A stretch of DNA of 64,000 nt from the sequence record NC_054903.1. One strand, given 5' to 3'. Below, one piece after another: positions 1 through 64,000 of this stretch (positions are counted from its first letter, which is position 1; the number at the start of each line of letters is the position of its first letter). The notes beneath the pieces are model-generated. The model saw only the letters and a list, made by a program, of their open reading frames with translations. It searched no databases and was not told the DNA's origin. Source of the stretch: Enterobacteria phage GiZh. Both the position numbers and the translations under genes were made by a program.

Positions 1-73
1 TCAAAAGACGTTTTGCATTATCGCAATACACGCATTTATGAATGTTGCTATCATAACCATATACTTTAAACAT
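1..73 (-). CDS. nrdC: NrdC thioredoxin/glutaredoxin, 5' end only (gene runs off window start)
   Basis: Reverse complement of 1-73 translates MFKVYGYDSNIHKCVYCDNAKRLL, the CxxC N-terminus I recognise from T4 NrdC; no stop before window edge. Confidence 0.85.
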   Translation of the reverse strand, partial: MFKVYGYDSNIHKCVYCDNAKRLL

Positions 74-74
74 A

Positions 75-317
75 TTATTCCTTAATTCCTAGTACTTGTT
101 TAAAAGTCTCGTCGTAATCAAGACTTTGGCCCGTTTGTTCTTTATGTTTGTATATAATATCACTTACTTCTGATAGCATATTTTTATATGAACGAGTTAA
201 AGCAGATTTAAGCACGCTGTATCTATCAGGAAATTTACCATGTTCATTATAATAAGCTATTGCTAATTCACGGACTGCCTTTTCAGCAGTCTCCATATAT
301 TCTTTACGCTTGGTCAT
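75..317 (-). CDS. hypothetical protein, 80 aa (position of T4 nrdC.1)
   Basis: ORF track 75..476; the first 53 codons overlap the upstream gene, so the internal ATG at 317 (MTKRKEY...) is chosen; alternative ATG at 296. Start uncertain. Confidence 0.5.
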
Positions 318-621
318 TTTCTTCTCGGTCAAATCGGTGTTTACAATGGCGACATTTATAACGAAGATTATTAGTCTGCCAATGGACCAATTGCACCTGT
401 TCAGTTCCACATTCAGGGCAATTAGGAACGTTTTTAGAAGCCCTTTCGCGACGTTCAACCATAGCCATAATAGCATCCCATGCTGGAGGTTTAAAGTCTA
501 AATCATCACAACCATGAATCTTTCCACGCATTTCCAGATCGTCTTCTTCACCAGCCATAATAATTTTAATTAGACTGGAATTACTTGAAGCTGCAATATC
601 TTCTAATAGACGCTTTTTCAT
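304..621 (-). CDS. zinc-ribbon protein, 105 aa
   Basis: CPECG...CRHC four-cysteine motif near C-terminus; ATG preceded by GAGGT; ATGA overlap with stop of the upstream gene. Confidence 0.65.
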
Positions 622-1547
622 TTCAATACCTCAATAGCATTACGTAAACCATTTGCTTTTGCATTAAGAGCTTTTAACAATTTGGTGTGTTCGGCAATCT
701 GGGCTTCAACTTCAATCAAACGGGCATTGAGATATTCACGTTCTTCACTCAGATTATCAACCTTTTCTACTTTAGGTTCTTTTACAACTGTCTTATATGT
801 ATTAGGGTTCTTCAGTTTAATTAGAATGCGTGAACTGTATAACATTGAACCATTATCTTCGGTTTCGTCATACATTTCCACTACGTCCATAATTTTTAAC
901 ATCATGCGGAGTTTATAAGACAACGAACGAATAGTTTTGTTGTGCTTATTAATTTCTTTAGCTGTCATGGTGCCAAGATTACGTGAGTAATAATAAGGAA
1001 CCTGGATATTAATTAATACTGATGAACCACCTGGCTTGTGTGTTACTTCATCAGCAATAACCCAGTCCTTAACATGAACTGTATTTGTACGGTCATCGCC
1101 CGCGGTAAATAGTTTGCGAGCATGCTTAAAAAGCATATTCACTTGGTCATTGAATTGACAAGCAAATTTATCAGCAAATTTAGTTTCAGGAATGGTAGAT
1201 AACCAATCAGCCAAATGAGTCTTTTTAACATCGTTAACAATAGTAAATTCAACCAAATCGGTTATAGATGTCTCAGATTTAATAAAGCTCGGCTTCATAA
1301 AGTTTTTAATGTTATCGTGAGCTACAGTAGAAGATAACATACGAGAACGTTTAAACCATTCAAGCAAATTACCTAACGAATGAGAATAAGCGTTTTGAGT
1401 ATCTTTACAGATATGATTTTCCTGGCCAACATATTGAAGGAAATCACGAAGAATATTATTGATTACTGCTCTGTGTCCGATCTGATAATTACGATGTTTA
1501 GTAATAAGACTGTCAAAATAATCAATGTAATGTTTACGAGTTTTCAT
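618..1547 (-). CDS. hypothetical protein, 309 aa, C-terminal coiled coil (paralog set member 1)
   Basis: ORF track; ATG with GAGAAG upstream; C-terminal ~45 aa heptad-like ([44 protein letters not shown]). Confidence 0.75.
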   Translation of the reverse strand: MKTRKHYIDYFDSLITKHRNYQIGHRAVINNILRDFLQYVGQENHICKDTQNAYSHSLGNLLEWFKRSRMLSSTVAHDNIKNFMKPSFIKSETSITDLVEFTIVNDVKKTHLADWLSTIPETKFADKFACQFNDQVNMLFKHARKLFTAGDDRTNTVHVKDWVIADEVTHKPGGSSVLINIQVPYYYSRNLGTMTAKEINKHNKTIRSLSYKLRMMLKIMDVVEMYDETEDNGSMLYSSRILIKLKNPNTYKTVVKEPKVEKVDNLSEEREYLNARLIEVEAQIAEHTKLLKALNAKANGLRNAIEVLK

Positions 1548-1599
1548 GTTCTTCTCACTTGGTTAATGATTTATGCTCCGAGCCATCCTTGGCTTTAAA

Positions 1600-2601
1600 T
1601 TACTTAATTAACTGTAAAGCTTGTTCAAGACGATCCAAGCGATTGACAGATTCTTCCCAAATCTTTTTAGCCTGCTCATATTCTTTCTGCGCTTTATTAG
1701 AAATTTCTAGAACTTCTTTATAAGCTTTTTCTAATGCAATAACTTCTGGACGAATTTCTGCCGGTTCAGGCGAATCATCAAGATTATCCATTAGTTCCTC
1801 AAGGGTAGTTTCTTCTTTAGGAGTATTCACAATTTCCTCACATTTTTGTTGATAAATTTCTTTATCAGTAGGTGAATAAGCACATTTCACTTCACGAAGA
1901 CTAATTACAATTTTATATCCTTCCCATCCGCATATATTCTTAAAAGGATATGTATGAATATTTTCTACTGTTTCCATACAAAGTAATGCAGTCTCTAACT
2001 GACGAGTTATAGTGCTAGCAATTGAGAAAAATTTATTAATATTCTTTTGGTTAGCGTTTGGTGTAAAAAATCCATAATTCACAAAAATAGCTACTTTATT
2101 TTCATCAAGCTCATATTCTTTTACGATAATCATATCAGAAGCCAAAGGATGAATTTGACGATAATCGCCATAACATAATTTAGAAGCTGATTTTAGAATT
2201 TGTCCTTTGAAAAGTCTGAAATTACTAATCCAACGACGAGTAAAAATATTCTCAGGGTCTTCTTTATTATTAAGATGATAAGAATTAACATCACCGAACC
2301 AATTATATCCTACTACATCTTTGGTTCGTTTAATTTCTTTCCCAAAATTACCAAGAATATCCCGATTAACCAAATATGAAAGAAGACGAGACTCTTTAAA
2401 AGTTTTCTTGATAACATCTTTATCTACACGGCTAGAAATTTTACGAATTTCATGAATAAATTTAGTAGAAGAAACAATACTTGCATCAACACTATTGAGC
2501 CATTGATTGATAATAGAAAGAACGATATTTTGACCAAACATCGGTATAGCTTTATCATCAATAACGCTATTGAATGATTTGATATATTCGTTACGAGTCA
2601 T
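1600..2601 (-). CDS. hypothetical protein, 333 aa, C-terminal coiled coil (paralog set member 2)
   Basis: ORF track 1600..2652 trimmed to ATG at 2601 (MTRNEYIKSF) with GAGGAG 6 nt upstream; the longer version would start inside the early promoter at 2630-2658. Confidence 0.75.
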   Translation of the reverse strand: MTRNEYIKSFNSVIDDKAIPMFGQNIVLSIINQWLNSVDASIVSSTKFIHEIRKISSRVDKDVIKKTFKESRLLSYLVNRDILGNFGKEIKRTKDVVGYNWFGDVNSYHLNNKEDPENIFTRRWISNFRLFKGQILKSASKLCYGDYRQIHPLASDMIIVKEYELDENKVAIFVNYGFFTPNANQKNINKFFSIASTITRQLETALLCMETVENIHTYPFKNICGWEGYKIVISLREVKCAYSPTDKEIYQQKCEEIVNTPKEETTLEELMDNLDDSPEPAEIRPEVIALEKAYKEVLEISNKAQKEYEQAKKIWEESVNRLDRLEQALQLIK

Positions 2602-2629
2602 ATTAATCTCCTCAGTAGAAAGTAAGAAC

Positions 2630-2658
2630 ATTATACCACATCCTTGTGGCAAAGTAAA
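2630..2658 (-). promoter_or_regulatory. early promoter with stem-loop (PeSL-type): -35 TTTACT, 17-bp spacer, -10 TATAAT
   Basis: Minus-strand sense GTTTACTttgccacaaggatgtggTATAAT; spacer holds inverted repeat CCACA/TGTGG; precedes the gene at 1600-2601. Confidence 0.6.
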
Positions 2659-3663
2659 CTAGTTCAGTGCATTTAGTGCATTGTTCAGTTTAGAACGTTG
2701 CTTCGTGAGATTTTTGACTTTTTCTTGTGCTTTTTCTAGCATCTTTTCAGCTTCTAACACTTCATTGGTCGCTTTAACGAGTTCATCATCTACTGCCTTG
2801 ATGGACTTCTCAATCGCATCCGCGTGCCATTTTTCAACAGGTTTAAGACTCGGATTTTCAACAGGAAGAAAATTCACTTTATTAAATTTCCATGCATCTT
2901 TATTACCTGAACTATACATCCAAAATTTAGGATCGTTTGATGAGTAATTAGTTTGGGGTTCAGGTTTTTTCTCTTGTGTAACTTCGTCCTTTCTCAAAAA
3001 ATCATATTTAAATGAAACGATCATATCAAGTTCATATGTTGTCGTATCTAATTTAAATCGTTCGAAATGCTGCGAAATCTTAGATTGAACAGCAGCAACA
3101 ACATCCATATACTTAAATGCTTCTGTCAGCTGTGATTTAAGACATTCACAAATTGAAAGAGAATTTTTTGTATTAGGTTTAAAGCTAATTCGTGCAGTTC
3201 TATTATTTTCTTTAGATGGTCTTACTTCCATTTGAAGAGTATAACCATCAAATTTCAGATTCTTTAAGTTAATATCAGAACCTTTTAATCGACTAGCAGT
3301 AGACAAAATTTGCTTTAATTGTTTACGGAATAGAGCAATAAATCTCCATTCAAGACGATAATGATTTGGATTGAAAAATCCAGATGATAAATCGACCTTA
3401 CTCTGACCGACGCCTTGAACAAATAGAGGATTTTTATAATCAATAGTTTTACAGAAATCGGTGAGCTGCTCACGAGCAGTCATTTGTGTAATATATCCCG
3501 CTTTACTAAAATGACGTAACCATTCACTGCTATTCATATATTTAAAGTGAATATCACGATTAACTTTATCAGGGTCTAAATTATTTTGGCACAAAAATGT
3601 CATAACATTACGGGTATAGCTGGCATTACGAACCATATCTTCAATTTGAGAACGAGTTTTCAT
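2659..3663 (-). CDS. hypothetical protein, 334 aa, C-terminal coiled coil (paralog set member 3)
   Basis: ORF track; ATG with AAGGA upstream; C-terminal coiled coil (AIEKSIKAVDDELVKATNEVLEAEKMLEKAQEKVKNLTKQRSKLNNALNALN). Confidence 0.75.
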   Translation of the reverse strand: MKTRSQIEDMVRNASYTRNVMTFLCQNNLDPDKVNRDIHFKYMNSSEWLRHFSKAGYITQMTAREQLTDFCKTIDYKNPLFVQGVGQSKVDLSSGFFNPNHYRLEWRFIALFRKQLKQILSTASRLKGSDINLKNLKFDGYTLQMEVRPSKENNRTARISFKPNTKNSLSICECLKSQLTEAFKYMDVVAAVQSKISQHFERFKLDTTTYELDMIVSFKYDFLRKDEVTQEKKPEPQTNYSSNDPKFWMYSSGNKDAWKFNKVNFLPVENPSLKPVEKWHADAIEKSIKAVDDELVKATNEVLEAEKMLEKAQEKVKNLTKQRSKLNNALNALN

Positions 3664-3671
3664 AGTGTTCC

Positions 3672-4559
3672 TTAAGATTTAAGTAAATCAACAATTTTAA
3701 TTAATTTTTCACGCTCAGATTTAGCTTTACTACTCAATCCAGATAGTCTGAAAATTTCATCGTCATACTGTTGAATAGAAATATTCAGCTCTTCAATTTG
3801 CTTATTAAAATAATCAATTTGTTCAGAATGTTTTTCGTTACTACGAACTGGTACAGGTTTTGTAGGCAATTTAGTTGAACTGGATTCATCCGGGCGATAA
3901 ATTAAAATACAACTTGAACCAATTGGACATTTTGCACCAGATGAATATTCTAACGTTCCAGCTTCTTTTAAAACTTCAAAAGCTAAACAGAGATGATGCC
4001 CCATATTAACATAATCTGTAGAGCGAGCTCTGACGTAATAATCATCGCCGCGAATACTAAATTTAAAGCATTTAAGGTCTTCTGTATTATTGGTCTTAAA
4101 AATCATTTGTTTATCTAGACCTTTAGCTAATCGAGCGCCTAATGCTAATAATCGTCGTTGATTTTCCCACAAATCTGCGATCATTTGGTCAAATGATAAT
4201 TTCGGCATTAGTCGACCATAAAGGTCATATCCTTTATTATAATTACGAAGAATTTCACTCGCGTTAATACGAGACAATGCTCCAATTTTATTAAGGGCTT
4301 TCATAATGCGATTAGATAAACCCATTCCAGACCCGTTTGTTCGCTGTAAATGTTTTTCTAATCCAAATCCAATATCAACTTTAAACTTATCTAAAATTTC
4401 TGCATGAACATCTCTGTCAATAACATTCAAATCCAAAGTTGGGTTAAATCTATGAAAAAATTTATCTGGCTCTCCACGACGAAGTATAGTCCATTCATTC
4501 AATTTTTTATTAACTAAAGATTTAATTACTGCATTGACATTATTAATTACTACTGACAT
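3672..4559 (-). CDS. hypothetical protein, 295 aa, C-terminal coiled coil (paralog set member 4)
   Basis: ORF track 3672..4580 trimmed to ATG at 4559 (MSVVINN) with GAGGA upstream; the table start is TTG. Confidence 0.72.
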   Translation of the reverse strand: MSVVINNVNAVIKSLVNKKLNEWTILRRGEPDKFFHRFNPTLDLNVIDRDVHAEILDKFKVDIGFGLEKHLQRTNGSGMGLSNRIMKALNKIGALSRINASEILRNYNKGYDLYGRLMPKLSFDQMIADLWENQRRLLALGARLAKGLDKQMIFKTNNTEDLKCFKFSIRGDDYYVRARSTDYVNMGHHLCLAFEVLKEAGTLEYSSGAKCPIGSSCILIYRPDESSSTKLPTKPVPVRSNEKHSEQIDYFNKQIEELNISIQQYDDEIFRLSGLSSKAKSEREKLIKIVDLLKS

Positions 4560-4566
4560 ATTTTCC

Positions 4567-4974
4567 TCACTCAATTTCAATTTTACTAAATATACAGAAT
4601 ATGATGGAAAAGACTATATAAGCACCACACACAGATTGAACTAATACCATTCCAAAGAACCAAACAATATTATCAAACAATGTCTGTTTTACGTCGAAAG
4701 GACGTAAACTTACAGTAATATTATCACCTTTTTCTATTGAAGAATACATCTCCGGTGAAATATATTCGCTAAATCTATAACCGTCTTTAAGTTCATATAC
4801 GGCAATAAACGATAAACTAGACCCCTTTCCTTGAGTTCCTGTAAGGGTATTAACTACAGTAACATCATAATCTTTATAATGCATATAATCATTAATAGCA
4901 TAATAACCATATGCAATTACTATACATAAACAACATATCAATAAATTCAATCTTTTAATTATCAACTGTTTCAT
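4567..4974 (-). CDS. small membrane protein, 135 aa
   Basis: Hydrophobic segments at N-terminus (LNLLICCLCIVIAYGYYAI) and C-terminus (IVWFFGMVLVQSVCGAYIVFSIIFCIF). Confidence 0.7.
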   Translation of the reverse strand: MKQLIIKRLNLLICCLCIVIAYGYYAINDYMHYKDYDVTVVNTLTGTQGKGSSLSFIAVYELKDGYRFSEYISPEMYSSIEKGDNITVSLRPFDVKQTLFDNIVWFFGMVLVQSVCGAYIVFSIIFCIFSKIEIE

Positions 4975-5029
4975 AATAATCTCAGTTAAAAGGGCTTAGA
5001 ACCATTATACCATCCTTGGTATAAAGCGG

Positions 5030-5557
5030 TTATGCGAGTACCGTCTTTAACCGTTCTTCAAACTTCCGAAGAGTATTCTGGCGTTCAGCTCTTTGCTTTT
5101 TGTAAGTTTCAATACGCTCTGAAATGAGAGTGTATCGTTCATTTACTGATTCTTTCATAAAATCAGGAATTTCACGAGAAGCTTTAATCTCGTCAAATTT
5201 ATCAATAACTGCTTGCTCTTCAGCAATTAAGTTATCATACATCAAAATATCTTTCTTGATGAACTCAATATCTTCTTGAGTTACACGAGATAATTTAGAT
5301 GCTTTATCCTTTTTGTACTGTTCGTTAGTATCACGAGACCAGTGTAATGTACGATTTTTATTCGTATTCTTGTAAATTTCTACAATACCAATCTCATCGA
5401 TAATAATGATCCAATTCCAACGGGATTTGTAAATTTGTCCTCCATCAACCGTGATTTCACCTCCAATTGAGATGTCATTAAAGAACTTGCTTTGTGCTTC
5501 AGATTTAAATTTACCATCGTTGTAATTTACCAAGTTAAAAATATCTTTAGCATTCAT
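5030..5557 (-). CDS. hypothetical protein, 175 aa, C-terminal coiled coil
   Basis: ORF track; ATG with GGAGG upstream; early promoter element at 5585-5613 immediately upstream. Confidence 0.7.
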   Translation of the reverse strand: MNAKDIFNLVNYNDGKFKSEAQSKFFNDISIGGEITVDGGQIYKSRWNWIIIIDEIGIVEIYKNTNKNRTLHWSRDTNEQYKKDKASKLSRVTQEDIEFIKKDILMYDNLIAEEQAVIDKFDEIKASREIPDFMKESVNERYTLISERIETYKKQRAERQNTLRKFEERLKTVLA

Positions 5558-5584
5558 TTTTGTTCCTCCGTAGTTGATAGTTGT

Positions 5585-5613
5585 ATAGTACCACAGAGGA
5601 ACGGTCTTGTAAA
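5585..5613 (-). promoter_or_regulatory. early promoter (PeSL-type): -35 TTTACA, 17 bp, -10 TACTAT
   Basis: Shares the 22-mer AGTTGATAGTTGTATAGTACCA (plus-strand reading) with the elements at 7024 and 22283; precedes the gene at 5030-5557. Confidence 0.55.
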
Positions 5614-5616
5614 CAA

Positions 5617-5919
5617 CTAAAAGAAACTTCTTTCACAATTTTTTCCACTGAACCATGCGCTCACTGCTTTCTTAGTCTCAGGAGCGGTGTTATCCATAAA
5701 CCATTCAAATGCAGCCTTTTTATGATTCTGGAGGGCTTCTCGGGCTTTAATCTGCTCACGGTCTATTAACACTAACATATGAGCCTTTCTTGTCACCAAG
5801 GGCTTCTTATGATTTTTTGAATATTCCCAATCATTTGTCCAACGCATTGTCGTTGCGAACTGAAATACTGCTTCTTTAATTTTAGTTTCGTAAATTTCAC
5901 GAGCCTTTGAGTATAACAT
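5617..5919 (-). CDS. hypothetical protein, 100 aa
   Basis: ORF track 5617..5931 trimmed to ATG at 5919 (MLYSKAREIY) which has GGAGGT upstream; the ATG at 5931 has no Shine-Dalgarno. Confidence 0.6.
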   Translation of the reverse strand: MLYSKAREIYETKIKEAVFQFATTMRWTNDWEYSKNHKKPLVTRKAHMLVLIDREQIKAREALQNHKKAAFEWFMDNTAPETKKAVSAWFSGKNCERSFF

Positions 5920-6020
5920 CACTACCTCCATTTACCAGTTTAATTCTAGTCATCTTTTTGATGGCAGTCCATATAATCTATTTCTGAACTGCCTTTTTGT
6001 CTTAGAAGTCCTCTTATGAA

Positions 6021-6989
6021 TTATTTCAGAAGAGTAACCTCAGCAATTTCTTCCCAACCATTTTTGTCGGTCATAATAAAGTCAGCAAGATAAAGAGCAG
6101 TACGCAGTGAAACATTGCGTAAACGATTAACATTGACTTTCATCCATGATAATGCTTTATAAGTTTCTTCATCAGAAAGACCACGCTTTTGCATCATGTC
6201 GGTTGAAAGAATAACATCTTCAACCCTGACCATAATTTCTTCATTAGTGTGAACACCCAAATCTAAATAAACTGAGCGGGACACTAATGCTTGTAAGTGT
6301 GGAGCAAGTTTAGTACCACGGTCTAATTCGCGGTCAATGTCAACGTTTGTGATAAAAACAATCGTTCCTTTAAATTCAAACTCACGGTCAATGCCTTTTT
6401 CTTCTAAGTAAGAAGACGCAGTGCTCCAGCAGACTTTACGGGTCTCTCCAGTGTCCAGAGCAGCTTTTAGAAGATTAAGAATGTCCATATCAGAGAAAAC
6501 ATCCACATCATCAATCAAAAGGACAGAATTCTCTTCACGATTATTCCAAAGCTGCTCATAAAGACCAATACCAGAGATTTTACCATTAATGCTTTTATAT
6601 TCAATGTATCCAATATCATTTGCTTTATTTAAAGCTTTATCTAAAGAATACGTTTTACCAATACCTGCTGCGCCGGAGATAATTAATGAACGAATATTTC
6701 CATTAATAATACCATTCGTCATCATTCCCATAACATTAAATCTTTTATTAATGCGGGTTTTCATATCTTCATATGATTCTTTAACTTCTTCAACTTTTAC
6801 ACCATCATATGAAATATCTGATTTGTAAACCCAAACACCGCGACGTTTACCGTCAATTTCAACAAAAACTTTACCATCTCCTTGTGCATCTACCGGAGCA
6901 TTATCTGGGAACCATTCGCCTAAGAGCTCAAAAGTTCCAGAGATTTCTTTACCGAAGTAGATACCCTTATTGATAGTTACAGTTTTCAT
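6021..6989 (-). CDS. AAA+ / P-loop ATPase, 322 aa
   Basis: Walker A GAAGIGKT and Walker B LLIDDVD in the translated ORF; table start (7001) is TTG, ATG at 6989 has GGAG upstream. Confidence 0.8.
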   Translation of the reverse strand: MKTVTINKGIYFGKEISGTFELLGEWFPDNAPVDAQGDGKVFVEIDGKRRGVWVYKSDISYDGVKVEEVKESYEDMKTRINKRFNVMGMMTNGIINGNIRSLIISGAAGIGKTYSLDKALNKANDIGYIEYKSINGKISGIGLYEQLWNNREENSVLLIDDVDVFSDMDILNLLKAALDTGETRKVCWSTASSYLEEKGIDREFEFKGTIVFITNVDIDRELDRGTKLAPHLQALVSRSVYLDLGVHTNEEIMVRVEDVILSTDMMQKRGLSDEETYKALSWMKVNVNRLRNVSLRTALYLADFIMTDKNGWEEIAEVTLLK

Positions 6990-7023
6990 TTTATTCTCCA
7001 AATCCGTATCAGTTGATAGTTGT

Positions 7024-7052
7024 ATAGTACCATAAAGCTTTATGCTTGTAAA
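7024..7052 (-). promoter_or_regulatory. early promoter (PeSL-type): -35 TTTACA, 17 bp, -10 TACTAT
   Basis: Spacer contains palindrome CATAAAGCTTTATG; upstream A/T-rich tract ttttgtgaaaaattttt; precedes the ATPase gene and follows the terminator at 7075-7104. Confidence 0.6.
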
Positions 7053-7074
7053 CCGTTTTGTGAAAAATTTTTGA

Positions 7075-7104
7075 AATAAAAAAAAAGGGAGCCCGAAGGC
7101 TCCC
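7075..7104 (-). terminator. rho-independent terminator after the nucleotidyltransferase-fold gene
   Basis: Stem GGGAGCC-(CGAA)-GGCTCCC followed on the minus strand by a 9-U run. Confidence 0.8.
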
Positions 7105-7106
7105 TA

Positions 7107-8120
7107 TCATTTATAATAACTTCGGTGGTTTTCAAGATAGACCTTCTCAAGGAAGTCATCCCAGAAACTCATGTCTACTGTTTTAGGCATACCGTTCTTA
7201 GAAGCTTCAGTAGATGCTGCTTCTACTTGATCGACCACATCTTCCAAAAACTCTTGAACTGTTTTAAATGGATGTTTACCCAACTTCACGTCGAGAATAA
7301 ATGGAGCATCTTGAAGTGGATAGACTAAGTCACCAGTTTTGTAAATTTCCAATAGTTGGAGTCCACCACGACAAGCATGACTCAAAGCTTTCCAGTCAAT
7401 ACCTTCATTGGCTTCGGCCTTACGAGCACGTTCACCATATTCAGCATCTAATTTGTTCAGTGACTGCTTAAGCTCAATAAGAGAAAGCGTTGTCTGATAT
7501 TTACGACCCAACACAGTGTAGAACGTTTGTGGGCCTGTTTTCTCATGATTATGGAACACCCATTCACAGAATTCGTTTTCTGGAAGACGATGCTTAATAT
7601 CTTCAACTTTAGTGCGACGCTGCTTAATAGAACCATCTTCTTGGTAATCAATCCACTGCTCAGGGATTTGATTAACTACTTTCAATACATCACGTAATGC
7701 AGCCAAACGAGAACCTTTGACACCGTATTTAGAAGCTTGCTTGCGGACATATCCTAAATATGATTTCATGTTAGTCGTATAAAAACGAGAACGGTTGTCT
7801 TGAATAAACTTCCACACATCAGGCAAATCAGATTTAACCACTAGTTCAGGTGGAGTGTGAAGCATATCTAATGCTACGGTTTCACCATCTGCTGCTAATT
7901 TAAAGAAATATTTAAGACTGTATAGTTCATGGTCAATATCATCTTTAGTGTTTTTAGATGATGTGTTGTTAGTGTTTTTACTCATATGCTCTTTAACATT
8001 TCCGATAAGAATATCGCGAGCAGGAGGAACAAAGATTTCTTTAAAATCTACATCAGATTCTGGAGTAGAAGTTCCATAAAGATGACTACCAAAATAGCTT
8101 TTCATTACTGTTTTCATCAT
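7107..8120 (-). CDS. nucleotidyltransferase-fold (Pol-beta-like) protein, 337 aa
   Basis: N-terminal GSHLYGTSTPESDVDF fits the G[SG]...D.D minimal nucleotidyltransferase signature; ATGA overlap with the upstream gene; strong terminator just downstream. Confidence 0.72.
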   Translation of the reverse strand: MMKTVMKSYFGSHLYGTSTPESDVDFKEIFVPPARDILIGNVKEHMSKNTNNTSSKNTKDDIDHELYSLKYFFKLAADGETVALDMLHTPPELVVKSDLPDVWKFIQDNRSRFYTTNMKSYLGYVRKQASKYGVKGSRLAALRDVLKVVNQIPEQWIDYQEDGSIKQRRTKVEDIKHRLPENEFCEWVFHNHEKTGPQTFYTVLGRKYQTTLSLIELKQSLNKLDAEYGERARKAEANEGIDWKALSHACRGGLQLLEIYKTGDLVYPLQDAPFILDVKLGKHPFKTVQEFLEDVVDQVEAASTEASKNGMPKTVDMSFWDDFLEKVYLENHRSYYK

Positions 8121-8578
8121 TCAGCCTTATATTCAATAACAGGACATACTTTAGCTTTACGCGCTTTTAAAAATTCGACGATAACCGATTTCTTGGGTTG
8201 AATAGGAGGTAAACCTTTATACGCCCTATCAATATTTTCTACGTGTAAAGCATAATCCTTTTTCCATTTATAATCTTTATATTTTTCACGCAAATGTGCA
8301 GGAATAACAAATGAACCGATAATAAGTAAAACAACCAAAAGCGCAAGTATAAATGCCGATGGAAGAAGAGTCCATAAACTACCGAAAATAAGCCAACGTT
8401 GTAGGCTTTCTGCACAAATAATTGTTAGCCCTACGAGTATAGCACATCCAAAAATAGAAACGAAAAATGTAGGAATGGCAATAGACCAAAAATATGCGCA
8501 TAGTGTCTTAGGTCGTTGCCATTCATCGTTAAACAATTTGAATAATTTATAATGCCAAGAGTTTTCATTAATAATCAT
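8117..8578 (-). CDS. membrane protein, 153 aa
   Basis: Three to four hydrophobic helices (e.g. IAIPTFFVSIFGCAILVGLTIICA; LALLVVLLIIGSFVIPA). Confidence 0.65.
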   Translation of the reverse strand: MIINENSWHYKLFKLFNDEWQRPKTLCAYFWSIAIPTFFVSIFGCAILVGLTIICAESLQRWLIFGSLWTLLPSAFILALLVVLLIIGSFVIPAHLREKYKDYKWKKDYALHVENIDRAYKGLPPIQPKKSVIVEFLKARKAKVCPVIEYKAE

Positions 8579-8580
8579 AA

Positions 8581-9102
8581 TTATCCTTTCATTGAAGGTG
8601 TAACAGTTGTTAAATACTTAATCATAGCCTCAGCTTCTGATTTTGATAGTGAAATTTCTTCACCGTTTTGGCGAATAGAAACAAAATCTGGATGACGATC
8701 ACCACCAGCTTTTAAAACACACATATAAGTATCAGCTTCGCCTTCAATATTTGAAATGATTGAAGCAGTTCCACACGAATGTGGTTTTTGATAAATCAAT
8801 ACAGCTTTTCTTCCACCATTTGACTGTTCATAGGCTTTTAATACATCAAACAAATCAGTTCTTTTATCAATAGCTAAAATGTTATTTTCATCTTCAATGT
8901 TAAATCCTTCGGATACTTCATAAAGCGTTACCCATAAATCACCAATGTCAATAACAGCATTTACTTTTCCACGGCTTTCAAGAGTATGACAAATTTTCTT
9001 GATTTCGTCATAACTCATTTTAATAATATCATCTCCTTGAATAAGAAAGATGTCATTTTTAAATTCAACACGAATTAAACCACTTTCACTTGAAATAAAC
9101 AT
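8581..9102 (-). CDS. hypothetical protein, 173 aa
   Basis: ORF track; ATG with GAGGA upstream; C-terminus (EAEAMIKYLTTVTPSMKG) resembles that of the next gene product. Confidence 0.65.
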   Translation of the reverse strand: MFISSESGLIRVEFKNDIFLIQGDDIIKMSYDEIKKICHTLESRGKVNAVIDIGDLWVTLYEVSEGFNIEDENNILAIDKRTDLFDVLKAYEQSNGGRKAVLIYQKPHSCGTASIISNIEGEADTYMCVLKAGGDRHPDFVSIRQNGEEISLSKSEAEAMIKYLTTVTPSMKG

Positions 9103-9108
9103 ATTTCC

Positions 9109-9420
9109 TCACTTTGAAATCATAGTTGGAATGACAGAATCAAGATAAGTCTTTAGTGCAATAGCTTCGTCTTTGGTAAATGTGACAATATGTGCTCGAG
9201 AATCATCATTTTGGCGAACAAGTACGACATCGCCATCTTCATAAGAAGTCTTGACATCCAAAGTCGTAGTATAGTTTGCAGCTACTGGATTAATAATGTT
9301 AGCACCGCGATCTTTAGCCCATTGAAGTTTAGCCTTTTCGGGTGTTTCGGCTGTTTCAGATTCTAAGAATTCTTTCACCTTGGCAACGAATGTTGCCCAA
9401 TTGTTGATAGAAAGACACAT
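9109..9420 (-). CDS. hypothetical protein, ~103 aa (start uncertain)
   Basis: ORF track 9109..9480 starts at GTG and overlaps the upstream gene by 50 nt; first in-frame ATG is at 9420 but lacks a clear Shine-Dalgarno. C-terminus EAIALKTYLDSVIPTMISK is paralogous to 8581..9102. Confidence 0.5.
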   Translation of the reverse strand: MCLSINNWATFVAKVKEFLESETAETPEKAKLQWAKDRGANIINPVAANYTTTLDVKTSYEDGDVVLVRQNDDSRAHIVTFTKDEAIALKTYLDSVIPTMISK

Positions 9421-9430
9421 AAATTCAGTT

Positions 9431-9652
9431 TCAAATATTACCGCCGTAAAGGCCACGATAAAAACGAACTTGGAGGTCACCTGTAATATTAGTTACACCG
9501 GTAACTCCTGAGGGAGCATAAGATAAAATCGCAGCCAGTTCCATAGGAAGAATAGTAATACTATCGTCTTCCTGCGTCAGAACGTATACATTACCGCGTT
9601 TTTCGATAACTAGGTCACCGAACAAATCAGTTGTTTCAATTACAGCTTTCAT
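9431..9652 (-). CDS. hypothetical protein, ~73 aa
   Basis: ORF track 9431..9664 (TTG start) trimmed to ATG at 9652; positioned for translational coupling to the upstream gene stop. Weak support. Confidence 0.45.
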   Translation of the reverse strand: MKAVIETTDLFGDLVIEKRGNVYVLTQEDDSITILPMELAAILSYAPSGVTGVTNITGDLQVRFYRGLYGGNI

Positions 9653-9653
9653 A

Positions 9654-9839
9654 TTATTTACCAATTAAAGTTTCAATATAAGAATCAAGATTTACTTTAG
9701 CTTCTTCCATAAGAGTTTTGTATTTAATCTTGTTAGCATGTCCGGAGAAAGCTGATTCATCAATAATTGTTGATGTATGAACAGCTTTACTATACGTCTC
9801 AATTAATTCTCTTAATTTAAAAGCCTGCTCACTTGTCAT
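9654..9839 (-). CDS. small helical protein, 61 aa
   Basis: ATG with GAGGAG upstream; early promoter element at 9972-10000 upstream. Confidence 0.55.
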   Translation of the reverse strand: MTSEQAFKLRELIETYSKAVHTSTIIDESAFSGHANKIKYKTLMEEAKVNLDSYIETLIGK

Positions 9840-9971
9840 TACATACTCCTCTGAATCATATCAATAATGTTGTTTACCAAATTATAAGTAAACATTGGGT
9901 AATTATATTGAATCATCACATACACAACAAACAAAACTTTCATTCTCTTCTCCTTGGCAGTTGACAAGATT

Positions 9972-10000
9972 ACTATACCATAACCTTGCCAACTTGTAAA
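9972..10000 (-). promoter_or_regulatory. early promoter-like element: -35 TTTACA, 17 bp, -10 TATAGT
   Basis: Located in the 170-bp intergenic gap upstream of the gene at 9654-9839. Confidence 0.45.
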
Positions 10001-10006
10001 CCATTA

Positions 10007-10177
10007 AATGACGTTTTCAATAAAATTCTGAAGCTTTGTGTGAGCATCAACCATGATTTTCATTTCTTCTTTGGCGAAAGCTGTACCTCTTTCCCGAGCA
10101 GAATACTCATAGTCAGAAACTGCATTAGCATATTCTTCAATTAGCTTCATTAAAAACATCTGCTTTTCAGTTTTCAT
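10007..10177 (-). CDS. small helical protein, ~56 aa (below the ORF-track length cut-off)
   Basis: My own translation of the minus strand: MKTEKQMFLMKLIEEYANAVSDYEY...; resembles neighbouring small ORFs in composition. Coordinates approximate. Confidence 0.4.
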
Positions 10178-10361
10178 TATTCCACCTAATCATTTCAAGA
10201 TATTGAACTAATTTAGCTTTAGATTTGTCCAAATCCTTTTTAGCTGCTTCTATACCGTCGTATGAATATCCTTCACAATGCTCAACTGCTAATTGGTATG
10301 AATCTATTTCAATATCATGCGCTAATTTAATGATTTTTTCAAACTGTTCGCGTGTTAGCAT
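10167..10361 (-). CDS. small acidic helical protein, 64 aa
   Basis: ORF track; ATG start. Confidence 0.55.
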   Translation of the reverse strand: MLTREQFEKIIKLAHDIEIDSYQLAVEHCEGYSYDGIEAAKKDLDKSKAKLVQYLEMIRWNNEN

Positions 10362-10363
10362 AA

Positions 10364-10567
10364 TTAAACTCTCGTATTATGATCGATAATTTCATCAAGA
10401 AACATATCTAACGCTTCTAAAGCATTATCAACTTTAGCTTCAAGTTCATCAATACCTTTATTTGCAATGCCTGACGAAAACCAAGCAAAGTCACTAAGTT
10501 CCTCGTCTGCTTTACGAATTAAAGCTACCAATTCTTTAATCTTATCCGCTTGCTCTATACTAATCAT
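10364..10567 (-). CDS. small acidic helical protein, 67 aa
   Basis: ORF track 10364..10603 trimmed to ATG at 10567 ([13 protein letters not shown]) with GGTGG upstream; TAATG overlap with the upstream stop. Confidence 0.55.
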   Translation of the reverse strand: MISIEQADKIKELVALIRKADEELSDFAWFSSGIANKGIDELEAKVDNALEALDMFLDEIIDHNTRV

Positions 10568-10755
10568 TATTCCACCACATATGACAGAGAGAATATTGCA
10601 CACGCCATGTGAGTTGCAACTTCATCACACATATTATAACGTTTCTTAAGAAATTCTACAAGTTCTTCACTAGTAACTTCATCCATGTCGACGAAAAAAT
10701 CACCATTAATGATGACGTAGATATTTCCTTCTTGATTGAGTGCTTCAATTTTCAT
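10567..10755 (-). CDS. small acidic protein, 62 aa
   Basis: ORF track 10567..10800 trimmed to ATG at 10755 ([10 protein letters not shown]) with AGAGGAG upstream; the longer version would start inside the promoter at 10784-10812. Confidence 0.55.
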
Positions 10756-10783
10756 GATGTTCTCCTCTTTATCCGATAGTTGT

Positions 10784-10812
10784 ATAGTATCACAGCTCAA
10801 ACGGAAAGTAAA
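10784..10812 (-). promoter_or_regulatory. early promoter (PeSL-type): -35 TTTACT, 17 bp, -10 TACTAT
   Basis: Immediately downstream of the terminator at 10818-10845 and upstream of the gene at 10567-10755. Confidence 0.55.
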
Positions 10813-10817
10813 CCGGT

Positions 10818-10845
10818 AAAATGAAAAAAGTCTCCCGAAGGAGAC
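10818..10845 (-). terminator. rho-independent terminator after the gene at 10851-11237
   Basis: Stem GTCTCC-(CGAA)-GGAGAC followed on the minus strand by UUUUUUCAUUUU. Confidence 0.75.
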
Positions 10846-10850
10846 TAATG

Positions 10851-11237
10851 TTATTCGAGGGAAAGAAGATACTTACTCTGGTAAAACATTCCAGTAATAT
10901 CATCTATCGTGCTTTGGATGGCTGGAGGCATTTCTTTATAAATGCTGTTAGATTGGTCTAGTATGTGATCAATCATTTTAATTGTGTCGGTAGGAAGTTT
11001 ACTGGCATCTGGAATTGAAGGCGTGTATTTTCTACCAGAATACCCCAAATATTGCTCACCAAATTTATCAATCAAATCTGGCAACTCGGAGAAAATAAAA
11101 TCGTATGCTTTGTGTCTAGCATAACTTTTAGTTTCAAAATGTGCAGAATGAAAATAAGCTTGTGCAGCCATTAATAAACCTAAGTATTCATCTGCCTTTG
11201 AAGGTTTTCCACTTTGTGAAAAGTCGCTGAATTTCAT
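10851..11237 (-). CDS. hypothetical protein, 128 aa (position of T4 rI.-1)
   Basis: ORF track; ATG; immediately downstream of rI. Confidence 0.7.
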
Positions 11238-11527
11238 TCAGTCTCCAATTTAATGTTCATAATTCTAGCGTATGATTGTGCCATCTCCGCGCCTCGTTCT
11301 ATACATTCAAAATCAGAAGAGCACGGGTCATTTTTATAGGTCGTTCTCATAAAACTATAGAATTGTTCAGACGATTCTACGCTTTTATTTTCAAAAAGTG
11401 TATAAACGTGCCTAATACCAGATTCCATAAATTTATCAAAATGAGGATCGACATTCGCTTCAATCGATGGAGATAAAACAAATGACAATCCTAGCATGGC
11501 AAAAAGTGCCGTTGCTTTTAAGGCCAT
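11234..11527 (-). CDS. rI: RI lysis-inhibition regulator (membrane-anchored, periplasmic)
   Basis: 97 aa, MALKATALFAMLGLSFVLSPSIEANVDPHFDKF...; I recognise this as T4 RI; N-terminal signal-anchor; AGGAGG upstream. Confidence 0.9.
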   Translation of the reverse strand: MALKATALFAMLGLSFVLSPSIEANVDPHFDKFMESGIRHVYTLFENKSVESSEQFYSFMRTTYKNDPCSSDFECIERGAEMAQSYARIMNIKLETE

Positions 11528-11539
11528 AAAGGCCTCCTA

Positions 11540-11752
11540 TCATTTTTGTCCTGTATTTACTTTATGCCGATGCACGGCCTTAACTTTATCAAGGTATTTT
11601 TCAAAATTTCGCAATCTAGTATAGTCTGCCGGAGATTGGTTGAGTGATACTTCTCGACGCAAAGCTGAAATGATATTTCCAACTTCCCTACGAATTTCAT
11701 CTAATTGAAGAACAGTAAGATTGCGAAGTTGCTTTTCAGTTAATTGTAGCAT
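11540..11752 (-). CDS. hypothetical protein, 70 aa (position of T4 rI.1)
   Basis: ORF track; ATG with AAAGGGG upstream. Confidence 0.65.
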
Positions 11753-11794
11753 ATATACCCCTTTAGTTAGATAAACCTATTTATAACTTTTGCA

Positions 11795-12376
11795 CTAACC
11801 GAGCTTTTTAGTTAATTCATTCCAATGTTTTCTGCACAAAGAAACATAAATTTCATCACCAATACAGATTTGATTACCTTCTTTAACTGGTGTTCCATCT
11901 TCCATTAATCGAGCTGTCATAATCGCTTTTTTGCCGCAATGACAAACTGCCTTTAGTTCAATAAGTTTATCTGCAATCGCTAAAAGTTCTTTAGAACCTT
12001 CAAACAATTTTCCAGCGAAATCAGTCCTTAATCCATAAGCCATAACAGGAACATTATATGTATCAACAATTCGGCTCAATTGATGCACCTGTTCAGTTTT
12101 TAAAAACTGAGCTTCATCTACAAATACGCAATGAATATCTTTTTGTGCTTCAGCCCATTTATAGAACTCGAAAATATCCATATCATCTGTAATAATATTC
12201 GCTTCCTGTTTAATTCCAATGCGAGAAACAACTTCACAGACAGAATCGCGAGTATCAATAGCAGGCTTAAGAACTAATACACTCATTCCACGTTCTTTAT
12301 AATTATGTGCAGCAGTCAAAAGAGAAGCAGATTTTCCAGCATTCATTGCTGCATAAGTAAAAATTAAACTCGCCAT
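11795..12376 (-). CDS. tk: thymidine kinase
   Basis: 193 aa; N-terminal P-loop-like AAMNAGKS and two CxxC pairs typical of type II thymidine kinases; matches T4 Tk length and sequence from memory. Confidence 0.92.
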   Translation of the reverse strand: MASLIFTYAAMNAGKSASLLTAAHNYKERGMSVLVLKPAIDTRDSVCEVVSRIGIKQEANIITDDMDIFEFYKWAEAQKDIHCVFVDEAQFLKTEQVHQLSRIVDTYNVPVMAYGLRTDFAGKLFEGSKELLAIADKLIELKAVCHCGKKAIMTARLMEDGTPVKEGNQICIGDEIYVSLCRKHWNELTKKLG

Positions 12377-12385
12377 ATCACCTTC

Positions 12386-12571
12386 TTAAAGCGTATTCAC
12401 ATAAGCTATTAATTCATTTTCTTTCTTATCAAACCGATCAGCAAATTCTTCCTGCTGTTCTGGAGATAGCGGGCCGTATTCATCATAAAAGGTGTTTGCT
12501 TCTATATGCTCATCTAGAAGTTCATGGATAAGCTCAAACAATTTATCTTTTTGTTCTTTGCTTAGACTCAC
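12386..12571 (-). CDS. small acidic helical protein, 61 aa (GTG start)
   Basis: ORF track; only start is GTG at 12571; composition like the 9654-10755 small proteins. Confidence 0.5.
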   Translation of the reverse strand: MSLSKEQKDKLFELIHELLDEHIEANTFYDEYGPLSPEQQEEFADRFDKKENELIAYVNTL

Positions 12572-12740
12572 AGTATGTCAATCCCCAAAAGTTTTAAAAT
12601 GACTCGTTTCTGATTCATAACCGCTACGATTGAATGACCGTTGGGGTCTTTTTGACCTGATCCAATTATAAATCCTTTTTGCGCAGAAAGTTCAATCAAA
12701 ACATCAAGTTCACGTAATAATTGATATTTTAAATCATCAT

Positions 12741-12953
12741 TCATTTTGGTTTACCTTCTTTAACGAAATCAGGATAAGGATAAAATCCTGAATAAAATCC
12801 TTCACCTTTATGATTGATGCATCCTTTATTAGAACAATAGCACCAATAATCGAAATCACAAGCCATTTCATCGTTGCATAAAGCAAAAACAACCGGCCAC
12901 TTACACTTTTCACAGTGGGCATTTTTAAGAATACTAGTTTGGCTCATAACCAT
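12741..12953 (-). CDS. cysteine-rich small protein, ~70 aa
   Basis: ORF track 12741..12968 (TTG start) trimmed to ATG at 12953; multiple Cys (CEKCKW...CNDEMACDFDYWCYCSNKGC) suggest metal binding. Confidence 0.5.
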   Translation of the reverse strand: MVMSQTSILKNAHCEKCKWPVVFALCNDEMACDFDYWCYCSNKGCINHKGEGFYSGFYPYPDFVKEGKPK

Positions 12954-13156
12954 GTAACCTTTAAGCAATATTCTTCTACATGTTGTTTACGACCTTTCTT
13001 ATCAATAAAGGTATATTCAACGAATGTTCCAATGTAGTCTTTATCTACATCATGTGGACTATTAATTGGACATTTAGTACGGCAAATGCGTTCCCATTGA
13101 CGAATAATTACTGCTTTGTTTTTAGGATCAAACGGATGCGGGTAATGTACTTTCAT
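12944..13156 (-). CDS. small Cys/His-containing protein, 70 aa
   Basis: ORF track; ATG with GGTGG upstream. Confidence 0.5.
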   Translation of the reverse strand: MKVHYPHPFDPKNKAVIIRQWERICRTKCPINSPHDVDKDYIGTFVEYTFIDKKGRKQHVEEYCLKVTWL

Positions 13157-13607
13157 AATCCACCACTATTAAATCAATATCAGGAGTAAACATGTCGATT
13201 AATTTAGAAACCTTATCCCAATCGCCGCCAGCAATACCACAACCTATGCGTGGAATGTAAATTACCGGTTTAAACAAAAGGGTTTCTGCCTGTAGATTTA
13301 ATTCTATCATGCAGTTTACTAAAGCACCATAATCAAGATTAGGACCTGGTTCGTATTGCGTATACAAGTTATAACATATGCCAAAACCATTAGGTTTATG
13401 TTTAAAAACAATAGACATATCGCCTAATTTATCACGAGAACCGTACTCAGTAGTGGTTTTATCTATTTCTAAAATTTTGGGATAGGCTCTTGCTAATTGA
13501 CCCGCTACACCTGAACCCATAGTATGAAAACAATTGCACCCGTGCGCAATAATATTACCTTGAAGAAATAGGGCGACAATATCGCCCTTGATATATTTTG
13601 CAATCAT
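13128..13607 (-). CDS. macro-domain (ADP-ribose binding/processing) protein, 159 aa
   Basis: Motifs GDIVALFLQGNIIAHGCNC, MGSGVAGQL and IGCGIAGGDW correspond to the three conserved macro-domain loops; ATGA overlap with the upstream gene. Confidence 0.8.
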   Translation of the reverse strand: MIAKYIKGDIVALFLQGNIIAHGCNCFHTMGSGVAGQLARAYPKILEIDKTTTEYGSRDKLGDMSIVFKHKPNGFGICYNLYTQYEPGPNLDYGALVNCMIELNLQAETLLFKPVIYIPRIGCGIAGGDWDKVSKLIDMFTPDIDLIVVDYESTLPASV

Positions 13608-13945
13608 CTAGTACTCAATCCTCGATTATAAGAATCTACCAAACGGTCAACCATTGAATGACAAGCGGCTTTATCTTTCTCCTCCGCAACTGAACATTCT
13701 AAGGTATTCCACTTTTTAGCATATCGTTTTAATAATGTATCGTTTTTGTATCTACTTGATTTATCTCTTTCTCCGTCTTTATATGCATATATTAATTTCT
13801 GCGCAAATTCAGCTTGGCATGCTTTATTTTTCCCGCAATAATCCGCTGCAGTACGGTTTACATACTCTCTAATTTCAGTATATGATGTATCTGCTAACGC
13901 AGAAAATGAAATTAATCCTATACATAAAACCAAAATTTTAGTCAT
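13604..13945 (-). CDS. small secreted protein, 113 aa (position of T4 vs)
   Basis: N-terminal signal peptide MTKILVLCIGLISFSALA; identity with T4 Vs is positional only. Confidence 0.6.
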   Translation of the reverse strand: MTKILVLCIGLISFSALADTSYTEIREYVNRTAADYCGKNKACQAEFAQKLIYAYKDGERDKSSRYKNDTLLKRYAKKWNTLECSVAEEKDKAACHSMVDRLVDSYNRGLSTR

Positions 13946-14483
13946 TTACTATTTCCAAAAGTTTATTATTTTTAAGGTAATTAGCCTTTTCTAGGACTTC
14001 AGAAGCATATTTAGAACCTGCTTTAACATTCCATCCCGAATTATAAGAGGATATTGCTTTTCTTATATCGCCCTTATGTATATTTAACCAATAAGAAAGT
14101 TCAATGTACGCCCAGGAAGCTGAATTGGATCGTTTATTCAACATTCTTTTTATTTCAGCATCGGTCATATTATAACCAAGTTCCTTAACTCTTGCTCGCA
14201 TAGTAGGCAAATAATTTTGGAACATTCCATAAGCGTGATGCTTTGGTTTAGATTTTAAATTAACTCCGCCAGAGCTTTCTTGCCATAAAATAGCAGCCAT
14301 TATATGACCTAATCCGCTCTTGTGGATATTTTTGTGTGTTTTATATTTTCCATCCTTAGAAAACTGTTCCCCGAATTGATACGCGTAACGCATGTTATCG
14401 AGTTGGACATTACTGAAAGTATGCTCGGAGCTATGTGCCATCATTGAAATGGCCAATAGACCAGCGAGTAGTGCTTTTCTCAT
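13938..14483 (-). CDS. secreted lytic transglycosylase (SLT domain), 181 aa
   Basis: Signal peptide MRKALLAGLLAISMMAHS; SLT catalytic region ILWQESSGG and AYGMFQ; GAGGT upstream of ATG. Confidence 0.8.
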   Translation of the reverse strand: MRKALLAGLLAISMMAHSSEHTFSNVQLDNMRYAYQFGEQFSKDGKYKTHKNIHKSGLGHIMAAILWQESSGGVNLKSKPKHHAYGMFQNYLPTMRARVKELGYNMTDAEIKRMLNKRSNSASWAYIELSYWLNIHKGDIRKAISSYNSGWNVKAGSKYASEVLEKANYLKNNKLLEIVND

Positions 14484-14490
14484 GCTTACC

Positions 14491-14952
14491 TCATTGAGTT
14501 TTAATTACTGCTTTAGAAGCCTTTCCTGGTAAACGACGACTGTTGATAATTGCCATCCTGCATTGAAGTGACGGGTTTTTGAACTTCTCATTAGGCTTAC
14601 AAACCGTAAATCCAAGCCAAAGATTTCCATCTGTGATTTCTAAACGTCCAGGACGATATTCAACCCCATCAATAAAATCCTCGTCAATGTCAGGACGCGG
14701 AGGCATACTCAGGAATTCATTAACTTCTAAAACATGGTCTTTTATTTTATGGAATAATTCAAAAACATATGTCTCATCAATCTCCCGTTGAATTGCACGA
14801 TCAAGAAGATGCTGAGAATATTTTAGATGAAACGATGAGACCCCTGCTGCTTTTGATGCCTCACGAATCTCATTGTTAATTTGACGAAACTCCGACTCAA
14901 AATGACGACGAAGCTTATTTCGACGGATAAAAACTTCTGTGTTGATAGTCAT
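14491..14952 (-). CDS. regB: RegB sequence-specific endoribonuclease
   Basis: 153 aa beginning MTINTEVFIRRNKLRRHFESEF; matches my recollection of T4 RegB in sequence, length and position; GAGGAG upstream; own early promoter at 14980-15008. Confidence 0.85.
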   Translation of the reverse strand: MTINTEVFIRRNKLRRHFESEFRQINNEIREASKAAGVSSFHLKYSQHLLDRAIQREIDETYVFELFHKIKDHVLEVNEFLSMPPRPDIDEDFIDGVEYRPGRLEITDGNLWLGFTVCKPNEKFKNPSLQCRMAIINSRRLPGKASKAVIKTQ

Positions 14953-14979
14953 GTTATTCTCCTCTTAACTGATAGAAAA

Positions 14980-15008
14980 ATTATACCACAGTCAAGAGGA
15001 AAAGTAAA
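14980..15008 (-). promoter_or_regulatory. early promoter (PeSL-type) of regB: -35 TTTACT, 17 bp, -10 TATAAT
   Basis: Inverted repeat TCCTCTT / AAGAGGA (14960-14966, 14994-15000) brackets the -10; 21-nt leader to the regB ATG. Confidence 0.6.
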
Positions 15009-15011
15009 CAG

Positions 15012-15290
15012 TTATTCTTTAAATCTAATCAATTTATTCATAGACTTTGAAACTTCTGCACGAACCTCACGTAAGTTTTTAAGCTGTTCAAGACGCTGCT
15101 CATAGTAAGCAATTTCATCTTCTTCGAGACAGTCCTGTGAATCTTCTTTAAGATAACGTGCATAGTCCTGAAAAGCTTTACGGACTACTTCCTGAAAGTC
15201 ATCAAGACTTTGAATTTTCTTAGGAGCGGCAGATACACGACGAGGTGCAGTATAATACTCATAACCAAACCCTGCACTTAATTGAGCCAT
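15012..15290 (-). CDS. hypothetical protein, 92 aa
   Basis: ORF track 15012..15332 (GTG start) trimmed to ATG at 15290 with AGAGGAA upstream; TAATG coupling to the upstream stop. Confidence 0.55.
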
Positions 15291-15556
15291 TAGTATTTTT
15301 CCTCTGGTTGGAACACTGCACGACAAGCCCACATACTGGCTTCTTTGAGTTTCGTTTTAGCAATAGTTAACTGATCGAGGCTTTCAGCGTAATTCTTCGC
15401 GAGTTCATCATCTTCACAGCTATCAAATGCTTCCCAAAATTCATCGTATAAAGCATCAAAGATAAGTCCTAAACGAACTTCAGCGTCTTTAATAGCATTT
15501 ACTTTACCGATTTTTTCGTCGGTATGCGGCTTATAACCTTTAATATCTTCAATCAT
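15290..15556 (-). CDS. small helical protein, 88 aa; position of T4 vs.4 (anti-CBASS Acb2 family?)
   Basis: ORF track 15290..15592 trimmed to ATG at 15556 (MIEDIKGY) with GAGGAA upstream. Assignment to vs.4/Acb2 is by gene order only. Confidence 0.5.
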
Positions 15557-15770
15557 ATTTGACTTCCTCACCAGTGCATAAATCATATTCAACTAAACGA
15601 ATAGGTTCATGAATGCCATATCCTTGAACAGAAATTTCTGTCGTAGGATAAATTCCATCAATATCACCCATATTCCAGGCTTCATTAAATTGCTGTTCGC
15701 CTGAATTACTAAACCACTCGGCGAAAGCATTTAGCACATCTTTAGAACCTTCAATAATTATCTTTGCCAT
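15549..15770 (-). CDS. hypothetical protein, 73 aa
   Basis: ORF track; TAATG coupling to the upstream stop. Confidence 0.55.
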   Translation of the reverse strand: MAKIIIEGSKDVLNAFAEWFSNSGEQQFNEAWNMGDIDGIYPTTEISVQGYGIHEPIRLVEYDLCTGEEVKYD

Positions 15771-16132
15771 TACAAACTCTCGGTGAAGGTACGAGCGATA
15801 ACGTCGCGCTGCTGTTCCGGAGTCAGAGAATTAAAGCGAACTGCATAACCTGATACACGGATGGTCAGCTGCGGATATTTTTCCGGATGCTTAACTGCAT
15901 CTTCCAGAGTTTCACGACGCAGAACGTTAACGTTCAGGTGTTGACCACCTTCAATTTTAACTGTAGGCTGTGGTTCAATTTCAATTTCACGGGCATGCAA
16001 ACCGTAGAAAATTTCTGGGTCTACAAAAGAGTCCTCTTTAAAGGTTTTAGAGACAATAATTCGTGCTTGAATACCATCTTCAAAATAAATAGTACCTTTA
16101 TGTGTGCCTTCAAGAATTTGATATGCTTTCAT
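15770..16132 (-). CDS. autonomous glycyl-radical cofactor protein (GrcA/YfiD-like), 120 aa
   Basis: C-terminus ...[33 protein letters not shown] carries the glycyl-radical motif RVSGY; C-terminal ~60 aa look identical to E. coli GrcA from memory; the 3' half of the gene is visibly GC-richer than flanking phage DNA. Confidence 0.9.
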
Positions 16133-16138
16133 ATAACC

Positions 16139-16468
16139 TCAATTAGAAAATAAATTTATCCAAGATTGTTCTTTAATTAAAAATGGCTCAGAATCATATG
16201 CCATTAAACTTTGGGTAATTAGTCCTTTAAAAGGCCCATCAATAAATTCCATGGTAAAATATGGAATTTTATTCATTAATCTTGCATTAGGAGCAGTGCA
16301 CAAAACTCTGCATCCTTTGAATACGCCTTTTTGTAATTTGTATTGCTTGGGATAAAATTCGCTTAAAATGTTATTATTTGCCAAAATTTCAAAATGATTT
16401 ACCAATTTATTTTTAATAGTTTTTGGCGAAAAATAGAGATATTCGAAAAGCTGTGTGTCTGTCATCAT
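16139..16468 (-). CDS. hypothetical protein, ~109 aa
   Basis: ORF track 16139..16519 trimmed to ATG at 16468 (MMTDTQLFEY), which forms an ATGA overlap with the upstream stop. Confidence 0.55.
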   Translation of the reverse strand: MMTDTQLFEYLYFSPKTIKNKLVNHFEILANNNILSEFYPKQYKLQKGVFKGCRVLCTAPNARLMNKIPYFTMEFIDGPFKGLITQSLMAYDSEPFLIKEQSWINLFSN

Positions 16469-17004
16469 TGCATTCCGATTACGAAAAACTGTGGACGAGT
16501 AATACCACCAATGCAACATTTACTATTACAGCAGTAGTGTACAGTGTCAATATGGACGCTATAAATCTTATCCATATCAGGAGATTTGACAGGCTCATCA
16601 ATTATATACAAAATTCGCGAAAGCGATAAACCTCTGAACTTGCTTCCTTTATTACCGATAAAACTACGGACAGAATCGGTAAATAAACGGAATCGAATAT
16701 CATCGCTAGAATAACGAGAAAATTCTTTTTTAATGTGGCCTGCAGAAATTTTAGCGTAAGCTGAAGTATTAGAAAGAACAATAACTGTTCCACCATCATA
16801 CAGCCAATTAGCGGCAAAGTTAGTTACTGCAGTTGATTTACCGGATTGACGTCCACCATCTATACGAAGTGTGCAGTACTGTTTAAGTAATTCTTCAAAT
16901 GGTGGGATATAATCGTTTTTACAAATTTCTTCTACTCTAGCATCAGAATGGTGTGTAAAAGCATTCATCAGGGATAGATAAGGACCAGTTAAAAATGTTC
17001 TCAT
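16465..17004 (-). CDS. small P-loop NTPase, ~179 aa
   Basis: Walker A GGRQSGKST and Walker-B-like LYIIDE; ORF track 16465..17052 trimmed to ATG at 17004 (MRTFLTGPY) with AGAGAG upstream. Confidence 0.62.
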   Translation of the reverse strand: MRTFLTGPYLSLMNAFTHHSDARVEEICKNDYIPPFEELLKQYCTLRIDGGRQSGKSTAVTNFAANWLYDGGTVIVLSNTSAYAKISAGHIKKEFSRYSSDDIRFRLFTDSVRSFIGNKGSKFRGLSLSRILYIIDEPVKSPDMDKIYSVHIDTVHYCCNSKCCIGGITRPQFFVIGMQ

Positions 17005-17145
17005 TTTATTCTCTCTAAATTTGGGCCATTCCGTGGCGCATGAATTGTCCATTTCTGTATTTACCCATTACCGCACTCAGGCTCGACCTTATCACAGGTT
17101 GGCGGGAATCCCTCACAGAATCATGAGGTCCAGCTTGTTCCCATA

Positions 17146-17619
17146 TTATTTGAACGATTTAACGTACTGAATAGAACCTTTACTATTCACAAAGGCAATT
17201 TTACCATTTTTATTATACATGGTAGCAGTACGTTGATAACCATAAGTTTGTTTACCAGATTGATAACCAACTAATGCGAAATTATCTTCGCCCATTTTAT
17301 TCTGTTTAGCGCGAATGCGTTCATGACCATGTGCCATAAGAACCTTAGCATCACCAGTTGCAATGGATCGACGAGTTTTTTCATCTTCAACTGTATTAAC
17401 AAAGTCGTCAAATGAATCAAATTTAGCATGAGATTTATTATACAATTTTCCATCTACTGCATAATTATATCCCTGTACATCCATCTCAACTTCTGTACCA
17501 TCATCCAATACAGCAGTGATTTTTTGACCTTTTTTAAATTTCAAAAGATCAGTAAAAGATTCAGCAATAATTTGAGAATTAATAGCTGCTTCAGTGATAA
17601 ATTCTTGATATGTTTTCAT
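17146..17619 (-). CDS. internal-protein-like capsid-targeted protein, 157 aa (ipII/ipIII position)
   Basis: N-terminus MKTYQEFITEAAINSQIIAE matches the T4 internal-protein capsid-targeting sequence (MKTYQEFIAE...) with Glu cleavage sites. Confidence 0.7.
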   Translation of the reverse strand: MKTYQEFITEAAINSQIIAESFTDLLKFKKGQKITAVLDDGTEVEMDVQGYNYAVDGKLYNKSHAKFDSFDDFVNTVEDEKTRRSIATGDAKVLMAHGHERIRAKQNKMGEDNFALVGYQSGKQTYGYQRTATMYNKNGKIAFVNSKGSIQYVKSFK

Positions 17620-17628
17620 ATGTTTCCT

Positions 17629-18045
17629 TTAAATGTAAATATTTTTACCGTAATACTTATACCAATGTGGTTTCATTAAAATTTTTTCATCAAGTCGTTG
17701 TTGACTCAATTTAATAGCTGATTTGCATGGATTATAATCATTTTTCCATTCTACTGGAATATCGCTGATGTCAGGAACTTCAGTATCTTTTATACTGAAC
17801 CCGCGTTTTAAGCATTCCGTTATAATGTCTAATTGACTCTTTCGCAAAAATTCTAACTTATCGTAAAAGAACGTAACATGACCAGAACCTAAAATAAACT
17901 CGGAAGATATTTTAAAATCTTTAACGCGCTTACCGTTTGCCACATGCTTACGAACTATACCAAAAACACGCGGCAATTCACGGTATTCTGCGATTAAATG
18001 TTGATCAGCAAGTTCAGATACTAAAGTCAAATTAATACGAGTCAT
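17629..18045 (-). CDS. denV: endonuclease V (pyrimidine-dimer DNA glycosylase)
   Basis: 138 aa, [29 protein letters not shown]...; I recognise this as T4 EndoV; GGAGGG upstream; early promoter at 18071-18099. Confidence 0.92.
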
Positions 18046-18070
18046 TTTATCCCTCCAATTAACTGTGAAT

Positions 18071-18099
18071 ATACTATCACAATTCTAGGAGAAAGTAAA
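18071..18099 (-). promoter_or_regulatory. early promoter (PeSL-type) of denV: -35 TTTACT, 17 bp, -10 TAGTAT
   Basis: Same -35/spacer/-10 architecture as the other elements. Confidence 0.55.
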
Positions 18100-18104
18100 C
18101 AACT

Positions 18105-18635
<531 letters not shown>

Positions 18636-19091
18636 TTAAAAGAGGCTGTTCATTATTCGGTAAAGTGAAGGACCCATCACATATTGCCACTGAGTACGAG
18701 GAATAAGAGCAAAAGCATCCATCTCTGGAATCATAACACCATCTTTATTTTCAAAATAAGACTCGCAATGGCAATTTCTAAACATCTCATGCTCTACTGG
18801 AATCGTATAATAAAACAGCTGTAAGTCTTTATTACTAGAATATTTAAATACACCTAGGTCTTCTAGAAGGTCTGGATTATAATTGCTAAAACCGGTCTCT
18901 TCTAAGCATTCTCTTCGTGCTGCATCTAGTGCGCTCAAATCAGAATTTTCTACACGGCCTTTTGGAATATCCCAACGATGTGCCATCATTCCAGGCTTAC
19001 GAGAACCAGTAACCCGTCCCATGAATAAATCTTTATCTTCTGTCATAAAGATAATACCAGCTGATAATGTTTTCATTTTAATTTCCTGCAT
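18636..19091 (-). CDS. nudE: Nudix hydrolase
   Basis: 151 aa with Nudix box GRVENSDLSALDAARRECLEETGF; same length and position as T4 NudE (e.1). Confidence 0.85.
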   Translation of the reverse strand: MQEIKMKTLSAGIIFMTEDKDLFMGRVTGSRKPGMMAHRWDIPKGRVENSDLSALDAARRECLEETGFSNYNPDLLEDLGVFKYSSNKDLQLFYYTIPVEHEMFRNCHCESYFENKDGVMIPEMDAFALIPRTQWQYVMGPSLYRIMNSLF

Positions 19092-19561
19092 TCGGTGATA
19101 AAATTATTTAAATTTTGAGTGTATTTCTTTTCATCAAAAATCTTTTGCTGCCTACGTAAACGCCATGGCATTTCAATGAACACGCACCATATTCCTGATA
19201 GTACTGCTGCTGTAAAAATATTAACAAGTATAATTAAAAGAATCCAATCTTCCGTTCTGCCTACTGGACTTTCTCCAAAGAAGCAAAATACAAATGATGT
19301 CACAGGAAAACTAATAATATACCACAGAATAACCTTCTTATCTGTGAACCAATCAGCGTTCGTTAACTTAGCACGACCATTTTGAATACACACGAATTTA
19401 TCATCTGTTACAGTAGATGGCTTAACTGCTTGATATCCCATTCTAAACTCCCTAATTAATCGTTTCTTTGTATCTTCAGAACAGCCGCTCCAGTCAACTC
19501 TATCGACTGAAATGCCATCGTCCCCATCATCTAAATCATACCAGCGAGTTTTTAAAATCAT
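19073..19561 (-). CDS. membrane protein, 162 aa
   Basis: Two C-terminal hydrophobic helices; C-terminal motif FITECRKLK shared with the next three genes. Confidence 0.65.
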   Translation of the reverse strand: MILKTRWYDLDDGDDGISVDRVDWSGCSEDTKKRLIREFRMGYQAVKPSTVTDDKFVCIQNGRAKLTNADWFTDKKVILWYIISFPVTSFVFCFFGESPVGRTEDWILLIILVNIFTAAVLSGIWCVFIEMPWRLRRQQKIFDEKKYTQNLNNFITECRKLK

Positions 19562-19932
19562 TTGATTTTCCTACAATCATTCACGAATTCTTTCATTGAT
19601 TCATTTTCAATATAAGACATGTAGTTATTATATTCTTTTAATTGTATTTTGTAATCCTTTTTTCTTTGCCAATTTATTTTAAAATTATCATAATGAAAAT
19701 ATAAAATAATACCAAAGAATGAAAATAATGAAATCGCTATAGTATAATGAAGTTCACTCCAAACTTCTATTATATCTACTATACCGCTGACATTACTGCG
19801 GATGTTTAAAATAATACAGTCAATCATTAATCCAATAAGACTACCAGCAAGAGCTGCAGCCAACGCCACAGCAAAAATTAAAAATGACTCAGAAAAAGAA
19901 TATTTGTCTTTATTTAGTTTTGGCTTTTGCAT
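19558..19932 (-). CDS. two-helix membrane protein, 124 aa
   Basis: Hydrophobic helices FLIFAVALAAALAGSLIGLMI and IAISLFSFFGIILYF; ends ...FVNDCRKIK; ATGA overlap with the downstream gene. Confidence 0.65.
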   Translation of the reverse strand: MQKPKLNKDKYSFSESFLIFAVALAAALAGSLIGLMIDCIILNIRSNVSGIVDIIEVWSELHYTIAISLFSFFGIILYFHYDNFKINWQRKKDYKIQLKEYNNYMSYIENESMKEFVNDCRKIK

Positions 19933-20306
19933 CGTGATTCCTTAACAAATTTCATAATTTCGTTAAATTCATGCATATCTAATTTAAGCTGGTGTTCCTT
20001 TTTAATCTTTTTACACTGAGCTTTCCATTCACGTACACGTTTACGATAATGCCTTCCTTGATACCAATATCCTACCCAATTTACAGGTACCAATAAAAAT
20101 GGAACTACTAATGGAAGAATTAGTGTTGCTCCAAATATTGCACCAGATTCAATATCAGTCATAACGTCTATAACTATTCCAGCAATCAACAGAATCACAA
20201 ATGATACGGCTACCACAGGACCTATTAACACATCAGTAGAAATTATCTGACGCTTTAATTCATACTTTAAGGGTTTACTTGGAAGATACATTGATGGCTT
20301 TGACAT
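19914..20306 (-). CDS. two-helix membrane protein, 130 aa
   Basis: Hydrophobic helices VVAVSFVILLIAGIVIDV and ILPLVVPFLLVPV; ends ...FVKESRCKSQN. Confidence 0.65.
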   Translation of the reverse strand: MSKPSMYLPSKPLKYELKRQIISTDVLIGPVVAVSFVILLIAGIVIDVMTDIESGAIFGATLILPLVVPFLLVPVNWVGYWYQGRHYRKRVREWKAQCKKIKKEHQLKLDMHEFNEIMKFVKESRCKSQN

Positions 20307-20880
20307 ATTCTCTGCATTCCTTCACAAATTTTTCTAATAATAAATCGCTTTCAAAATTGGGATTTTCTACGAATTTATCAAAAAGATTATCGACAATAGT
20401 TAAGATATTCTTTTTACTAAGAATACGTTTATTTTCATGCTTCGTTTCAGAATCAACTATAAGAGTAAAGAAATATTTCTTGCCCTGAAATTTTACAGTA
20501 GTATCAATATAGAATAAATTTGACTTTTGTAAATTACGTTTAAACCATGCATCACTTAAACTATAAACGCCAAGATAATCATAATCGTCGTTTAAATAAC
20601 AGACCGTCCATTCAGGAGAAACAAAATCAGTAAATTCAACGTCAAAATCGCATGTTAATAAATGAATTGATTCAATACTGTTAATAAGTATTCCAGGACG
20701 TATTAAAGACTTTTTACCTTTATAAAATCCAGAAAGACTTTCATCAGTTTCATATGAAGAACCCCAATAATAATTACGTCCTTCTGCCATACGTTTAAGA
20801 GCATTTAATAATTGGTCTGGAACATCAACCTGTCTTTGGAACTCTTCAAACATTGAATTGAAATCACTTTGCATTTTCAT
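20275..20880 (-). CDS. hypothetical protein, 201 aa
   Basis: ORF track; ATG; C-terminal ...KFVKECREYVK motif like the three downstream membrane proteins. Confidence 0.65.
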   Translation of the reverse strand: MKMQSDFNSMFEEFQRQVDVPDQLLNALKRMAEGRNYYWGSSYETDESLSGFYKGKKSLIRPGILINSIESIHLLTCDFDVEFTDFVSPEWTVCYLNDDYDYLGVYSLSDAWFKRNLQKSNLFYIDTTVKFQGKKYFFTLIVDSETKHENKRILSKKNILTIVDNLFDKFVENPNFESDLLLEKFVKECREYVKAINVSSK

Positions 20881-20896
20881 TCCTACTTACTCCAAG

Positions 20897-20917
20897 TAAT
20901 AGGGGCCGAAGCCCCTT
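20897..20917 (-). terminator. hairpin, weak terminator or RNA-processing stem-loop
   Basis: Stem GGGGC-(CGAA)-GCCCC; minus-strand 3' flank only weakly U-rich; same 20-mer as at 60769-60788. Confidence 0.4.
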
Positions 20918-20921
20918 ATCA

Positions 20922-21515
20922 TTATTTCAGAGAATTAATGTATTCCTGAACATCGGCAGAGGTAGTTTCAACCCCAGAAATATTGCCATTAAAGGTTTCA
21001 ACTCGAGCAAGAGTATCTTCAATATCAACCTTAGTCAGTGCTGCAATTTCAACTACATCATCAGCAGTACTAATTCCGAGGGCATTCGCGGCGCGAGTTT
21101 CACGGATATATTCCAATTTAACTGCAAGTTCTTGGCGAGCATCATCTAACTCAACTACTTTCTTGGCAATTTCAATTCGCATTTCAGCATAACCATCAGC
21201 TTTAGTAGTCAACTGCTCAGCTGTTCGACGATATAGTAAACCGAGTTTAGCATGCATTGTTACATCTTGACCTTCAGAAAGAAGCTTGCGAATTTCACGC
21301 TCTTTTGATTCGGCCTGCTTATTCTTTTCGACAATAAGTTCACGAATACGCTTTTCTTCATTAATAGATTTAACAGAAGCAGTTTTTAGATCTTTAATCT
21401 TATCAAGTAGTTTTGCTGCCGCAGCAGTATACTGTTCTTCAACAGATAGATTTTTAGCCATAGCAGAACCAAGTTTAGTGCGAATAAACTCAACAATTTT
21501 CTTCAGCATGTTCAT
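20922..21515 (-). CDS. coiled-coil protein, 197 aa
   Basis: Largely helical/heptad sequence throughout; AAAGGAA upstream of ATG; own promoter at 21560-21588. Any PspA/Vipp1 relationship is speculative. Confidence 0.62.
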
Positions 21516-21559
21516 AGCATTTCCTTTAGTTAATTAAGGGTTTTATAATCCGTGGGAGT

Positions 21560-21588
21560 ATTATACTCTACTCCCAAGAGTTTGTAAA
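21560..21588 (-). promoter_or_regulatory. early promoter (PeSL-type): -35 TTTACA, 17 bp, -10 TATAAT
   Basis: Inverted repeat GGGAGTA / TACTCCC around the -10; precedes the gene at 20922-21515. Confidence 0.6.
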
Positions 21589-21589
21589 C

Positions 21590-21919
21590 TTATTCTTCGT
21601 CCAATTCATCAATAAATTTATCGATACTACTATTAATAGACTCATCGATGATTAACAAAGCATCATCTATAATATTAATATTTTCTAAAGCATCAATATA
21701 AGCTTGATTGACTATAGACCATGCCCTTTGAAAATATGGGGCTTCATCATCAGGACTGAACCAACGTACACCTTCAAAGATACGTTTAGCATAATCCAAC
21801 ACCCATTGTACAGGCATGTTTTGAGAGCGTTCATTAAACTCTTCAAAGTCCTTAGATTCAAAAAGCTCTTCAGGATAATAATTTCTATTACAAAAAGCTT
21901 TACTAAAGTTACGTTTCAT
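21590..21919 (-). CDS. hypothetical acidic protein, 109 aa
   Basis: ORF track; ATG with GAGGAG upstream; own promoter at 21946-21974. Confidence 0.6.
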   Translation of the reverse strand: MKRNFSKAFCNRNYYPEELFESKDFEEFNERSQNMPVQWVLDYAKRIFEGVRWFSPDDEAPYFQRAWSIVNQAYIDALENINIIDDALLIIDESINSSIDKFIDELDEE

Positions 21920-21945
21920 AATGTTCTCCTCAAAGTTATAGGCTC

Positions 21946-21974
21946 ATAATATCTCAATCATGAGCCTGTGTAAA
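21946..21974 (-). promoter_or_regulatory. early promoter (PeSL-type): -35 TTTACA, 17 bp, -10 TATTAT
   Basis: Inverted repeat GGCTCAT / ATGAGCC; precedes the gene at 21590-21919. Confidence 0.55.
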
Positions 21975-21975
21975 C

Positions 21976-22239
21976 TTATTTCATATTATTGAAATATTCT
22001 TCAGCAATTTCATCATTATCATGATAAACTTTAGAAGACAGTTTAACATAACTTTCAGCAGTGAACATGTTAATCACAACCTTTACAGTATACCACTGAC
22101 CATCTTCATTACCCATTACTGCGTAAGTTTCAAACAACGGATGATCAGGACCGATAACTTTAATATCATTCACTGTACGACCGAAATCTTCTGAAACACA
22201 TTTCATAAAGAAGTTGAACAGCTCACCGTAATTATCCAT
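21976..22239 (-). CDS. hypothetical protein, ~87 aa
   Basis: ORF track 21976..22302 (TTG start lying inside the promoter at 22283-22311) trimmed to ATG at 22239 (MDNYGELF) with GGAGA upstream. Confidence 0.55.
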   Translation of the reverse strand: MDNYGELFNFFMKCVSEDFGRTVNDIKVIGPDHPLFETYAVMGNEDGQWYTVKVVINMFTAESYVKLSSKVYHDNDEIAEEYFNNMK

Positions 22240-22282
22240 TTCATTCTCCAAGTTATTTTCTGTATCAGTAGTTGATAGTTGT

Positions 22283-22311
22283 ATAGTACCATGGAAGGAC
22301 AAGGATGTAAA
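22283..22311 (-). promoter_or_regulatory. early promoter (PeSL-type): -35 TTTACA, 17 bp, -10 TACTAT
   Basis: Same 22-mer and upstream A/T tract (ccgttttgtgaaaaaattttt) as the element at 7024; precedes the gene at 21976-22239. Confidence 0.6.
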
Positions 22312-22440
22312 CCGTTTTGTGAAAAAATTTTTAAAAAGTTTTGGGGAATTCTAGGGCAGGGAGGGGAAATCAAAGGATAGGATAATATATTATAAAGGGT
22401 AGAAACTAAATGATGTCTAGAGAGGCCTGGAAAGGCCTAG

Positions 22441-22473
22441 ATACCAAAAAGCCCCAACCTTTCGGCTAGGGCT
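22441..22473 (-). terminator. rho-independent terminator after the IP-like gene at 22481-22954
   Basis: Bipartite stem AGCCC...GGGCT with inner CC-UUUC-GG, followed on the minus strand by UUUUU; near-duplicate of the element at 22996-23028. Confidence 0.65.
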
Positions 22474-22480
22474 AAGAATG

Positions 22481-22954
22481 TTATTTGATTTGTTTAGCAG
22501 ACCAAATGCGGTCTTTAATAATTTTTTGGATGTCTTCAACATATTCAAGAGAGTGAACATGTGGGTTATCTTTGAAACTATAAGCACGAGCTAGCTTTTG
22601 GCCTTCAGTTTTAATTACTAAAAGCTCTTTAAGGATAGCTTCATATTTGGAGATAATTCCTTTAACAATATTTTTCTCTTGTGCGACTTTAGGATCTGCT
22701 TTAGGAGCAGGTTTACCTGAAGCCTTTGCAAAAGCAGCTCCAGTAGCAACTAAACTTTTCCAGGCCATACTAACTGCATTTCCCGTAAATCCTTCCGCTT
22801 TCATATCGCGAGCAAATTGGAATCGTGACTCATCGGAAGCATCTTTATAGGAATATTTACCCGCGGCAATGGCAGCTTTTGCAACAGCTTGAATTTCAGT
22901 GCTAGATGCTTCATTTAACACCGCTTCATTTAAAAATTGAGCATATGATTTCAT
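22481..22954 (-). CDS. internal-protein-like capsid-targeted protein, 157 aa
   Basis: N-terminus MKSYAQFLNEAVLNEAS resembles the internal-protein capsid-targeting sequence; TATAAATA late promoter at 22991-22998 upstream and hairpin terminators on both sides. Confidence 0.65.
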   Translation of the reverse strand: MKSYAQFLNEAVLNEASSTEIQAVAKAAIAAGKYSYKDASDESRFQFARDMKAEGFTGNAVSMAWKSLVATGAAFAKASGKPAPKADPKVAQEKNIVKGIISKYEAILKELLVIKTEGQKLARAYSFKDNPHVHSLEYVEDIQKIIKDRIWSAKQIK

Positions 22955-22990
22955 CTTATTTCCTGTTTTAATTTGTAGATTTAATATACT

Positions 22991-22998
22991 TATTTATA
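22991..22998 (-). promoter_or_regulatory. late promoter TATAAATA (minus strand) upstream of the IP-like gene at 22481-22954
   Basis: Plus strand reads TATTTATA, ~37 nt upstream of the ATG. Confidence 0.55.
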
Positions 22999-23028
22999 CT
23001 AAAAAGCCCCAACCTTTCGGTCGGGGCT
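22996..23028 (-). terminator. rho-independent terminator at the downstream end of the tRNA / stable-RNA cluster
   Basis: Stem AGCCCC...GGGGCT with inner hairpin, followed on the minus strand by UUUUU. Confidence 0.65.
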
Positions 23029-23077
23029 AAGCCTTGCGGCAACCTTGTCGGGGTTCCACCTGCTAAGGCAAGTGTTT

Positions 23078-23340
23078 GTACGAAACGCCGGGATTCGAAC
23101 CCGGTTATTAAGTAGTTGACGCTACTCAATATTTTTAAAAGGCCATATCTCGACCATATCCGAACGTTCCGTCAAAAACGCTACTCGGCTTACGGCAAAG
23201 ATATTTCCTCGAATCGATAATTCGGTGCGCCGTTTCTGCTGTGATGTAAGGGGGCATTAACCGATCGTAAAGATTTGTTAATGCCAGTCCTTACCCAGGG
23301 AACATCAGTCCGACGACTTACCGGTAGCGACCCGGTTTCT
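23078..23340 (-). ncRNA. putative structured stable RNA(s) downstream of tRNA-Arg (resembling T4 species 1 / species 2 RNAs)
   Basis: No ORF; tRNA-like T-arm CCGGG-ATTCGAA-CCCGG at 23088-23104; perfect 9-bp helix GGCATTAAC/GTTAATGCC (23254-23262 with 23277-23285); region ends at the hairpin terminator 22996-23028. Boundaries approximate. Confidence 0.35.
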
Positions 23341-23344
23341 TGTT

Positions 23345-23420
23345 TGGTCGAGGCAGTAGGGATCGAACCTACGACCTAGGACTTAGAAGGTCCTTGCTCT
23401 TCCTTCTGAGCTATGCCTCG
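23345..23420 (-). tRNA. tRNA-Arg (anticodon UCU)
   Basis: Acceptor CGAGGCA/TGCCTCG, anticodon stem-loop AGGAC-CTTCTAA-GTCCT, T-arm GTAGG-TTCGATC-CCTAC, CCA encoded. Confidence 0.82.
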
Positions 23421-23424
23421 GATT

Positions 23425-23499
23425 TGGCGGACGTGATAGGATTCGAACCTATAACCAATCGCTTAACAGGCGATCGCTCTGCCATTGAGCTACACATCC
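23425..23499 (-). tRNA. tRNA-Asn (anticodon GUU)
   Basis: Sequence GGATGTGTAGCTCAATGGCAGAGCGATCGCCTGTTAAGCGATTGGTTATAGGTTCGAATCCTATCACGTCCGCCA. Confidence 0.82.
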
Positions 23500-23503
23500 A
23501 AAT

Positions 23504-23590
23504 TGGTGGGGAGTGATGGAGTCGAACCACCCGAGTCGCAATGACAATGGATTTACAGTCCACACCGCTACCTCTACGGGATAACTCCCC
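23504..23590 (-). tRNA. tRNA-Tyr (anticodon GUA), class II
   Basis: Acceptor GGGGAGT/ACTCCCC, anticodon stem-loop GTGGA-CTGTAAA-TCCAT, variable arm TGTCATTGCGACTCG resembling bacterial tRNA-Tyr, T-loop TTCGACT, CCA encoded. Confidence 0.75.
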
Positions 23591-23602
23591 TAATTCATAA
23601 TT

Positions 23603-23677
23603 TGGTGGCCCTGGGTGGAATTGAACCACCATCTGGCGATTATGAGTCGCTTGCTTGAACCTTCCAGCTACAGGGCC
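23603..23677 (-). tRNA. tRNA with anticodon CAU (Ile with modified C34, or Met)
   Basis: Acceptor GGCCCTG/CAGGGCC, anticodon loop CTCATAA, T-arm GGTGG-TTCAATT-CCACC, CCA encoded; starts 1 nt after tRNA-Thr. T4 has an Ile tRNA at this position (memory). Confidence 0.75.
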
Positions 23678-23678
23678 T

Positions 23679-23754
23679 TGGTGCTGATTGACGGAATCGA
23701 ACCGCCGACCTTCTCATTACAAGTGAGTTGCTCTACCTACTGAGCTAAATCAGC
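23679..23754 (-). tRNA. tRNA-Thr (anticodon UGU)
   Basis: Acceptor GCTGATT/AATCAGC, D-arm GCTC-AGTAGGTA-GAGC, anticodon loop CTTGTAA, T-loop TTCGATT, CCA encoded. Confidence 0.85.
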
Positions 23755-23759
23755 AAAAC

Positions 23760-23849
23760 TGGCGGAGGCGATAGGATTTGAACCTATGAGTCGCCGGAGC
23801 GACTGCCGGTTTTCAAGACCGGTGCATTAAACCACTCTGCCACGCCTCC
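23760..23849 (-). tRNA. tRNA-Ser (anticodon UGA), class II
   Basis: Acceptor GGAGGCG/CGCCTCC, anticodon loop CTTGAAA, long variable arm, CCA encoded; starts 2 nt after tRNA-Pro. Confidence 0.85.
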
Positions 23850-23851
23850 AG

Positions 23852-23925
23852 TCTCCATACAAGGATTTGAACCTTGGACCTCCTGATCCCAAATCAGGCG
23901 CTCTACCAAACTGAGCTACACGGAG
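23852..23925 (-). tRNA. tRNA-Pro (anticodon UGG)
   Basis: Sequence CTCCGTGTAGCTCAGTTTGGTAGAGCGCCTGATTTGGGATCAGGAGGTCCAAGGTTCAAATCCTTGTATGGAG; CCA not encoded. Confidence 0.88.
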
Positions 23926-23935
23926 TAAATTAAAT

Positions 23936-24009
<74 letters not shown>

Positions 24010-24014
24010 AAATT

Positions 24015-24101
24015 TGGTGCGAGAAGTGGGACTCGAACCCACAAGGAAATCATTCCGCAGCATTTTAAGTGCTGTACCTTTACCAATTTGACCATTCTCG
24101 C
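24015..24101 (-). tRNA. tRNA-Leu (anticodon UAA), class II long variable arm
   Basis: Acceptor GCGAGAA/TTCTCGC, T-loop TTCGAGT, anticodon loop CTTAAAA, CCA encoded; starts 1-2 nt after tRNA-Gln (dimeric precursor arrangement). Confidence 0.85.
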
Positions 24102-24102
24102 G

Positions 24103-24175
24103 CTGGGAATAAAGGACTCGAACCTTTGCATCCTGGAATCAAAATCCAGTGCCTTACCAACTTGGCTAATTCCCA
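24103..24175 (-). tRNA. tRNA-Gln (anticodon UUG)
   Basis: Hand-folded cloverleaf: acceptor TGGGAAT/ATTCCCA, T-arm AAAGG-TTCGAGT-CCTTT, anticodon loop TTTTGAT; CCA not encoded. Ends +/-2 nt. Confidence 0.85.
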
Positions 24176-24272
24176 ATTATTAACAAAGGCTCTTAAGCAA
24201 GAACCCTTGATGATAGAGGGTATTAATCAGTGCGATATGAGTTAATAATAACAAATAATTCTTAAAGCATAT

Positions 24273-24560
24273 TTACCATTTATGATAATACATATTTACG
24301 ATGCATTCAAGACCCAAAGGATTCTTGAAAATATCATATTCAAGAGGACCTTTTTCTGTTTCAATAAAGAAATCAAAATTTACTGTATTAAATTTACGGT
24401 CTTCCTTTACTAATTTAACTTGTGAAGATGAACGGTCAATGTAAACCTTTTCAACTTCAAAATATGTTAAAATGCCATAATCATCAATCAAGGCTTTAGC
24501 CGCGTCTTGATCATATTTATATCCATTTTCAATGGACGATACTTTCGCATAAAGAATCAT
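24273..24560 (-). CDS. hypothetical protein, ~95 aa
   Basis: ORF track 24273..24566 (TTG) trimmed to ATG at 24560 with GAAGGT upstream. Confidence 0.55.
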   Translation of the reverse strand: MILYAKVSSIENGYKYDQDAAKALIDDYGILTYFEVEKVYIDRSSSQVKLVKEDRKFNTVNFDFFIETEKGPLEYDIFKNPLGLECIVNMYYHKW

Positions 24561-24562
24561 TA

Positions 24563-24943
24563 TCAACCTTCATCAACAATAGTATGCGTATTGGCATTTA
24601 CAATTTGCCACCAATCAAAGCGATTGGAACCATAATCTGGTTTGTTTTCATTTTCTTTGATAATGTCACGGAGTTCATCTTCAGTGGCGGCTTTCGCGAT
24701 TAAATCAGCATATCCACCACGAGGATAATAATTATCACCTGCAAAAAGTAAAAAGTTTGGTTTAATGTTATTGAACTCTTCAAGAGTAATAACCTTTCCT
24801 GACGGTTGAACAATCTCTACATATTTATATCCCAATTTTTGAGCAGCATCTACTGCTTCAAGCAAAGTATCATGAGCCCATCCAATTTGACAACCTGGCT
24901 TTTCAGATGGATTAGCCTGATAATCCGCATACACTTTGTACAT
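24563..24943 (-). CDS. hypothetical protein, ~126 aa
   Basis: ORF track 24563..24982 trimmed to ATG at 24943 (MYKVYADYQ) with AAAGGTG upstream; the longer form would overlap the upstream gene. Confidence 0.55.
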   Translation of the reverse strand: MYKVYADYQANPSEKPGCQIGWAHDTLLEAVDAAQKLGYKYVEIVQPSGKVITLEEFNNIKPNFLLFAGDNYYPRGGYADLIAKAATEDELRDIIKENENKPDYGSNRFDWWQIVNANTHTIVDEG

Positions 24944-24944
24944 T

Positions 24945-25130
24945 CTATTCACCTTTAGAAATTTTATCCATAACGATAGCAATTAAACCAATTAAAAATG
25001 CTACTACAAGTGAAAACACATTTTCTGCTGTAGTCAATAATCCGCATATAAATCCAACAAACATTGAAAAACTAAAAGCAGAAGCAGAAATTGCAATAGC
25101 AACATTTCGAATTAATTCACAACGTTTCAT
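24945..25130 (-). CDS. small membrane protein, 61 aa
   Basis: Two hydrophobic helices (VAIAISASAFSFSMFVGFICGLL; VVAFLIGLIAIVM); GAGGAG upstream; promoter at 25159-25187. Confidence 0.6.
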   Translation of the reverse strand: MKRCELIRNVAIAISASAFSFSMFVGFICGLLTTAENVFSLVVAFLIGLIAIVMDKISKGE

Positions 25131-25158
25131 TTTATTCTCCTCGGTAGTTGATAGGGTA

Positions 25159-25187
25159 ATAGTATCACTACCCTATCTAAAAGTAAA
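25159..25187 (-). promoter_or_regulatory. early promoter (PeSL-type): -35 TTTACT, 17 bp, -10 TACTAT
   Basis: Inverted repeat GATAGGG / CCCTATC; precedes the small membrane-protein gene at 24945-25130. Confidence 0.6.
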
Positions 25188-25188
25188 C

Positions 25189-25422
25189 TTATTTTTTACG
25201 AAAAATTGATTTATTTTCTGCTGCCCATTTTTCAATAACTGCAGCAGGACCAGTAACAACAATTTTATCACCGTAATCTTCTGCGGCGAGTTGACCGAAA
25301 TTATCTAATGCATCACGAAGAACTCCATGAGGCATTTCACCCATTTTATCTTTCTTGCCGGTGTAAATAAACTCAACTTTTACATCAGAAGATTCAGCGA
25401 TAAACTCTTTGAAAGTTTTCAT
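25189..25422 (-). CDS. internal-protein-like capsid-targeted protein, ~77 aa (ipI locus)
   Basis: ORF track 25189..25488 trimmed to ATG at 25422 giving MKTFKEFIAESS..., a capsid-targeting-type N-terminus; the table start lies upstream of the promoter at 25457-25485. Confidence 0.6.
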   Translation of the reverse strand: MKTFKEFIAESSDVKVEFIYTGKKDKMGEMPHGVLRDALDNFGQLAAEDYGDKIVVTGPAAVIEKWAAENKSIFRKK

Positions 25423-25456
25423 TTTGATTTCCATTTGGTTTTGTTTTGATAGAGTA

Positions 25457-25485
25457 ATAGTATCACTACTAAAACCCTGTGTAAA
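25457..25485 (-). promoter_or_regulatory. early promoter (PeSL-type): -35 TTTACA, 17 bp, -10 TACTAT
   Basis: Near-identical copy of the element at 25787-25815, including the upstream tract caactttgtgaaattattttaaatc; precedes the IP-like gene at 25189-25422. Confidence 0.6.
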
Positions 25486-25498
25486 CAACTTTGTGAAA

Positions 25499-25756
25499 TT
25501 ATTTTAAATCTTCTAATCGTTTCTTCATCTTAGAACCATTTTTAGCAATTTCTCCTGCATCTGAGCATAATGCTAAAAGCGCTTTAACTTTAGTTTGGTC
25601 TCCTTTAAAAGATGAAGGATCGACTGCAGCAGCAAGTTCTTTAATACGAGAGAAAAGACGCTCAGCTTCAGCTAAAGCCATTCCAAGCTTTACTTCCATA
25701 CCGTGGGAAGATTCGGTGATAGTAGTTTTTGTAGCAAACTCTTTGAAAGTTTTCAT
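25499..25756 (-). CDS. internal-protein-like capsid-targeted protein, 85 aa (ipI locus)
   Basis: N-terminus MKTFKEFATKTTITESS; flanked by near-identical promoter cassettes at 25457-25485 and 25787-25815. Confidence 0.65.
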   Translation of the reverse strand: MKTFKEFATKTTITESSHGMEVKLGMALAEAERLFSRIKELAAAVDPSSFKGDQTKVKALLALCSDAGEIAKNGSKMKKRLEDLK

Positions 25757-25786
25757 TTTATTTTCCTAATTAATTTTGATGAGATA

Positions 25787-25815
25787 ATAGTATCACTACC
25801 TCATCAACGTGTAAA
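25787..25815 (-). promoter_or_regulatory. early promoter (PeSL-type): -35 TTTACA, 17 bp, -10 TACTAT
   Basis: Inverted repeat GATGAG / CTCATC; precedes the IP-like gene at 25499-25756. Confidence 0.6.
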
Positions 25816-25828
25816 CAACTTTGTGAAA

Positions 25829-26525
<697 letters not shown>

Positions 26526-26526
<1 letters not shown>

Positions 26527-27239
26527 TATAGTACCTTTAGTGTATTTTTAATTTTAGAAAAAAGTTCTTCAAGAGAACCATCGTTTGTAATTACTAAATC
26601 GCCATCACGAATTGGCAATCCAGCTTCTGTAATATGAGTATCATTGGATTTTTGACCAGGACGAACTACATGAATTACTGTAGCACCCATCTCCCTAGCC
26701 GCATCCATTTCATGATCTTGACGAGTATCAGGAACGATATAATAATCATAACCTGAGTTAAATTTATCAAGATAATCTAAAGCAAATAATTTTACCCAAT
26801 ACATGCGGTCGAAGTTATTAACAATCAAATCCGTACCTAGGGCTTGCATCAGACGACGGACTGACCATTGATCTTCAATATTATTTATAACGTCAGCAAT
26901 CTTATTAAATGCTACGAAATTAACTGCGTCATCAAAAACAAACACACCTTTAATTGGGCTTTTACTATTAAGATAGCAAAATGCTTGTTCCATAATCGTA
27001 ATTACTTCTAATTTAGTCAGATTTAAATTAGTCTCACGATCATAGTCAATTCCTTCAAACTCTTTACGAGTTAAGCAAGGATAGTCAGTGTTTTCTGCAA
27101 ATACGCCCCATGCATAAGCTAATGCATCTTTAATAGGACCAGCAAGTTGATATTTAACTGCAGAATAATTATTCATGATAAAATCTGCAGTAGTATCTTT
27201 TCCACTACGCTTTACACCGCTTAAAAAGATTAGTTTCAT
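26526..27239 (-). CDS. 1: deoxynucleoside monophosphate kinase
   Basis: ORF track 26526..27278 trimmed to ATG at 27239 giving MKLIFLSGVKRSGKDT (P-loop), the T4 gp1 N-terminus; GAGGAG upstream. Confidence 0.9.
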
Positions 27240-27288
27240 GTGTTTCTCCTCAAATTTAATTAAGATTATAACACACAAAACTGAAGCA

Positions 27289-27819
27289 TTAAACTTCTGC
27301 TATAATTTTACCATCTTTTTCTACTTGAAAATAGGTGTAAGGAATCGTTGCAGTACATACTAAAGCCGGGTCTGAATCTTCTGTGTAGCTAAATTCTACT
27401 TCAGACAGGTCAGAAACCCAAGGCTTATAAAAATTTATTGACATCACGATTTCAGTTTTGCTATTATCTAAGATGTAAAGCGTAATGTATTCAGGACCTG
27501 TTTTTTGAGCAGTATTTTCACCTGTAAGATAGTTGCTAGTTCCTAGCATCCATTCATACATTCCTATCCACGACTTAAGTTCTTCATCAACTATAAATCT
27601 CACAATGAGTGGATCATACTCGAATGTAACACCTGGACGTTGTGCTCGGCCCAGTCCAAACGGCCCAGTCACGGTATCAGTAACAGGTATTCTAATTCCT
27701 GGAATAGGAACTGACTGAGCATTTAAAGTAAAAGCAGATGTAGTATTACTATGTGGTATTGATACTACAAAGTTAGTTGTATTTGCTTGGTTAAAAATTT
27801 GTTGCAGAGCTTGCGACAT
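27289..27819 (-). CDS. 3: gp3 tail completion / sheath stabiliser
   Basis: ORF track 27289..27900 (TTG) trimmed to ATG at 27819 (MSQALQQIF) with GAGGA upstream, giving 176 aa, the T4 gp3 length; position between genes 1 and 2. Confidence 0.8.
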   Translation of the reverse strand: MSQALQQIFNQANTTNFVVSIPHSNTTSAFTLNAQSVPIPGIRIPVTDTVTGPFGLGRAQRPGVTFEYDPLIVRFIVDEELKSWIGMYEWMLGTSNYLTGENTAQKTGPEYITLYILDNSKTEIVMSINFYKPWVSDLSEVEFSYTEDSDPALVCTATIPYTYFQVEKDGKIIAEV

Positions 27820-27925
27820 ATATTCCTCATAATGCTTTATAACTGTTGGTGGTATAATGGGTCTAAGTCCCTTCCATTCAATTCCATTTAGAACAAACAA
27901 CAGAAAAGAATGGAAGATAATAGAA

Positions 27926-28750
27926 TTAGATATTTGACCAGACTTTGTTTGCAGAGAAACGTTTTCCTTTTGAAACGAACTGCTGAAGTGGCATCAACAC
28001 AACGTTCGCCCAATCTTTCGGGGCGATTTCAACAAGGCTACCCATAATATTACCAGGTATATATGCCTTAATCATTTGGTCTGCACCCCTAAATCCTTTC
28101 ACTTGACTCCAATCAATTTTTAATTTCGTTTTATTAGTAATAGTAGGTGTATTTGAATATTGCTTTAAAAGCTCTTCTAGAAATTGCTGACGAGCTTTAG
28201 GTGGAATATAGTGCAAGTTTAATCCGTACATTAAATTATGCTTACCTAAACCAAGGTAAATTATCAAAGGAAATTTATCCCAGTAAGGAAGAGTTTCCTT
28301 GTGTTTAGCATCATAAGCAAAAGCATATATTCGTCCCGGCTGCGGGCGAACAACTTTATGTCCTTTTACTTGCTTAATAGTTTCAGCAAACCACTTTCTG
28401 GTTTTATTATTAATTGCTGCGCCTTCATTACGAATTTTATCACGCAATGTTTGCCTGAATGAATTTATCATAAGCAGTTGTCTTTCTTGCTTATTGAGTT
28501 TATTCATTGGTTTTGATTCAAGCTTTTGAATCTTTTCAGCCGTTTTAATTCCTGAAGCATATTTTGACATTGCCGAAGTAAACGTAGAGTATTTGATTCC
28601 TCTTTCTTCAGCAAATTGTTTTCCTGTCATTCCTTTTGCTTTGGCCTTTTTATATTCAAGACCTATTTGAATCCATTTCTTTTCGTTTAATGATTGCTTA
28701 ACCTTTGGAACTTGGGGAGTGCTTTCATTAATTATTTGAAAAATAGCCAT
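27926..28750 (-). CDS. 2: gp2 DNA end-protector protein
   Basis: 274 aa, same length and position as T4 gp2. Confidence 0.85.
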
Positions 28751-29202
28751 TATGCCCCCTTAAAGCCAAGAGCTCGTAATCCATCTTCTGTTAGAATTCT
28801 AAATTTTATTCCACGCTTTTCAGCTAAAGACTGTGCTGCTTTCCATTTGTCAGTATTAACAGAATATGTATAAATTTCATTCATAAATCTTTTCTTCGCT
28901 GCGGTTGTTAGATGTGCTGGTTTAACTGGTGGTTGTGTTTCTTTTTTAGGTTTTATTTCAATAAAAAATTCTTGTCCAGAAGAATCTTTCATCCAAATAT
29001 CCATGAAGTATCTACGTTTTTTCCCTTCTGCATTACAAAAATAAGGAATTACTGCTGTTTCACTACCCCATGCAATAATTTCTGGATTTTTATCTAACCA
29101 TTCAAAAAAGAATTTTTCCCAATTTGATCTATACGTAATTTTTTTAGGGTCACCTCTATACTTTGATATATTTTTAGGAACCCATTTTCCAGAATATGCC
29201 AT
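28750..29202 (-). CDS. 4: gp4 head completion protein
   Basis: 150 aa, position and length as T4 gp4; TATAAATA late promoter on the minus strand at 29229-29236. Confidence 0.85.
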
Positions 29203-29213
29203 TGGATTCTCCT

Positions 29214-29221
29214 TATAAATA
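29214..29221 (+). promoter_or_regulatory. late promoter TATAAATA for gene 53
   Basis: Exact octamer ~29 nt upstream of the gene 53 ATG. Confidence 0.6.
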
Positions 29222-29228
29222 GATAATA

Positions 29229-29236
29229 TATTTATA
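29229..29236 (-). promoter_or_regulatory. late promoter TATAAATA (minus strand) for gene 4
   Basis: Plus strand reads TATTTATA; divergent from the gene 53 promoter 8 nt away. Confidence 0.6.
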
Positions 29237-29249
29237 AACAGGAGGGCCC

Positions 29250-29840
29250 ATGCTCTTTACATTTTTTGATCCGATTGAATATGCGGCCAAAACGGTGAAT
29301 AAAAACGCGCCGACTATTCCTATGACAGATATTTTTAGAAACTATAAAGACTATTTTAAACGCGCTCTTGCGGGATACCGCTTACGTACTTATTATATTA
29401 AAGGTTCACCACGCCCGGAAGAATTAGCAAATGCTATATATGGAAATCCACAGCTGTATTGGGTTTTATTGATGTGTAATGATAATTATGATCCGTATTA
29501 TGGATGGATTACTTCGCAAGAAGCTGCTTATCAAGCATCTATACAAAAATACAAAAACGTAGGTGGAGACCAAATAGTATATCATGTGAATGAAAACGGT
29601 GAAAAATTTTATAATTTAGTATCATATGATGATAATCCATATGTTTGGTATGATAAAGGCGATAAAGCTAAAAAATATCCTCAATATGAAGGAGCGCTTG
29701 CTGCGGTCGATACGTATGAAGCTGCTGTTCTTGAAAATGAAAAACTTCGTCAAATAAAAATAATAGCAAAATCAGACATCAATTCATTTATGAACGACCT
29801 TATACGTATAATGGAGAAATCTTATGGAAATGATAAGTAA
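29250..29840 (+). CDS. 53: gp53 baseplate wedge protein
   Basis: 196 aa; GGAGGG upstream; late promoter at 29214-29221; position and length as T4 gp53. Confidence 0.88.
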   Translation: MLFTFFDPIEYAAKTVNKNAPTIPMTDIFRNYKDYFKRALAGYRLRTYYIKGSPRPEELANAIYGNPQLYWVLLMCNDNYDPYYGWITSQEAAYQASIQKYKNVGGDQIVYHVNENGEKFYNLVSYDDNPYVWYDKGDKAKKYPQYEGALAAVDTYEAAVLENEKLRQIKIIAKSDINSFMNDLIRIMEKSYGNDK

Positions 29841-31551
29841 TAACCTCAATTGGTTTGTTGGTGTTGTTGAAGATAGAATGGACCCATTAAAATTAGGTCG
29901 TGTTCGTGTTCGTGTTGTTGGTCTGCATCCACCTCAAAGAGCACAAGGTGATGTAATGGGTATTCCAACTGAAAAATTACCATGGATGTCAGTTATTCAA
30001 CCTATAACTTCTGCAGCAATGTCAGGAATTGGAGGCTCCGTTACTGGTCCGGTAGAAGGAACTAGAGTTTATGGTCATTTTTTAGACAAATGGAAAACTA
30101 ACGGAATTGTCCTTGGCACGTATGGTGGAATAGTTCGCGAAAAACCGAATAGACTTGAAGGATTTTCTGACCCAACTGGGCAGTATCCTAGACGTTTAGG
30201 AAATGATACGAACGTATTAAACCAAGGCGGAGAAGTAGGATATGATTCGTCTTCTAATATTATCCAAGATAGCAATCTAGATACTGCGATAAATCCCGAT
30301 GATAGACCGCTATCAGAAATTCCAACTGATGATAATCCAAATATGTCAATGGCTGAAATGCTTCGCCGTGATGAAGGATTAAGACTAAAAGTTTATTGGG
30401 ATACTGAAGGATATCCGACAATTGGTATTGGTCATCTTATCATGAAGCAGCCAGTTCGTGATATGACTCAAATTAATAAAGTTTTATCAAAACAAGTTGG
30501 TCGTGAAATTACCGGAAATCCAGGTTCTATTACAATGGAAGAAGCGGTAGCTTTATTTGAACGTGATTTGGCTGATATGCAACGTGACATTAAATCACAT
30601 TCTAAAGTTGGCCCAGTTTGGCAAGCAGTTAATCGTTCTCGTCAAATGGCATTAGAAAATATGGCATTTCAGATGGGTGTTGGCGGTGTAGCTAAATTTA
30701 ACACAATGTTAACTGCTATGTTAGCCGGAGATTGGGAAAAGGCATATAAAGCTGGTCGTGATTCATTGTGGTATCAACAAACAAAAGGCCGTGCATCCCG
30801 TGTTACCATGATTATTCTTACGGGAAATTTAGAATCATATGGCGTTGAAGTGAAAACCCCAGCTAGGTCTCTATCAGCAATGGCTGCTACTGTAGCTAAA
30901 TCTTCTGACCCTGCTGACCCTCCTATTCCAAATGACTCGAGAATTTTATTCAAAGAACCAGTTTCTTCATATAAAGGTGAATATCCTTATGTGCATACAA
31001 TGGAAACTGAAAGTGGACATATTCAGGAATTTGATGATACCCCTGGGCAAGAACGATATAGATTAGTTCATCCAACTGGGACTTATGAAGAAGTATCACC
31101 GTCAGGGAGAAGAACAAGAAAAACTGTTGATAATTTGTATGATATAACCAACGCTGATGGTAATTTTTTGGTAGCTGGCGATAAAAAGACTAACGTCGGT
31201 GGGTCAGAAATTTATTACAACATGGATAATCGTCTCCACCAAATAGATGGAAGCAATACAATATTTGTGCGTGGCGATGAAACTAAGACGGTTGAAGGTA
31301 ATGGAACTATCCTAGTTAAAGGTAATGTTACTATTGTAGTTGAAGGTAATGCTGACATTACAGTTAAAGGAGATGCTACCACTTTAGTTGAAGGAAATCA
31401 GACTAATACAGTAAATGGAAATCTTTCTTGGAAAGTTGCTGGGACAGTTGATTGGGACGTTGGTGGTGATTGGACAGAAAAAATGGCATCTATGAGTTCT
31501 ATTTCATCTGGTCAATACACAATTGATGGATCGAGGATTGACATTGGCTAA
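29824..31551 (+). CDS. 5: gp5 baseplate hub / cell-puncturing device with lysozyme domain
   Basis: 575 aa; N-terminus MEMISNNLNWFVGVVEDRMDPLKLGRVRVRV as T4 gp5; internal lysozyme domain (MAEMLRRDEGLRLKVYWDTEGYPTIGIGHLI) parallels gene e in this window; C-terminal beta-helix VEGN repeats. Confidence 0.97.
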   Translation: MEMISNNLNWFVGVVEDRMDPLKLGRVRVRVVGLHPPQRAQGDVMGIPTEKLPWMSVIQPITSAAMSGIGGSVTGPVEGTRVYGHFLDKWKTNGIVLGTYGGIVREKPNRLEGFSDPTGQYPRRLGNDTNVLNQGGEVGYDSSSNIIQDSNLDTAINPDDRPLSEIPTDDNPNMSMAEMLRRDEGLRLKVYWDTEGYPTIGIGHLIMKQPVRDMTQINKVLSKQVGREITGNPGSITMEEAVALFERDLADMQRDIKSHSKVGPVWQAVNRSRQMALENMAFQMGVGGVAKFNTMLTAMLAGDWEKAYKAGRDSLWYQQTKGRASRVTMIILTGNLESYGVEVKTPARSLSAMAATVAKSSDPADPPIPNDSRILFKEPVSSYKGEYPYVHTMETESGHIQEFDDTPGQERYRLVHPTGTYEEVSPSGRRTRKTVDNLYDITNADGNFLVAGDKKTNVGGSEIYYNMDNRLHQIDGSNTIFVRGDETKTVEGNGTILVKGNVTIVVEGNADITVKGDATTLVEGNQTNTVNGNLSWKVAGTVDWDVGGDWTEKMASMSSISSGQYTIDGSRIDIG

Positions 31552-32080
31552 TATACTTCCAATGAGCGCTGATTTAGGAGAATCCATGGAAGGTTCTTCT
31601 ATCGACGTCACCTTTACCGCTCAATTAGAAACAGGTGAAACGTTAGTATCTATAAATATAACTAGTTACGAAGAAACTCCTGGGGTTTTAGTAGAAGAAA
31701 ATCGCTTATACGGAACGTATGAATCTGTATTTGGTTTTGGAAATGACGCGTTGAAATATCGTTTAGGTGATGAATTTAAAACTGCTGCTTCATGGGAAGA
31801 ACTTCCTACTGATTCTGACACTCAGTTGTATTTGTGGAAAGCTCCTCAAAATCTCCAGAAGACATTCACTTACGAAGTAACATTAATATATGACTACCAA
31901 GAACAAAGTGAATCTGGAGGTTCTGGCAGTAATTCTAGGTCATCTTCTGATACTACTGAACCGACGGATCCTCCTGCTCCAGTAAGAAAAACTCTAGTTA
32001 AAAATTACACAAAAACTATAGTTGGAAATTGGAGTCGTTGGGCTAATAAACTGAGAAGCTATGTATATGAGAGGCCATAA
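31526..32080 (+). CDS. small baseplate-region protein (T4 5.1 position), start uncertain
   Basis: ORF track 31523..32080 starts at TTG; first ATG at 31526, alternative ATG at 31562 just after the gp5 stop. Ser/Gly-rich acidic middle. Confidence 0.6.
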
Positions 32081-32374
32081 ATGTCAGGATTGAGTTATGA
32101 TAAATGCGTTACCGCAGGTCATGAAGCGTGGCCTCCAACAGTTGTGAATGCTACACAAAGTAAAGTATTCACTGGAGGAATTGCTGTTCTCGTAGCAGGT
32201 GATCCAATTACAGAACATACAGAAATTAAAAAGCCATATGAAACACATGGCGGAGTGACACAACCCAGAACTTCTAAGGTATATGTCACTGGAAAGAAAG
32301 CTGTTCAAATGGCTGATCCAATATCATGCGGTGATACTGTGGCTCAGGCATCATCTAAAGTATTCATTAAATAG
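32081..32374 (+). CDS. 5.4: gp5.4 PAAR-repeat spike-tip protein
   Basis: 97 aa; length, position directly before gene 6 and Gly/Val-rich PAAR-like sequence as in T4 gp5.4. Confidence 0.85.
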
Positions 32375-32382
32375 GATTTAAA

Positions 32383-34365
32383 ATGGCAAATACCCCTGTA
32401 AATTATCAATTAACAAGAACAGCAAATGCTATTCCCGAGATATTCGTCGGGGGTACGTTTGCTGAAATAAAACAAAACCTCATTGAATGGCTTAATGGCC
32501 AAAATGAATTTTTGGATTATGATTTTGAAGGCTCAAGATTAAACGTTCTGTGTGACCTTTTGGCTTATAATACGCTGTACATTCAACAGTTTGGTAATGC
32601 TGCTGTGTATGAAAGCTTTATGCGTACTGCTAACTTACGAAGTTCAGTTGTTCAAGCTGCACAAGATAACGGATATTTACCTACTTCAAAATCCGCTGCA
32701 CAGACCGAAATTATGTTAACATGCACCGACGCATTGAATAGGAATTACATTACAATTCCTCGCGGAACTCGCTTTTTAGCATATGCAAAAGATACTTCTG
32801 TTAATCCATATAACTTCGTTTCTACCGAAGACGTTATTGCTATTCGTGATAAAAATAACCAATATTTTCCGCGTTTAAAATTGGCCCAGGGACGTATAGT
32901 AAGAACTGAAATCATTTATGATAAATTAACACCTATTATCATTTATGACAAAAATATAGATAGAAACCAAGTTAAACTATACGTTGATGGAGCAGAATGG
33001 ATTAACTGGACAAGAAAGTCAATGGTTCATGCTGGTTCTACATCAACAATTTACTACATGCGTGAAACTATTGATGGAAATACTGAGTTTTATTTTGGTG
33101 AAGGTGAGATTTCTGTTAATGCGGCAGAAGGAGCATTGACTGCTAATTATATTGGGGGTCTTAAACCTACCCAGAACTCTACGATTGTTATTGAGTACAT
33201 CAGTACTAACGGCGCAGATGCGAATGGCGCAGTCGGATTTTCATATGCAGATACATTGACAAATATAACTGTCATCAACATTAATGAAAATCCAAACGAT
33301 GACCCAGATTTTGTTGGGGCAGATGGCGGCGGCGATCCAGAAGATATTGAACGTATTCGCGAATTGGGTACTATTAAACGCGAAACCCAGCAACGCTGCG
33401 TAACTGCGACTGACTATGATACATTCGTTTCAGAGAGATTTGGTTCTATTATTCAAGCAGTTCAGACGTTCACTGATTCTACTAAACCTGGTTATGCATT
33501 TATTGCTGCTAAACCTAAATCAGGGCTATATTTAACTACTGTACAGCGCGAAGATATTAAAAATTATCTCAAAGACTATAATTTAGCTCCTATTACGCCA
33601 TCAATTATTTCTCCTAATTATCTTTTTATTAAGACTAATTTAAAAGTCACATATGCTTTAAATAAGCTACAAGAATCCGAACAGTGGCTCGAAGGTCAAA
33701 TAATTGATAAAATTGATCGTTATTATACCGAAGACGTAGAAATTTTTAACTCATCTTTCGCTAAATCTAAGATGTTGACATATGTAGATGATGCAGATCA
33801 CTCTATCATTGGCTCATCAGCGACAATTCAAATTGTTCGTGAAGTACAAAACTTCTATAAAACGCCTGAAGCAGGTATTAAATACAATAATCAAATAAAA
33901 GATCGTTCTATGGAATCTAATACGTTTTCATTTAATTCTGGACGAAAGGTTGTGAATCCTGATACTGGTTTAGAAGAAGATGTATTATATGACGTTCGCA
34001 TAGTATCAACAGACCGAGATTCTAAAGGAATAGGTAAAGTTATTATTGGTCCATTTGCTTCTGGCGATGTTACAGAAAATGAAAACATTCAGCCGTATAC
34101 AGGCAACGATTTTAACAAATTAGCAAATTCTGATGGACGCGACAAATACTATGTTATCGGTGAAATAAATTATCCAGCTGACATGATTTATTGGAATATC
34201 GCTAAAATTAATTTAACATCTGAAAAATTTGAAGTTCAGACTATTGAATTATATTCTGACCCAACCGATGATGTTATCTTTACTCGCGATGGTTCACTGA
34301 TTGTATTTGAAAATGACTTACGTCCACAATACTTAACTATCGATTTGGAGCCTATATCACAATGA
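32383..34365 (+). CDS. 6: gp6 baseplate wedge protein
   Basis: 660 aa, synteny and length as T4 gp6. Confidence 0.9.
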   Translation: MANTPVNYQLTRTANAIPEIFVGGTFAEIKQNLIEWLNGQNEFLDYDFEGSRLNVLCDLLAYNTLYIQQFGNAAVYESFMRTANLRSSVVQAAQDNGYLPTSKSAAQTEIMLTCTDALNRNYITIPRGTRFLAYAKDTSVNPYNFVSTEDVIAIRDKNNQYFPRLKLAQGRIVRTEIIYDKLTPIIIYDKNIDRNQVKLYVDGAEWINWTRKSMVHAGSTSTIYYMRETIDGNTEFYFGEGEISVNAAEGALTANYIGGLKPTQNSTIVIEYISTNGADANGAVGFSYADTLTNITVININENPNDDPDFVGADGGGDPEDIERIRELGTIKRETQQRCVTATDYDTFVSERFGSIIQAVQTFTDSTKPGYAFIAAKPKSGLYLTTVQREDIKNYLKDYNLAPITPSIISPNYLFIKTNLKVTYALNKLQESEQWLEGQIIDKIDRYYTEDVEIFNSSFAKSKMLTYVDDADHSIIGSSATIQIVREVQNFYKTPEAGIKYNNQIKDRSMESNTFSFNSGRKVVNPDTGLEEDVLYDVRIVSTDRDSKGIGKVIIGPFASGDVTENENIQPYTGNDFNKLANSDGRDKYYVIGEINYPADMIYWNIAKINLTSEKFEVQTIELYSDPTDDVIFTRDGSLIVFENDLRPQYLTIDLEPISQ

Positions 34366-37300
34366 CAGTAAAAGCACCTTCAGTCACTAGTCTCAGAATT
34401 TCCAAGTTATCCGCAAATCAGGTGCAAGTACGCTGGGATGACGTTGGTGCTAATTTCTACTATTTTGTAGAAATCGCTGAGACAAAAACAAACTCGGGGG
34501 AAAAACTCCCGAGTAATCAATATCGTTGGATTAATTTAGGATATACTGCAAATAACAGCTTCTTTTTTGATGATGCTGATCCATTGACATCATACATTAT
34601 CAGAGTAGCTACAGCTGCGCAAGATTTTGAGCAGTCTGATTGGATTTATACCGAAGAGTTTGAAACTTTTGCTACAAATGCTTATACATTTCAAAACATG
34701 ATTGAAATGCAATTAGCTAATAAATTCATTCAGGAAAAATTTACTCTTAATAATTCTGATTATGTTAATTTTAATAATGACACTATAATGGCTGCATTGA
34801 TGAATGAATCATTTCAATTCAGCCCATCGTATGTTGATGTTTCATCAATAAGTAATTTTATTATTGGTGAAAATGAGTATCATGAAATACAAGGTTCTAT
34901 TCAGCAAGTATGTAAGGATATTAACCGAGTTTATTTGATGGAATCAGAAGGAATTCTATATCTTTTTGAGCGCTATCAACCTGTAGTTAAAGTATCCAAT
35001 GATAAAGGACAAACTTGGAAAGCTGTAAAGCTCTTCAATGACCGCGTAGGATATCCTTTATCTAAGACAGTATATTACCAATCTGCGAACACAACATACG
35101 TTCTAGGATACGACAAGATTTTCTATGGCCGCAAATCTACTGATGTTAGATGGTCAGCCGATGATGTCAGATTTAGTTCTCAGGATATAACATTTGCTAA
35201 ACTTGGCGACCAGTTACATTTAGGATTTGATGTAGAAATTTTTGCCACTTACGCGACTTTGCCAGCGAATGTATACCGCATTGCAGAAGCTATTACTTGC
35301 ACCGATGATTACATTTACGTTGTCGCCAGAGACAAAGTTAGATACATAAAAACGAGTAATGCACCTATAGATTCTGATCCATTATCTCCAACATATTCGG
35401 AAAGACTTTTTGAACCTGATACCATGACTATAACCGGAAATCCTAAAGCAGTATGTTATAAAATGGATTCTATCGGTGATAAAGTTTTTGCTCTTATTAT
35501 TGGTGAAGTTGAAACATTAAATGCTAATCCTAGAACATCAAAAATAATTGATTCCGCTGATAAAGGAATATATGTTTTAAATCATGACGAAAAAACATGG
35601 AAAAGAGTTTTCGGTAATACCGAAGAAGAAAGAAGACGTATTCAACCCGGATATGCGAATATGTCAACTGATGGTAAATTAGTTTCTCTGTCTTCGAGTA
35701 ATTTTAAATTTTTAAGTGATAACGTTGTTAATGACCCTGAAACTGCTGTAAAATACCAGTTAATCGGTGCTGTTAAATACGAATTTCCTCGCGAATGGTT
35801 AGCTGATAAACATTATCATATGATGGCGTTTATAGCGGATGAAAAATCTGATTGGGAGACTTTTACTCCTCAACCGATGAAATACTACGCAGAACCGTTC
35901 TTTAATTGGTCTAAAAAATCTAACACTCGTTGTTGGATAAACAACTCTGATAAAGCTGTTGTAGTTTATGCAGATTTGAAATACACCAAAGTTATTGAAA
36001 ATATTCCAGAAACGTCACCAGATAGATTAGTGCATGAATACTGGGATGATGGCGATTGCACTATAGTAATGCCAAATGTTAAATTCACTGGATTTAAAAA
36101 ATATGCATCTGGGATGCTTTTCTATAAAGCCTCTGGTGAAATAATTTCTTACTATGATTTTAACTATCGCGTGAGAGATACAGTAGAAATTATTTGGAAG
36201 CCAACTGAAGTATTTTTAAAAGCATTTTTACAAAACCAAGAGCATGAAACTCCTTGGTCGCCTGAAGAAGAGCGTGGATTGGCTGACCCTGATTTAAGAC
36301 CATTGATTGGCACAATGATGCCTGATTCTTATTTGTTGCAGGATTCGAATTTTGAGGCATTTTGCGAAGCATATATTCAGTATCTTTCTGATGGATATGG
36401 AACTCAGTATAACAATTTACGAAATTTAATTCGTAACAAATATCCACGAGAAGAGCATGCATGGGAATATTTGTGGTCAGAGATATATAAAAGAAACATT
36501 TATTTAAATGCTGATAAACGCGATGCTGTTGCGAGATTCTTTGAATCACGTAGCTATGATTTTTATTCTACTAAAGGAATTGAAGCATCATACAAGTTTC
36601 TTTTTAAAGTTCTTTATAATGAAGAAGTTGAAATTGAAATTGAATCTGGGGCTGGTACTGAATATGATATAATCGTTCAATCTGATTCTTTGACTGAAGA
36701 CTTAGTAGGACAAACGATTTATACGGCAACAGGAAGATGTAATGTTACTTATATAGAAAGAAGCTATTCTAATGGTAAATTGCAATGGACCGTAACTATT
36801 CATAATCTTTTGGGACGATTAATTGCTGGACAAGAAGTTAAAGCAGAAAGACTCCCTAGTTTTGAAGGCGAAATTATTCGTGGGGTCAAAGGAAAGGATT
36901 TGCTTCAAAACAATATAGACTATATTAATAGAAGTAGATCATATTATGTAATGAAAATTAAATCCAATTTACCTTCTTCTCGTTGGAAATCTGACGTTAT
37001 TCGTTTTGTTCATCCAGTAGGATTTGGATTTATAGCAATTACCCTTTTAACGATGTTTATTAATGTTGGTTTAACTCTTAAACACACAGAGACTATAATT
37101 AATAAATACAAAAACTATAAATGGGATTCTGGATTGCCTACTGAATATGCTGATAGAGTAGCTAAATTGACTCCAACTGGTGAAATTGAGCATGATTCGG
37201 TAACAGGCGAAGCAATTTATGAGCCTGGCCCAATGGCTGGTGTAGAATATCCTCTTCCTGATGACTATAATGCTGAAAATAACAATTCAATATTTCAAGG

Positions 37301-37460
37301 TCAATTGCCGTCTGAACGACGTAAATTAATGAGTCCTCTATTTGACGCATCTGGAACAACATTTGCGCAATTTAGAGATTTAGTTAATAAACGTCTAAAA
37401 GATAATATAGGAAATCCAAGAGACCCTGAAAATCCAACACAGGTTAAAATAGATGAATGA
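34362..37460 (+). CDS. 7: gp7 baseplate wedge initiator
   Basis: 1032 aa, synteny and length as T4 gp7. Confidence 0.9.
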   Translation: MTVKAPSVTSLRISKLSANQVQVRWDDVGANFYYFVEIAETKTNSGEKLPSNQYRWINLGYTANNSFFFDDADPLTSYIIRVATAAQDFEQSDWIYTEEFETFATNAYTFQNMIEMQLANKFIQEKFTLNNSDYVNFNNDTIMAALMNESFQFSPSYVDVSSISNFIIGENEYHEIQGSIQQVCKDINRVYLMESEGILYLFERYQPVVKVSNDKGQTWKAVKLFNDRVGYPLSKTVYYQSANTTYVLGYDKIFYGRKSTDVRWSADDVRFSSQDITFAKLGDQLHLGFDVEIFATYATLPANVYRIAEAITCTDDYIYVVARDKVRYIKTSNAPIDSDPLSPTYSERLFEPDTMTITGNPKAVCYKMDSIGDKVFALIIGEVETLNANPRTSKIIDSADKGIYVLNHDEKTWKRVFGNTEEERRRIQPGYANMSTDGKLVSLSSSNFKFLSDNVVNDPETAVKYQLIGAVKYEFPREWLADKHYHMMAFIADEKSDWETFTPQPMKYYAEPFFNWSKKSNTRCWINNSDKAVVVYADLKYTKVIENIPETSPDRLVHEYWDDGDCTIVMPNVKFTGFKKYASGMLFYKASGEIISYYDFNYRVRDTVEIIWKPTEVFLKAFLQNQEHETPWSPEEERGLADPDLRPLIGTMMPDSYLLQDSNFEAFCEAYIQYLSDGYGTQYNNLRNLIRNKYPREEHAWEYLWSEIYKRNIYLNADKRDAVARFFESRSYDFYSTKGIEASYKFLFKVLYNEEVEIEIESGAGTEYDIIVQSDSLTEDLVGQTIYTATGRCNVTYIERSYSNGKLQWTVTIHNLLGRLIAGQEVKAERLPSFEGEIIRGVKGKDLLQNNIDYINRSRSYYVMKIKSNLPSSRWKSDVIRFVHPVGFGFIAITLLTMFINVGLTLKHTETIINKYKNYKWDSGLPTEYADRVAKLTPTGEIEHDSVTGEAIYEPGPMAGVEYPLPDDYNAENNNSIFQGQLPSERRKLMSPLFDASGTTFAQFRDLVNKRLKDNIGNPRDPENPTQVKIDE

Positions 37461-38457
37461 TTCAAGTGTTATCTATCGTGCGATAGTTACTTCAAAATTT
37501 AGAACAGAAAAAATGTTGAATTTTTATAATTCAATTGGAAGTGGTCCGGATAAAAACACTATCTTTATCACATTTGGAAGATCAGAACCGTGGTCATCAA
37601 ATGAAAATGAGGTGGGCTTTGCTCCACCTTATCCAACTGATTCTGTATTAGGCGTAACTGACATGTGGACGCATATGATGGGAACCGTAAAGGTTCTTCC
37701 ATCTATGCTTGATGCAGTTATTCCTCGTAGAGATTGGGGAGATACTAGATATCCGGATCCATATACATTTAGAATTAACGATATTGTAGTGTGTAACTCA
37801 GCTCCTTACAATGCTACTGAATCAGGCGCAGGCTGGTTAGTATATCGCTGTTTAGATGTTCCTGACACAGGAATGTGTTCAATAGCATCTTTAACTGATA
37901 AAGATGAATGCCTTAAGTTAGGTGGAAAATGGACTCCTTCTGTTAGGTCAATGACTCCTCCTGAAGGTCGAGGAGACGCGGAAGGAACAATCGAACCAGG
38001 AGACGGATATGTTTGGGAATATCTTTTTGAGATTCCGCCTGATGTATCTATAAATAGATGCACGAATGAATATATCGTGGTTCCTTGGCCTGAGGAATTA
38101 AAAGAAGACCCGGCTAGATGGGGGTATGAAGATAATCTCACTTGGCAACAAGATGATTTTGGATTAATTTACCGTGTTAAGGCAAATACTATCCGTTTTA
38201 AAGCATATTTAGATTCAGTTTATTTTCCAGAAGCTGCATTGCCGGGAAATAAAGGATTTAGACAAATATCAATAATCACGAATCCTCTTGAAGCTAAAGC
38301 TCATCCAAATGACCCAAATGTTAAAGCTGAAAAGGATTATTATGATCCGGAAGATTTAATGAGGCATTCGGGCGAAATGATTTATATGGAAAATAGGCCA
38401 CCTATTATTATGGCAATGGATCAGACAGAAGAAATCAATATTCTGTTTACATTTTAA
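37453..38457 (+). CDS. 8: gp8 baseplate wedge protein
   Basis: 334 aa, synteny and length as T4 gp8; hairpin terminator follows. Confidence 0.9.
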   Translation: MNDSSVIYRAIVTSKFRTEKMLNFYNSIGSGPDKNTIFITFGRSEPWSSNENEVGFAPPYPTDSVLGVTDMWTHMMGTVKVLPSMLDAVIPRRDWGDTRYPDPYTFRINDIVVCNSAPYNATESGAGWLVYRCLDVPDTGMCSIASLTDKDECLKLGGKWTPSVRSMTPPEGRGDAEGTIEPGDGYVWEYLFEIPPDVSINRCTNEYIVVPWPEELKEDPARWGYEDNLTWQQDDFGLIYRVKANTIRFKAYLDSVYFPEAALPGNKGFRQISIITNPLEAKAHPNDPNVKAEKDYYDPEDLMRHSGEMIYMENRPPIIMAMDQTEEINILFTF

Positions 38458-38462
38458 ATTAA

Positions 38463-38489
38463 GGGAGCCCATGGGCTCCCCTTTTCTTT
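38463..38489 (+). terminator. rho-independent terminator after gene 8
   Basis: Stem GGGAGCCC-(AT)-GGGCTCCC followed by CTTTTCTTT. Confidence 0.8.
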
Positions 38490-38496
38490 ATAAATA
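38489..38496 (+). promoter_or_regulatory. late promoter TATAAATA for gene 9
   Basis: Exact octamer right after the gene 8 terminator. Confidence 0.6.
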
Positions 38497-38520
38497 CTAT
38501 AAACTCATAAGGAAACCGCT

Positions 38521-39387
38521 ATGTTCATTCAAGAACCAAAGAAATTGATTGATACCGGCGAAATTGGTAACGCTTCTACTGGTGATATCTTATTCGACGG
38601 TGGTAATAAAATTAATAGTGATTTTAACGCAATTTATAATGCGTTTGGCGATCAGCGTAAAATGGCAGTAGCAAATGGCACTGGAGCAGATGGTCAAATT
38701 ATCCATGCTACTGGATATTATCAAAAACACACTATCGCAGAGTATGCAACTCCAGTAAAAGTTGGCACTAGGCATGATATTGATACCTCTACTGTAGGTG
38801 TTAAAGTTATCATTGAAAGAGGCGAACTCGGCGATTGTGTTGAATTCATTAACTCTAATGGATCAATATCAGTTACTAATCCTTTGACAATTCAAGCTAT
38901 TGATTCAATTAAAGGTGTTTCAGGTAATTTAGTAGTAACTAGCCCATATAGTAAAGTTACTTTACGCTGTATTTCATCTGATAATTCTACGTCGGTTTGG
39001 AATTATTCTATTGAAAGTATGTTTGGACAAAAGGAATCACCAGCTGAAGGTACATGGAATATTTCTACATCTGGATCAGTTGACATTCCATTATTTCATC
39101 GCACTGAATACAATATGGCTAAATTACTAGTTACATGCCAATCGGTAGATGGAAGAAAAATTAAAACAGCAGAAATAAATATTCTTGTGGATACTGTTAA
39201 TTCAGAGGTCATTTCTTCTGAATATGCTGTCATGCGAGTTGGGAATGAAACCGAAGAAGACGAAATCGCTAATATTGCATTTAGTATTAAAGAAAATTAC
39301 GTAACGGCGACTATAAGTTCTTCAACTGTCGGTATGAGAGCAGCAGTTAAAGTTATCGCTACGCAGAAAATCGGGGTGGCTCAATAA
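38521..39387 (+). CDS. 9: gp9 baseplate wedge / long-tail-fibre socket
   Basis: 288 aa, synteny and length as T4 gp9; late promoter at 38489-38496. Confidence 0.9.
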   Translation: MFIQEPKKLIDTGEIGNASTGDILFDGGNKINSDFNAIYNAFGDQRKMAVANGTGADGQIIHATGYYQKHTIAEYATPVKVGTRHDIDTSTVGVKVIIERGELGDCVEFINSNGSISVTNPLTIQAIDSIKGVSGNLVVTSPYSKVTLRCISSDNSTSVWNYSIESMFGQKESPAEGTWNISTSGSVDIPLFHRTEYNMAKLLVTCQSVDGRKIKTAEINILVDTVNSEVISSEYAVMRVGNETEEDEIANIAFSIKENYVTATISSSTVGMRAAVKVIATQKIGVAQ

Positions 39388-41195
39388 TGAAACAAAATAT
39401 TAATATCGGTAATGTTGTAGATGATGGTACCGGTGACTACCTGCGTAAAGGTGGTATAAAAATAAATGAAAACTTTGATGAGCTTTATTATGAACTCGGT
39501 GATGGTGATGTTCCATATTCAGCCGGTGCCTGGAAAACTTATAATGCTTCATCAGGACAAACATTAACAGCAGAATGGGGAAAATCGTACGCTATTAATA
39601 CATCTTCTGGAAGAGTGACTATAAATCTTCCAAAGGGCACAGTTAATGATTACAACAAGGTAATTAGAGCTAGAGACGTATTTGCTACGTGGAACGTCAA
39701 CCCAGTTACACTAGTAGCTGCTTCCGGCGATACGATTAAAGGGTCTGCAGTACCAGTTGAAATTAATGTTCAATTCAGCGATTTAGAACTAGTGTATTGT
39801 GCCCCAGGACGTTGGGAATATGTCAAAAATAAACAAATTGACAAAATTACCAGTTCAGACATTAGTAATGTAGCTCGTAAAGAATTTTTAGTTGAAGTTC
39901 AAGGACAAACGGACTTTTTAGATGTTTTCCGTGGAACCAGTTATAATGTAAATAACATCAGAGTAAAACATCGTGGTAACGAATTATATTACGGCGATGT
40001 GTTTAGCGAAAACAGTGATTTTGGCTCTCCAGGCGAAAATGAAGGAGAACTGGTTCCTCTTGATGGATTTAATATTCGATTAAGACAGCCTTGTAATATT
40101 GGTGACACTGTTCAAATTGAAACATTTATGGATGGTGTATCGCAGTGGAGAAGTTCATATACAAGACGTCAAATTAGATTGTTAGATTCAAAATTAACGT
40201 CAAAAACTTCTCTAGAAGGAAGTATTTACGTTACTGATTTATCAACAATGAAATCAATTCCATTTTCTGCTTTTGGATTAATTCCAGGAGAACCTATTAA
40301 TCCTAACTCTCTTGAGGTTCGTTTTAATGGGATTTTGCAGGAATTGGCTGGCACAGTTGGAATGCCATTATTTCATTGTGTTGGTGCCGATTCAGACGAT
40401 GAAGTAGAATGCTCTGTTTTAGGTGGAACTTGGGAACAATCTCATACCGATTATTCAGTTGAAACTGATGAAAACGGCATACCGGAAATTTTACATTTCG
40501 ATAGAGTATTTGAGCATGGTGACATTATCAATATCACCTGGTTTAATAATGATTTGGGTACATTATTAACAAAAGATGAGATTATTGATGAAACTGATAA
40601 TCTTTATGTATCGCAAGGACCAGGGGTAGATATTTCCGGTGATGTAAATTTAACAGACTTCGATAAAATTGGTTGGCCAAATGTAGAAGCAGTTCAATCT
40701 TATCAACGCGAATTTAATGCTGTTTCAAATATCTTTGATACGATTTATCCTATTGGAACTATATATGAAAACGCTGTTAATCCAAACAACCCTGTTACAT
40801 ATATGGGATTCGGCTCATGGAAATTATTTGGGCAAGGAAAAGTTTTAGTTGGATGGAATGAAGATATTTCGGATCCGAATTTTGCTCTAAATAACAACGA
40901 TTTAGATTCTGGCGGAAATCCTTCGCATACTGCAGGTGGAACAGGTGGTTCTACTTCTGTTACATTGGAAAATGCTAATCTTCCTGCAACTGAAACAGAT
41001 GAAGAAGTTCTAATAGTTGATGAAAATGGATCAGTCATTGTTGGTGGGTGTCAATACGATCCAGATGAATCCGGTCCAATTTACACTAAATACCGTGAAG
41101 CTAAAGCATCTACTAACTCTACTCACACTCCGCCAACATCAATAACTAACATTCAACCATATATTACAGTTTATCGTTGGATAAGGATTGCATAA
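39387..41195 (+). CDS. 10: gp10 baseplate wedge tail pin
   Basis: 602 aa, synteny and length as T4 gp10. Confidence 0.9.
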
Positions 41196-41854
41196 TGAGT
41201 TTACTTAATAATAAAGCGGGAGTTATTTCCCGCTTAGCCGATTTTCTTGGTTTTAGACCTAAAGCTGGTAATATAGATGTAATGAATCGTCAATCAGTTG
41301 GGTCAGTGACAATTTCTCAATTAGCGAAAGGATTCTATGAACCAAACGTAGAATCAGCTATTAATGATGTTCATAATTTTTCTATAAAAGACATTGGTAC
41401 AATTATTACTAATAAAACTGGTGTTTCTCCTGAGGGTGTTTCTCAAACTGATTATTGGGCATTTTCTGGAACTGTAACAGACGATTCTCTTCCTCCGGGT
41501 TCTCCTGTCACAGTATTAGTATTTGGTCTTCCAGTTTCAGCAACTACTGGAATGACGGCAATTGAGTTTGTTGCAAAAGTTCGTGTTGCCCTTCAAGAAG
41601 CTATTGCGTCATTTACTGCTATCAACTCATATAAAGACCATCCGACAGATGGTAGTAAATTAGAAGTTACTTATTTAGATAATCAAAAACATGTATTAAG
41701 CACATATTCTACATATGGAATAACTATTTCACAGGAAATTATTTCTGAGTCTAAACCTGGCTACGGTACATGGAATTTATTAGGCGCACAAACTGTAACT
41801 TTAGATAATCAGCAGACTCCTACAGTACTTTATCATTTTGAGAGAACAGCATGA
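41195..41854 (+). CDS. 11: gp11 baseplate wedge / short-tail-fibre attachment
   Basis: ORF track 41177..41854 (TTG) trimmed to ATG at 41195 giving [20 protein letters not shown], the T4 gp11 N-terminus; 219 aa; TAATG coupling with the gp10 stop. Confidence 0.93.
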
Positions 41855-43434
41855 GTAATAATACATATCAACACGTTTCTAATGAATCTCGTTATGTAAA
41901 ATTTGATCCAACTGGTACAAATTTTCCGGAAGAGATTACTGATGTTCAGGCTGCTATAGCAGCCATTTCTCCTGCTGGCGTAAATGGAGTTCCTGATGCA
42001 TCGTCAACAACAAAGGGAATTTTATTTCTTGCCACTGAACAGGAAGTTATAGATGGAACTAATAATACCAAAGCAGTTACACCGGCAACGTTGGCAACAA
42101 GATTATCATATCCAAATGCTACCGAAGAAGTTTATGGACTTACACGTTATTCAACAGACGATGAAGCTGTAGCTGGTGTTAATAATGAATCATCTATAAC
42201 TCCGGCTAAATTTACTACAGCAATTAATCACATTTTTGATACACGAATTTCTTCTGAAAGTTCACTTGGCGTTATTAAGTTATCATCTCTACCGCAAGCA
42301 TTAGCTGGTGCAGATGATACTACTGCAATGACTCCATTAAAAACGCAGCAGTTAGCTATTAAATTAATTGCGCAAATTGCTCCTTCTGAAACCACAGCTA
42401 CCGAATCGGACCAAGGTGTTGTTCAATTAGCAACAGTAGCGCAGGTTCGTCAGGGAACTTTAAGAGAAGGTTATGCGATTTCTCCTTATACGTTTATGAA
42501 TTCATCTGCTACTGAAGAATATAAAGGCGTAATTAAATTAGGAACACAGTCAGAAGTTAACTCGAATAATGCTTCTGTTGCTGTTACTGGTGCAACTCTT
42601 AATGGTCGTGGTTCTACAACGTCAATGAGAGGCGTAGTTAAATTAACTACAACTGCCGGCTCACAGAGTGGAGGTGATGCTTCGTCAGCACTAGCTTGGA
42701 ATGCTGACGTTATCCATCAAAGAGGCGGTCAAACTATTAATGGAACACTCCGCATTAATAACACGCTTACAATAGCTTCAGGTGGAGCAAATATTACCGG
42801 AACAGTTAACATGACCGGTGGTTATATTCAAGGTAAGCGTGTCGTAACACAAAATGAAATTGATAGAACTATTCCTGTCGGAGCTATTATGATGTGGGCC
42901 GCTGATAGTCTTCCTAGTGATGCTTGGCGTTTTTGCCACGGTGGAACTGTTTCAGCATCAGATTGTCCATTATATGCTTCTAGAATTGGAACAAGATACG
43001 GCGGAAGTTCATCAAATCCTGGATTACCTGATATGCGTGGTCTTTTTGTTCGCGGCTCTGGTCGTGGCTCTCACTTAACAAATCCAAATGTTAATGGTAA
43101 TGACCAGTTTGGTAAGCCTAGATTAGGTGTAGGTTGTACTGGTGGATATGTTGGTGAAGTACAGAAACAACAGATGTCTTATCATAAACATGCTGGCGGA
43201 TTTGGTGAGCATGATGATTCTGGAGCATTCGGTAATACCCGTAGATCAAATTTTGTTGGTACACGTAAAGGACTTGACTGGGATAACCGTTCATACTTCA
43301 CCAATGACGGATATGAAATTGACCCGGCATCACAACGAAATTCCAAATATACATTAAATCGTCCTGAATTAATTGGAAATGAAACACGTCCATGGAACAT
43401 TTCTTTAAACTACATAATTAAGGTAAAAGAATGA
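41851..43434 (+). CDS. 12: gp12 short tail fibre
   Basis: 527 aa, synteny and length as T4 gp12. Confidence 0.9.
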
Positions 43435-44894
43435 CAGATATTGTACTGAATGACTTACCATTCGTTGACGGCCCTCCTGCGGAGGGCCAGAGCCGCATTT
43501 CCTGGATTAAAAACGGCGAAGAAATATTAGGAGCTGACACACAGTATGGAAGCGAAGGTTCAATGAATAGACCTACAGTTTCTGTACTAAGAAATGTTGA
43601 AGTTCTTGATAAAAACATTGGAATACTTAAAACATCTTTAGAAACCGCAAATAGTGATATTAAAACCATCCAGGGCATCTTAGATGTATCTGGTGATATT
43701 GAAGCTTTAGCGCAAATAAGTATCAATAAAAAGGATATTTCTGACCTCAAAACGCTAACCAGTGAACATACAGAAATATTAAATGGAACTAATAGTACTG
43801 TTGACAACATTCTTGCTGATATTGGTCCATTTAACTCCGAGGCCAACTCTGTATACAGAACAATCAGAAATGATTTACTGTGGATAAAGCGTGAACTTGG
43901 ACAATACACTGGTCAAGATATTAATGGTCTTCCTGTTGTAGGAAATCCTAGTAGTGGAATGAAGCATCGCATTATTAATAATACTGATGTCATTACTTCA
44001 CAGGGAATACGTTTAAGTGAATTAGAAACAAAATTTATTGAATCTGATGTAGGTTCTTTGACCATTGAAGTTGGTAATCTTCGCGAAGAGCTTGGACCGA
44101 AACCACCGTCTTTTTCACAGACTGTTTATAGTCGTTTAAATGAAATTGACACTAAACAGACAACAGTTGAGTCTGATATTAGTGCTATTAAGACCTCAAT
44201 AGGATATCCAGGAAATAATTCGATTATTACGAGTGTTAATACAAACACTGATAATATTGCATCTATTAATTTAGAGCTAAATCAAAGTGGAGGTATTAAA
44301 CAGCGTTTAACCGTTATTGAAACTTCTATTGGTTCAGATGATATTCCTTCGAGTATTAAAGGCCAAATCAAAGATAATACAACTTCAATCGAATCTTTAA
44401 ATGGAATCGTCGGTGAAAACACTTCATCTGGTTTAAGAGCGAATGTTTCGTGGTTAAACCAAATTGTTGGAACTGATTCTAGCGGTGGACAACCTTCTCC
44501 TCCTGGGTCTCTTTTAAACCGAGTTTCTACAATTGAAACTTCTGTTTCAGGCTTGAATAACGATGTTCAAAACCTACAAGTAGAGATTGGTAATAACAGC
44601 ACAGGAATTAAAGGGCAAGTTGTAGCGTTAAATACTTTAGTAAATGGAACTAACCCAAATGGTTCAACTGTTGAAGAACGCGGATTAACCAATTCAATAA
44701 AAGCTAACGAAACCAACATTGCATCAGTTACACAAGAAGTGAATACAGCTAAAGGCAATATATCTTCTTTACAAGGCGATGTTCAAGCTCTCCAAGAAGC
44801 AGGTTATATTCCTGAAGCTCCAAAAGATGGCCAAGCTTACGTTCGTAAAGACGGCGAATGGGTATTGCTTTCTACCTTTTTATCACCAGCATAA
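43431..44894 (+). CDS. wac: fibritin (whisker antigen control)
   Basis: 487 aa; long coiled-coil body; C-terminal foldon [27 protein letters not shown]. Confidence 0.95.
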
Positions 44895-44897
44895 CAT

Positions 44898-44925
44898 GGG
44901 GCCGCAAGGCCCCAAAGGATTTTAA
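44898..44925 (+). terminator. hairpin terminator after wac
   Basis: Stem GGGGCC-(GCAA)-GGCCCC; downstream U-run is weak. Confidence 0.6.
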
Positions 44926-46627
<1,702 letters not shown>

Positions 46628-46668
46628 TAAATATTATAAACTAATTAAAGCCCAGATTAGGAGAAATC

Positions 46669-49809
<3,141 letters not shown>

Positions 49810-49837
49810 TATTAAAGCATATTAAAGAGGATTAAAA

Positions 49838-51817
49838 ATGACTTTATTATCTCCGGGCATTGAGCTCAAAGAAACTACGGTTCAAAGCACCGTGGTTAAT
49901 AACTCTACTGGTACAGCAGCTTTGGCCGGTAAATTCCAGTGGGGTCCTGCTTTTCAAATTAAACAGGTTACAAATGAAGTAGATTTAGTTAATACTTTTG
50001 GTCAACCTACAGCTGAAACTGCTGACTATTTTATGTCTGCAATGAATTTCTTACAATACGGAAATGATTTGCGAGTTGTGCGTGCTGTCGATAGAGATAC
50101 CGCTAAAAACTCATCTCCGATTGCCGGTAATATTGAATACACTATTTCTACCCCAGGTAGTAACTACGCGGTTGGAGATAAAATCACTGTTAAGTATGTT
50201 TCAGAAGATGTTGAAACAGAAGGTAAAATTACTGAAGTAGATGCTGATGGAAAAATTAAGAAAATTAATATTCCTACCGCAAAAATTATCGCTAAAGCGA
50301 AAGAAGTCGGTGAATACCCAGCATTAGGTTCTAACTGGACTGCGGAAATTTCTTCGTCTTCCTCTGGTTTAGCTGCAGTAATAACTCTTGGAAAAATTAT
50401 TACTGATTCTGGTATTTTATTAGCTGAAATTGAAAATGCCGAAGCTGCTATGACAGCTGTTGACTTTCAAGCAAATCTCGAAAAATATGGAATTCCAGGA
50501 GTAGTAGCTCTTTATCCAGGCGAATTAGGCGATAAAATTGAAATTGAAATCGTATCTAAAGCTGACTATGCAAAAGGAGCTTCTGCATTACTCCCAATTT
50601 ATCCAGGTGGTGGTACTCGTGCATCTACTGCTAAAGCAGTGTTTGGATATGGACCACAAACTGATTCACAGTACGCTATTATAGTTCGTCGCAATGATGC
50701 TATTGTTCAAAGCGTTGTTCTTTCAACTAAGCGTGGTGAAAAAGATATTTACGATAGTAACATCTATATCGATGACTTTTTCGCAAAAGGCGGCTCAGAA
50801 TATATTTTTGCAACTGCACAAAACTGGCCAGAAGGCTTCTCTGGAATTTTAACTCTGTCTGGTGGATTATCATCAAATGCTGAAGTAACAGCAGGAGATT
50901 TGATGGAAGCTTGGGACTTCTTTGCTGACCGTGAATCCGTTGATGTTCAACTGTTTATTGCGGGTTCTTGTGCCGGTGAATCTTTAGAAACAGCATCTAC
51001 TGTCCAAAAACACGTCGTTTCAATTGGGGATGCTCGCCAAGATTGCTTAGTATTGTGCTCACCACCACGTGAAACTGTAGTTGGAATTCCTGTAACTCGC
51101 GCTGTTGACAACTTAGTCAACTGGAGAACCGCAACAGGTTCATACACTGATAATAACTTTAATATCAGTTCAACCTATGCAGCAATTGATGGTAACTATA
51201 AGTATCAGTATGACAAATATAATGATGTGAATCGTTGGGTTCCATTAGCAGCTGATATTGCTGGTTTATGCGCAAGAACTGATAACGTTTCTCATACTTG
51301 GATGTCTCCAGCTGGTTATAATCGTGGCCAAATTTTGAACGTTATTAAACTGGCTATTGAAACTCGCCAAGCTCAGCGCGACCGTTTATACCAAGAAGCT
51401 ATTAACCCGGTAACTGGCACAGGTGGCGATGGTTACGTATTGTATGGTGATAAAACAGCTACTTCTGTTCCTTCTCCGTTTGATCGTATTAACGTTCGTC
51501 GTCTGTTTAATATGTTGAAAACGAATATCGGACGTAGTTCAAAATATCGTTTGTTCGAATTAAACAATGCGTTTACTCGTTCATCATTCCGCACAGAAAC
51601 TGCCCAGTACTTACAGGGAATTAAAGCTCTTGGTGGAATTTATGAATATCGTGTAGTTTGCGATACAACAAATAACACTCCGTCAGTAATTGATAGAAAT
51701 GAGTTTGTTGCAACATTCTACATTCAACCGGCGCGCAGTATAAATTATATTACTTTGAATTTCGTCGCAACTGCTACTGGTGCAGATTTCGATGAGTTAA
51801 CTGGTCTTGCAGGTTAA
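49838..51817 (+). CDS. 18: gp18 contractile tail sheath
   Basis: 659 aa, synteny and length as T4 gp18; late promoter at 49802-49809. Confidence 0.95.
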   Translation: MTLLSPGIELKETTVQSTVVNNSTGTAALAGKFQWGPAFQIKQVTNEVDLVNTFGQPTAETADYFMSAMNFLQYGNDLRVVRAVDRDTAKNSSPIAGNIEYTISTPGSNYAVGDKITVKYVSEDVETEGKITEVDADGKIKKINIPTAKIIAKAKEVGEYPALGSNWTAEISSSSSGLAAVITLGKIITDSGILLAEIENAEAAMTAVDFQANLEKYGIPGVVALYPGELGDKIEIEIVSKADYAKGASALLPIYPGGGTRASTAKAVFGYGPQTDSQYAIIVRRNDAIVQSVVLSTKRGEKDIYDSNIYIDDFFAKGGSEYIFATAQNWPEGFSGILTLSGGLSSNAEVTAGDLMEAWDFFADRESVDVQLFIAGSCAGESLETASTVQKHVVSIGDARQDCLVLCSPPRETVVGIPVTRAVDNLVNWRTATGSYTDNNFNISSTYAAIDGNYKYQYDKYNDVNRWVPLAADIAGLCARTDNVSHTWMSPAGYNRGQILNVIKLAIETRQAQRDRLYQEAINPVTGTGGDGYVLYGDKTATSVPSPFDRINVRRLFNMLKTNIGRSSKYRLFELNNAFTRSSFRTETAQYLQGIKALGGIYEYRVVCDTTNNTPSVIDRNEFVATFYIQPARSINYITLNFVATATGADFDELTGLAG

Positions 51818-51833
51818 TACGGTGCATTCTAAA

Positions 51834-51851
51834 GGCCTGTTTCGGCAGGCC
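51834..51851 (+). terminator. hairpin terminator after gene 18
   Basis: Stem GGCCTG-(TTTCG)-CAGGCC; lacks a clean U-run. Confidence 0.5.
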
Positions 51852-51852
51852 A

Positions 51853-51860
51853 TATAAATA
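51853..51860 (+). promoter_or_regulatory. late promoter TATAAATA (distal) for gene 19
   Basis: Exact octamer immediately after the gene 18 terminator hairpin. Confidence 0.55.
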
Positions 51861-51911
51861 CACTATATCCTTAATTCTTTAATTCTATATGCCCTAGGTT
51901 AAACATAGGGA

Positions 51912-51919
51912 TATAAATA
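51912..51919 (+). promoter_or_regulatory. late promoter TATAAATA (proximal) for gene 19
   Basis: Exact octamer 15 nt upstream of the ATG. Confidence 0.6.
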
Positions 51920-51933
51920 CTACAGAGGCTAAT

Positions 51934-52425
51934 ATGTTTGTAGATGATGTAACACGAGCGTTTGAATCTGGTGATTTTGCTCGACCTAACTTATTCCAAG
52001 TAGAAATTTCTTATCTTGGACAAAATTTTACGTTTCAATGTAAAGCCACTGCTTTACCAGCTGGTATTGTAGAAAAAATTCCAGTCGGATTTATGAACCG
52101 TAAAATTAACGTAGCAGGCGATCGTACATTCGATGACTGGACTGTTACAGTAATGAACGATGAAGCTCATGATGCTCGCCAGAAGTTCGTTGATTGGCAA
52201 AGCATTGCTGCGGGGCAAGGAAACGAAATTACTGGTGGAAAACCTGCAGAGTATAAAAAGAGCGCTATCGTTCGTCAATATGCTCGTGACGCTAAAACAG
52301 TAACAAAAGAAATTGAAATTAAAGGTCTGTGGCCTACTAACGTGGGTGAACTTCAATTAGATTGGGATTCAAACAATGAAATCCAAACCTTTGAAGTAAC
52401 TCTTGCTCTCGATTATTGGGAATAA
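51934..52425 (+). CDS. 19: gp19 tail tube
   Basis: 163 aa, synteny and length as T4 gp19; two late promoters upstream. Confidence 0.93.
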   Translation: MFVDDVTRAFESGDFARPNLFQVEISYLGQNFTFQCKATALPAGIVEKIPVGFMNRKINVAGDRTFDDWTVTVMNDEAHDARQKFVDWQSIAAGQGNEITGGKPAEYKKSAIVRQYARDAKTVTKEIEIKGLWPTNVGELQLDWDSNNEIQTFEVTLALDYWE

Positions 52426-52457
52426 AATGAATGGGGAGAAATCCCCATCCTGCTTAA

Positions 52458-54082
<1,625 letters not shown>

Positions 54083-54083
<1 letters not shown>

Positions 54084-54322
54084 TGGAAGGTTTAATTGAA
54101 GCTATTAAATCAAACGACCTCGTAGCCGCTCGTAAATTATTTGTTGAAGCCATGGCTGCAAGAACGACTGATTTAATTAAAGAAGAAAAAATCGCTATCG
54201 CTCGTAATTTCTTAATCGAAGGTGAAGAACCTGATGACGAGGATGATGACGAAGACGAAGATAGTGATGATAAAGACGACAAAAAAGACAAAGACTCTGA
54301 CGAAGACGAGGATGATGAATAA
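54083..54322 (+). CDS. 67: gp67 prohead core protein (acidic C-terminal tail)
   Basis: 79 aa ending in a poly-Asp/Glu tail; position between 20 and 68 as in T4. Confidence 0.88.
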
Positions 54323-54747
54323 TGCTTCTGATCCCTGAAACTCATGAATTAGTTCTCGAGAATGTCGAAGCACTTATTCCTGAAGCACAGGGTCGCTTTG
54401 ACGAATTGTCTTCTGCTTTAAATAAAGACGATATAAATACAATTGTCGAGAATATGCTTGATGATGAAACTGATTTAGCGGTTGCATTAGCTTCTATTAA
54501 TGAAAATATGCCGTTAAATGAATTTATCGTTAAACATGTTTCTGCCCGTGGTGAAATTACTCGCACTAAAGATCGCAAAACCCGCGAACGTAATGCATTT
54601 CAAACTACCGGGTTGTCTAAAGCAAAACGTAGACAAATTGCTCGTAAAGCTACCAAAACGAAGATTGCCAATCCAGCAGGTCAATCTCGTGCTCAGCGTA
54701 AGCGTAAAAAAGCTCTTAAACGCCGTAAAGCATTAGGATTAAGCTAA
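54322..54747 (+). CDS. 68: gp68 prohead core protein
   Basis: 141 aa with basic C-terminus; position as in T4. Confidence 0.85.
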
Positions 54748-55385
54748 TGAATGAACCCCAATTACTAATTGAAACTTGGGGTCAACCTGGCGAAATTATT
54801 GATGGCGTACCAATGCTTGAATCTCATGATGGAAAAGACTTAGGTTTAAAACCTGGTTTATACATCGAAGGAATATTCATGCAAGCGGAAGTCGTCAATA
54901 GAAATAAACGTCTTTATCCAAAACGTATATTAGAAAAAGCGGTAAAAGACTATATTAATGAGCAAGTTTTAACTAAACAAGCTCTCGGAGAATTAAATCA
55001 TCCTCCACGCGCTAATGTTGACCCGATGCAAGCCGCTATCATTATAGAAGATATGTGGTGGAAAGGAAATGACGTATACGGACGAGCTCGTGTTATTGAA
55101 GGTGACCATGGTCCTGGAGATAAATTAGCAGCTAATATTCGTGCCGGATGGATTCCAGGAGTTTCTTCTCGTGGATTAGGTTCATTGACTGACACAAATA
55201 AAGGTTATCGTATCGTAAACGAAGGATTCAAATTAACTGTAGGTGTTGATGCAGTATGGGGTCCAAGTGCTCCAGATGCATGGGTAACTCCTAAGGAAAT
55301 TACCGAATCACAGACGGCGGAAGCCGATACAAGTGCCGATGACGCCTATATGGCTCTCGCAGAGGCCATGAAAAAAGCGTTATAA
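54747..55385 (+). CDS. 21: gp21 prohead core protease
   Basis: 212 aa, synteny and length as T4 gp21. Confidence 0.92.
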   Translation: MNEPQLLIETWGQPGEIIDGVPMLESHDGKDLGLKPGLYIEGIFMQAEVVNRNKRLYPKRILEKAVKDYINEQVLTKQALGELNHPPRANVDPMQAAIIIEDMWWKGNDVYGRARVIEGDHGPGDKLAANIRAGWIPGVSSRGLGSLTDTNKGYRIVNEGFKLTVGVDAVWGPSAPDAWVTPKEITESQTAEADTSADDAYMALAEAMKKAL

Positions 55386-55388
55386 ATA
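55381..55388 (+). promoter_or_regulatory. late promoter TATAAATA for gene 22
   Basis: Exact octamer overlapping the gene 21 stop. Confidence 0.6.
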
Positions 55389-55415
55389 TTATTATCTAAA
55401 CAACAGGACTACAAA

Positions 55416-56225
55416 ATGCTTAAAGAACAACTGATTGCCGAAGCGCAGAAAATTGATGCTTCCGTTGCTCTTGATAGTATTTTCGAATCAGTTAATATTT
55501 CTCCGGAAGCAAAAGAAACTTTCGGCACTGTATTCGAAGCTACCGTCAAGCAGCACGCCGTTAAATTAGCTGAATCTCATATCGCTAAAATTGCTGAAAA
55601 AGCAGAAGAAGAAGTAGAAAAAAATAAAGAAGAAGCAGAAGAAAAAGCTGAGAAGAAAATCGCTGAGCAAGCTTCTAAATTCCTTGACCATCTTGCAAAA
55701 GAATGGCTCACTGAAAATAAATTAGCAGTAGATAAAGGCATCAAAGCCGAACTGTTTGAATCCATGCTTGGTGGATTAAAAGAGCTCTTTGTTGAACACA
55801 ACGTTGTTGTTCCAGAAGAATCAGTTGATGTTGTAGCTGAAATGGAAGAAGAGCTGCAAGAACATAAAGAAGAATCAGCTCGTCTGTTCGAAGAACTCAA
55901 TAAGCGTGACGCATATATCAATTATGTGCAGCGTGAAGTGGCATTGAGCGAAAGTACTAAAGATCTGACTGAGTCTCAAAAAGAAAAAGTCTCTGCTCTG
56001 GTCGAAGGTATGGATTATTCAGATGCATTCTCAAGTAAATTGAGTGCAATCGTAGAAATGGTGAAGAAATCTAATAAAGATGAAAGCACTATTACTGAGA
56101 GTATAAATACTCCTGATACTGAAGCAGCCGGACTGAATTTCGTCACTGAAGCTGTAGAAGATAAATCTGCATCTGGTGCAGAAGATATTGTAAGTGTATA
56201 TGCGAAAGTCGCATCTCGTTTCTAA
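55416..56225 (+). CDS. 22: gp22 prohead scaffold protein
   Basis: 269 aa, acidic coiled-coil; synteny and length as T4 gp22. Confidence 0.92.
   Translation: MLKEQLIAEAQKIDASVALDSIFESVNISPEAKETFGTVFEATVKQHAVKLAESHIAKIAEKAEEEVEKNKEEAEEKAEKKIAEQASKFLDHLAKEWLTENKLAVDKGIKAELFESMLGGLKELFVEHNVVVPEESVDVVAEMEEELQEHKEESARLFEELNKRDAYINYVQREVALSESTKDLTESQKEKVSALVEGMDYSDAFSSKLSAIVEMVKKSNKDESTITESINTPDTEAAGLNFVTEAVEDKSASGAEDIVSVYAKVASRF
56102..56109 (+). promoter_or_regulatory. candidate late promoter TATAAATA for gene 23 (inside gene 22 coding sequence)
   Basis: Exact octamer ~140 nt upstream of the gene 23 ATG; no octamer in the short 22-23 gap. Confidence 0.45.
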
Positions 56226-56243
56226 TTTTAAAGGTTAACACAA

Positions 56244-57809
56244 ATGACTATCAAAACTAAAGCTGAACTTTTGAACAAATGGAAGCCATTACTGGAAGGT
56301 GAAGGTTTACCGGAAATTGCTAATAGCAAACAAGCGATTATCGCTAAAATCTTTGAAAACCAGGAAAAAGATTTCCAGACAGCTCCGGAATATAAAGACG
56401 AAAAAATTGCTCAGGCATTCGGTTCTTTCTTAACAGAAGCTGAAATCGGTGGTGACCACGGTTATAATGCTACTAACATTGCTGCAGGTCAGACTTCTGG
56501 CGCGGTAACTCAGATTGGCCCAGCTGTTATGGGTATGGTACGTCGTGCTATTCCTAACCTGATTGCTTTCGATATTTGTGGTGTTCAGCCGATGAACAGC
56601 CCGACTGGCCAGGTATTCGCACTGCGCGCAGTATACGGTAAAGACCCAATCGCTTCCGATGCTAAAGAAGCATTCCACCCAATGTATGGTCCAGATGCAA
56701 TGTTCTCTGGTCAGGGTGCTGCTAAGAAATTCCCAGCTCTGGCTGCTAGCACACAAACCACAGTAGGTGATATCTATACTCACTTCTTCCAGGAAACTGG
56801 TACTGTATATCTGCAAGCTTCTGTTCAAGTAACAATCGATGCTGGCGCGACTGATGCTGCTAAATTAGATGCTGAAATTAAGAAACAAATGGAAGCTGGT
56901 GCACTGGTAGAAATCGCTGAAGGTATGGCTACTTCTATCGCTGAACTCCAGGAAGGTTTCAATGGTTCTACCGATAACCCATGGAATGAAATGGGCTTCC
57001 GTATCGATAAACAAGTTATCGAAGCTAAATCTCGTCAGCTGAAAGCTGCTTACTCTATCGAATTAGCACAAGACCTCCGTGCTGTTCACGGTATGGATGC
57101 TGATGCTGAACTGTCTGGTATTCTGGCTACCGAAATTATGCTGGAAATCAACCGCGAAGTTGTTGATTGGATTAACTACTCAGCGCAGGTTGGTAAATCT
57201 GGTATGACCCTGACTCCGGGTTCTAAAGCTGGTGTATTTGACTTCCAGGACCCAATCGATATTCGTGGTGCTCGCTGGGCGGGTGAATCCTTTAAAGCTC
57301 TGTTGTTCCAGATTGACAAAGAAGCAGTTGAAATTGCTCGTCAGACCGGTCGTGGTGAAGGTAACTTCATTATCGCTTCCCGTAACGTAGTTAACGTTCT
57401 GGCTTCAGTTGATACTGGCATTTCTTATGCTGCGCAAGGTCTGGCTACCGGCTTTAACACTGATACTACCAAGTCAGTATTTGCTGGTGTTCTGGGTGGT
57501 AAATACCGTGTATATATCGACCAGTATGCTAAACAGGATTATTTCACTGTAGGTTATAAAGGTCCGAACGAAATGGATGCTGGTATTTACTACGCTCCAT
57601 ATGTAGCTCTGACTCCGCTGCGTGGTTCCGATCCGAAGAACTTCCAACCAGTAATGGGATTCAAAACTCGTTACGGTATCGGTATCAACCCATTTGCAGA
57701 ATCCGCTGCTCAGGCTCCGGCTTCTCGCATCCAGAGCGGTATGCCTTCTATTCTGAATAGCCTTGGTAAAAACGCTTACTTCCGCCGTGTATATGTTAAA
57801 GGTATCTAA
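56244..57809 (+). CDS. 23: gp23 major capsid protein
   Basis: 521 aa; high-GC third-position codon bias typical of a highly expressed gene; synteny and length as T4 gp23. Confidence 0.96.
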   Translation: MTIKTKAELLNKWKPLLEGEGLPEIANSKQAIIAKIFENQEKDFQTAPEYKDEKIAQAFGSFLTEAEIGGDHGYNATNIAAGQTSGAVTQIGPAVMGMVRRAIPNLIAFDICGVQPMNSPTGQVFALRAVYGKDPIASDAKEAFHPMYGPDAMFSGQGAAKKFPALAASTQTTVGDIYTHFFQETGTVYLQASVQVTIDAGATDAAKLDAEIKKQMEAGALVEIAEGMATSIAELQEGFNGSTDNPWNEMGFRIDKQVIEAKSRQLKAAYSIELAQDLRAVHGMDADAELSGILATEIMLEINREVVDWINYSAQVGKSGMTLTPGSKAGVFDFQDPIDIRGARWAGESFKALLFQIDKEAVEIARQTGRGEGNFIIASRNVVNVLASVDTGISYAAQGLATGFNTDTTKSVFAGVLGGKYRVYIDQYAKQDYFTVGYKGPNEMDAGIYYAPYVALTPLRGSDPKNFQPVMGFKTRYGIGINPFAESAAQAPASRIQSGMPSILNSLGKNAYFRRVYVKGI

Positions 57810-57824
57810 TCTTTGACGATTTAA

Positions 57825-57853
57825 GGGACCTTCGGGTCCCTTTAGTTGTTTTT
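57825..57853 (+). terminator. rho-independent terminator after gene 23
   Basis: Stem GGGACC-(TTCG)-GGTCCC followed by TTTAGTTGTTTTT. Confidence 0.8.
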
Positions 57854-57857
57854 ATGG

Positions 57858-57865
57858 TATAAATA
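57858..57865 (+). promoter_or_regulatory. late promoter TATAAATA for gene 24
   Basis: Exact octamer between the gene 23 terminator and the gene 24 ATG. Confidence 0.6.
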
Positions 57866-57892
57866 AATCATATAAACCAAAAGGAAAGCGCA

Positions 57893-59176
57893 ATGGCTAA
57901 AATCAACGAACTTCTGCGCGAATCAACCACAACGAATAGCAACTCAATCGGTCGCCCAAATCTCGTTGCTTTGACTCGCGCTACCACTAAATTAATATAT
58001 TCTGACATTGTAGCAACGCAAAGAACTAATCAACCTGTTGCTGCTTTTTACGGTATCAAATACCTTAACCCAGATAACGAATTTACATTTAAAACTGGTG
58101 CTACTTACGCTGGCGAAGCTGGATACGTAGACCGAGAACAAATCACAGAATTAACAGAAGAGTCTAAATTAACTCTCAATAAAGGCGATTTATTCAAATA
58201 TAATAATATCGTTTATAAAGTATTAGAAGATACACCATTTGCTGATATTGAAGAAAGCGACTTAGAGTTAGCTCTTCAGATTGCAATCGTTCTTTTAAAG
58301 GTTCGTCTATTTTCTGATGCAGCATCAACAAGCAAATTTGAAAGCTCTGATAGCGAAATTGCAGATGCTAGATTCCAGATTAATAAATGGCAAACCGCCG
58401 TTAAATCTCGTAAACTTAAAACTGGTATCACAGTTGAATTAGCACAAGATTTAGAAGCAAATGGATTCGATGCTCCTAATTTCTTGGAAGATTTGCTTGC
58501 AACTGAAATGGCAGATGAAATCAATAAAGATATTCTGCAGTCTTTGATTACAGTATCAAAACGTTATAAAGTTACAGGAATTACTGATACTGGATTCATT
58601 GATTTGAGTTATGCATCTGCACCTGAAGCTGGTCGTTCATTATACCGAATGGTATGTGAAATGGTTTCACATATCCAAAAAGAATCAACTTATACAGCAA
58701 CGTTTTGTGTTGCTTCAGCTCGTGCCGCTGCGATTCTTGCTGCATCAGGTTGGTTAAAACATAAACCAGAAGATGATAAATATCTTTCACAAAATGCCTA
58801 TGGGTTCTTAGCTAATGGTTTACCGCTTTATTGCGATACTAACAGCCCATTAGATTATGTAATCGTTGGCGTAGTAGAAAATATCGGTGAAAAAGAAATT
58901 GTTGGATCAATTTTCTATGCTCCGTATACAGAAGGTCTCGACTTAGATGACCCTGAACATGTTGGTGCATTTAAAGTTGTGGTTGATCCAGAAAGCTTAC
59001 AACCGTCTATCGGTTTATTAGTTAGATATGCTTTATCAGCAAATCCTTATACCGTAGCAAAAGATGAAAAAGAAGCAAGAATAATTGACGGTGGAGACAT
59101 GGATAAAATGGCGGGTCGTTCAGATTTGTCTGTTTTATTAGGTGTTAAATTACCAAAAATTATTATTGATGAATAA
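57893..59176 (+). CDS. 24: gp24 capsid vertex protein
   Basis: 427 aa; paralogous to gp23 in T4; late promoter at 57858-57865; bidirectional terminator follows. Confidence 0.93.
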   Translation: MAKINELLRESTTTNSNSIGRPNLVALTRATTKLIYSDIVATQRTNQPVAAFYGIKYLNPDNEFTFKTGATYAGEAGYVDREQITELTEESKLTLNKGDLFKYNNIVYKVLEDTPFADIEESDLELALQIAIVLLKVRLFSDAASTSKFESSDSEIADARFQINKWQTAVKSRKLKTGITVELAQDLEANGFDAPNFLEDLLATEMADEINKDILQSLITVSKRYKVTGITDTGFIDLSYASAPEAGRSLYRMVCEMVSHIQKESTYTATFCVASARAAAILAASGWLKHKPEDDKYLSQNAYGFLANGLPLYCDTNSPLDYVIVGVVENIGEKEIVGSIFYAPYTEGLDLDDPEHVGAFKVVVDPESLQPSIGLLVRYALSANPYTVAKDEKEARIIDGGDMDKMAGRSDLSVLLGVKLPKIIIDE

Positions 59177-59181
59177 AACAA

Positions 59182-59207
59182 AGGGACCGAAAGGTCCCTT
59201 TTTATTT
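59182..59207. terminator. bidirectional terminator between gene 24 (plus) and rnlB (minus)
   Basis: Stem AGGGACC-(GAAA)-GGTCCCT with T-runs on both sides. Confidence 0.75.
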
Positions 59208-60213
59208 AGCTCACCAACTCAATCCAAGCTGGACGAAGTACATCTTGTACCATTTTAACTAATTCCTTTTTAATCAAAGAAGGATTATCTGCTTGAGTTA
59301 GAGTAATACCTTCACGAGAAGTTTCTTCCAAAATATCTTGAACAGTTAGCCCCATCACCTTTCCAAAATCCTTTGGACCAATTTCGCCAATTTTAGAAAT
59401 AACGTTATTTACGCGGTTTAGTGTAACGTAACAAGCTAAAATTCCAACCAATTTGTTATCAGCTTCTGATAGCTCAACTTTAGCTTTAATAGGCTTATCA
59501 GACTTTTTCTTTTCACTAAATTTAGAGTTCTTGCATTTAATCGCTACACGAGCACCGTTTGGCAGCCATTTAGGGAAACAAGGCTTCAGAACATAACCTT
59601 CTGCAGTATTATCACCAATAACATTAGCATCAAATACACAATTATTTGCTTCGACAAGGTCTTCCGATGCCGTAACGTTATAAGCGGCTAAGACGGAATC
59701 AAGGTCGTTTGGAATCATGATAAGAGCATCAAATGTTCCACGTCCAAGCATTGGTGCCATTTTAAAACCAAACGTATTACAGAAATCTTGCATTTCGTAA
59801 TCACTCATGTAATAAGTATCACCGCTTTCCGTGTTTATGATGATATCGAATACATAGAAATCTTTTTCACCGTAGTCAACACCTTTCTGAATTCCACCAC
59901 CAGCGAATTCACCAAAGACTTGATATGTCACCGGCACTGAAGTTGAAATACTGTCCATGACTTCTTGAACGCCTTTAATAGCTTTATCATACTTTTTGAG
60001 TACTATTTCATAGCCATAAAAATCTTCTGCTGGAAGAATAGGGCCAGTACGTTTAGCGCAAGTTACTTTATCACGCTCAATAATCAATGAGAAATTTGTA
60101 CCATGAATCTTTTCACGAGCTACCCACTCCCCACCAGTCAATCCCAAGCTATAAAGTTTTTCAATAAATTTAGAGTTATAATGATTTTCAAGACTGCTAT
60201 ACTTTTTAAACAT
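59206..60213 (-). CDS. rnlB: RNA ligase 2
   Basis: 335 aa beginning [43 protein letters not shown] with the ligase lysine motif KIHGTN; I recognise this as T4 Rnl2. Confidence 0.95.
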
Positions 60214-60222
60214 AATTAATCC

Positions 60223-60501
60223 TCAAAATGTAATTTCTAACCAATCACCATCACGCTGATCACTATTAACTTTAAAGCTGAATCCTTCTTTTCTCAGCCA
60301 ATCACCAATTTCTTCAGTAATCAATTTATCGCGAGCAGTACAATAATAACTAAAATATGTTTTACCTTGTTCAGCTGCTTTATTAGCAAGTTCTGAAAAA
60401 TCTTTAATAAAACACTCTAACTTAAACTGTTTACTTTTTAATGCTTTTTCGCGTAATTGATTAGCAAAAGATTCATTTTCATAAAGATCATACTGTTCCA
60501 T
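60223..60501 (-). CDS. hypothetical protein, 92 aa (T4 24.2 position)
   Basis: ORF track; between rnlB and hoc. Confidence 0.65.
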   Translation of the reverse strand: MEQYDLYENESFANQLREKALKSKQFKLECFIKDFSELANKAAEQGKTYFSYYCTARDKLITEEIGDWLRKEGFSFKVNSDQRDGDWLEITF

Positions 60502-60703
60502 TTTTCACCTTTTTATTGATATGTCTTTTTCTATAGACAACTTTTTCTCGAGTTTCAAATTTATTCTTAGCAGTCATAGCTCGAGCCCATAATACAGCCA
60601 CTTCTTTCGCCTGTAAGTTTAATTCACGAGCAATTTCAATGAATGACTTTCCAGACTCATGAAGAGTAAACACCACAACCTCAGTTCTCATAATCAATCT
60701 CAT
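60488..60703 (-). CDS. hypothetical small basic protein, 71 aa (T4 24.3 position)
   Basis: ORF track; overlaps the downstream gene by 14 nt. Confidence 0.6.
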   Translation of the reverse strand: MRLIMRTEVVVFTLHESGKSFIEIARELNLQAKEVAVLWARAMTAKNKFETREKVVYRKRHINKKVKNGTV

Positions 60704-60756
60704 GTTATCGAGTTGGTGCCATTATATACATCATTTTCTGATTGTGTTTTGTGTGC

Positions 60757-60786
60757 TTTCAAAATGAAGAAAGGGGCCGAAGCCCC
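60757..60786 (-). terminator. rho-independent terminator after hoc
   Basis: Stem GGGGC-(CGAA)-GCCCC followed on the minus strand by UUUCUUCAUUUU. Confidence 0.65.
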
Positions 60787-60792
60787 TTATGA

Positions 60793-61923
60793 TTATGGAT
60801 AGGTATAGATGATACCAGTTTCTAAAGCAGTTTTATGAATGATGTATCCATTACGTGATTCTTGAACATCAACTTCTGGATAGTCTTTCATCATCTTCTG
60901 AAGAGTGTAACGATGCAGGTAGTATTTACTATCTGGGTCTTCAGTTTTCCAATCTTTACCTTCTTCAGTCATTTTTTGAATTTCATCCATAACCCACCAA
61001 CCGCACCAGATGTAAGCTGAGCTACGGTGTGGAAGAGGATGAACATAAGGTAATTCACCTTCTGGTTCTGGAGCAACTTTATCAGTTACCTGAACTTGAC
61101 CTTCTGCCGTAATAGTTTTGCTATCATAATCAGCAGCAGTAACAGTTGCAGTAACTTCAATAGTTTGACTTCCAATAGATGAGGTATCAACGGTATATAC
61201 ATTAGTTGACCCTTCTACAGGAGAAGAATCTTTCTTCCATGAATACGCAATTTGCGCTTCTTCTGGAGCATCAGTGACATTAGCAGTAAATGTAGCCGAA
61301 GCATCTTGTTGAACGTTAATAGAAGGAGGAGTCAATGTAACCTGTGGATTCATTGTCTTCTTATTAACTGTCAATGATACTTCATTAGAAGTAACTTCCT
61401 TTGTATCATAATCTGTCGCGGTTACTTGAGCTACACACTTAATTGTTTTAACTCCGCTTGTGTCAGGAGTGTAATTGAATGTAGCGTCAGTTGCTTCGCT
61501 TACAGGAGAACCGTCAACGTGCCATTGATACGTAGCAGATGCACCTGGCGGCTGTGAATCTAAGGCAGCGGTAAATTGAACGGCTGTTCCGATTACTCCC
61601 TCCGGAGGACTAGCAGGAGTTACGGCTAATGTAGTTGTCTGTGTTTTATTTTGAACCGTGATAGTTGTAGTAGTTTCTGCTGTTTCAGGTTCAGATTCTG
61701 CAACTTGATTGGTTGCAACGACTTTAATAGTCTTTTGACCGGCAGGTCCTTTTAGTACATAACTAAAAGTTGCTGACGTTTCTTCCTGCGGAGCGTCGTC
61801 TACAGTCCAAGCATATGTAATAGGTCCATCTCCAGTTTGACCACTGGGTGTAGCAGTAAACTGCTGAGTCTGATCTATAACTCCAGTAGGTGTTTTAGGA
61901 GTTATATCAACTGTAAAAGCCAT
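60793..61923 (-). CDS. hoc: Hoc, highly immunogenic outer capsid protein
   Basis: 376 aa; repeated Thr/Val-rich Ig-like segments; length and position as T4 Hoc; terminator at 60757-60786. Confidence 0.92.
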   Translation of the reverse strand: MAFTVDITPKTPTGVIDQTQQFTATPSGQTGDGPITYAWTVDDAPQEETSATFSYVLKGPAGQKTIKVVATNQVAESEPETAETTTTITVQNKTQTTTLAVTPASPPEGVIGTAVQFTAALDSQPPGASATYQWHVDGSPVSEATDATFNYTPDTSGVKTIKCVAQVTATDYDTKEVTSNEVSLTVNKKTMNPQVTLTPPSINVQQDASATFTANVTDAPEEAQIAYSWKKDSSPVEGSTNVYTVDTSSIGSQTIEVTATVTAADYDSKTITAEGQVQVTDKVAPEPEGELPYVHPLPHRSSAYIWCGWWVMDEIQKMTEEGKDWKTEDPDSKYYLHRYTLQKMMKDYPEVDVQESRNGYIIHKTALETGIIYTYP

Positions 61924-61932
61924 AAGTTATCC

Positions 61933-62613
61933 TTATTTTAATGTTACGAAAGAAGAATTACGTGTTTCACGAATTAAAACTGATCCGTCACGATTAATGT
62001 AGTAAATTAAGCTAAATAAAGTTTGGTGCGCCGACGCGTGTTCAAAACTAGTTGGGTGAGATTTCCAATCCGGAGTTTCAGCAATCCACTGGTAAATCCA
62101 CCAAGGAACAGTGCAGAATCCTGGATTTTTTCCAATCAGCTGAAGATTCGGACTAAAGTTTTCCGGAAGAGTAAATACAGACGGCTTTTCAGATTCAATA
62201 ATCTCAGCTACAGCCTGCTCGAATTTTTCTTCAACAAAAGGAGTATCTTCAATCAAAACATCGGTATTTTCAGGAATTTTATCCGTTTCTACTACTTCAA
62301 TTTTAATGTCAGATTTAACCGGAGAATCAATCAGAAGTGCTGCTTCTGGATTGACTTCTTCATCGTCATATTTTAATCCGTCTGCAGCATCAGCAGCATC
62401 AATTAAGTCTTTAATAGATAACCCATCAGTCTCTGGCATAGGTTCACTAGCGAGCTTCTGGAGGGCTTCTTCAATATCATTAACGATATTATCAAAAGAT
62501 TTATTCTTTTTGACCTTTATACCAAACTGTTCAGCATATTCAGCTAATTTAGCTTTAGCTTCTTTATTATCATCAAGAGCCTTCAGCTCTGCAATATAAT
62601 CTTTATCTATCAT
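61933..62613 (-). CDS. inh: Inh, capsid-associated inhibitor of gp21 protease
   Basis: 226 aa; length and position as T4 Inh. Confidence 0.85.
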   Translation of the reverse strand: MIDKDYIAELKALDDNKEAKAKLAEYAEQFGIKVKKNKSFDNIVNDIEEALQKLASEPMPETDGLSIKDLIDAADAADGLKYDDEEVNPEAALLIDSPVKSDIKIEVVETDKIPENTDVLIEDTPFVEEKFEQAVAEIIESEKPSVFTLPENFSPNLQLIGKNPGFCTVPWWIYQWIAETPDWKSHPTSFEHASAHQTLFSLIYYINRDGSVLIRETRNSSFVTLK

Positions 62614-62626
62614 AATATTTCCTCAG

Positions 62627-62634
62627 TATAAATA
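62627..62634 (+). promoter_or_regulatory. late promoter TATAAATA for uvsW
   Basis: Exact octamer 30 nt upstream of the uvsW ATG. Confidence 0.6.
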
Positions 62635-62663
62635 TAGATATATTTATTACATGGTATTTAGAC

Positions 62664-64000
62664 ATGACTGACATTAAAGTACATTTTTATGATTTTAGTC
62701 ACGTGAGAATTGATTGTGAAGAAAGTACATTTCATGAACTCCGTGATTTCTTTAGCTTTGAAGCTGATGGGTATCGTTTTAATCCGAAGTACAAATATGG
62801 TCATTGGGATGGACGAATCCGTCTTTTAGATTATAATCGTCTTCTTCCATTCGGCTTAGTCGGGCAAATTAAAAAGTTCTGCGATAACTTTGGCTATAAA
62901 GCCTGGATTGACCCACAGATTAACGAAAAAGAAGAATTATCAAGAAAAGATTTTGATGAATGGCTTTCTAAATTAGAAATCTATTCAGGAAATAAAAGAA
63001 TTGAACCGCATTGGTATCAAAAAGATGCAGTGTTCGAAGGATTAGTTAATCGTCGTAGAATTCTTAATCTTCCAACATCCGCAGGTAAATCTTTAATTCA
63101 AGCTTTGCTCGCTCGGTATTATTTGGAAAATTATGAAGGTAAAATTCTTATCATTGTTCCAACAACTGCTCTGACAACTCAGATGGCTGATGACTTTGTT
63201 GACTATCGTTTATTCAGTCATGCAATGATAAAGAAAATTGGTGGTGGAGCATCAAAAGATGATAAATATAAAAATGATGCGCCAGTTGTTGTTGGTACAT
63301 GGCAAACTGTAGTAAAACAGCCAAAAGAATGGTTCTCACAGTTTGGAATGATGATGAATGATGAATGCCATCTTGCCACAGGAAAAAGTATTTCATCTAT
63401 CATATCAGGTTTAAATAACTGCATGTTCAAATTCGGTTTGTCCGGTTCATTACGTGATGGCAAAGCCAATATCATGCAGTATGTTGGAATGTTTGGTGAA
63501 ATATTTAAGCCAGTAACGACTTCTAAGTTAATGGAAGATGGACAAGTAACTGAGCTAAAAATTAATAGTATTTTTCTTCGCTATCCCGATGAGTTCACTA
63601 CTAAATTAAAGGGAAAAACTTATCAAGAAGAAATAAAAATTATTACTGGGCTTAGTAAAAGAAATAAATGGATCGCTAAATTAGCTATTAAGCTTGCGCA
63701 AAAAGATGAAAACGCTTTTGTCATGTTTAAACATGTATCACATGGTAAAGCTATTTTCGATTTAATTAAAAATGAATACGATAAAGTTTATTACGTATCA
63801 GGGGAAGTTGATACCGAAACCCGCAATATAATGAAAACCTTAGCTGAAAATGGTAAAGGAATAATTATAGTAGCTAGTTATGGTGTATTTTCTACTGGTA
63901 TTTCAGTTAAAAATCTGCATCACGTTGTTTTAGCGCACGGCGTTAAATCAAAAATTATTGTATTACAAACAATCGGTCGTGTATTACGTAAGCATGGTTC
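62664..64000 (+). CDS. uvsW: UvsW helicase, N-terminal ~445 aa (runs off window end)
   Basis: Not in the ORF track (no stop within window). My translation from the ATG at 62664 gives MTDIKVHFYDFSHVRIDCEESTFHELRDFF..., with helicase motif I (NLPTSAGKS) and DECH box (MMMNDECH); late promoter at 62627-62634. Confidence 0.9.
   Translation, partial: MTDIKVHFYDFSHVRIDCEESTFHELRDFFSFEADGYRFNPKYKYGHWDGRIRLLDYNRLLPFGLVGQIKKFCDNFGYKAWIDPQINEKEELSRKDFDEWLSKLEIYSGNKRIEPHWYQKDAVFEGLVNRRRILNLPTSAGKSLIQALLARYYLENYEGKILIIVPTTALTTQMADDFVDYRLFSHAMIKKIGGGASKDDKYKNDAPVVVGTWQTVVKQPKEWFSQFGMMMNDECHLATGKSISSIISGLNNCMFKFGLSGSLRDGKANIMQYVGMFGEIFKPVTTSKLMEDGQVTELKINSIFLRYPDEFTTKLKGKTYQEEIKIITGLSKRNKWIAKLAIKLAQKDENAFVMFKHVSHGKAIFDLIKNEYDKVYYVSGEVDTETRNIMKTLAENGKGIIIVASYGVFSTGISVKNLHHVVLAHGVKSKIIVLQTIGRVLRKHG

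Follow-up and report, generated by a model that had tools for sequence, protein, structure and literature searches.

Several described systems share features with the RNA reported here. In type III toxin-antitoxin systems, ToxI is a tandem 36-nt repeat encoded upstream of toxN, on the strand of that gene; the toxin itself processes ToxI, and ToxN has a Kid/CcdB-like fold. Blower et al. reportedly found that phage PhiTE carries a pseudo-ToxI RNA. ToxI/pseudo-ToxI and T4 Dmd are examples of antitoxin mimicry. The T4 stable RNAs C and D (species 1 and 2) are non-tRNA RNAs of the tRNA cluster with no assigned function. HDV-like and theta ribozymes form a nested double pseudoknot and occur in phage genomes near tRNA genes, and the phage RNA resembles them in both respects. 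In HDV-like ribozymes a catalytic cytosine occupies the first J4/2 position and cannot be substituted (PMC10879173). In E. coli, deletion of sroH yields viable cells that are sensitive to envelope stress only (PMC5389530), and SroH has a patchy distribution across E. coli strains (PMC3318445).

In the present study we analyzed a gap of 141 nt within a window of 64,000 nt of Enterobacteria phage GiZh (NC_054903.1). The gap very probably encodes a structured RNA of the SroH family, and the related phage RNAs form a phage branch of SroH (Rfam RF00372). SroH is always found tail-to-tail with yjaZ in the bacteria and small plasmids examined.

The intergenic gap upstream of vs.8

The GiZh window belongs to Tequatrovirus and is close to RB14 and teqhad. 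All genes of the region lie on the minus strand (Table 1), and vs.8 encodes a P-loop protein that resembles terminase ATPases only weakly. An earlier note on this DNA had described the gap as GC-rich, at about 55% over 17065-17125, and this was borne out by computation: the segment has 54.1% GC, against a mean of 36.1% for the window and 35.6% for the local region (15001-19500), a value matched by no more than 0.9% of 61-nt windows. The gap as a whole (17005-17145) has 46.8% GC, in the top 2.9%. The arms CCTCA (17111) and TGAGG (17124), with their 8-nt spacing, and the tract GGTTGGCGGGAATCCC, which starts at 17097, were located where the note had placed them. The arms of a second proposed hairpin, GCCA (17025) and TGGC (17034), are also present, with a loop of 5 nt instead of the claimed 4. 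As structures the two hairpins differ, since CCUCA/UGAGG is a real helix (helix B below) whereas GCCA/UGGC belongs to a tail found only in T4-like phages, outside the conserved core.

The claim that the gap contains no ORF is loosely true, in that mechanical ORFs are present but none is conserved as an ORF. One of these, of 33 aa with a GTG start, lies on the minus strand at 17015-17116; additionally, the vs.8 ORF can be extended to an ATG at 17052, and the extension is not conserved as an ORF. ARAGORN identified no tRNA in 17005-17145, and ten tRNAs lie at 23345-24175, the nearest about 6 kb away. A tRNA or tRNA-like gene was ruled out, as there is no ARAGORN cloverleaf in the gap. No Rfam family matched 16300-17800 at E <= 10, the sroH and ribozyme models included. 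In the GiZh copy, a scan for promoters and terminators found no terminator and a single weak promoter-like site, at 17239-17212.

Table 1. Genes of the region and parts of the SroH-like RNA in the GiZh window, from upstream to downstream on the minus strand.
Feature	Position	Strand	Observation
nudE	18636-19091	minus	first in transcription order of the region
e	18105-18599	minus	after nudE in transcription order
denV	17629-18045	minus	after e
Ip4	17146-17619	minus	after denV, directly upstream of the gap
SroH-like RNA core	17055-17142	minus	covariation; kept in >1000 phage records
Helix A, 5' strand GGGAA	17138-17142	minus	partner 17104-17108; 5/5 pairs change on both sides, 97.9% of cells paired
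Helix K, 5' strand CUG	17131-17133	minus	partner 17055-17057; crosses helix A
Hairpin B, CCUCAU-GAUUCU-GUGAGG	17111-17128	minus	100% of cells paired; 4/6 pairs change on both sides
Helix A, 3' strand UUCCC	17104-17108	minus	covariation
Helix X, 5' strand GCC	17101-17103	minus	partner 17063-17065; closes the three-way junction; 3/3 pairs change on both sides
Hairpin C, ACCU-GUGAUA-AGGU	17086-17099	minus	100% paired
Junction CGA	17083-17085	minus	invariant in phage copies; CAA in E. coli SroH
Mini-hairpin D, GC-CUGAGU-GC	17073-17082	minus	loop position 5 is an invariant G
Junction GGUAAUG	17066-17072	minus	GGUAA invariant in every copy, bacterial SroH too
Helix X, 3' strand GGU	17063-17065	minus	covariation
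Helix K, 3' strand CAG	17055-17057	minus	covariation
T4-like-specific tail AAAUGGACAAUUCAUGCGCCACGGAAUGGCCC	17023-17054	minus	in the vs.8 5' leader; outside the core family
vs.8	16465-17004	minus	after the gap; P-loop gene

A pseudoknotted RNA with an invariant junction

The core of the RNA comprises 88 nt on the minus strand, read from 17142 to 17055, with six helices in the order A5'-K5'-B-A3'-X5'-C-D-X3'-K3'. The crossing of helices A and K generates a nested double pseudoknot enclosing hairpin B, and a three-way junction is built from helices X, C and D. This junction contains about 20 invariant bases, and the invariant single-stranded junction pattern reads A-ACCU..AGGU-CGA-GC.....G.GC-GGUAA. 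The pseudoknot, the invariant three-way junction and the minus-strand sense had gone unnoticed in the earlier note.

The paired positions vary among lineages. Helix A occurs as GGGAG/CUCCC, AAAGC/GCUUU and GAGUG/CACUC, and helix X as GAC/GUU, GCA/UGU, GGC/GCU and CAU/AUG. Helix K has 3 bp in GiZh and 4-7 bp elsewhere, with changes on both sides in 6 of its 7 pairs; its variants include CGCCGA/UCGGUG and GUGAGGG/CCCUUAC, as well as CAGA/UCUG in SroH. Hairpin B differs in length among lineages. Hairpin C contains CCA/UGG in KIL1, L154 and the plasmids and ACCC/GGGU in cyanobacterial SroH, and the second pair of hairpin D is C-G, U-A, A-U or G-C depending on the lineage.

Pairing was counted in 30 diverse, non-identical copies, which were segmented by hand and each checked against its own locus; their alignment was kept unchanged by N padding and artificial flanking anchors. 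Standard pairs occupy 97.5% of the 648 pair cells, compared with 70.6% after shuffling (0 of 500 shuffles were as high), both sides change in 20 of the 27 pairs, and the covariation score reaches 0.538, where shuffles give 0.142, although these counts lean towards the fold because the alignment was fitted to the structure by hand and eye. When the 3' partners were slid by 1-3 columns, 26-43% of cells were paired. Three checks reduce the concern over hand fitting. In T4-like genera with flanks aligned by structure-blind MAFFT, helix K switches in register (CGCCGA/UCGGUG, ACAC/GUGU and CCGA/UCGG). Every helix is also found in lineages that were discovered later and were not used for the model (L154, L136, L150 and L171). 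The third check is provided by bacterial SroH, as described below. In contrast to the comparative counts, folding of the single sequence gave an MFE of -31.8 kcal/mol (z = 0.21), no better than chance, which means that the structural evidence is comparative and not thermodynamic.

Structure prediction and covariation analysis, which the earlier note had proposed as a check, thus returned 97.5% against 70.6% paired cells and both-side changes in 20 of 27 pairs, together with the chance-level MFE. The option of a structured or small RNA in that note is upheld, in the form of a conserved, covarying and pseudoknotted RNA of the minus strand. The G-U pairs make the fold specific for this strand, and therefore indicate an RNA and no DNA site.

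The same comparisons bear on two readings in which no RNA is encoded. The conserved block could be coding sequence, either for a micropeptide (..QPVIRSS.SAVMG..) or for the N-terminus of vs.8 as annotated in T4, as an open frame spans the core in GiZh (33 aa, GTG) and in T4 (fused to vs.8) and some substitutions look synonymous. However, JD18-like, rV5-like and L008-like copies have no start codon upstream of the conserved block, a stop lies 3 codons upstream of it in three lineages (L042/L034/L066), and the Vibrio copy has a 1-nt deletion followed by a stop. Furthermore, the frames continue downstream for anything from 4 to 59 codons of unrelated sequence, and the changes compensate base pairs without being amino-acid-conservative. 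A coding function is accordingly very improbable.

Even less probability attaches to a deletion scar, a chance GC-rich remnant or a DNA-level packaging or recombination site. The ipII/ipIII region is hyperplastic in T-even phages and its order differs among T4, RB14 and GiZh, as such a reading would lead one to expect, but the segment is conserved across phage families and bacteria, with compensatory changes and strand-specific G-U pairs. Covariation and cross-family conservation refute this reading. The earlier suggestion of a scar or remnant of an internal-protein gene also fails on location, since the segment lies upstream of vs.8 whatever gene precedes it, and it aligns to no IP gene.

Distribution of the RNA among phages

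A blastn search with the 141-nt gap matched 1072 phage records, and the RNA is unannotated in every phage record inspected. In all T4-like genera inspected (Tequatrovirus, Dhakavirus, Jiaodavirus and Karamvirus) the segment lies directly upstream of vs.8, while the gene upstream of it varies (Ip4, denV or a hypothetical gene); the element begins right past the upstream stop codon. The tail at 17023-17054, which contains the GCCA/UGGC hairpin, is kept across the T4-like genera and is missing from rV5-like, Pylas-like and bacterial copies. Only in T4 does annotated coding sequence overlap the segment. There the vs.8 CDS (NC_000866 64253..64912), of 219 aa compared with 189 aa in RB14, covers it, and this CDS appears to be over-extended at its 5' end.

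A core of about 45 nt (17061-17111) is found at 85-93% identity in unrelated phages, namely rV5-like Vequintavirinae, Flaumdravirus, Pseudomonas phage KIL1, 137-kb Vibrio phages and Klebsiella phage Pylas, and pattern scans of IMG/VR and metagenomes added further lineages. In most lineages the copies outside T4-like phages lie in unannotated DNA, on the same strand as tRNA genes less than about 1 kb away. A 41-nt core covariance model built from 23 phage copies only (R1) finds exactly one copy in the GiZh window, at 66 bits, and no second copy. The RNA is single-copy elsewhere as well, except for two diverged tandem copies in Karamvirus-like contigs.

Two candidate protein partners were rejected. 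Homologues of vs.8 were not found outside T4-like phages, which rules out vs.8 as a universal partner, and the arginine-rich protein encoded downstream of the RNA in rV5 is confined to rV5-like and L008-like lineages. No gene common to the carrier phages indicates an alternative partner.

Transcription signals differ among the copies. Copies in T4-like phages lack a dedicated terminator and always adjoin vs.8. In rV5 a strong near-consensus promoter lies downstream of the element, before the next gene. Two metagenomic copies (L154 and L136) are genes of their own on the strand opposite to all neighbors; L154 has a sigma-70-like promoter (TGTACA-17-TATAAT) and an intrinsic terminator, and L136 has a sigma-70-like promoter (TAAACA-18-TATAAT). 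A strong terminator is also present 23 nt past K3' in L009. The signals in L154, L136 and L009 count for an independent RNA gene.

These observations make it quite improbable that the element is a cis-regulatory leader for vs.8 in T4-like phages, whether as a riboswitch or as a protein-binding operator. Such a leader would account for the position immediately upstream of vs.8 in T4-like genera, behind any preceding gene, for the conserved tail that joins the element to the vs.8 start region and for the tandem copies in Karamvirus-like phages. It would not account for the RNA in all other lineages, where vs.8 is absent, or for independent gene copies on the strand opposite to their neighbors, and we saw no sign that the element pairs alternatively with a terminator or a Shine-Dalgarno sequence.

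It is likewise improbable that the element is a ribozyme that cleaves itself, or an RNA-processing module, cutting the early Ip4-vs.8 transcript or tRNA-cluster transcripts. The topology is that of HDV-like ribozymes when P1 is taken as A, P2 as K, P3 as B and P4 as X+C+D (PMC10879173). Small ribozymes are common beside phage tRNA genes, and the start of the element straight after the upstream stop codon in T4-like phages would suit a processing site. The catalytic J4/2 cytosine and P1.1 of HDV-like ribozymes are, however, missing from the phage RNA. GiZh has no C between D3' and K3' (17072-17058), the J4/2 equivalent carries no conserved C in any lineage (it starts with A or U, or is absent), and there is no room for P1.1. 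The phage RNA is most conserved in the domain equivalent to P4, which is dispensable in HDV-like ribozymes. Theta ribozymes cut within +/-5 nt of a tRNA, whereas the phage RNA does not lie within +/-5 nt of a tRNA 3' end. None of the Rfam ribozyme models matched at E <= 10, and stand-alone copies with promoter and terminator, like the stable host SroH, are at odds with obligatory self-cleavage. Hammerhead, twister and similar ribozymes were rejected, since their junction lengths and sequences misfit by eye and Rfam gave no match.

T4 RNAs C and D are, like the phage RNA, small non-tRNA species of T-even phages that are tied to tRNA genes. They differ from it in location, about 6 kb from the GiZh element, and the best R1 score near the tRNA cluster is 6.8 bits.

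Kinship with bacterial SroH

Although R1 was built from phage copies only, it recovers sroH of E. coli K-12 (b4691) at 35.4 bits (E = 2.5e-11) and plasmid copies of SroH at 34-36 bits. By blastn, the L154 copy leads to small ColE1-type plasmids of Klebsiella, Proteus, E. coli and Enterobacter. The intermediates on plasmids (L173 and L174) reach 99-103 bits on the Rfam sroH model, for which the gathering score is 80. The GiZh copy itself obtained no score on that model (E <= 10, 16300-17800), and so stayed below the gathering score. The Rfam model cannot reach the phage copies because it annotates the terminator alone.

When K-12 SroH was read directly, helices A (GGAUG/CAUCC), K (CAGA/UCUG), B (CUGAA/UUCAG) and X (CGC/GCG) and hairpins C (ACCU..AGGU) and D (GG/CC) were all present in the same order, with junctions CAA and GGUAAUGG. 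The same six helices can be read in plasmid, cyanobacterial, Thiolinea and Aeromonas SroH. SroH (RF00372; b4691, about 160-161 nt) thus shares with the phage RNA the junction ACCU..AGGUC-A/G-AG..G..CGGUAA. The sequences of helices A and K differ between the two, as bacterial copies keep GGAUG..CAGA..CAUCC..UCUG. Phage copies also lack the 3' hairpin and terminator of SroH, and they have no yjaZ partner; in T4-like phages they lie inside the mRNA upstream of vs.8. SroH is a highly structured and deeply conserved RNA and does not look like a typical base-pairing sRNA.

The suggestion in the earlier note that the gap is host-derived holds in so far as the phage RNA is homologous to host SroH, and fails for a recent capture. 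A blastn search of 5,426 complete E. coli genomes returned 0 matches to the GiZh RNA, and we therefore conclude that it was not recently captured from the host. When 185,579 species genomes were scanned for the exact pattern, only GC-rich chance matches without hairpin C turned up.

Pairing of sroH with yjaZ

The gene yjaZ (htrC; NCBIfam PRK09717, Pfam PF27200) lies tail-to-tail with sroH, 1-20 nt apart, in E. coli K-12, in plasmids and in L154. In the 2.4-kb ColE1-type plasmid pB1022, yjaZ and sroH are essentially the sole cargo besides the replicon. We also examined distant YjaZ homologues, two from cyanobacteria, one from Thiolinea and one from Aeromonas. At 4 of these 4 loci the best R1 match is on the strand opposite to yjaZ and falls 57-100 nt beyond its stop codon, and the RNA has the full architecture, with new compensatory variants in helices B, X and C. 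Since the pairing is kept from E. coli to cyanobacteria and plasmids, we conclude that yjaZ and sroH form a conserved two-gene module.

The phages carry the RNA without this partner. No YjaZ homologue was found by tblastn in 50,697 phage records, and the GiZh RNA has no convergent yjaZ, its neighbors being Ip4 and vs.8, the latter unrelated to YjaZ.

YjaZ has no sequence relative in the PDB and no match in the Pfam release searched or in PADLOC. An AlphaFold2 model built with 40 homologues is confident (pLDDT 90.3, pTM 0.87). A Foldseek search of the PDB with this model gave no significant match, the best being HigB2 (E = 0.04, probability 0.84). The predicted fold weakly resembles RelE/ParE toxins, which is suggestive but short of proof.

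Discussion

The junction of the RNA is invariant while its helices merely covary, which suggests a surface for binding some conserved macromolecule. For this macromolecule the data indicate a single candidate, YjaZ. The conserved gene pair, together with the predicted weak RelE/ParE-like fold, suggests that SroH may bind and inhibit YjaZ directly. Our preferred reading, held tentatively and well short of confidence, is that the phage RNA is a SroH mimic that engages YjaZ as an RNA antidote or anti-defense decoy. In this proposal SroH would work as a folded protein-binding RNA, not as a base-pairing sRNA, with YjaZ as its partner. The phage RNA would be made early, within the transcript that runs into vs.8, and would present the same invariant junction surface as SroH. 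It would then bind and neutralize, or titrate, host YjaZ. The outcome would be an RNA antidote mimic or an anti-defense decoy, much like the pseudo-ToxI that phages carry.

A toxin-like protein and an RNA that move as a pair, alongside phages that carry the RNA only, would follow the logic of antitoxin mimicry. Plasmid cargo and the patchy occurrence of SroH represent mobility that is typical of addiction or defense modules. The GiZh RNA is situated among internal-protein and vs genes, a region known to hold counter-defense genes, and its location fits mimicry for that reason.

Several observations weigh against a decoy. The sroH deletion is viable, unlike that of a classical essential antitoxin (PMC5389530). 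The fold scores of YjaZ are sub-threshold, and the protein has no PADLOC match. The convergent, single-copy arrangement is unlike that of type III systems, and in T4-like phages the RNA, lacking its own terminator, keeps a fixed site upstream of vs.8 that a decoy does not account for and that would suit a role in cis.

The main rival is a trans-acting RNA that is independent of YjaZ, which either binds another conserved host factor (the ribosome, RNA polymerase or a component of RNA or tRNA metabolism, for instance) or regulates envelope-stress genes, as SroH may do in the host. In that case a shared bidirectional terminator or antisense control would be all that the adjacency to yjaZ reflects. 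The proximity of most non-T4 lineages to same-strand tRNA genes (<1 kb), the envelope-stress phenotype upon loss of SroH (PMC5389530), the presence of the RNA in Pseudomonas and Vibrio phages and the weak fold evidence for YjaZ as a toxin are all consistent with this possibility. Against it stands the tail-to-tail order of sroH and yjaZ, kept from E. coli to cyanobacteria and minimal plasmids, which is hard to explain unless the two are functionally coupled. In addition, no gene common to the phages indicates another partner. We hold a YjaZ-independent role to be only somewhat less probable than the decoy.

The proposed antidote mimicry can be compared with type III toxin-antitoxin systems. 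The yjaZ-sroH proposal resembles them in combining a protein with a pseudoknotted RNA, in phages that carry the RNA only and in plasmid-borne modules. In contrast to the tandem repeats of ToxI upstream of its toxin gene, the phage and SroH RNA is a single copy of ~90-160 nt, convergent with yjaZ in bacteria, and the tandem-repeat, same-strand arrangement of type III systems was not found for the SroH-like RNA. Similarly, ToxN is Kid/CcdB-like whereas YjaZ is predicted to be weakly RelE/ParE-like. In its broadest form, the proposal is that yjaZ-sroH is an RNA-antitoxin addiction or phage-defense module in which the folded SroH restrains a RelE/ParE-like protein, spread from enterobacteria to cyanobacteria and minimal plasmids, and that T4, rV5 and many virulent phages carry SroH decoys. 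We regard this broad form as speculative and, on present evidence, rather unlikely.

The name SroH is known, and what is new is the phage branch of SroH, its pseudoknotted structure, the universal pairing with yjaZ and the contrast between the RNA alone and the pair. These four points are absent from Rfam 15, the GenBank records inspected and the searchable literature. The phage RNA is undescribed in the searchable literature, and the Fremin 2023 catalogue (PMC10690425) may include it unnamed. Work on RegB and denV (PMC1702504) concerns the denV Shine-Dalgarno site and not a SroH-like element.

The results add a conserved, doubly pseudoknotted RNA gene to >1000 phage genomes of several unrelated families. 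T4 and its relatives have been heavily studied, yet this RNA was overlooked, and in T4 it lies under the vs.8 CDS. The orphan sRNA SroH turns out to be deeply conserved and to have yjaZ as its constant protein-coding partner. A single testable hypothesis, mimicry of an RNA antidote of a toxin-like host protein, covers both the host module and the phage RNA. If the module and its decoys are real, functions would be assigned to the orphan SroH, the orphan family PF27200 and an overlooked phage RNA gene. Even without a decoy role, the structural model and the enlarged family suffice to revise Rfam RF00372 and phage annotations.

The vs.8 gene and its upstream region

In the T4 reference (NC_000866; equivalent of window 17005-17116) the vs.8 CDS is annotated at 64253..64912 and encodes 219 aa, while the annotated RB14 product has 189 aa. 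The start ATG of the 219-aa T4 version lies within hairpin B of the SroH-like RNA, and in the window and most relatives the reading frame of the extension meets a stop before vs.8. T4 carries a 9-nt duplication (CTTATAGAG twice), and we conclude that because of this duplication the N-terminal extension of T4 vs.8 is probably an annotation artefact. The vs.8 protein of the window weakly resembled the terminase large-subunit ATPase domain (phrog_2, E = 3.5e-6), and its match to Pfam Terminase_6N fell below the cut-off of that family. Several GenBank records call vs.8 an "endoribonuclease", a label that apparently reflects a mix-up with regB.

The conserved tail between the RNA core and vs.8 (see table) has equivalents in the T4-like phages L018, L019, L016 and L014. 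Two GGA motifs lie about 18 nt apart in this tail, one of them within a hairpin loop, and from its sequence the pair resembles a CsrA site. Many T4-like phages further have in this tail a short uORF (MDNSCATEWP...); in T4 and JS10 its stop codon and the vs.8 ATG overlap (ATGA), and in L014 its start is missing. Upstream, a sigma-70-like site within the 3' end of Ip4, approximately 65 nt from the RNA, could on sequence grounds drive early transcription of both the RNA and vs.8; the count of such sites around this position showed no excess over shuffled expectation.

Features of the window and of related loci
Feature	Source	Position	Strand	Remarks
vs.8	window	16465-17004		P-loop protein, motif GGRQSGKS
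Tail AUGGAY-N8-AUGYGCCANGGAAUGGCCC	window	17023-17054	minus	common to T4-like phages, between RNA core and vs.8
Sigma-70-like site TTATCA-16-TATAAT	window	17239-17212	minus	10/12 matches
10-tRNA cluster	window	23345-24175	minus	Gln, Leu, Gly, Pro, Ser, Thr, Met, Tyr, Asn, Arg
RNA tandem copies	L071	9024-9064 and 9138-9176		Karamvirus-like
112-aa protein gene	L003 (rV5)	2529-2864	minus	downstream of RNA
99-nt "tRNA-???" (ARAGORN)	L003, L011, L122, L160	1862-1960, 1714-1812, 2501-2599, 3782-3880		rV5-like tRNA clusters
yjaZ ORF halves	L173 (plasmid pB1022)	1148-1501 and 1565-1810
Fic-domain ORF (motif HPFLDGNGRTGR)	L154 (metagenomic)	3948-4352		adjoins yjaZ-sroH
HicB-like antitoxin	L176 (cyanobacterium)	221-475		adjoins yjaZ-sroH
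HP1-prophage-like gene	L177 (Aeromonas)	5485-5543		adjoins yjaZ-sroH

RNA copies and neighboring genes in other phages

In Karamvirus-like contigs (L071, L059, L163) the RNA is present twice, in tandem, ahead of vs.8. Of these copies, the second has diverged, with the junction CGAGC changed to CAGC and a smaller hairpin B.

The 112-aa protein (phrog_3330, function unknown) is encoded downstream of the RNA in rV5-like and L008-like phages (L003, L008, L094, L103, L106), ahead of the tRNA cluster, and has an arginine-rich N-terminus (KKRRRRGRP). The gene has a near-consensus promoter of its own, TTGACA-17-TAAAAT. The 99-nt "tRNA-???" of the rV5-like clusters was assigned a 4-base anticodon (atcc) and is an unusual tRNA-like gene or else a false call. 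T4 has eight tRNA genes, two fewer than the window cluster.

yjaZ-sroH modules

In three loci (L154, L176, L177) yjaZ-sroH modules adjoin mobile or toxin-antitoxin-type genes.

On the 2.4-kb plasmid pB1022, yjaZ is broken into two ORFs of 117 and 81 aa, each matching PRK09717, and the SroH gene convergent with them is still intact. The plasmid may have kept the RNA with its toxin-like gene, yjaZ, inactivated.

Follow-up and report, generated by a model that had tools for sequence, protein, structure and literature searches.

The window analysed here, a 64,000-nt stretch of the genome of Enterobacteria phage GiZh (NC_054903.1), carries a string of five overlapping genes on its minus strand. They are listed below in gene order, preceded by two upstream features given for context.

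20922..21515, minus strand, e.6, conserved coiled-coil hairpin protein directly upstream of the string (context)
20899..20919, minus strand, stem-loop GGGGCTTCGGCCCC between e.6 and e.5 (context)
20275..20880, minus strand, e.5 homologue, 201 aa, soluble, PHROG 2607, tail ...LLEKFVKECREYVKAINVSSK
19914..20306, minus strand, e.4 homologue, 130 aa, two transmembrane (TM) helices, PHROG 2604, tail ...EIMKFVKESRCKSQN
19558..19932, minus strand, e.3 homologue, 124 aa, two TM helices, PHROG 2330, tail ...SMKEFVNDCRKIK
19073..19561, minus strand, e.2 homologue, 162 aa, intact, PHROG 2203 'membrane protein', tail ...NLNNFITECRKLK
18636..19076, minus strand, nudE, Nudix hydrolase (Pfam NUDIX), which ends the coupled string

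An earlier note on this DNA had suggested a comparison with T4 e.2-e.5, and the four window genes indeed proved to be T4 e.2, e.3, e.4 and e.5. The e.2 gene is frameshifted in the T4 reference and intact in the window, and the e.2-e.5 region is 96.9% identical to that of Tequatrovirus AndreasVesalius. Adjacent genes overlap by 32 nt (e.5/e.4), 19 nt (e.4/e.3), 4 nt (e.3/e.2) and 4 nt (e.2/nudE), and the order e.5, e.4, e.3, e.2, nudE constitutes one tightly coupled translational string.

About half of the T4 genes are still without a function, e.2-e.5 included. Searches of Pfam, NCBIfam and PDB sequences with e.2-e.5 gave no match, and literature searches for their function or for the tail motif described below returned nothing specific. 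Word-indexed homologue searches with e.3 and e.5 found close relatives only, and an exhaustive HMMER search of 1.84 billion representatives with an e.5 profile did not find distant homologues. In T4, the RNAs of e.2-e.5 are classed as early, not late, and all four products have been detected as proteins (PMC9697503, supplement files 4 and 6). The e.5 homologues carry a pre-computed PF26876 tag.

Four consecutive products had been said to end alike, and the translations agree: ...NFITECRKLK in e.2, ...EFVNDCRKIK in e.3, ...KFVKESRCKSQN in e.4 and ...KFVKECREYVKAINVSSK in e.5. The motif codons lie as follows.

20311..20328, minus strand, e.5 motif codons, TTT GTG AAG GAA TGC AGA (FVKECR)
19932..19949, minus strand, e.4 motif codons, TTT GTT AAG GAA TCA CGA (FVKESR)
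19570..19587, minus strand, e.3 motif codons, TTC GTG AAT GAT TGT AGG (FVNDCR)
19085..19102, minus strand, e.2 motif codons, TTT ATC ACC GAA TGC AGG (FITECR)

The pattern F[VI].[ED][CS]R matched four times in the six frames of the 64-kb window, each time at an e.2-e.5 tail, and six times in the whole T4 genome (168.9 kb), where the matches were the four tails and two Ser variants elsewhere. All three T4 matches to F[IV]..CR were the tails of e.2, e.3 and e.5. Such an ending was found in none of the approximately 90 other likely genes of the window. Across 13 sequence sets, F[IV]..CR fell within 20 aa of a real ORF stop (≤20 aa) in 24 cases and elsewhere in four, two of these four being remnants of true tails. 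Chance likeness among short Lys/Glu-rich C termini of AT-rich phage genes would have nothing but the overall biased composition of T4 proteins in its favor. It is already refuted by the share of matches that are tails (four of four in the window, four of six in T4) and by the C-terminal recurrence of the motif in nine genera, and we give it essentially no weight.

Three of the four proteins had been described as two-helix membrane proteins. Kyte-Doolittle profiles bear this out, with two TM helices each in e.2, e.3 and e.4 and none in e.5:

19277-19333 and 19190-19246, e.2 TM helices, residues 77-95 and 106-124, after a soluble N-terminal domain
19828-19884 and 19696-19752, e.3 TM helices, residues 17-35 and 61-79
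20160-20216 and 20082-20138, e.4 TM helices, residues 31-49 and 57-75, followed by a basic tail with a net charge of +9

The adjacent, co-oriented e.2, e.3 and e.4 each combine two TM helices, a basic tail and the motif, a plan that the soluble e.5 does not fit. The predicted cytoplasmic tails of the two-TM proteins have a net charge of +3 to +9, and by the positive-inside rule the motif of e.2, e.3 and e.4 is predicted to form the end of the cytoplasmic tail; hydropathy and charge are the only inputs to these topologies.

Similarity between the bodies of the proteins appears to be weak for e.3 and e.4 and absent for e.2 and e.5. Both e.3 and e.4 begin with M-(S/Q)-K-P, and hhalign aligned them at 93.5% over 58 columns that span TM2, the tail and the motif; with the motif removed, the value was 71% over 17 columns. 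By BLASTP and hhalign, e.2 and e.5 resemble the other members in their last 10 to 16 residues only. The four proteins belong to four separate PHROGs.

According to the earlier note, the motif codons include the Shine-Dalgarno (SD) sequence and the start codon of the next gene. The first part is correct: AAGGAA lies on K-E at the e.5-to-e.4 and e.4-to-e.3 junctions, and AGGAAA lies on R-K at the e.3-to-e.2 and e.2-to-nudE junctions. The second part holds for e.4 only (CG-ATG-C), where the e.3 start (19930-19932) overlaps the motif R codon and the C codon that follows it; in e.5, however, the ATG comes just past the motif, and in e.3 and e.2 it forms part of an ATGA overlap three codons later. 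Since the SD and start of the next gene lie in or just after the motif codons, each gene is bracketed by direct repeats of 16 to 18 nt:

20316..20331, minus strand, junction repeat copy 1, AAATTTGTGAAGGAAT, with SD AAGGAA for e.4
19937..19952, minus strand, junction repeat copy 2, AAATTTGTTAAGGAAT, with SD AAGGAA for e.3
19558..19575, minus strand, junction repeat copy 3, TGTAGGAAAATCAAATGA, encoding C-R-K-I-K-stop, with SD AGGAAA and the ATGA start of e.2
19073..19090, minus strand, junction repeat copy 4, TGCAGGAAATTAAAATGA, encoding C-R-K-L-K-stop, with SD AGGAAA and the ATGA start of nudE (19074-19076)

The ends of e.5 and e.4 (AAATTTGTKAAGGAAT) are identical at 15 of 16 positions in the window, and copies 1 and 2 are identical in T4. 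The ends of e.3 and e.2 (TGYAGGAAAWTYAAATGA) match at 15 of 18 positions in the window and at 16 of 18 in T4. At all four junctions the genes overlap, by 4 to 32 nt, and there is no intergenic DNA; neither an early promoter nor a stem-loop was found within them. The sole hairpin is located in the e.6/e.5 gap, and the best match to an early-type promoter precedes e.6. The nudE start is probably the one at 19076 (MKTLSAG), since the SD geometry fits it and an MK start is annotated in other records; the longer ORF start at 19091 is not favored. A practical use of the motif is that it flags nudE annotations whose start ATG falls inside the e.2 motif codons.

The junctions had first been explained by tandem duplication of a two-TM gene together with its coupling element, the peptide being an incidental translation of the SD/start module. 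Paired junctions have nearly the same DNA sequence (15-16/16 and 15-16/18), the SD sits inside the motif codons, and e.3 and e.4 share an architecture, their N termini and the hhalign match over TM2 and the tail, all as this model expects. A breakpoint in the e.5 tail would, in addition, transfer this tail to the copy upstream and would thereby explain why the non-homologous e.5 shares it. The duplication part of the claim would hold for e.3 and e.4, which probably arose by tandem duplication with the junction carried along; it does not extend to e.2 and e.5, whose bodies are unrelated to these. Alignment of junctions and proteins, the check that the note had proposed, likewise gave a divided answer, with matches of 15/16 and 15/18 between paired junctions but a similarity of e.3 and e.4 that, once the motif is removed, is confined to the 17 columns mentioned above.

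The part of the claim that makes the peptide a by-product did not survive. The SD is in one register of the motif in the first junction pair and in another in the second, and the conserved F, I/V, C and R draw freely on all of their synonymous codons. Among 36 distinct tails, F was encoded by TTT in 21 and TTC in 14, C by TGT in 15 and TGC in 12, and R by AGA (14), CGT (6), AGG (5), CGA (4), CGC (4) and CGG (1). The motif is kept in Gaprivervirus e.5, although the next start is 37 nt downstream, and also without a coupled downstream gene, as in the Kp 5N 102-aa, Gaprivervirus 109-aa, Aes012 288-aa and ZPAH1 80-aa proteins. It is kept between genera at approximately 20 to 35% overall identity, and among the remaining coupled junctions of the window and of T4, none yields such a peptide. 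These comparisons of sequences show that the tail motif is maintained by amino-acid selection and not by what the ribosome-binding site of the following gene requires. As the sole cause, tandem duplication with incidental translation is largely refuted, and we regard the model as a whole as unlikely.

The same data bear on the possibility that RNA is conserved here, each coupled start being preceded by an operator or enhancer of translation, such as an AU-rich RegA-type site or a U-rich tract for S1 binding. The junction sequences are AU-rich and located at ribosome-binding sites, and AAAUUUGUUAAGGAA at the e.4/e.3 junction resembles the RegA SELEX consensus AAAAUUGUUAUGUAA at 12 of 15 positions. 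However, codon third positions are variable where the amino acids are fixed, and the reading frame never changes. The next ATG follows the F codon at distances of 17 to 37 nt, and the motif also occurs far from any start or without one. We consider this explanation highly improbable.

The same tail ends approximately 30 distinct accessory proteins, two-TM and soluble. Their genes cluster downstream of e.6 in nine or more Straboviridae genera, Aeromonas phages included. It was present in Mosigvirus, Gaprivervirus, Dhakavirus-like phages, Jiaodavirus, Kanagawavirus, Karamvirus, Ishigurovirus and Tulanevirus, and it was C-terminal in every case examined. Karamvirus has four tandem two-TM motif proteins plus soluble ones, and Ishigurovirus has three soluble motif proteins. 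The bodies of the motif proteins are mostly unalignable across genera, the likeness being limited to the last 10 to 16 residues. In the Pseudotevenvirus RB43 and in EBPL, a distant e.6 is present, and no motif protein was found within 4.5 kb of it. The tail groups proteins that PHROGs and Pfam clustering keep apart, and a tag on some thirty unalignable proteins in nine genera offers an experimental handle, namely, what binds the last 10 to 15 residues.

Replacement of the body of Gaprivervirus e.5 by a non-homologous one was considered and rejected. BLASTP aligned only its last 15 aa, yet hhalign found an internal match of 28 columns at 84%, and a 236-aa Kanagawavirus protein bridges the e.5 proteins of T4 and Jiaodavirus. 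These proteins are probably divergent orthologues.

The consensus of the tails is (L/I)-E-x-F-(I/V)-(K/R)-E-C-R-(K/R/G). Its hydrophobic residues fall at positions -3, 0, +1 and +4, as would be expected if they lined one side of a short amphipathic helix, and the motif is predicted to form an amphipathic helix of two turns. With six to eight informative positions, by estimate roughly 25 bits, the tail by itself would not attain significance against a library of 2.4e11 residues. The prediction draws on this residue periodicity and on one low-confidence model: in a poor AF2 model of e.5, the motif lies inside the C-terminal helix (residues 179 to 195). An alternative is that the Cys-Arg pair is chemically active, as a shared metal ligand, a redox or thiol-modification site, or a target of ADP-ribosylation. 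C and R are the most invariant residues (27 Cys codons and 34 R among 36 tails), and several proteins would bring one Cys each, as in zinc-clasp arrangements. However, V, I or S stands in place of Cys throughout the e.4 lineage, which fits a role in packing rather than in chemistry; the hydrophobic spacing fits helix packing as well, and a second ligand residue is not conserved. A chemically active Cys-Arg is very unlikely in our estimate.

The repeats that encode the tail also mark the edges of gene loss and gain. An e.2-less arrangement with the hybrid junction GATTGCAGGAAA/TTAAAATGA was found in T2, PST, F26, RPN226, F13076, SA20RB and L007, and in T2, PST and others the e.2 indel is bounded by the crossover between junction copies 3 and 4. 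Three Dhakavirus-like contigs (L016, L017 and L019) lack e.4 and have the hybrid junction AAAGAGGTTCAAAATG/GAACGGCC. In the genomes compared, the boundaries of these gene-sized indels fall exactly inside the 16- to 18-nt junction repeats, so the junctions also serve as crossover points for the loss or gain of cassettes. All e.2-less genomes examined have one identical junction; the absence of e.2 could reflect a single old event that spread, whether loss or gain, and not recurrent recombination. DNA of e.2 was found in 445 records versus 605 for e.3, and the small two-TM proteins are dispensable in nature.

The loss of e.3 in L011 is an internal deletion with no junction crossover. A junction-bounded cassette swap was also rejected as the source of the difference between the e.3 alleles of the window and AndreasVesalius, the divergence being confined to the part comprising TM1 and the loop.

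Modular shuffling in T4-type phages has been described for promoter-early stem-loop (PeSL) cassettes (Arbiol et al. 2010, PMC2839356; Comeau et al. 2014, PMC4122927), with crossovers mapped to the interval from the -10 box to the SD. Like PeSLs, the junction repeats are short repeats at gene edges in hyperplastic regions, with an SD and an ATG at the end, and single genes are deleted, inserted or swapped by recombination at them; in the genomes compared, the crossovers map within the SD-containing repeats. Unlike PeSLs, which are intergenic and contain an early promoter and a stem-loop, they consist of 16 to 18 nt of coding DNA in overlapping genes, have neither promoter nor hairpin, and encode a conserved peptide. 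The repeats add a second type of boundary element, one whose substrate is coding, to the PeSL picture of single-gene shuffling. The same few codons are constrained by the protein, by the next ribosome-binding site and by recombination.

Taken together, we consider it reasonably probable that the tail is a protein-level C-terminal motif that acts as a docking helix and whose codons provide junction crossover points in a coupled string. The tail would be a cytoplasmic docking or assembly helix, a role proposed from the conservation pattern, the predicted topology and synteny, through which a variable set of early proteins, some in the membrane and some soluble, would bind one common partner on the inside of the cytoplasmic membrane. 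Candidate partners are the conserved neighbor e.6, which is followed by a motif-bearing gene in most genera examined, and the motif-bearing proteins themselves. The e.6 protein is a long helical hairpin, possibly PspA/Vipp1-like. Its fold matches are of the unspecific kind that long helical hairpins give, with BAR domains and tektin outscoring PspA, and its sequence matches to Vipp1 have E values of about 1. A comparison with the Psp system (PspA with its small membrane partners PspB/PspC) gave no significant sequence match and only a generic fold match.

The proteins e.2-e.4 recall class II holins and antiholins, being small, with two TM helices, a predicted N-in/C-in topology and a charged cytoplasmic C-terminal tail. 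They also lie near the endolysin, 0.5 to 2 kb upstream of gene e. Unlike class II holins, they are early and not late, and nudE lies between them and e. The T4 holin is t, located elsewhere, and e.2-e.4 have no similarity to T, RI or RIII. The earlier note had suggested that such small membrane proteins could act in superinfection exclusion or lysis timing. Ten T4 proteins of these kinds, comprising Imm, Sp, RI, RIII, T, Ac and the spanins, were compared by BLASTP with e.2-e.5; no similarity was found, the best E value in this 10-sequence database being 0.26.

A bolder form of the docking helix would make the tail an address tag that recruits changeable early effectors to one conserved inner-membrane phage machine, such as an e.6 scaffold of the PspA/ESCRT-III type with a protective or remodeling role at the membrane during infection. 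If this reading were true, effectors could be swapped freely at the tag-coding junctions and still be plugged into the same hub. In the boldest version, the hub would be the membrane-bound prohead initiation complex, which is suggested by the CTS-like core F-I-x-E. The capsid-targeting sequence (CTS) of T4 internal proteins, MKTYQEFIAE/A, is an N-terminal signal for packaging into the head, and the gp21 prohead protease cleaves it. We hold the address tag to be a rather doubtful proposition.

Some parallels between CTS and tail are apparent. Both are peptides of approximately 10 residues on otherwise unrelated, rapidly exchanged accessory proteins from variable T-even loci, and both are conserved as protein, with DNA that forms a constant edge for cassette exchange. 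Both contain hydrophobic-x-x-F-I-x-E-small, a resemblance of four residues. In contrast to the CTS, the tail is C-terminal, is found for the most part on integral membrane proteins and is not known to be processed. Genes that bear a CTS lie in the same window, for example, at 17146-17619 and 22481-22954.

The window is a Tequatrovirus; its segment 18000-21600 is 96.9% identical to phage AndreasVesalius and matches 680 phage records. Comparison with the annotated T4 genome identified the four tandem genes as the early genes e.2 to e.5, which have e.6 on their upstream side and nudE followed by the endolysin gene e on their downstream side.

Features of the e.2-e.6 locus (window coordinates)
19073-19561, minus strand, e.2
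19558-19932, minus strand, e.3
19914-20306, minus strand, e.4
20275-20880, minus strand, e.5
20899-20919, minus strand, GGGGCTTCGGCCCC hairpin with a UUCG loop, between e.6 and e.5
20922-21515, minus strand, e.6
21560-21588, minus strand, strong match (11 of 12) to an early-type promoter, TTTACA-17-TATAAT, upstream of e.6, between e.7 and e.6

Successive genes overlap by 32, 19, and 4 nt from e.5 through e.4 and e.3 to e.2, and e.2 overlaps the probable nudE start as ATGA. The five genes therefore form a single coupled string without intergenic DNA. In T4, the e.2-e.6 RNAs were classed as early and all five proteins were detected by time-resolved omics (PMC9697503, supplement files 4 and 6); the products are genuine proteins with early expression. 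The promoter match and the hairpin together resemble parts of the promoter-early stem-loop (PeSL) cassettes of T4-type phages, yet they are split across e.6.

The C-termini of e.2 to e.5 read exactly as in the earlier note, which had also described three of the products as two-helix membrane proteins. Hydropathy bore this out: e.2, e.3, and e.4 have two predicted transmembrane (TM) helices each, and e.5 has none. The net charge of the segment after TM2 is +6, +3, and +9, respectively, and the positive-inside rule predicts that these tails are cytoplasmic. The six frames of the 64-kb window yielded four matches to the pattern F[VI].[ED][CS]R, one in each e.2-e.5 tail. The complete T4 genome contains six matches, the four tails and two Ser variants elsewhere, and three matches to the Cys form F[IV]..CR, in e.2, e.3, and e.5. 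Such an ending was absent from about 90 other likely genes of the window, many of which are coupled just as tightly. The shared ending is thus not a general trait of T4 gene junctions.

The earlier note had explained the peptide as a Shine-Dalgarno (SD) and start codon module that happens to be read as protein. The SD of the next gene does lie within the motif codons, as AAGGAA over K-E at the ends of e.5 and e.4, and as AGGAAA over R-K at the ends of e.3 and e.2. Its place within the motif is therefore not fixed, and the next ATG follows the Phe codon at 22, 17, 26, and 26 nt. We compared Mosigvirus, Jiaodavirus, Gaprivervirus, Kanagawavirus, Ishigurovirus, Karamvirus, Tulanevirus, and Pseudotevenvirus records, together with 15 IMG/VR contigs anchored on e.6. 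The motif is kept in orthologues with an overall identity of just 20 to 50%, and Gaprivervirus e.5 retains it with 37 nt between the motif and the downstream start of e.4. It also ends proteins that have no coupled downstream gene: a 102-aa protein of Klebsiella phage 5N (LELFIAKCRAK), a 109-aa Gaprivervirus protein (LFLEYCRS...), a 288-aa protein of Aeromonas phage Aes012 (MFVDYCRR...), and an 80-aa protein of ZPAH1 (SFIKECRKIVS). Among 36 distinct tails, Phe is encoded by TTT (21) or TTC (14), Cys by TGT (15) or TGC (12), and Arg by AGA (14), CGT (6), AGG (5), CGA (4), CGC (4), or CGG (1). Since all synonymous codons are in use at the conserved residues, selection acts on the amino acids. 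The need for an SD accounts for the frequent K-E at +2/+3 (counting the motif Phe as 0), or Lys after Arg, but leaves F, I/V, C, and R unexplained. With a varying SD register, varying codons, and retention of the motif where no start is coupled, the proposed causal order is for the most part reversed: the selected object is the peptide, and the SD, start, and recombination roles ride on its codons.

An alignment of 28 tails gave the consensus (L/I)-E-x-F-(I/V)-(K/R)-E-C-R-(K/R/G). The hydrophobic residues at -3, 0, +1, and +4 are spaced as expected for a single face of an amphipathic helix of two turns, and a low-confidence structure model of e.5 places the motif inside a terminal helix. Members of the e.4 lineage have Ser, Ile, or Val in place of the Cys, which argues for packing over chemistry. 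Across 13 sequence sets, 24 matches to F[IV]..CR lay no more than 20 residues from the stop of a genuine open reading frame (ORF) and 4 lay elsewhere, two of the latter being remnants of true tails. All bearers lie within a few kilobases downstream of e.6, and a motif-bearing gene immediately follows e.6 in seven of nine genera; none was seen near the distant e.6 of RB43 and EBPL. Bearers with two TM helices comprise e.2, e.3, e.4, a 101-aa Mosigvirus protein, and four tandem Karamvirus proteins, whereas the e.5 family, three Ishigurovirus proteins, and others are soluble. The 101-aa gene (...NLENFIKECRGK) is an extra one in the Mosigvirus-like contig L011 (8352-8657), located some 2 kb downstream and preceded by a 318-aa gene; the four Karamvirus genes, in phage PG7, occupy the same place.

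Tandem duplication of a membrane-protein gene, as previously suggested, probably holds only for part of the cluster. The four genes belong to four separate PHROGs, and no Pfam or NCBIfam family was found for any of them. In profile-profile comparisons e.3 and e.4 scored 93.5% over TM2 plus tail and, with the motif removed, 71% over 17 juxtamembrane columns. They are also alike in their N-termini (MSKPS and MQKPK) and junction DNA, and are probably old duplicates, judging from these sequences. In contrast, e.2 and e.5 resemble the others only in the last 10 to 16 residues. If one breakpoint of a tandem duplication lay in the tail of e.5, that tail could have been grafted onto a new upstream copy and so seeded the shared ending, but such an event fails to explain the persistence and breadth of the motif.

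The junctions are also sites of gene gain or loss. The ends of e.5 and e.4 have AAATTTGTKAAGGAAT in common, and those of e.3 and e.2 share TGYAGGAAAWTYAAATGA (16 of 18 in T4). T2, Yersinia phage PST, F26, RPN226, F13076, SA20RB, and contig L007 lack e.2; their e.3 is coupled directly to nudE and has a hybrid end, ...FV(S/I)DCRKLK, encoded by GATTGCAGGAAA|TTAAAATGA. This junction is of e.3 type on the left and e.2 type on the right, which places the crossover inside the 9-nt identity TGCAGGAAA. Overall, 445 records contained e.2 DNA versus 605 with e.3. Because all e.2-less genomes have one junction in common, perhaps a single old event was involved, be it loss or gain. Similarly, the Dhakavirus-like contigs L016, L017, and L019 lack e.4 and have a hybrid e.5 tail (...ECREYAKEVQNGTA); here the crossover falls within AAAGRGGTTCRWAATG, the SD-ATG repeat. 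Both indels are gene sized, with boundaries inside the junction repeats. The loss of e.3 in L011 is an internal deletion that left the last ~27 codons, including FIKECRK (6101-6200). PeSL cassettes show the same behavior, gene-sized indels bounded by junction repeats (PMC2839356), but the repeats described here are inside coding sequence and lack a promoter or hairpin. Taken jointly, the protein-level nature of the motif, its breadth, and the indels at junctions are conclusions in which we have high confidence.

We found no similarity of e.2 to e.5 to Imm, Sp, RI, RIII, T, Ac, or spanins, no PDB relatives, and, for e.5, no distant homologue among 1.84 billion representatives; the e.5 model was uninformative as to function. 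Tentatively, the motif might be a docking or assembly helix, a possibility we rate below even. Such a helix would link early effectors, the set of which can change, to one partner that they all share on the inner side of the membrane; candidates for this partner are e.6 and the motif-bearing proteins themselves. This suggestion draws on five points: the genes are expressed early, membrane proteins with cytoplasmic tails are predicted, many unrelated proteins have the conserved amphipathic end, a conserved protein resembling a scaffold is syntenic with them, and individual members are dispensable in nature.

Several annotations in this region deserve comment. The longest nudE ORF, annotated in the T4 RefSeq record, lacks an SD and begins at an ATG that arises within the Glu-Cys codons of the motif in e.2 (GA-ATG-C; 19074-19091, minus strand). 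An alternative ATG at 19076 (MKTLSAG), the annotated start in other records, has AGGAAA 5 nt upstream and an ATGA overlap with the e.2 stop; the long start is probably a mis-annotation. Relative to the window (19073-19561) and AndreasVesalius, the T4 reference e.2 (3153-3461) has a 1-nt deletion and, ~75 nt later, a 1-nt insertion, and so it is annotated as a truncated 102-aa ORF (e.2a/e.2b in T4T). The FITECRKLK-coding end survives there, and the window encodes an intact 162-aa e.2. Among phages otherwise ~97% identical, e.3 is mosaic: relative to AndreasVesalius and T4, the window shows a 12-nt indel and clustered substitutions only in the TM1-to-loop segment (19760-19890, minus strand; 78% amino acid identity), and both gene ends are conserved. 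Homologues of e.3, e.4, or e.5 are named "sulfurtransferase" in several GenBank/PGAP records, and one e.3 is named "DNA primase" (P0013, P0031; OL964745, MK962756, OP870145). No Pfam, NCBIfam, or PDB match supported these names, which look like propagated mis-annotations.

The closest known elements are the PeSL junction cassettes and the capsid-targeting sequence (CTS) of T4 internal proteins, and the C-terminal motif belongs to neither. Like the motif, the CTS is a common tag on unrelated cassette genes, but it is N-terminal. Its core, E-F-I-x-E-small, resembles that of the motif in sequence, which may be chance. Four window genes (17146-17619, 22481-22954, 25189-25434, and 25499-25756, minus strand) start with a CTS (MKTYQEFITEA, MKSYAQFLNEA, MKTFKEFI.., and MKTFKEFATK), and the number and identity of such genes vary between related contigs. 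A second C-terminal motif family, G-x-W-(V/I/L)-(S/A)-S-S-x-x-C-stop, occurs on two to six tandem small soluble genes just downstream of an e.3-type gene in Mosigvirus, Gaprivervirus/Dhakavirus-like, Kanagawavirus, and Karamvirus genomes.

Loci of the second motif family (compared sequences, outside the window)
L003, 3231-4001
L005, 3191-4212
L025, 6216-7830
L027, 5802-6328

Endings of this family include WVSSSAMC, WVSSSSEC, WVSSSYEC, WFSSSMSC, and IWYPSSC. The protein bodies appear diverse, and a GGA Shine-Dalgarno usually follows directly after the stop (TGCTAAGGAA).

Follow-up and report, generated by a model that had tools for sequence, protein, structure and literature searches.

Promoter-stem-loop linkers that are repeated between small ORFs have been described in T4-like phages as PeSL and PmSL cassettes (Arbiol et al. 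2010, PMC2839356; Comeau et al. 2014, PMC4122927). The reshuffling of PeSL cassettes, an account that includes mini-circles, was proposed and partly demonstrated (PMC2839356; PMC4122927). A second related system is formed by the internal-protein (IP) loci of T-even phages. According to later accounts of Repoila et al. (1994), these loci are non-essential and vary in the number and identity of their genes, the products of which have only an N-terminal capsid-targeting leader in common. The same accounts state that IP genes are flanked by repeated regulatory elements and were proposed to be determinants of host range or anti-restriction. The leader of an internal protein comprises about ten residues, such as MKTYQEFIAE, and contains the L/I-X-E cleavage site of the gp21 prohead protease (PMC9026906). 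It was shown experimentally for T4 IPIII that residues 4 and 7 govern targeting, and residues 8 and 10 govern processing (PMC9026906). Ip1, Ip2 and Ip3 of T4 are injected and inhibit Type IV restriction enzymes of the GmrSD type (Silas et al. 2025, PMC12373910), and each of them disables one variant of a restriction enzyme family (PMC12373910). Two IP loci have been published, the ipI position and the ipII/ipIII position (PMC12373910).

The window, which is the whole 64-kb stretch of DNA analyzed here, comes from a Tequatrovirus genome. It contains a small gene, gene A, in a slot between the stable-RNA gene rnaC and gene e.8, outside both the ipI and the ipII/ipIII positions. The rnaC-e.8 slot is apparently a third internal-protein locus, empty in T4, beyond the two published ones. 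In the gene A unit as in the PeSL cassettes, a stem-loop terminator directly precedes a promoter, a Shine-Dalgarno sequence and a start codon, and in both systems this element recurs between small ORFs that are non-essential. In both, the elements are located at the breakpoints of indels, replacements and re-orderings among close relatives, with exceptions in coding DNA at the slot, and the ORFs are transcriptionally insulated, as the sequence suggests for gene A. The promoter of the gene A unit is the late TATAAATA, whereas that of PeSL is sigma-70-like and early, and that of PmSL is Mot-dependent and middle. The term late promoter is absent from the 2010 PeSL paper (PMC2839356), and the word "late" is absent from the 2014 paper (PMC4122927). 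The terminator of the gene A unit is strong, with a 10-bp GC-rich stem and a GAAA tetraloop, whereas T-even PeSL stem-loops are weaker and AT-rich (PMC2839356). The gene A unit is a late-promoter, strong-terminator analogue of the published early-promoter PeSL cassettes.

The slot resembles the T-even IP loci, as later accounts of Repoila et al. (1994) present them, in its variable gene content, the capsid-targeting leader and the flanking repeats. The published flanking repeats are early-promoter-based (PMC2839356), whereas those of the slot are of the late-promoter type. Gene A is similar to the genes of Ip1-3 in its leader, small size, predicted late expression and polymorphism among Tequatroviruses, but its protein resembles Ip1-3 in the leader alone, with no further match in sequence or fold. 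The slot also shares features with integron cassettes, since single-gene units each end in an imperfect palindrome, and their content and order vary at a fixed site. However, the slot and its surroundings contain no integrase or other recombinase, each unit has its own promoter, and the palindromes are transcription terminators. An integron-type array was rejected because a recombinase gene is absent among the neighbors from nudE to the ipI-position genes. A transposon or insertion sequence with a target-site duplication was also rejected, since the only ORF is that of the 157-residue IP-like protein, with neither a transposase nor terminal inverted repeats.

Organization of the rnaC-e.8 slot

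All features of the slot are on the minus strand and are described here in the direction of transcription. The homologue of rnaD (species 2 stable RNA; 23224-23343), mapped by alignment from the T4 annotation and identical to its T4 counterpart at 105 of 119 positions, is located directly downstream of tRNA-Arg. It is followed by the homologue of rnaC (species 1 stable RNA; 23079-23217), which is 138/139 identical to T4 rnaC and concludes the transcription unit of tRNAs and stable RNAs. Neither rnaC nor rnaD is represented by an Rfam family, and the only Rfam matches in the region are tRNAs. The initial annotation placed the gene A cassette next to the tRNA cluster; the immediate upstream neighbor is the rnaC/rnaD pair (23079-23343), and the tRNA genes are beyond it. 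The tRNA-rnaD-rnaC unit ends in a predicted terminator (22996-23031; stem-loop 23005-23028, T-run 23001-23005), which is referred to as copy A of the repeat described below.

The motif TATAAATA of a T4-type late promoter (22991-22998) lies 2 nt past the T-run of copy A and 36 nt ahead of the ATG of gene A. The motif occurs at 21 sites in the window, compared with 9.2 expected, and the same element in phage fPS-90 is annotated as "predicted late promoter". It is the only promoter motif on the minus strand between copy A and the ATG (23028 to 22954), where no sigma-70-like promoter was found. The 5' leader of gene A (22955-22990) contains the Shine-Dalgarno sequence AGGAAA at 22959-22964, as read from the sequence, and is replaced by non-homologous leader types in other phages. 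Gene A itself (22481-22954) is a minus-strand ORF of 157 codons between the two hairpins, and it is followed by copy B of the repeat (22441-22476; stem-loop 22450-22473), the predicted terminator of the cassette. The conserved right flank includes a further small hairpin (22424-22440; sense-strand sequence GGCCTTTCCAGGCC), which in T4 likewise follows the single terminator. The right boundary of the slot is the early-type promoter of e.8 (TTTACA-17-TACTAT; 22283-22311), which is conserved in T4 and in all Tequatrovirus loci mapped. The conserved right-hand neighbor is the e.8 homologue (21976-22239), which encodes 87 residues from the ATG at 22239.

The description of this arrangement as a self-contained cassette applies to the late promoter, the Shine-Dalgarno sequence, the ORF and the terminator of its own, but not to the upstream hairpin, as copy A belongs to the tRNA/rnaC operon and not to the gene A cassette. 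The annotators of fPS-90 independently marked the same layout of terminator, late promoter, gene and terminator. Layouts in which a late promoter follows a terminator with a different hairpin also occur elsewhere in the window.

Copies A and B form a 36-nt direct repeat, 555 bp apart and identical at 32 of 36 positions (89%), which is slightly longer than the approximately 30 nt of near-identical hairpin sequence originally reported on either side of the gene. The pair is the only direct-repeat family that a repeat search found between 22000 and 23500. Within the 64-kb window there are just two occurrences of its 20-mer AAAAAGCCCCAACCTTTCGG, also when up to three mismatches are allowed; 0.01 occurrences are expected by chance, and two or more were found in none of 100 shuffled sequences. 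Both copies were called terminator-like on the minus strand, with a 10-bp stem, a GAAA loop and a T-run, and form stem-loops at 23028-23005 (copy A) and 22473-22450 (copy B) with folding energies of -24.9 and -18.5 kcal/mol, respectively. The stem of copy B is maintained through G-U wobble pairs. Across 25 hairpin variants, 88.8% of the cells were paired, compared with 29-69% in slid controls, and one compensatory pair was found. The copies are predicted intrinsic (Rho-independent) terminators, each a GC-rich stem-loop with a U-run at the end of a unit. Their likeness exceeds that expected from a generic GC-rich stem and U-run, since the other 13 terminator-like hairpins of the window share at most 16 of 36 positions with copy A, whereas copy B shares 32, and the positions common to the two copies include the loop, the 5' TTAG and the 3' GTAT. 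Over 30 nt, the two copies do not differ at all in several phages.

Probable internal-protein character of the gene A product

The N-terminus of the gene A protein, MKSYAQFLNE (residues 1-10, 22925-22954), contains Y4, F7, L8 and E10 and thereby agrees with the capsid-targeting leader of T4 internal proteins in each of the four residues that are critical for function. Y4 and F7 are identical to those of IPII and IPIII. The protein has two L-x-E protease sites, L8-N9-E10 and L13-N14-E15, and these, together with the leader residues, bear out the initial label "IP-like". Its layout comprises the leader, a helical N-domain, a Pro/Lys linker and a C-terminal helical hairpin. Among the ORFs of the window, only four have the leader pattern, namely gene A and three ORFs at canonical IP positions, where other leader-bearing genes are located (17146-17619, 25189-25756). 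The ipI-position locus contains 71-nt early-promoter repeats (25146-25216, 25444-25514 and 25774-25844), whereas neither this repeat nor a boundary element of the terminator-copy type was found at the ipIII-position gene.

For the gene A protein, a search of Pfam returned noise only, and that of PHROGs returned PHROG 2280, a family of unassigned function. A protein database search identified 14 relatives, all of them unnamed or hypothetical proteins of T4-like phages. The AlphaFold model of the protein is of moderate confidence (pLDDT 73); Foldseek found no match to it in the PDB (best E 0.45) and only its own uncharacterised family in BFVD. Neither fold nor family points to an activity of the gene A protein. 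Literature searches returned no virion proteomics of a phage with the cassette, and nothing relevant on genes named ip7 to ip10.

The gene A product is probably a head-packaged, injected internal protein, as judged from its sequence. The alternative is a late cytoplasmic or structural accessory protein, the leader likeness of which is a by-product of 5' ends swapped by recombination. Such a protein could account for S3 and Q6 in the leader, where T4 IPII and IPIII carry T and E, and for the position of gene A outside both IP loci named in the literature. It agrees less well with the retention of all four targeting and processing residues and of two L-x-E sites, and with the confinement of the leader pattern in the window to gene A and the genes at canonical positions. 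Furthermore, other cassette ORFs at the slot have the leaders MKTYAEFLTE, MKTYNEFLNE and MYTVNEFLAE, and the predicted late-only expression suits a component of the prohead. We therefore regard a role other than that of an internal protein as unlikely.

Variation of the slot among T4-like phages

T4 has a single hairpin copy and no gene in the slot, and the flank of its hairpin, GGTATCTA, is the same as that after copy B in the window. The difference between T4 and the window is thus one 555-bp repeat-bounded unit. Comparison across genomes, which had been suggested for establishing the presence or absence of the cassette, identified four states of the slot, which differ in gene A and a second gene, gene B. 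The slot is empty in T4 and T2, contains gene A alone in the window, RB27 and locus L035, gene B alone in Shfl2, and both genes in L013, L019, PhAPEC2 and fPS-90. Nearly all junctions of these states are at the T-run of a hairpin. Gene A, absent from T4 and T2 and present in about 510 phage records, is variable among close relatives; gene B was found in 165 records. In GenBank phage records, 100-nt probes compared by BLAST detected the hairpin-to-A junction in about 376 records, A-to-B in about 109, rnaC-to-B in at most 59 and the empty junction in about 60-100. The counts are approximate, since about 80% of a probe is covered even in the wrong state through the duplicated hairpin, and BLAST joins pieces across the 555-bp unit.

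An e.8-anchored survey of IMG/VR provided ten loci. A 184-residue gene (181/184 identical) occupies the first position in L046 and L048 and the second in L047 and L049, with a hairpin at its 3' end in every case. Different ORFs are preceded by identical promoter-leader modules, the ORF directly behind the rnaC hairpin varies among phages, with at least five unrelated ORFs in this place, and the hairpin-promoter composite recurs between the units of L013, L046 and L047. Sequence identity falls sharply exactly at hairpin A, from 100% to 50-70%, and the non-coding leader is included in the divergent block. The right edge of this block is inside gene A and not at hairpin B. A high-identity block common to PhAPEC2 and Tequatrovirus extends from within gene A to within e.8, with both endpoints in coding DNA, and a deletion in L056 has an endpoint within an ORF. 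Gene B ends in a different hairpin, which has only GGG(C/A)TTTTT in common with the others, so the gene B indel cannot rest on 30-nt homology. The two hairpins that flank a homologue in a Klebsiella phage are unrelated to each other.

The initial annotation had suggested that the flanking elements provide short homology that would let the cassette move. The single hairpin at the empty site of T4, the indel of one repeat-bounded unit and the junctions at T-runs are consistent with this suggestion. Gain and loss were observed at this one slot, and some endpoints of exchange and deletion are within coding sequence. In Tequatrovirus, Mosigvirus and Jiaodavirus alike, homologues of gene A are found in this position. 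Between Tequatrovirus and Mosigvirus, gene B retains at least 95% identity, and gene A 74-76%. Gene A is present at one place per record in the three genera, its divergence roughly follows taxonomy, and no copy, gain or loss of it was seen at any other locus in the records with gene A. Its single locus and taxonomy-tracking divergence are explained equally well by mobility and by long vertical inheritance at this place, with occasional loss.

Origin of the variation and proposed role of the array

The variation could be explained by loss only, with one or more ancestral cassettes, repeats that merely favor their deletion (T4 and T2 being examples), content that spreads by ordinary homologous recombination in the long conserved rnaC and e.8 flanks, and hairpins that never serve as points of insertion or shuffling. 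The constant position of gene A in three genera, the divergence in step with taxonomy and the single place per record agree with this scenario, as do the coding endpoints of the block common to PhAPEC2 and Tequatrovirus and the nearly 100% conservation of rnaC, which offers long homology. However, the switch of the 184-residue gene between positions 1 and 2 relative to IP-like genes, and the identical promoter-leader modules ahead of different ORFs, need rearrangement beyond loss, and the unrelated ORFs that begin directly after the rnaC hairpin also speak against it. We consider that loss alone is possible but doubtful. It is much less probable that the likeness of the hairpins reflects only functional convergence on strong GAAA-tetraloop terminators and has no bearing on recombination. 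The 20-mer of the hairpin core is also present in about twenty unrelated phage contigs of about 38 kb and in several other unrelated contexts, so part of the likeness is due to a generally favored terminator design, and the layouts with other hairpins elsewhere in the window agree with this. Nevertheless, the similarity of the copies extends to flanks outside the stem, far above that of the 13 other hairpins, some phages have copies identical over 30 nt, the empty site of T4 has exactly one copy, and the indel equals one repeat period. The comparisons with T4 and with the other hairpins of the window largely refute convergence.

Exchange might instead be driven by nucleases, if cruciform hairpins or a SegB-type homing endonuclease of the tRNA cluster caused double-strand breaks, and repair by gene conversion moved the cassettes in or out; the breakpoints would then mark cleavage or co-conversion tracts rather than simple homology. 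Although the gene B junctions have only about 9 nt (GGGCTTTTT) in common with the other hairpins, they still fall at the T-run. Genes of Seg-type endonucleases are polymorphic in the adjacent tRNA cluster, Arbiol et al. raise a possible targeted pathway acting on GGGG...CCCC stem-loops (PMC2839356), and the T4 tRNA region is described in the literature as preferentially inherited through the action of SegB. However, the slot itself contains no nuclease gene, and less than 50 bp of homology reportedly suffices for recombination in T4 (PMC2839356), which is enough for most junctions. A nuclease-driven origin is quite improbable in our estimate, and exchange at the slot is most simply explained by general homologous recombination.

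Based on the organization of the slot and its variation among phages, we consider it likely that the region is one unit of a polymorphic, terminator-delimited array of late accessory genes, which extends from the end of the tRNA-rnaD-rnaC unit to e.8. In a unit of the array, TATAAATA abuts the preceding T-run, the short leader contains a ribosome-binding site, the ORF starts with an IP leader, and a copy of the rnaC terminator closes the unit. The two terminators may insulate gene A from early and middle transcription upstream and from early transcription downstream, so that gene A would be made only late, during prohead assembly. The capsid-targeting leader would carry the protein into the prohead core, where the gp21 protease would remove the leader after L-N-E. 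The mature protein would be injected along with the DNA and, by analogy with Ip1-3, may counter a host defense. The repeated composites of hairpin, T-run and late promoter would provide 30-70 nt of homology, through which the T4 recombination system could delete, insert and reshuffle units, as was proposed for PeSL cassettes. A more far-reaching possibility is that the slot is an undescribed integron-like IP array, in which the composite is an actively targeted recombination site, subject to cruciform cleavage or to mini-circle excision and re-insertion, and gene A encodes an inhibitor of an unassigned defense, such as a GmrSD-type variant. We find this improbable.

The cassette variation between rnaC and e.8 is a variant of the gene shuffling already known in T4-like phages. 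The idea that regulatory cassettes serve as linkers in recombination, which concerned early and middle promoters, is thereby widened to late promoters with strong terminators. The slot is occupied in most sequenced relatives of T4, but it is empty in T4 and hence invisible in the model phage. It could serve as a natural landing pad, transcriptionally insulated as far as its terminators predict, for late-expressed, capsid-delivered cargo in therapeutic T4-like phages. Injected internal proteins stand at the forefront of the arms race in which T4-like phages and their hosts are engaged, and to which the slot adds several candidate anti-defense genes, namely gene A, gene B and those of the 205-residue and 126-residue proteins.

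Anatomy of the repeat-bounded cassette

The slot between rnaC and e.8 contains a specific, repeat-bounded cassette for a probable internal protein (IP), and this polymorphic slot is empty in T4. The window belongs to the Tequatrovirus group of T4-like phages, and over the 1.8 kb around the cassette its identity is 99.9% with Escherichia phage JLBYU24 and 95–98% with hundreds of further T-even-type phages. The minus strand is the transcribed strand for every gene of the cassette region. In the order of transcription, a cluster of ten tRNA genes (from 24175 to 23345) comes first, and next are two stable RNAs, the counterparts of T4 rnaD (23224–23343) and rnaC (23079–23217, 138 of 139 positions identical to T4). 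Hairpin copy A, a predicted terminator, consists of a stem-loop at 23028–23005 and a TTTTT run, and two bases past the run is the late promoter TATAAATA (22998–22991). A 36-nt leader with AGGAAA separates the promoter from gene A, an open reading frame of 157 codons (22954–22481). The gene is followed by hairpin copy B (22473–22450, then TTTTT), also a predicted terminator. A short spacer, which is conserved, leads on to the e.8 early promoter (22311–22283) and to e.8 itself. JLBYU24 is annotated with a 53-residue, TTG-initiated CDS (JLBYU24_140; 22968–23129 of the window, minus strand), which overlaps terminator A together with the 3' region of rnaC and the late promoter and is almost certainly an annotation artefact; comparable spurious CDSs extend across rnaC and rnaD in Shfl2 and OE5505.

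The initial annotation described near-identical hairpins of about 30 nt on both sides of gene A. The duplication is real and slightly longer, a 36-nt repeat (22441–22476 and 22996–23031) with 32 of 36 positions identical. The similarity exceeds that of generic stems and U-runs, because none of the other 13 terminator-like hairpins of the window, all of which were compared with copy A, matched it at more than 16 of 36 positions. The 20-nt core of the repeat occurs at only two sites in the 64 kb with three mismatches allowed, where 0.01 are expected. Both copies are predicted to be minus-strand intrinsic terminators, with folding energies of -24.9 (copy A) and -18.5 (copy B) kcal/mol. Related phages supplied 25 distinct hairpin variants, in which 88.8% of stem cells are paired, compared to 29–69% in slid controls. 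One stem position carries a compensatory change from C-G to G-C, and about half of the variants have a small internal loop in place of the two central pairs.

The hairpin core is also present in unrelated phages. An identical core (..CCGAAAGGTTGGGGCTTTTT) lies inside the conserved context of an unrelated phage group (IMG/VR contigs L003, L004, L007–L011, L016, L017, L025–L028, L031, L033, L034, and L036, mostly 14–42 kb), and several further unrelated contigs contain single copies. Therefore, the GAAA-tetraloop terminator is a generally favoured design that recurs across phages. In the late-gene region of the window, TATAAATA is positioned 8–15 nt past two other terminator-like hairpins (38463–38496 and 57823–57865, plus strand). 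The layout of a terminator followed by a late promoter is thus recurrent in the genome, at these two sites with hairpins of unrelated sequence.

The rnaC-e.8 interval of T4 does not contain any gene. The alignment of T4 to the window is colinear across rnaC and a single hairpin copy, after which T4 continues directly into GGTATCTAAGCCTTTCC..., as the window does after copy B. Thus, the two genomes differ here by exactly one repeat-bounded unit of 555 bp. Of the two hairpins, the upstream one terminates the tRNA/rnaC unit and lies outside the cassette, and copy B is the terminator belonging to the cassette.

States of the slot

The slot was mapped across IMG/VR contigs and GenBank phages, and its content is polymorphic. 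It is empty in T4 and T2, holds gene A alone in the window, RB27, and the related locus L035, gene B alone in Shfl2, and gene A followed by gene B in loci L013 and L019 and in phages PhAPEC2 and fPS-90. Gene B is a 187-residue open reading frame unrelated to gene A, which begins with MKTYAEFLTE and has a late-type promoter AATAAATA and a different terminator. Other occupants are divergent gene A alleles of 153–154 residues, IP-like genes of 126 and, related to it, 205 residues, and a 184-residue membrane-like gene behind TATAAATA. Every junction among the Tequatrovirus states is located at ...GGG(C/A)TTTTT|. In a second lineage (L046–L049), the variant hairpin GGCCCTTCC-GAAA-GGTTGGGCC marks the boundaries as well, and the 184-residue gene (181 of 184 residues identical) is first in L046 and L048 and second in L047 and L049. 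One and the same promoter-leader module, GTATAAATAGATAAGTTAATTAACACAGGAAACAATAATG, stands before the 205-residue frame in one of the phages and before gene A in a different one. A pattern scan of IMG/VR found the composite of hairpin 3' half, T-run, and TATAAATA only in this slot.

Junction probes against 50,697 phage records gave rough frequencies. The hairpin is joined to gene A in about 376 records, gene A to gene B in about 109, and rnaC to gene B in up to 59, and the slot is empty in roughly 60–100. Gene A itself was detected in 510 records, compared to 165 for gene B. All of these numbers are approximate, since coverage thresholds are confounded by the duplicated hairpin. The annotation of fPS-90 marks the terminators and the late promoter and names the slot genes merely 'Phage protein'.

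Gene A product, a probable internal protein, and other IP-like genes

The description of gene A as IP-like is borne out by its N-terminus, MKSYAQFLNEAVLNEAS, which resembles MKTYQEFIAEA of T4 IPII and IPIII. Residues 1–10 of IPIII suffice for packaging, with residues 4 and 7 controlling targeting and 8 and 10 controlling processing, and the gp21 protease cleaves after L/I-X-E (PMC9026906). Gene A carries Y4, F7, L8, and E10, and a further L-N-E five residues on. A six-frame search of the window with the leader pattern returned only four matches, gene A and three minus-strand genes at canonical IP positions (17146–17619, 25189–25422, and 25499–25756). The tandem LNEAV/LNEAS duplication in residues 1–15 of gene A (22910–22954, minus strand) creates two protease sites; other alleles have a single site (FLTEQSS, FLMTEAS), and the 205-residue protein of L046 has a leader doubled in the same way, FLNESVLNEA.

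Past the leader, gene A is not related to T4 Ip1-3. It has no match in Pfam, belongs to a PHROG of unknown function, and its relatives are confined to T4-like phages. The predicted structure (pLDDT 73) comprises a small helical N-terminal domain and, at the C-terminus, a helical hairpin, which are connected by a disordered linker of Pro and Lys, and has no structural neighbours beyond its own family. A Jiaodavirus homologue (L037 2495–3028, Klebsiella phage phiKp_22) resembles gene A in the N-terminal domain alone (51.6% over 95 residues), and its C-terminal half is unrelated. The 205-residue slot protein is weakly similar to gene A over the full length (28.6% over 161 residues). Sequence comparison thus suggests domain shuffling among slot proteins. 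The product is probably an internal protein, and its packaging, processing, and injection, as well as a role against host defences, are inferred from its leader, its late promoter, and the precedent of Ip1-3, which inhibit one GmrSD-type restriction enzyme each (PMC12373910).

The leader-bearing gene at the ipII/ipIII position (17146–17619, minus strand) encodes 157 residues (MKTYQEFITEAAINS...) with weak similarity to T4 IPII (27.6% over 98 residues), and neither TATAAATA nor an obvious terminator was found beside it. At the ipI position, repeats of about 71 nt (25146–25216, 25444–25514, and 25774–25844), one before each IP gene (25189–25422 and 25499–25756, minus strand), hold an early-type promoter GTTTACA...GATACTAT and an embedded stem-loop. 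These repeats correspond to the early-promoter IP-flanking element of the literature, whereas the cassette is bounded by terminators and a late promoter.

Proposed exchange of cassettes and relation to known modules

The stretch from hairpin A to the start codon of gene A does not contain any sigma-70-like promoter. Given this and the flanking terminators, transcription should be confined to the late promoter. Gene A would be transcribed from TATAAATA alone, insulated by both terminators, and its protein would be made during prohead assembly. Production at this stage is an established requirement for core-targeted proteins. The repeated composite of hairpin, T-run, and late promoter supplies 30–70 nt of identity between units, and T4 recombination has been reported to need less than 50 bp of homology (PMC2839356). 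Recombination of neighbouring copies could delete a unit and possibly release a circle, and recombination between co-infecting genomes could insert or replace units without disturbing the regulation of their neighbours. The cassette anatomy and the slot polymorphism are observed, and from them we infer recombination between hairpin composites as the mechanism of exchange.

The proposal that the duplicated hairpins allow the cassette to move by recombination is supported by the repeat-bounded cassette and the polymorphic slot, empty in T4. Sliding-window comparisons of two pairs (the window with RB27, and L013 with PhAPEC2) showed about 100% identity across rnaC as far as hairpin A, 50–70% directly past it, including the non-coding leader, and about 100% again only near the gene A 3' end. 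The divergent block therefore has one edge at the hairpin and the other within gene A. In 164 of the 165 records with gene B, its identity is at least 95%. These records include Mosigvirus PhAPEC2, of which gene A is only about 76% identical to that of the window, which argues for recent lateral exchange of the gene B part of the slot.

Several observations count against exchange through the hairpins. The high-identity block ends within coding DNA, and the gene B terminator has only about 9 nt in common with the other hairpins. The Klebsiella phage has the same layout of hairpin, TTTTTAGTATAAATA, and IP-like gene, but its two flanking hairpins are mutually unrelated. The position of gene A is shared by Tequatrovirus, Mosigvirus, and Jiaodavirus, and the gene was not seen at any other locus. 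The presence of the 20-nt hairpin core in unrelated phages, as a favoured terminator design, also counts against it. In contig L056 (IMG/VR 2706795356), which also lacks e.8, an apparent remnant of the last codons of the 205-residue gene (AQFEKT..) with its terminator lies past the 184-residue gene, about 650–700 nt downstream of the rnaC anchor, placing deletion endpoints away from hairpins. At the site of tRNA-Pro in the window (23851–23925), JLBYU24 carries a homing-endonuclease gene of the seg type and 651 nt (L001 4957–5607), and about 527 nt upstream of the JLBYU24 tRNA cluster (L001 5957–6484) are absent from the window (at 24281–24301). T4 and fPS-90 have a seg-type gene at still another position of the cluster. 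The tRNA cluster adjoining the slot is thus itself a homing-endonuclease hotspot.

The closest concept is PeSL, a stem-loop with an early promoter flanking ORFans in RB49 and phi1, where it marks indels and forms mini-circles (PMC2839356). The idea was later widened to T4 and PST early promoters and to middle-promoter cassettes, PmSL (PMC4122927). The repeats flanking the two polymorphic IP loci (Repoila et al. 1994), as far as PMC2839356 describes them, are early-promoter-based with weak AT-rich stem-loops. The cassette differs in its late promoter, in the strong GC-rich tetraloop terminators that bound it, and in its position. Papers up to 2025 refer to 'the two Ip loci in T-even phages' (PMC12373910); relative to these, the cassette is at a third position; Repoila 1994 or Comeau 2007 may already mention the slot. 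Among the known modular-shuffling cassettes, it is best regarded as a variant with a late promoter and terminators and not as a new kind of system, and the slot is probably a third IP locus. The weight of this finding would grow if the gene A protein were injected to inhibit a defined host defence, or if recombination were actively targeted to the hairpins.

Follow-up and report, generated by a model that had tools for sequence, protein, structure and literature searches.

What lies between the last gene of the tRNA cluster of Enterobacteria phage GiZh and the terminator of that cluster? In the 64,000-nt stretch of record NC_054903.1 analysed here (the window), the initial annotation had delimited an ORF-free, structured segment at 23078-23340 and had proposed that it holds the counterparts of two stable RNAs of phage T4. 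The region is free of ORFs of 60 aa or more, the longest there having 40 aa and 53 aa, and the interval was almost exact, the true limits being 23079-23343 (rnaC plus rnaD). The region consists of the orthologues of T4 rnaD and rnaC, which form the minus-strand 3' end of the tRNA operon. Both RNAs were already known and their identity is no discovery: the window holds a rediscovery of two RNAs that are annotated in T4 and have been visible on gels since the 1970s. Our best explanation joins this orthology to a tRNA-shaped rnaC, a separate rnaD module, and an inferred processing and function; we put its probability, taken as a whole, at about 0.85. Four alternatives, namely by-products, regulators, cis-acting structures and small proteins, are less likely.

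Orthologues of T4 rnaD and rnaC behind tRNA-Arg

Ten tRNA genes, from tRNA-Gln at 24175 to tRNA-Arg(UCU) at 23420-23345, were identified on the minus strand by ARAGORN and Rfam, and since all ten lie on this strand the region was read on it as well. tRNA-Arg(UCU) (23345..23420, minus; 68 bits with the Rfam tRNA model), the last gene of the ten-tRNA operon, is the upstream neighbour of the rnaD orthologue (23224..23343, minus; 120 nt), which was delimited by alignment to T4 rnaD, or species 2 RNA. A 6-nt spacer, GAAUUA (23218..23223, minus), marks the boundary between rnaD and rnaC and is similar to the 5-nt spacers that follow the tRNA CCA in other genera. The rnaC orthologue (23079..23217, minus; 139 nt), corresponding to T4 species 1 RNA, was placed by alignment and by a covariance model. 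It is followed by a structured 3' trailer conserved in Tequatrovirus (23029..23078, minus) and by the intrinsic terminator of the tRNA/rnaD/rnaC operon (23000..23028, minus), a 10-bp stem with a GAAA loop whose hairpin spans 23028..23005 on the minus strand and precedes a U-run. The position first assigned to the region, between tRNA-Arg (23345-23420, minus) and a terminator (23028..23005, minus), is thus correct.

In the T4 record, rnaD (described as "small, stable RNA; species 2 RNA") and then rnaC (species 1 RNA) stand immediately 3' of tRNA-Arg; both are annotated at the same place in RB27, and rnaC is annotated in Kha5h. The window is colinear with all three annotations in the alignment. 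Over its full 139 nt, rnaC is identical to T4 rnaC (NC_000866, 70908-71046) at 138 positions, the sole difference being C for T4 U at nt 66 in the long hairpin, and it has the same length, the same strand relationship and the same place between rnaD and the operon terminator. T4 rnaD (NC_000866, 71053-71171; 119 nt) occupies the same place after tRNA-Arg and has an identical 5' hairpin, core strands and 3' end; 104 of 116 aligned positions agree (~90%), with the differences concentrated in the apical hairpin. The start of rnaD at 23343, compared with the end of tRNA-Arg at 23345, lies 1-2 bases past the tRNA CCA, as it does in T4. The base after the 3' ...CACC of rnaD is G in the window and A in T4, so that CCA is encoded by T4 only. 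Furthermore, 58 nt of the window match exactly an oligonucleotide that served as probe template for Northern blotting of T4 RNAC (PMC9697503). The colinear alignment, the agreement of the intervals and the probe match therefore support the initial interpretation, and both RNAs proved orthologous to their T4 counterparts.

The best database match to the 356 bases that follow tRNA-Arg is Escherichia phage JLBYU24, at 100%, and the window is accordingly from a Tequatrovirus. The segment is present in about 800 phage records, nearly all of them T4-like phages of Escherichia, Shigella, Yersinia and relatives. Each RNA has a better fold than 200 of 200 dinucleotide shuffles (z = -4.56 for 23079-23217; z = -3.24 for 23224-23343). 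An Rfam scan, proposed earlier as a check, gave no family match for either RNA because neither has an Rfam family: with Rfam 15 at gathering score the whole window yields the ten tRNAs only, and at E up to 10 nothing meaningful appears in 22900-23450.

The flanks of the two genes have features of their own. The trailer and terminator (22995-23080) fold with z = -4.27. Three small hairpins conserved in Tequatrovirus lie in the trailer (23029-23078, minus), which also holds CCCCGAC...AAGGUUG, a partial copy of the terminator arms; an alternative pairing with the 3' arm of the terminator is possible. The operon terminator is duplicated, with near-identical copies of ~36 nt at 22450-22473 and 23005-23028 on the minus strand. 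These repeats flank a 157-aa ORF (22481-22954, minus; PHROG 2280) that is present in RB27-type phages and missing in T4. In T4, which lacks the ORF, the single terminator carries the downstream flank of the second window copy; this suggests that recombination between the terminator repeats has inserted or removed the ORF as a cassette. Compared with T4, the cluster at 23345-24175 (minus) is without the segB homing-endonuclease gene and has an extra tRNA-Tyr and tRNA-Asn, as in RB27. The tRNA at 23603-23677 (minus) is called tRNA-Met(CAT) by ARAGORN; since the same call is given for the gene annotated as tRNA-Ile in the T4 record, it is probably the tRNA-Ile with a CAU anticodon that T-even phages carry.

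Fold and distribution of rnaC

Homologues of rnaC were gathered from phage records, viral contigs and metagenomes into an alignment (A3) of 24 distinct sequences, from which RNAalifold and explicit pair counting yield a four-way junction of helices P1-P4. In this alignment 99% of cells are paired, and compensatory double changes occur in 22 of the 39 pairs. The observed score was reached by 0 of 500 shuffles, and controls with slid partners drop to 38-51% paired. Conserved secondary structure is thus present in the alignment, and covariation shows the fold to be tRNA-shaped.

P1 is acceptor-like: its 5' strand, CGAUUCG (nt 2-8; 23210..23216, minus), pairs with the 3' strand CGUUUCG (23081..23087, minus), with two tandem U.U mismatches inside. 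The five modelled pairs (nt 2-4/135-137 and nt 7-8/131-132) flank these mismatches and are paired in 100% of cells, pair 4/135 switching from A-U to G-C in 11 of the 24 sequences. Beyond the 3' strand come U-A and then genomic CAA, the sequence past P1 being U-ACAA in most phages, including the window, and U-CCAA in the Klebsiella-phage homologues. P2, formed by invariant AGG and CCU, resembles the D-stem of a tRNA; together with the long irregular hairpin at the position of the D-loop, it occupies nt 9-78 (23140..23209, minus). Between AGG and CCU, the D-loop elements AA ... GG hold this hairpin (nt 14-73) as an insertion of ~60 nt, with compensatory changes in 12 of its 17 pairs; its apical loop, UUGACG (nt 43-48; 23170..23175, minus), is invariant at five of six positions, position 46 being A or G. 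P3 (nt 87-112; 23106..23131, minus) is a hairpin with the 6-nt loop CGUCAA (23116-23121), and eight of its nine pairs show compensatory changes.

P4 (23088..23104, minus) is a canonical T-arm, CCGGG-UUCGAAU-CCCGG, with the G53-C61 pair and a T-loop sequence. This is the tRNA-like T-arm that had been noticed at 23088-23104 as CCGGG-ATTCGAA-CCCGG on the plus strand. Its core, GGTTCGAATCC, has two copies in the 64 kb, one in tRNA-Asn and one in rnaC, against 0.01 expected. An internal acceptor stem, ACGGAACG/CGUUUCGU, which derives from a 17-bit tRNA-Sec-like alignment, was considered and rejected: across the 24 homologues it shows no compensatory change, and shuffles do equally well. In T4-type sequences, the helix may still arise as an alternative conformation. 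Since ACGGAACG/CGUUUCGU fails while the end-formed stem co-varies, the T-arm is part of the tRNA-shaped fold of the whole 139-nt rnaC and does not belong to a shorter internal tRNA-like unit. In the IME523 clade of Kanagawavirus (L016 709-848, L048, L056, L057), the T-loop is UGCAUGC in place of UUCGAAU and the GG next to P2 is CG, a joint change in a single lineage that may reflect a conserved tertiary contact at the elbow.

The likeness of rnaC to a tRNA lies in a 7-bp end-formed stem stacked next to a canonical T-arm, a four-way junction, the spacing within tRNA arrays, and a 3-bp counterpart of the D-stem with AA and GG on its flanks, comparable to A14/R15 and G18/G19. Unlike a tRNA, it is 139 nt long, with a hairpin of ~60 nt for the D-loop, two tandem U.U mismatches in the acceptor-like stem, and an 8-nt A-rich linker between P2 and P3. 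Its "anticodon" arm has 9-10 bp and a 6-nt loop, CGUCAA, without U33, compared with the 5-bp stem and 7-nt loop of a tRNA; no CCA is encoded, and rnaC stays below tRNA thresholds. RF00005 has no match in the rnaC/rnaD region at E up to 10 and ARAGORN makes no call there, the only related tRNA match at rnaC being a tRNA-Sec of 17 bits (gathering score 47). For tmRNA, the region gives only fragmentary Rfam matches of 7-10 bits (gathering score 47) and no ARAGORN call. Because the detectors fail, and because a 7-nt anticodon loop and an encoded CCA are lacking, tRNA mimicry is used for rnaC as an analogy only.

Comparable combinations are found in the tRNA-like domain of tmRNA and in the bacterial, Y-RNA-like YrlA, stable non-decoding RNAs in which an acceptor/T-arm or elbow module is joined to a large non-tRNA insertion; these tRNA mimics are substrates of tRNA enzymes. 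rnaC, by contrast, lacks a tag reading frame and a Ro-binding stem, and it alone has the inserted arm and the loop pair. Its likeness to tmRNA and YrlA is thus one of analogy and not of membership.

A covariance model (R1) built from alignment A3 gives its best score in the window at rnaC, a single match of 159.9 bits, and has no match in 758 kb of unrelated bacterial DNA. Full-length matches of 121-157 bits were obtained in Karamvirus (PG7, PS49), Erwinia phage COW86c, Moonvirus (Moon, NM4.3), Kanagawavirus (IME523, PEi20, Kosakonia 305), Gelderlandvirus (Melville, Proteus phage) and a Klebsiella-phage clade (kv_tblp8, Marfa). The copy in COW86c, an unclassified phage, resembles the Karamvirus sequences; QL01, likely a Dhakavirus, is represented in alignment A3, without R1 re-scoring. 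rnaC homologues span at least seven T4-like lineages.

In Karamvirus, Moonvirus, Gelderlandvirus and COW86c, rnaC lies inside the tRNA array, with tRNA-Trp or tRNA-Met on one side and tRNA-Gly on the other (loci L004 1509-1647, L015 710-850, L038 501-639 and L040 431-570). The distances, 5 nt past the CCA end of the upstream tRNA and 6-11 nt before tRNA-Gly in PG7, Moon, Melville and COW86c, are those of a tRNA gene. Annotations of rnaC vary among tRNA-Lys, tRNA-Met, tRNA-OTHER, hypothetical protein and nothing at all, and both ARAGORN and some GenBank records mis-call homologues as a tRNA-Met or tRNA-Lys of 94-95 nt. The ARAGORN calls at rnaC of tRNA-Lys(ttt) in G4507 and tRNA-Met(cat) in PG7 are artefacts, because their "anticodons" differ and fall in the unpaired A-rich linker.

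At the tip of the long hairpin, UUGACG (23175..23170) has its exact reverse complement in CGUCAA (23121..23116), the loop that caps P3. All six potential loop-loop pairs are kept in 24 of 24 sequences, including the Klebsiella-phage clade, where the loops read UUGGCG and CGCCAA through an A-U to G-C switch of the co-varying pair A46-U99 (rnaC numbering). Two further scans of viral contigs, one of metagenomes and one of genomes produced no new loop variants; the genome scan for distant rnaC returned chance matches only, the covariance model scoring 0 of the 100 loci searched. Because the compensatory event is single and limited to one clade, pairing of the loops, within one molecule or as a dimer, is a well-motivated hypothesis and not an established feature.

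Exposed, conserved sequences of this kind (UUGACG, CGUCAA and the A-rich linker in rnaC, CCCUG in rnaD) could also belong to trans-acting regulators whose loops pair with phage or host mRNAs. The label "regulatory RNAs" has been applied loosely by authors (PMC9697503), and a convergent rnaD SNP arose during host adaptation of a T4-like phage (PMC12685909). However, the conserved stretches are just 5-8 nt long, and the mutual complementarity and covariation of the two rnaC loops suggest an internal or self interaction over a shared external target. We therefore consider regulation in trans unlikely.

Architecture and distribution of rnaD

Eleven rnaD homologues from five lineages share one architecture. 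MAFFT/RNAalifold misaligned their non-homologous apical hairpins, and the sequences were for this reason folded individually with anchored segments. The common architecture comprises a 5' hairpin of variable sequence and an irregular rod, the latter made up of a basal stem (GUCGUCG/CGGCG-AC), a middle stem, an internal loop and a variable tip. In the window, the 5' hairpin H1, ACCGG-GUCGCUA-CCGGU (rnaD nt 8-24; 23320..23336, minus), has a closing pair that changes from A-U to G-C within Tequatrovirus, and different hairpins hold its position in other lineages. The 5' strand of the basal stem, GUCGUCG (23311..23317, minus), lies within a core, AAGUCGUCGG, that is kept in all homologues except for one base in the Jiaodavirus copy, and the 3' strand is CGGCGCAC (23225..23232, minus). 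The middle stem is short and its sequence varies by genus, yet it remains paired; the internal loop holds an invariant CCCUG.

The apical hairpin (23253..23285, minus) includes a perfect 9-bp helix that had been singled out in the initial annotation. The helix exists and the arm at 23277-23285 was given correctly, whereas the other arm is at 23253-23261, one base from the 23254-23262 reported. This helix forms the variable tip, where rnaD is conserved least and where unrelated hairpins stand in some close relatives. The near-invariant parts in Tequatrovirus are H1 followed by AAGUCGUCGGACUGAUGUUCCCUG on the 5' side and AUCACAGCAGAAACGGCGCACC in the 3' part. Covariation in rnaD is thin, being seen in H1 and in the middle stem, while the core stems are nearly invariant. 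On the plus strand, a terminator-like match at 23320-23336 is the complement of H1 plus a run rich in T and probably does not act as a terminator.

rnaD also occurs where rnaC is missing. In the Dhakavirus dhaeg (L062 601-720), rnaD continues directly into the trailer that follows rnaC in the window. In the Vequintavirinae (rV5-like) phages W70 (L061 1193-1292) and A73, whose copies are identical, rnaD comes directly after tRNA-Met(CAU), again without rnaC; the AAGUCGUCGGACUGAUGUUCCCUG and AUCACAGCAGAAACGGCGCACC core strands are exact, the 5' and apical hairpins differ, and in W70 a promoter-like sequence follows instead of rnaC. Diverged copies stand after tRNA-Asn in Karamvirus (CC31, PG7) and Jiaodavirus. 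Because rnaD occurs without rnaC, the two are independent modules that are adjacent in T4-type phages. The presence of rnaD in rV5-like phages, which are unrelated to the T4-like phages, suggests horizontal transfer of the module.

These patterns bear on the possibility that rnaC and rnaD are decayed tRNA genes or stable processing leftovers without a function. Such an origin would fit an rnaC that keeps a T-arm and an acceptor-like stem without an anticodon loop and that gene finders name Lys, Met or "OTHER" depending on the phage, and T4 does not need its tRNA region on laboratory hosts. Co-transcription of both RNAs with the tRNAs (PMC2330249) points the same way. However, 22 of 39 rnaC pairs are maintained across genera by compensation, with the two loops and the junction essentially invariant, and rnaC and rnaD are kept or moved independently, an identical rnaD core appearing in an unrelated phage subfamily. 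Compensation and independent mobility are unlike decaying pseudogenes, and we regard a functionless origin as improbable.

The region could instead act purely in cis, as a stabilising or terminating structure that closes the tRNA operon and contains no separate RNA genes; its location downstream of the last tRNA and ahead of the terminator might indicate this, as might the strong structure of the trailer. This is very improbable: in Karam-, Moon- and Gelderlandvirus rnaC stands mid-array, flanked on either side by tRNAs, the rnaD of W70 precedes a promoter-like sequence, and T4 RNAC and RNAD are discrete species on Northern blots (PMC9697503). Small proteins, suggested by the "hypothetical protein" annotations that GenBank records place over the segment in many phages and by ORFs of 34-53 aa, are hardly credible and were rejected, since these ORFs shift starts or vanish in close relatives (the start of the 40-aa ORF on the RNA strand shifts in T4 and L007, its end is earlier in T4, and it is absent from L008 and L012), substitutions are compensatory in helices with no third-codon-position bias, and unrelated hairpins replace the variable part of rnaD.

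Processing and possible function

For the favoured explanation, that of two orthologous RNA genes with a tRNA-shaped rnaC and a separate rnaD module, the account of expression, RNA ends and processing in this phage draws by analogy on work in T4. There, eight tRNAs and the species I and II RNAs derive from one primary transcript, which ends after the species I gene (PMC2330249). Northern blots of T4 show rnaC as a discrete stable RNA of ~140 nt (PMC9697503), and accumulation of rnaD as a stable RNA of ~120 nt has been reported (PMC9697503; PMC3014915). rnaD and rnaC would accordingly be transcribed in GiZh as the 3' end of the tRNA operon, with transcription stopping at the terminator at 23028..23005, and would then be excised from the precursor. 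We infer that rnaC is matured in the manner of a tRNA because it has a tRNA-shaped fold and the spacing of a tRNA gene, and because its mature ends are the ends of P1. Host tRNA-processing enzymes would recognise the acceptor/T-arm module, with RNase P generating the 5' end and exonucleases or RNase E trimming the 3' end, and this maturation would explain why rnaC accumulates as a stable RNA. Paddock and Abelson reportedly sequenced species 1 RNA in the 1970s, and RNase III cuts this RNA in vitro.

A 2010 review described the biological roles of RNAC and RNAD as unknown (PMC3014915). A 2022 omics study classed both as late RNAs, validated this on Northern blots and again gave their function as yet unknown (PMC9697503), and a 2025 evolution study, in which a T4-like phage adapting to a new host acquired a convergent SNP in its rnaD homologue, did likewise (PMC12685909). 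No functional study of rnaC or rnaD was found in the literature searched, whose coverage did not extend to the primary papers of the 1970s-80s.

As a tentative model, rnaC could imitate a tRNA without decoding and bind or titrate a host or phage factor that recognises tRNAs, and the rnaD core could be a protein-binding site. The complementary loops of rnaC would pair mutually or stay available for pairing. A more specific version is also more doubtful: rnaC would be a dedicated tRNA mimic, kept in many enterobacterial T4-like genera and with UUGACG/CGUCAA pairing inside one molecule or between two, that acts as a decoy or adaptor, and rnaD would be a mobile protein-binding module. Candidate targets of rnaC may include a host defence nuclease directed at tRNAs or an enzyme of tRNA processing or modification, and rnaD may be horizontally mobile and shared with rV5-like phages. 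T4 mutants deleted for the whole tRNA region still grow on laboratory hosts, which would make any role of rnaC or rnaD conditional.

What gives the region value beyond a rediscovery is that neither RNA has an Rfam family and that public phage records annotate both inconsistently. The comparative picture obtained here provides handles for experiments and for a proper definition of the RNA families. If true, the more specific version of the model, with rnaC as a dedicated tRNA mimic and rnaD as a mobile module, would assign a testable function, grounded in structure, to RNAs known for 50 years as species 1 and 2.
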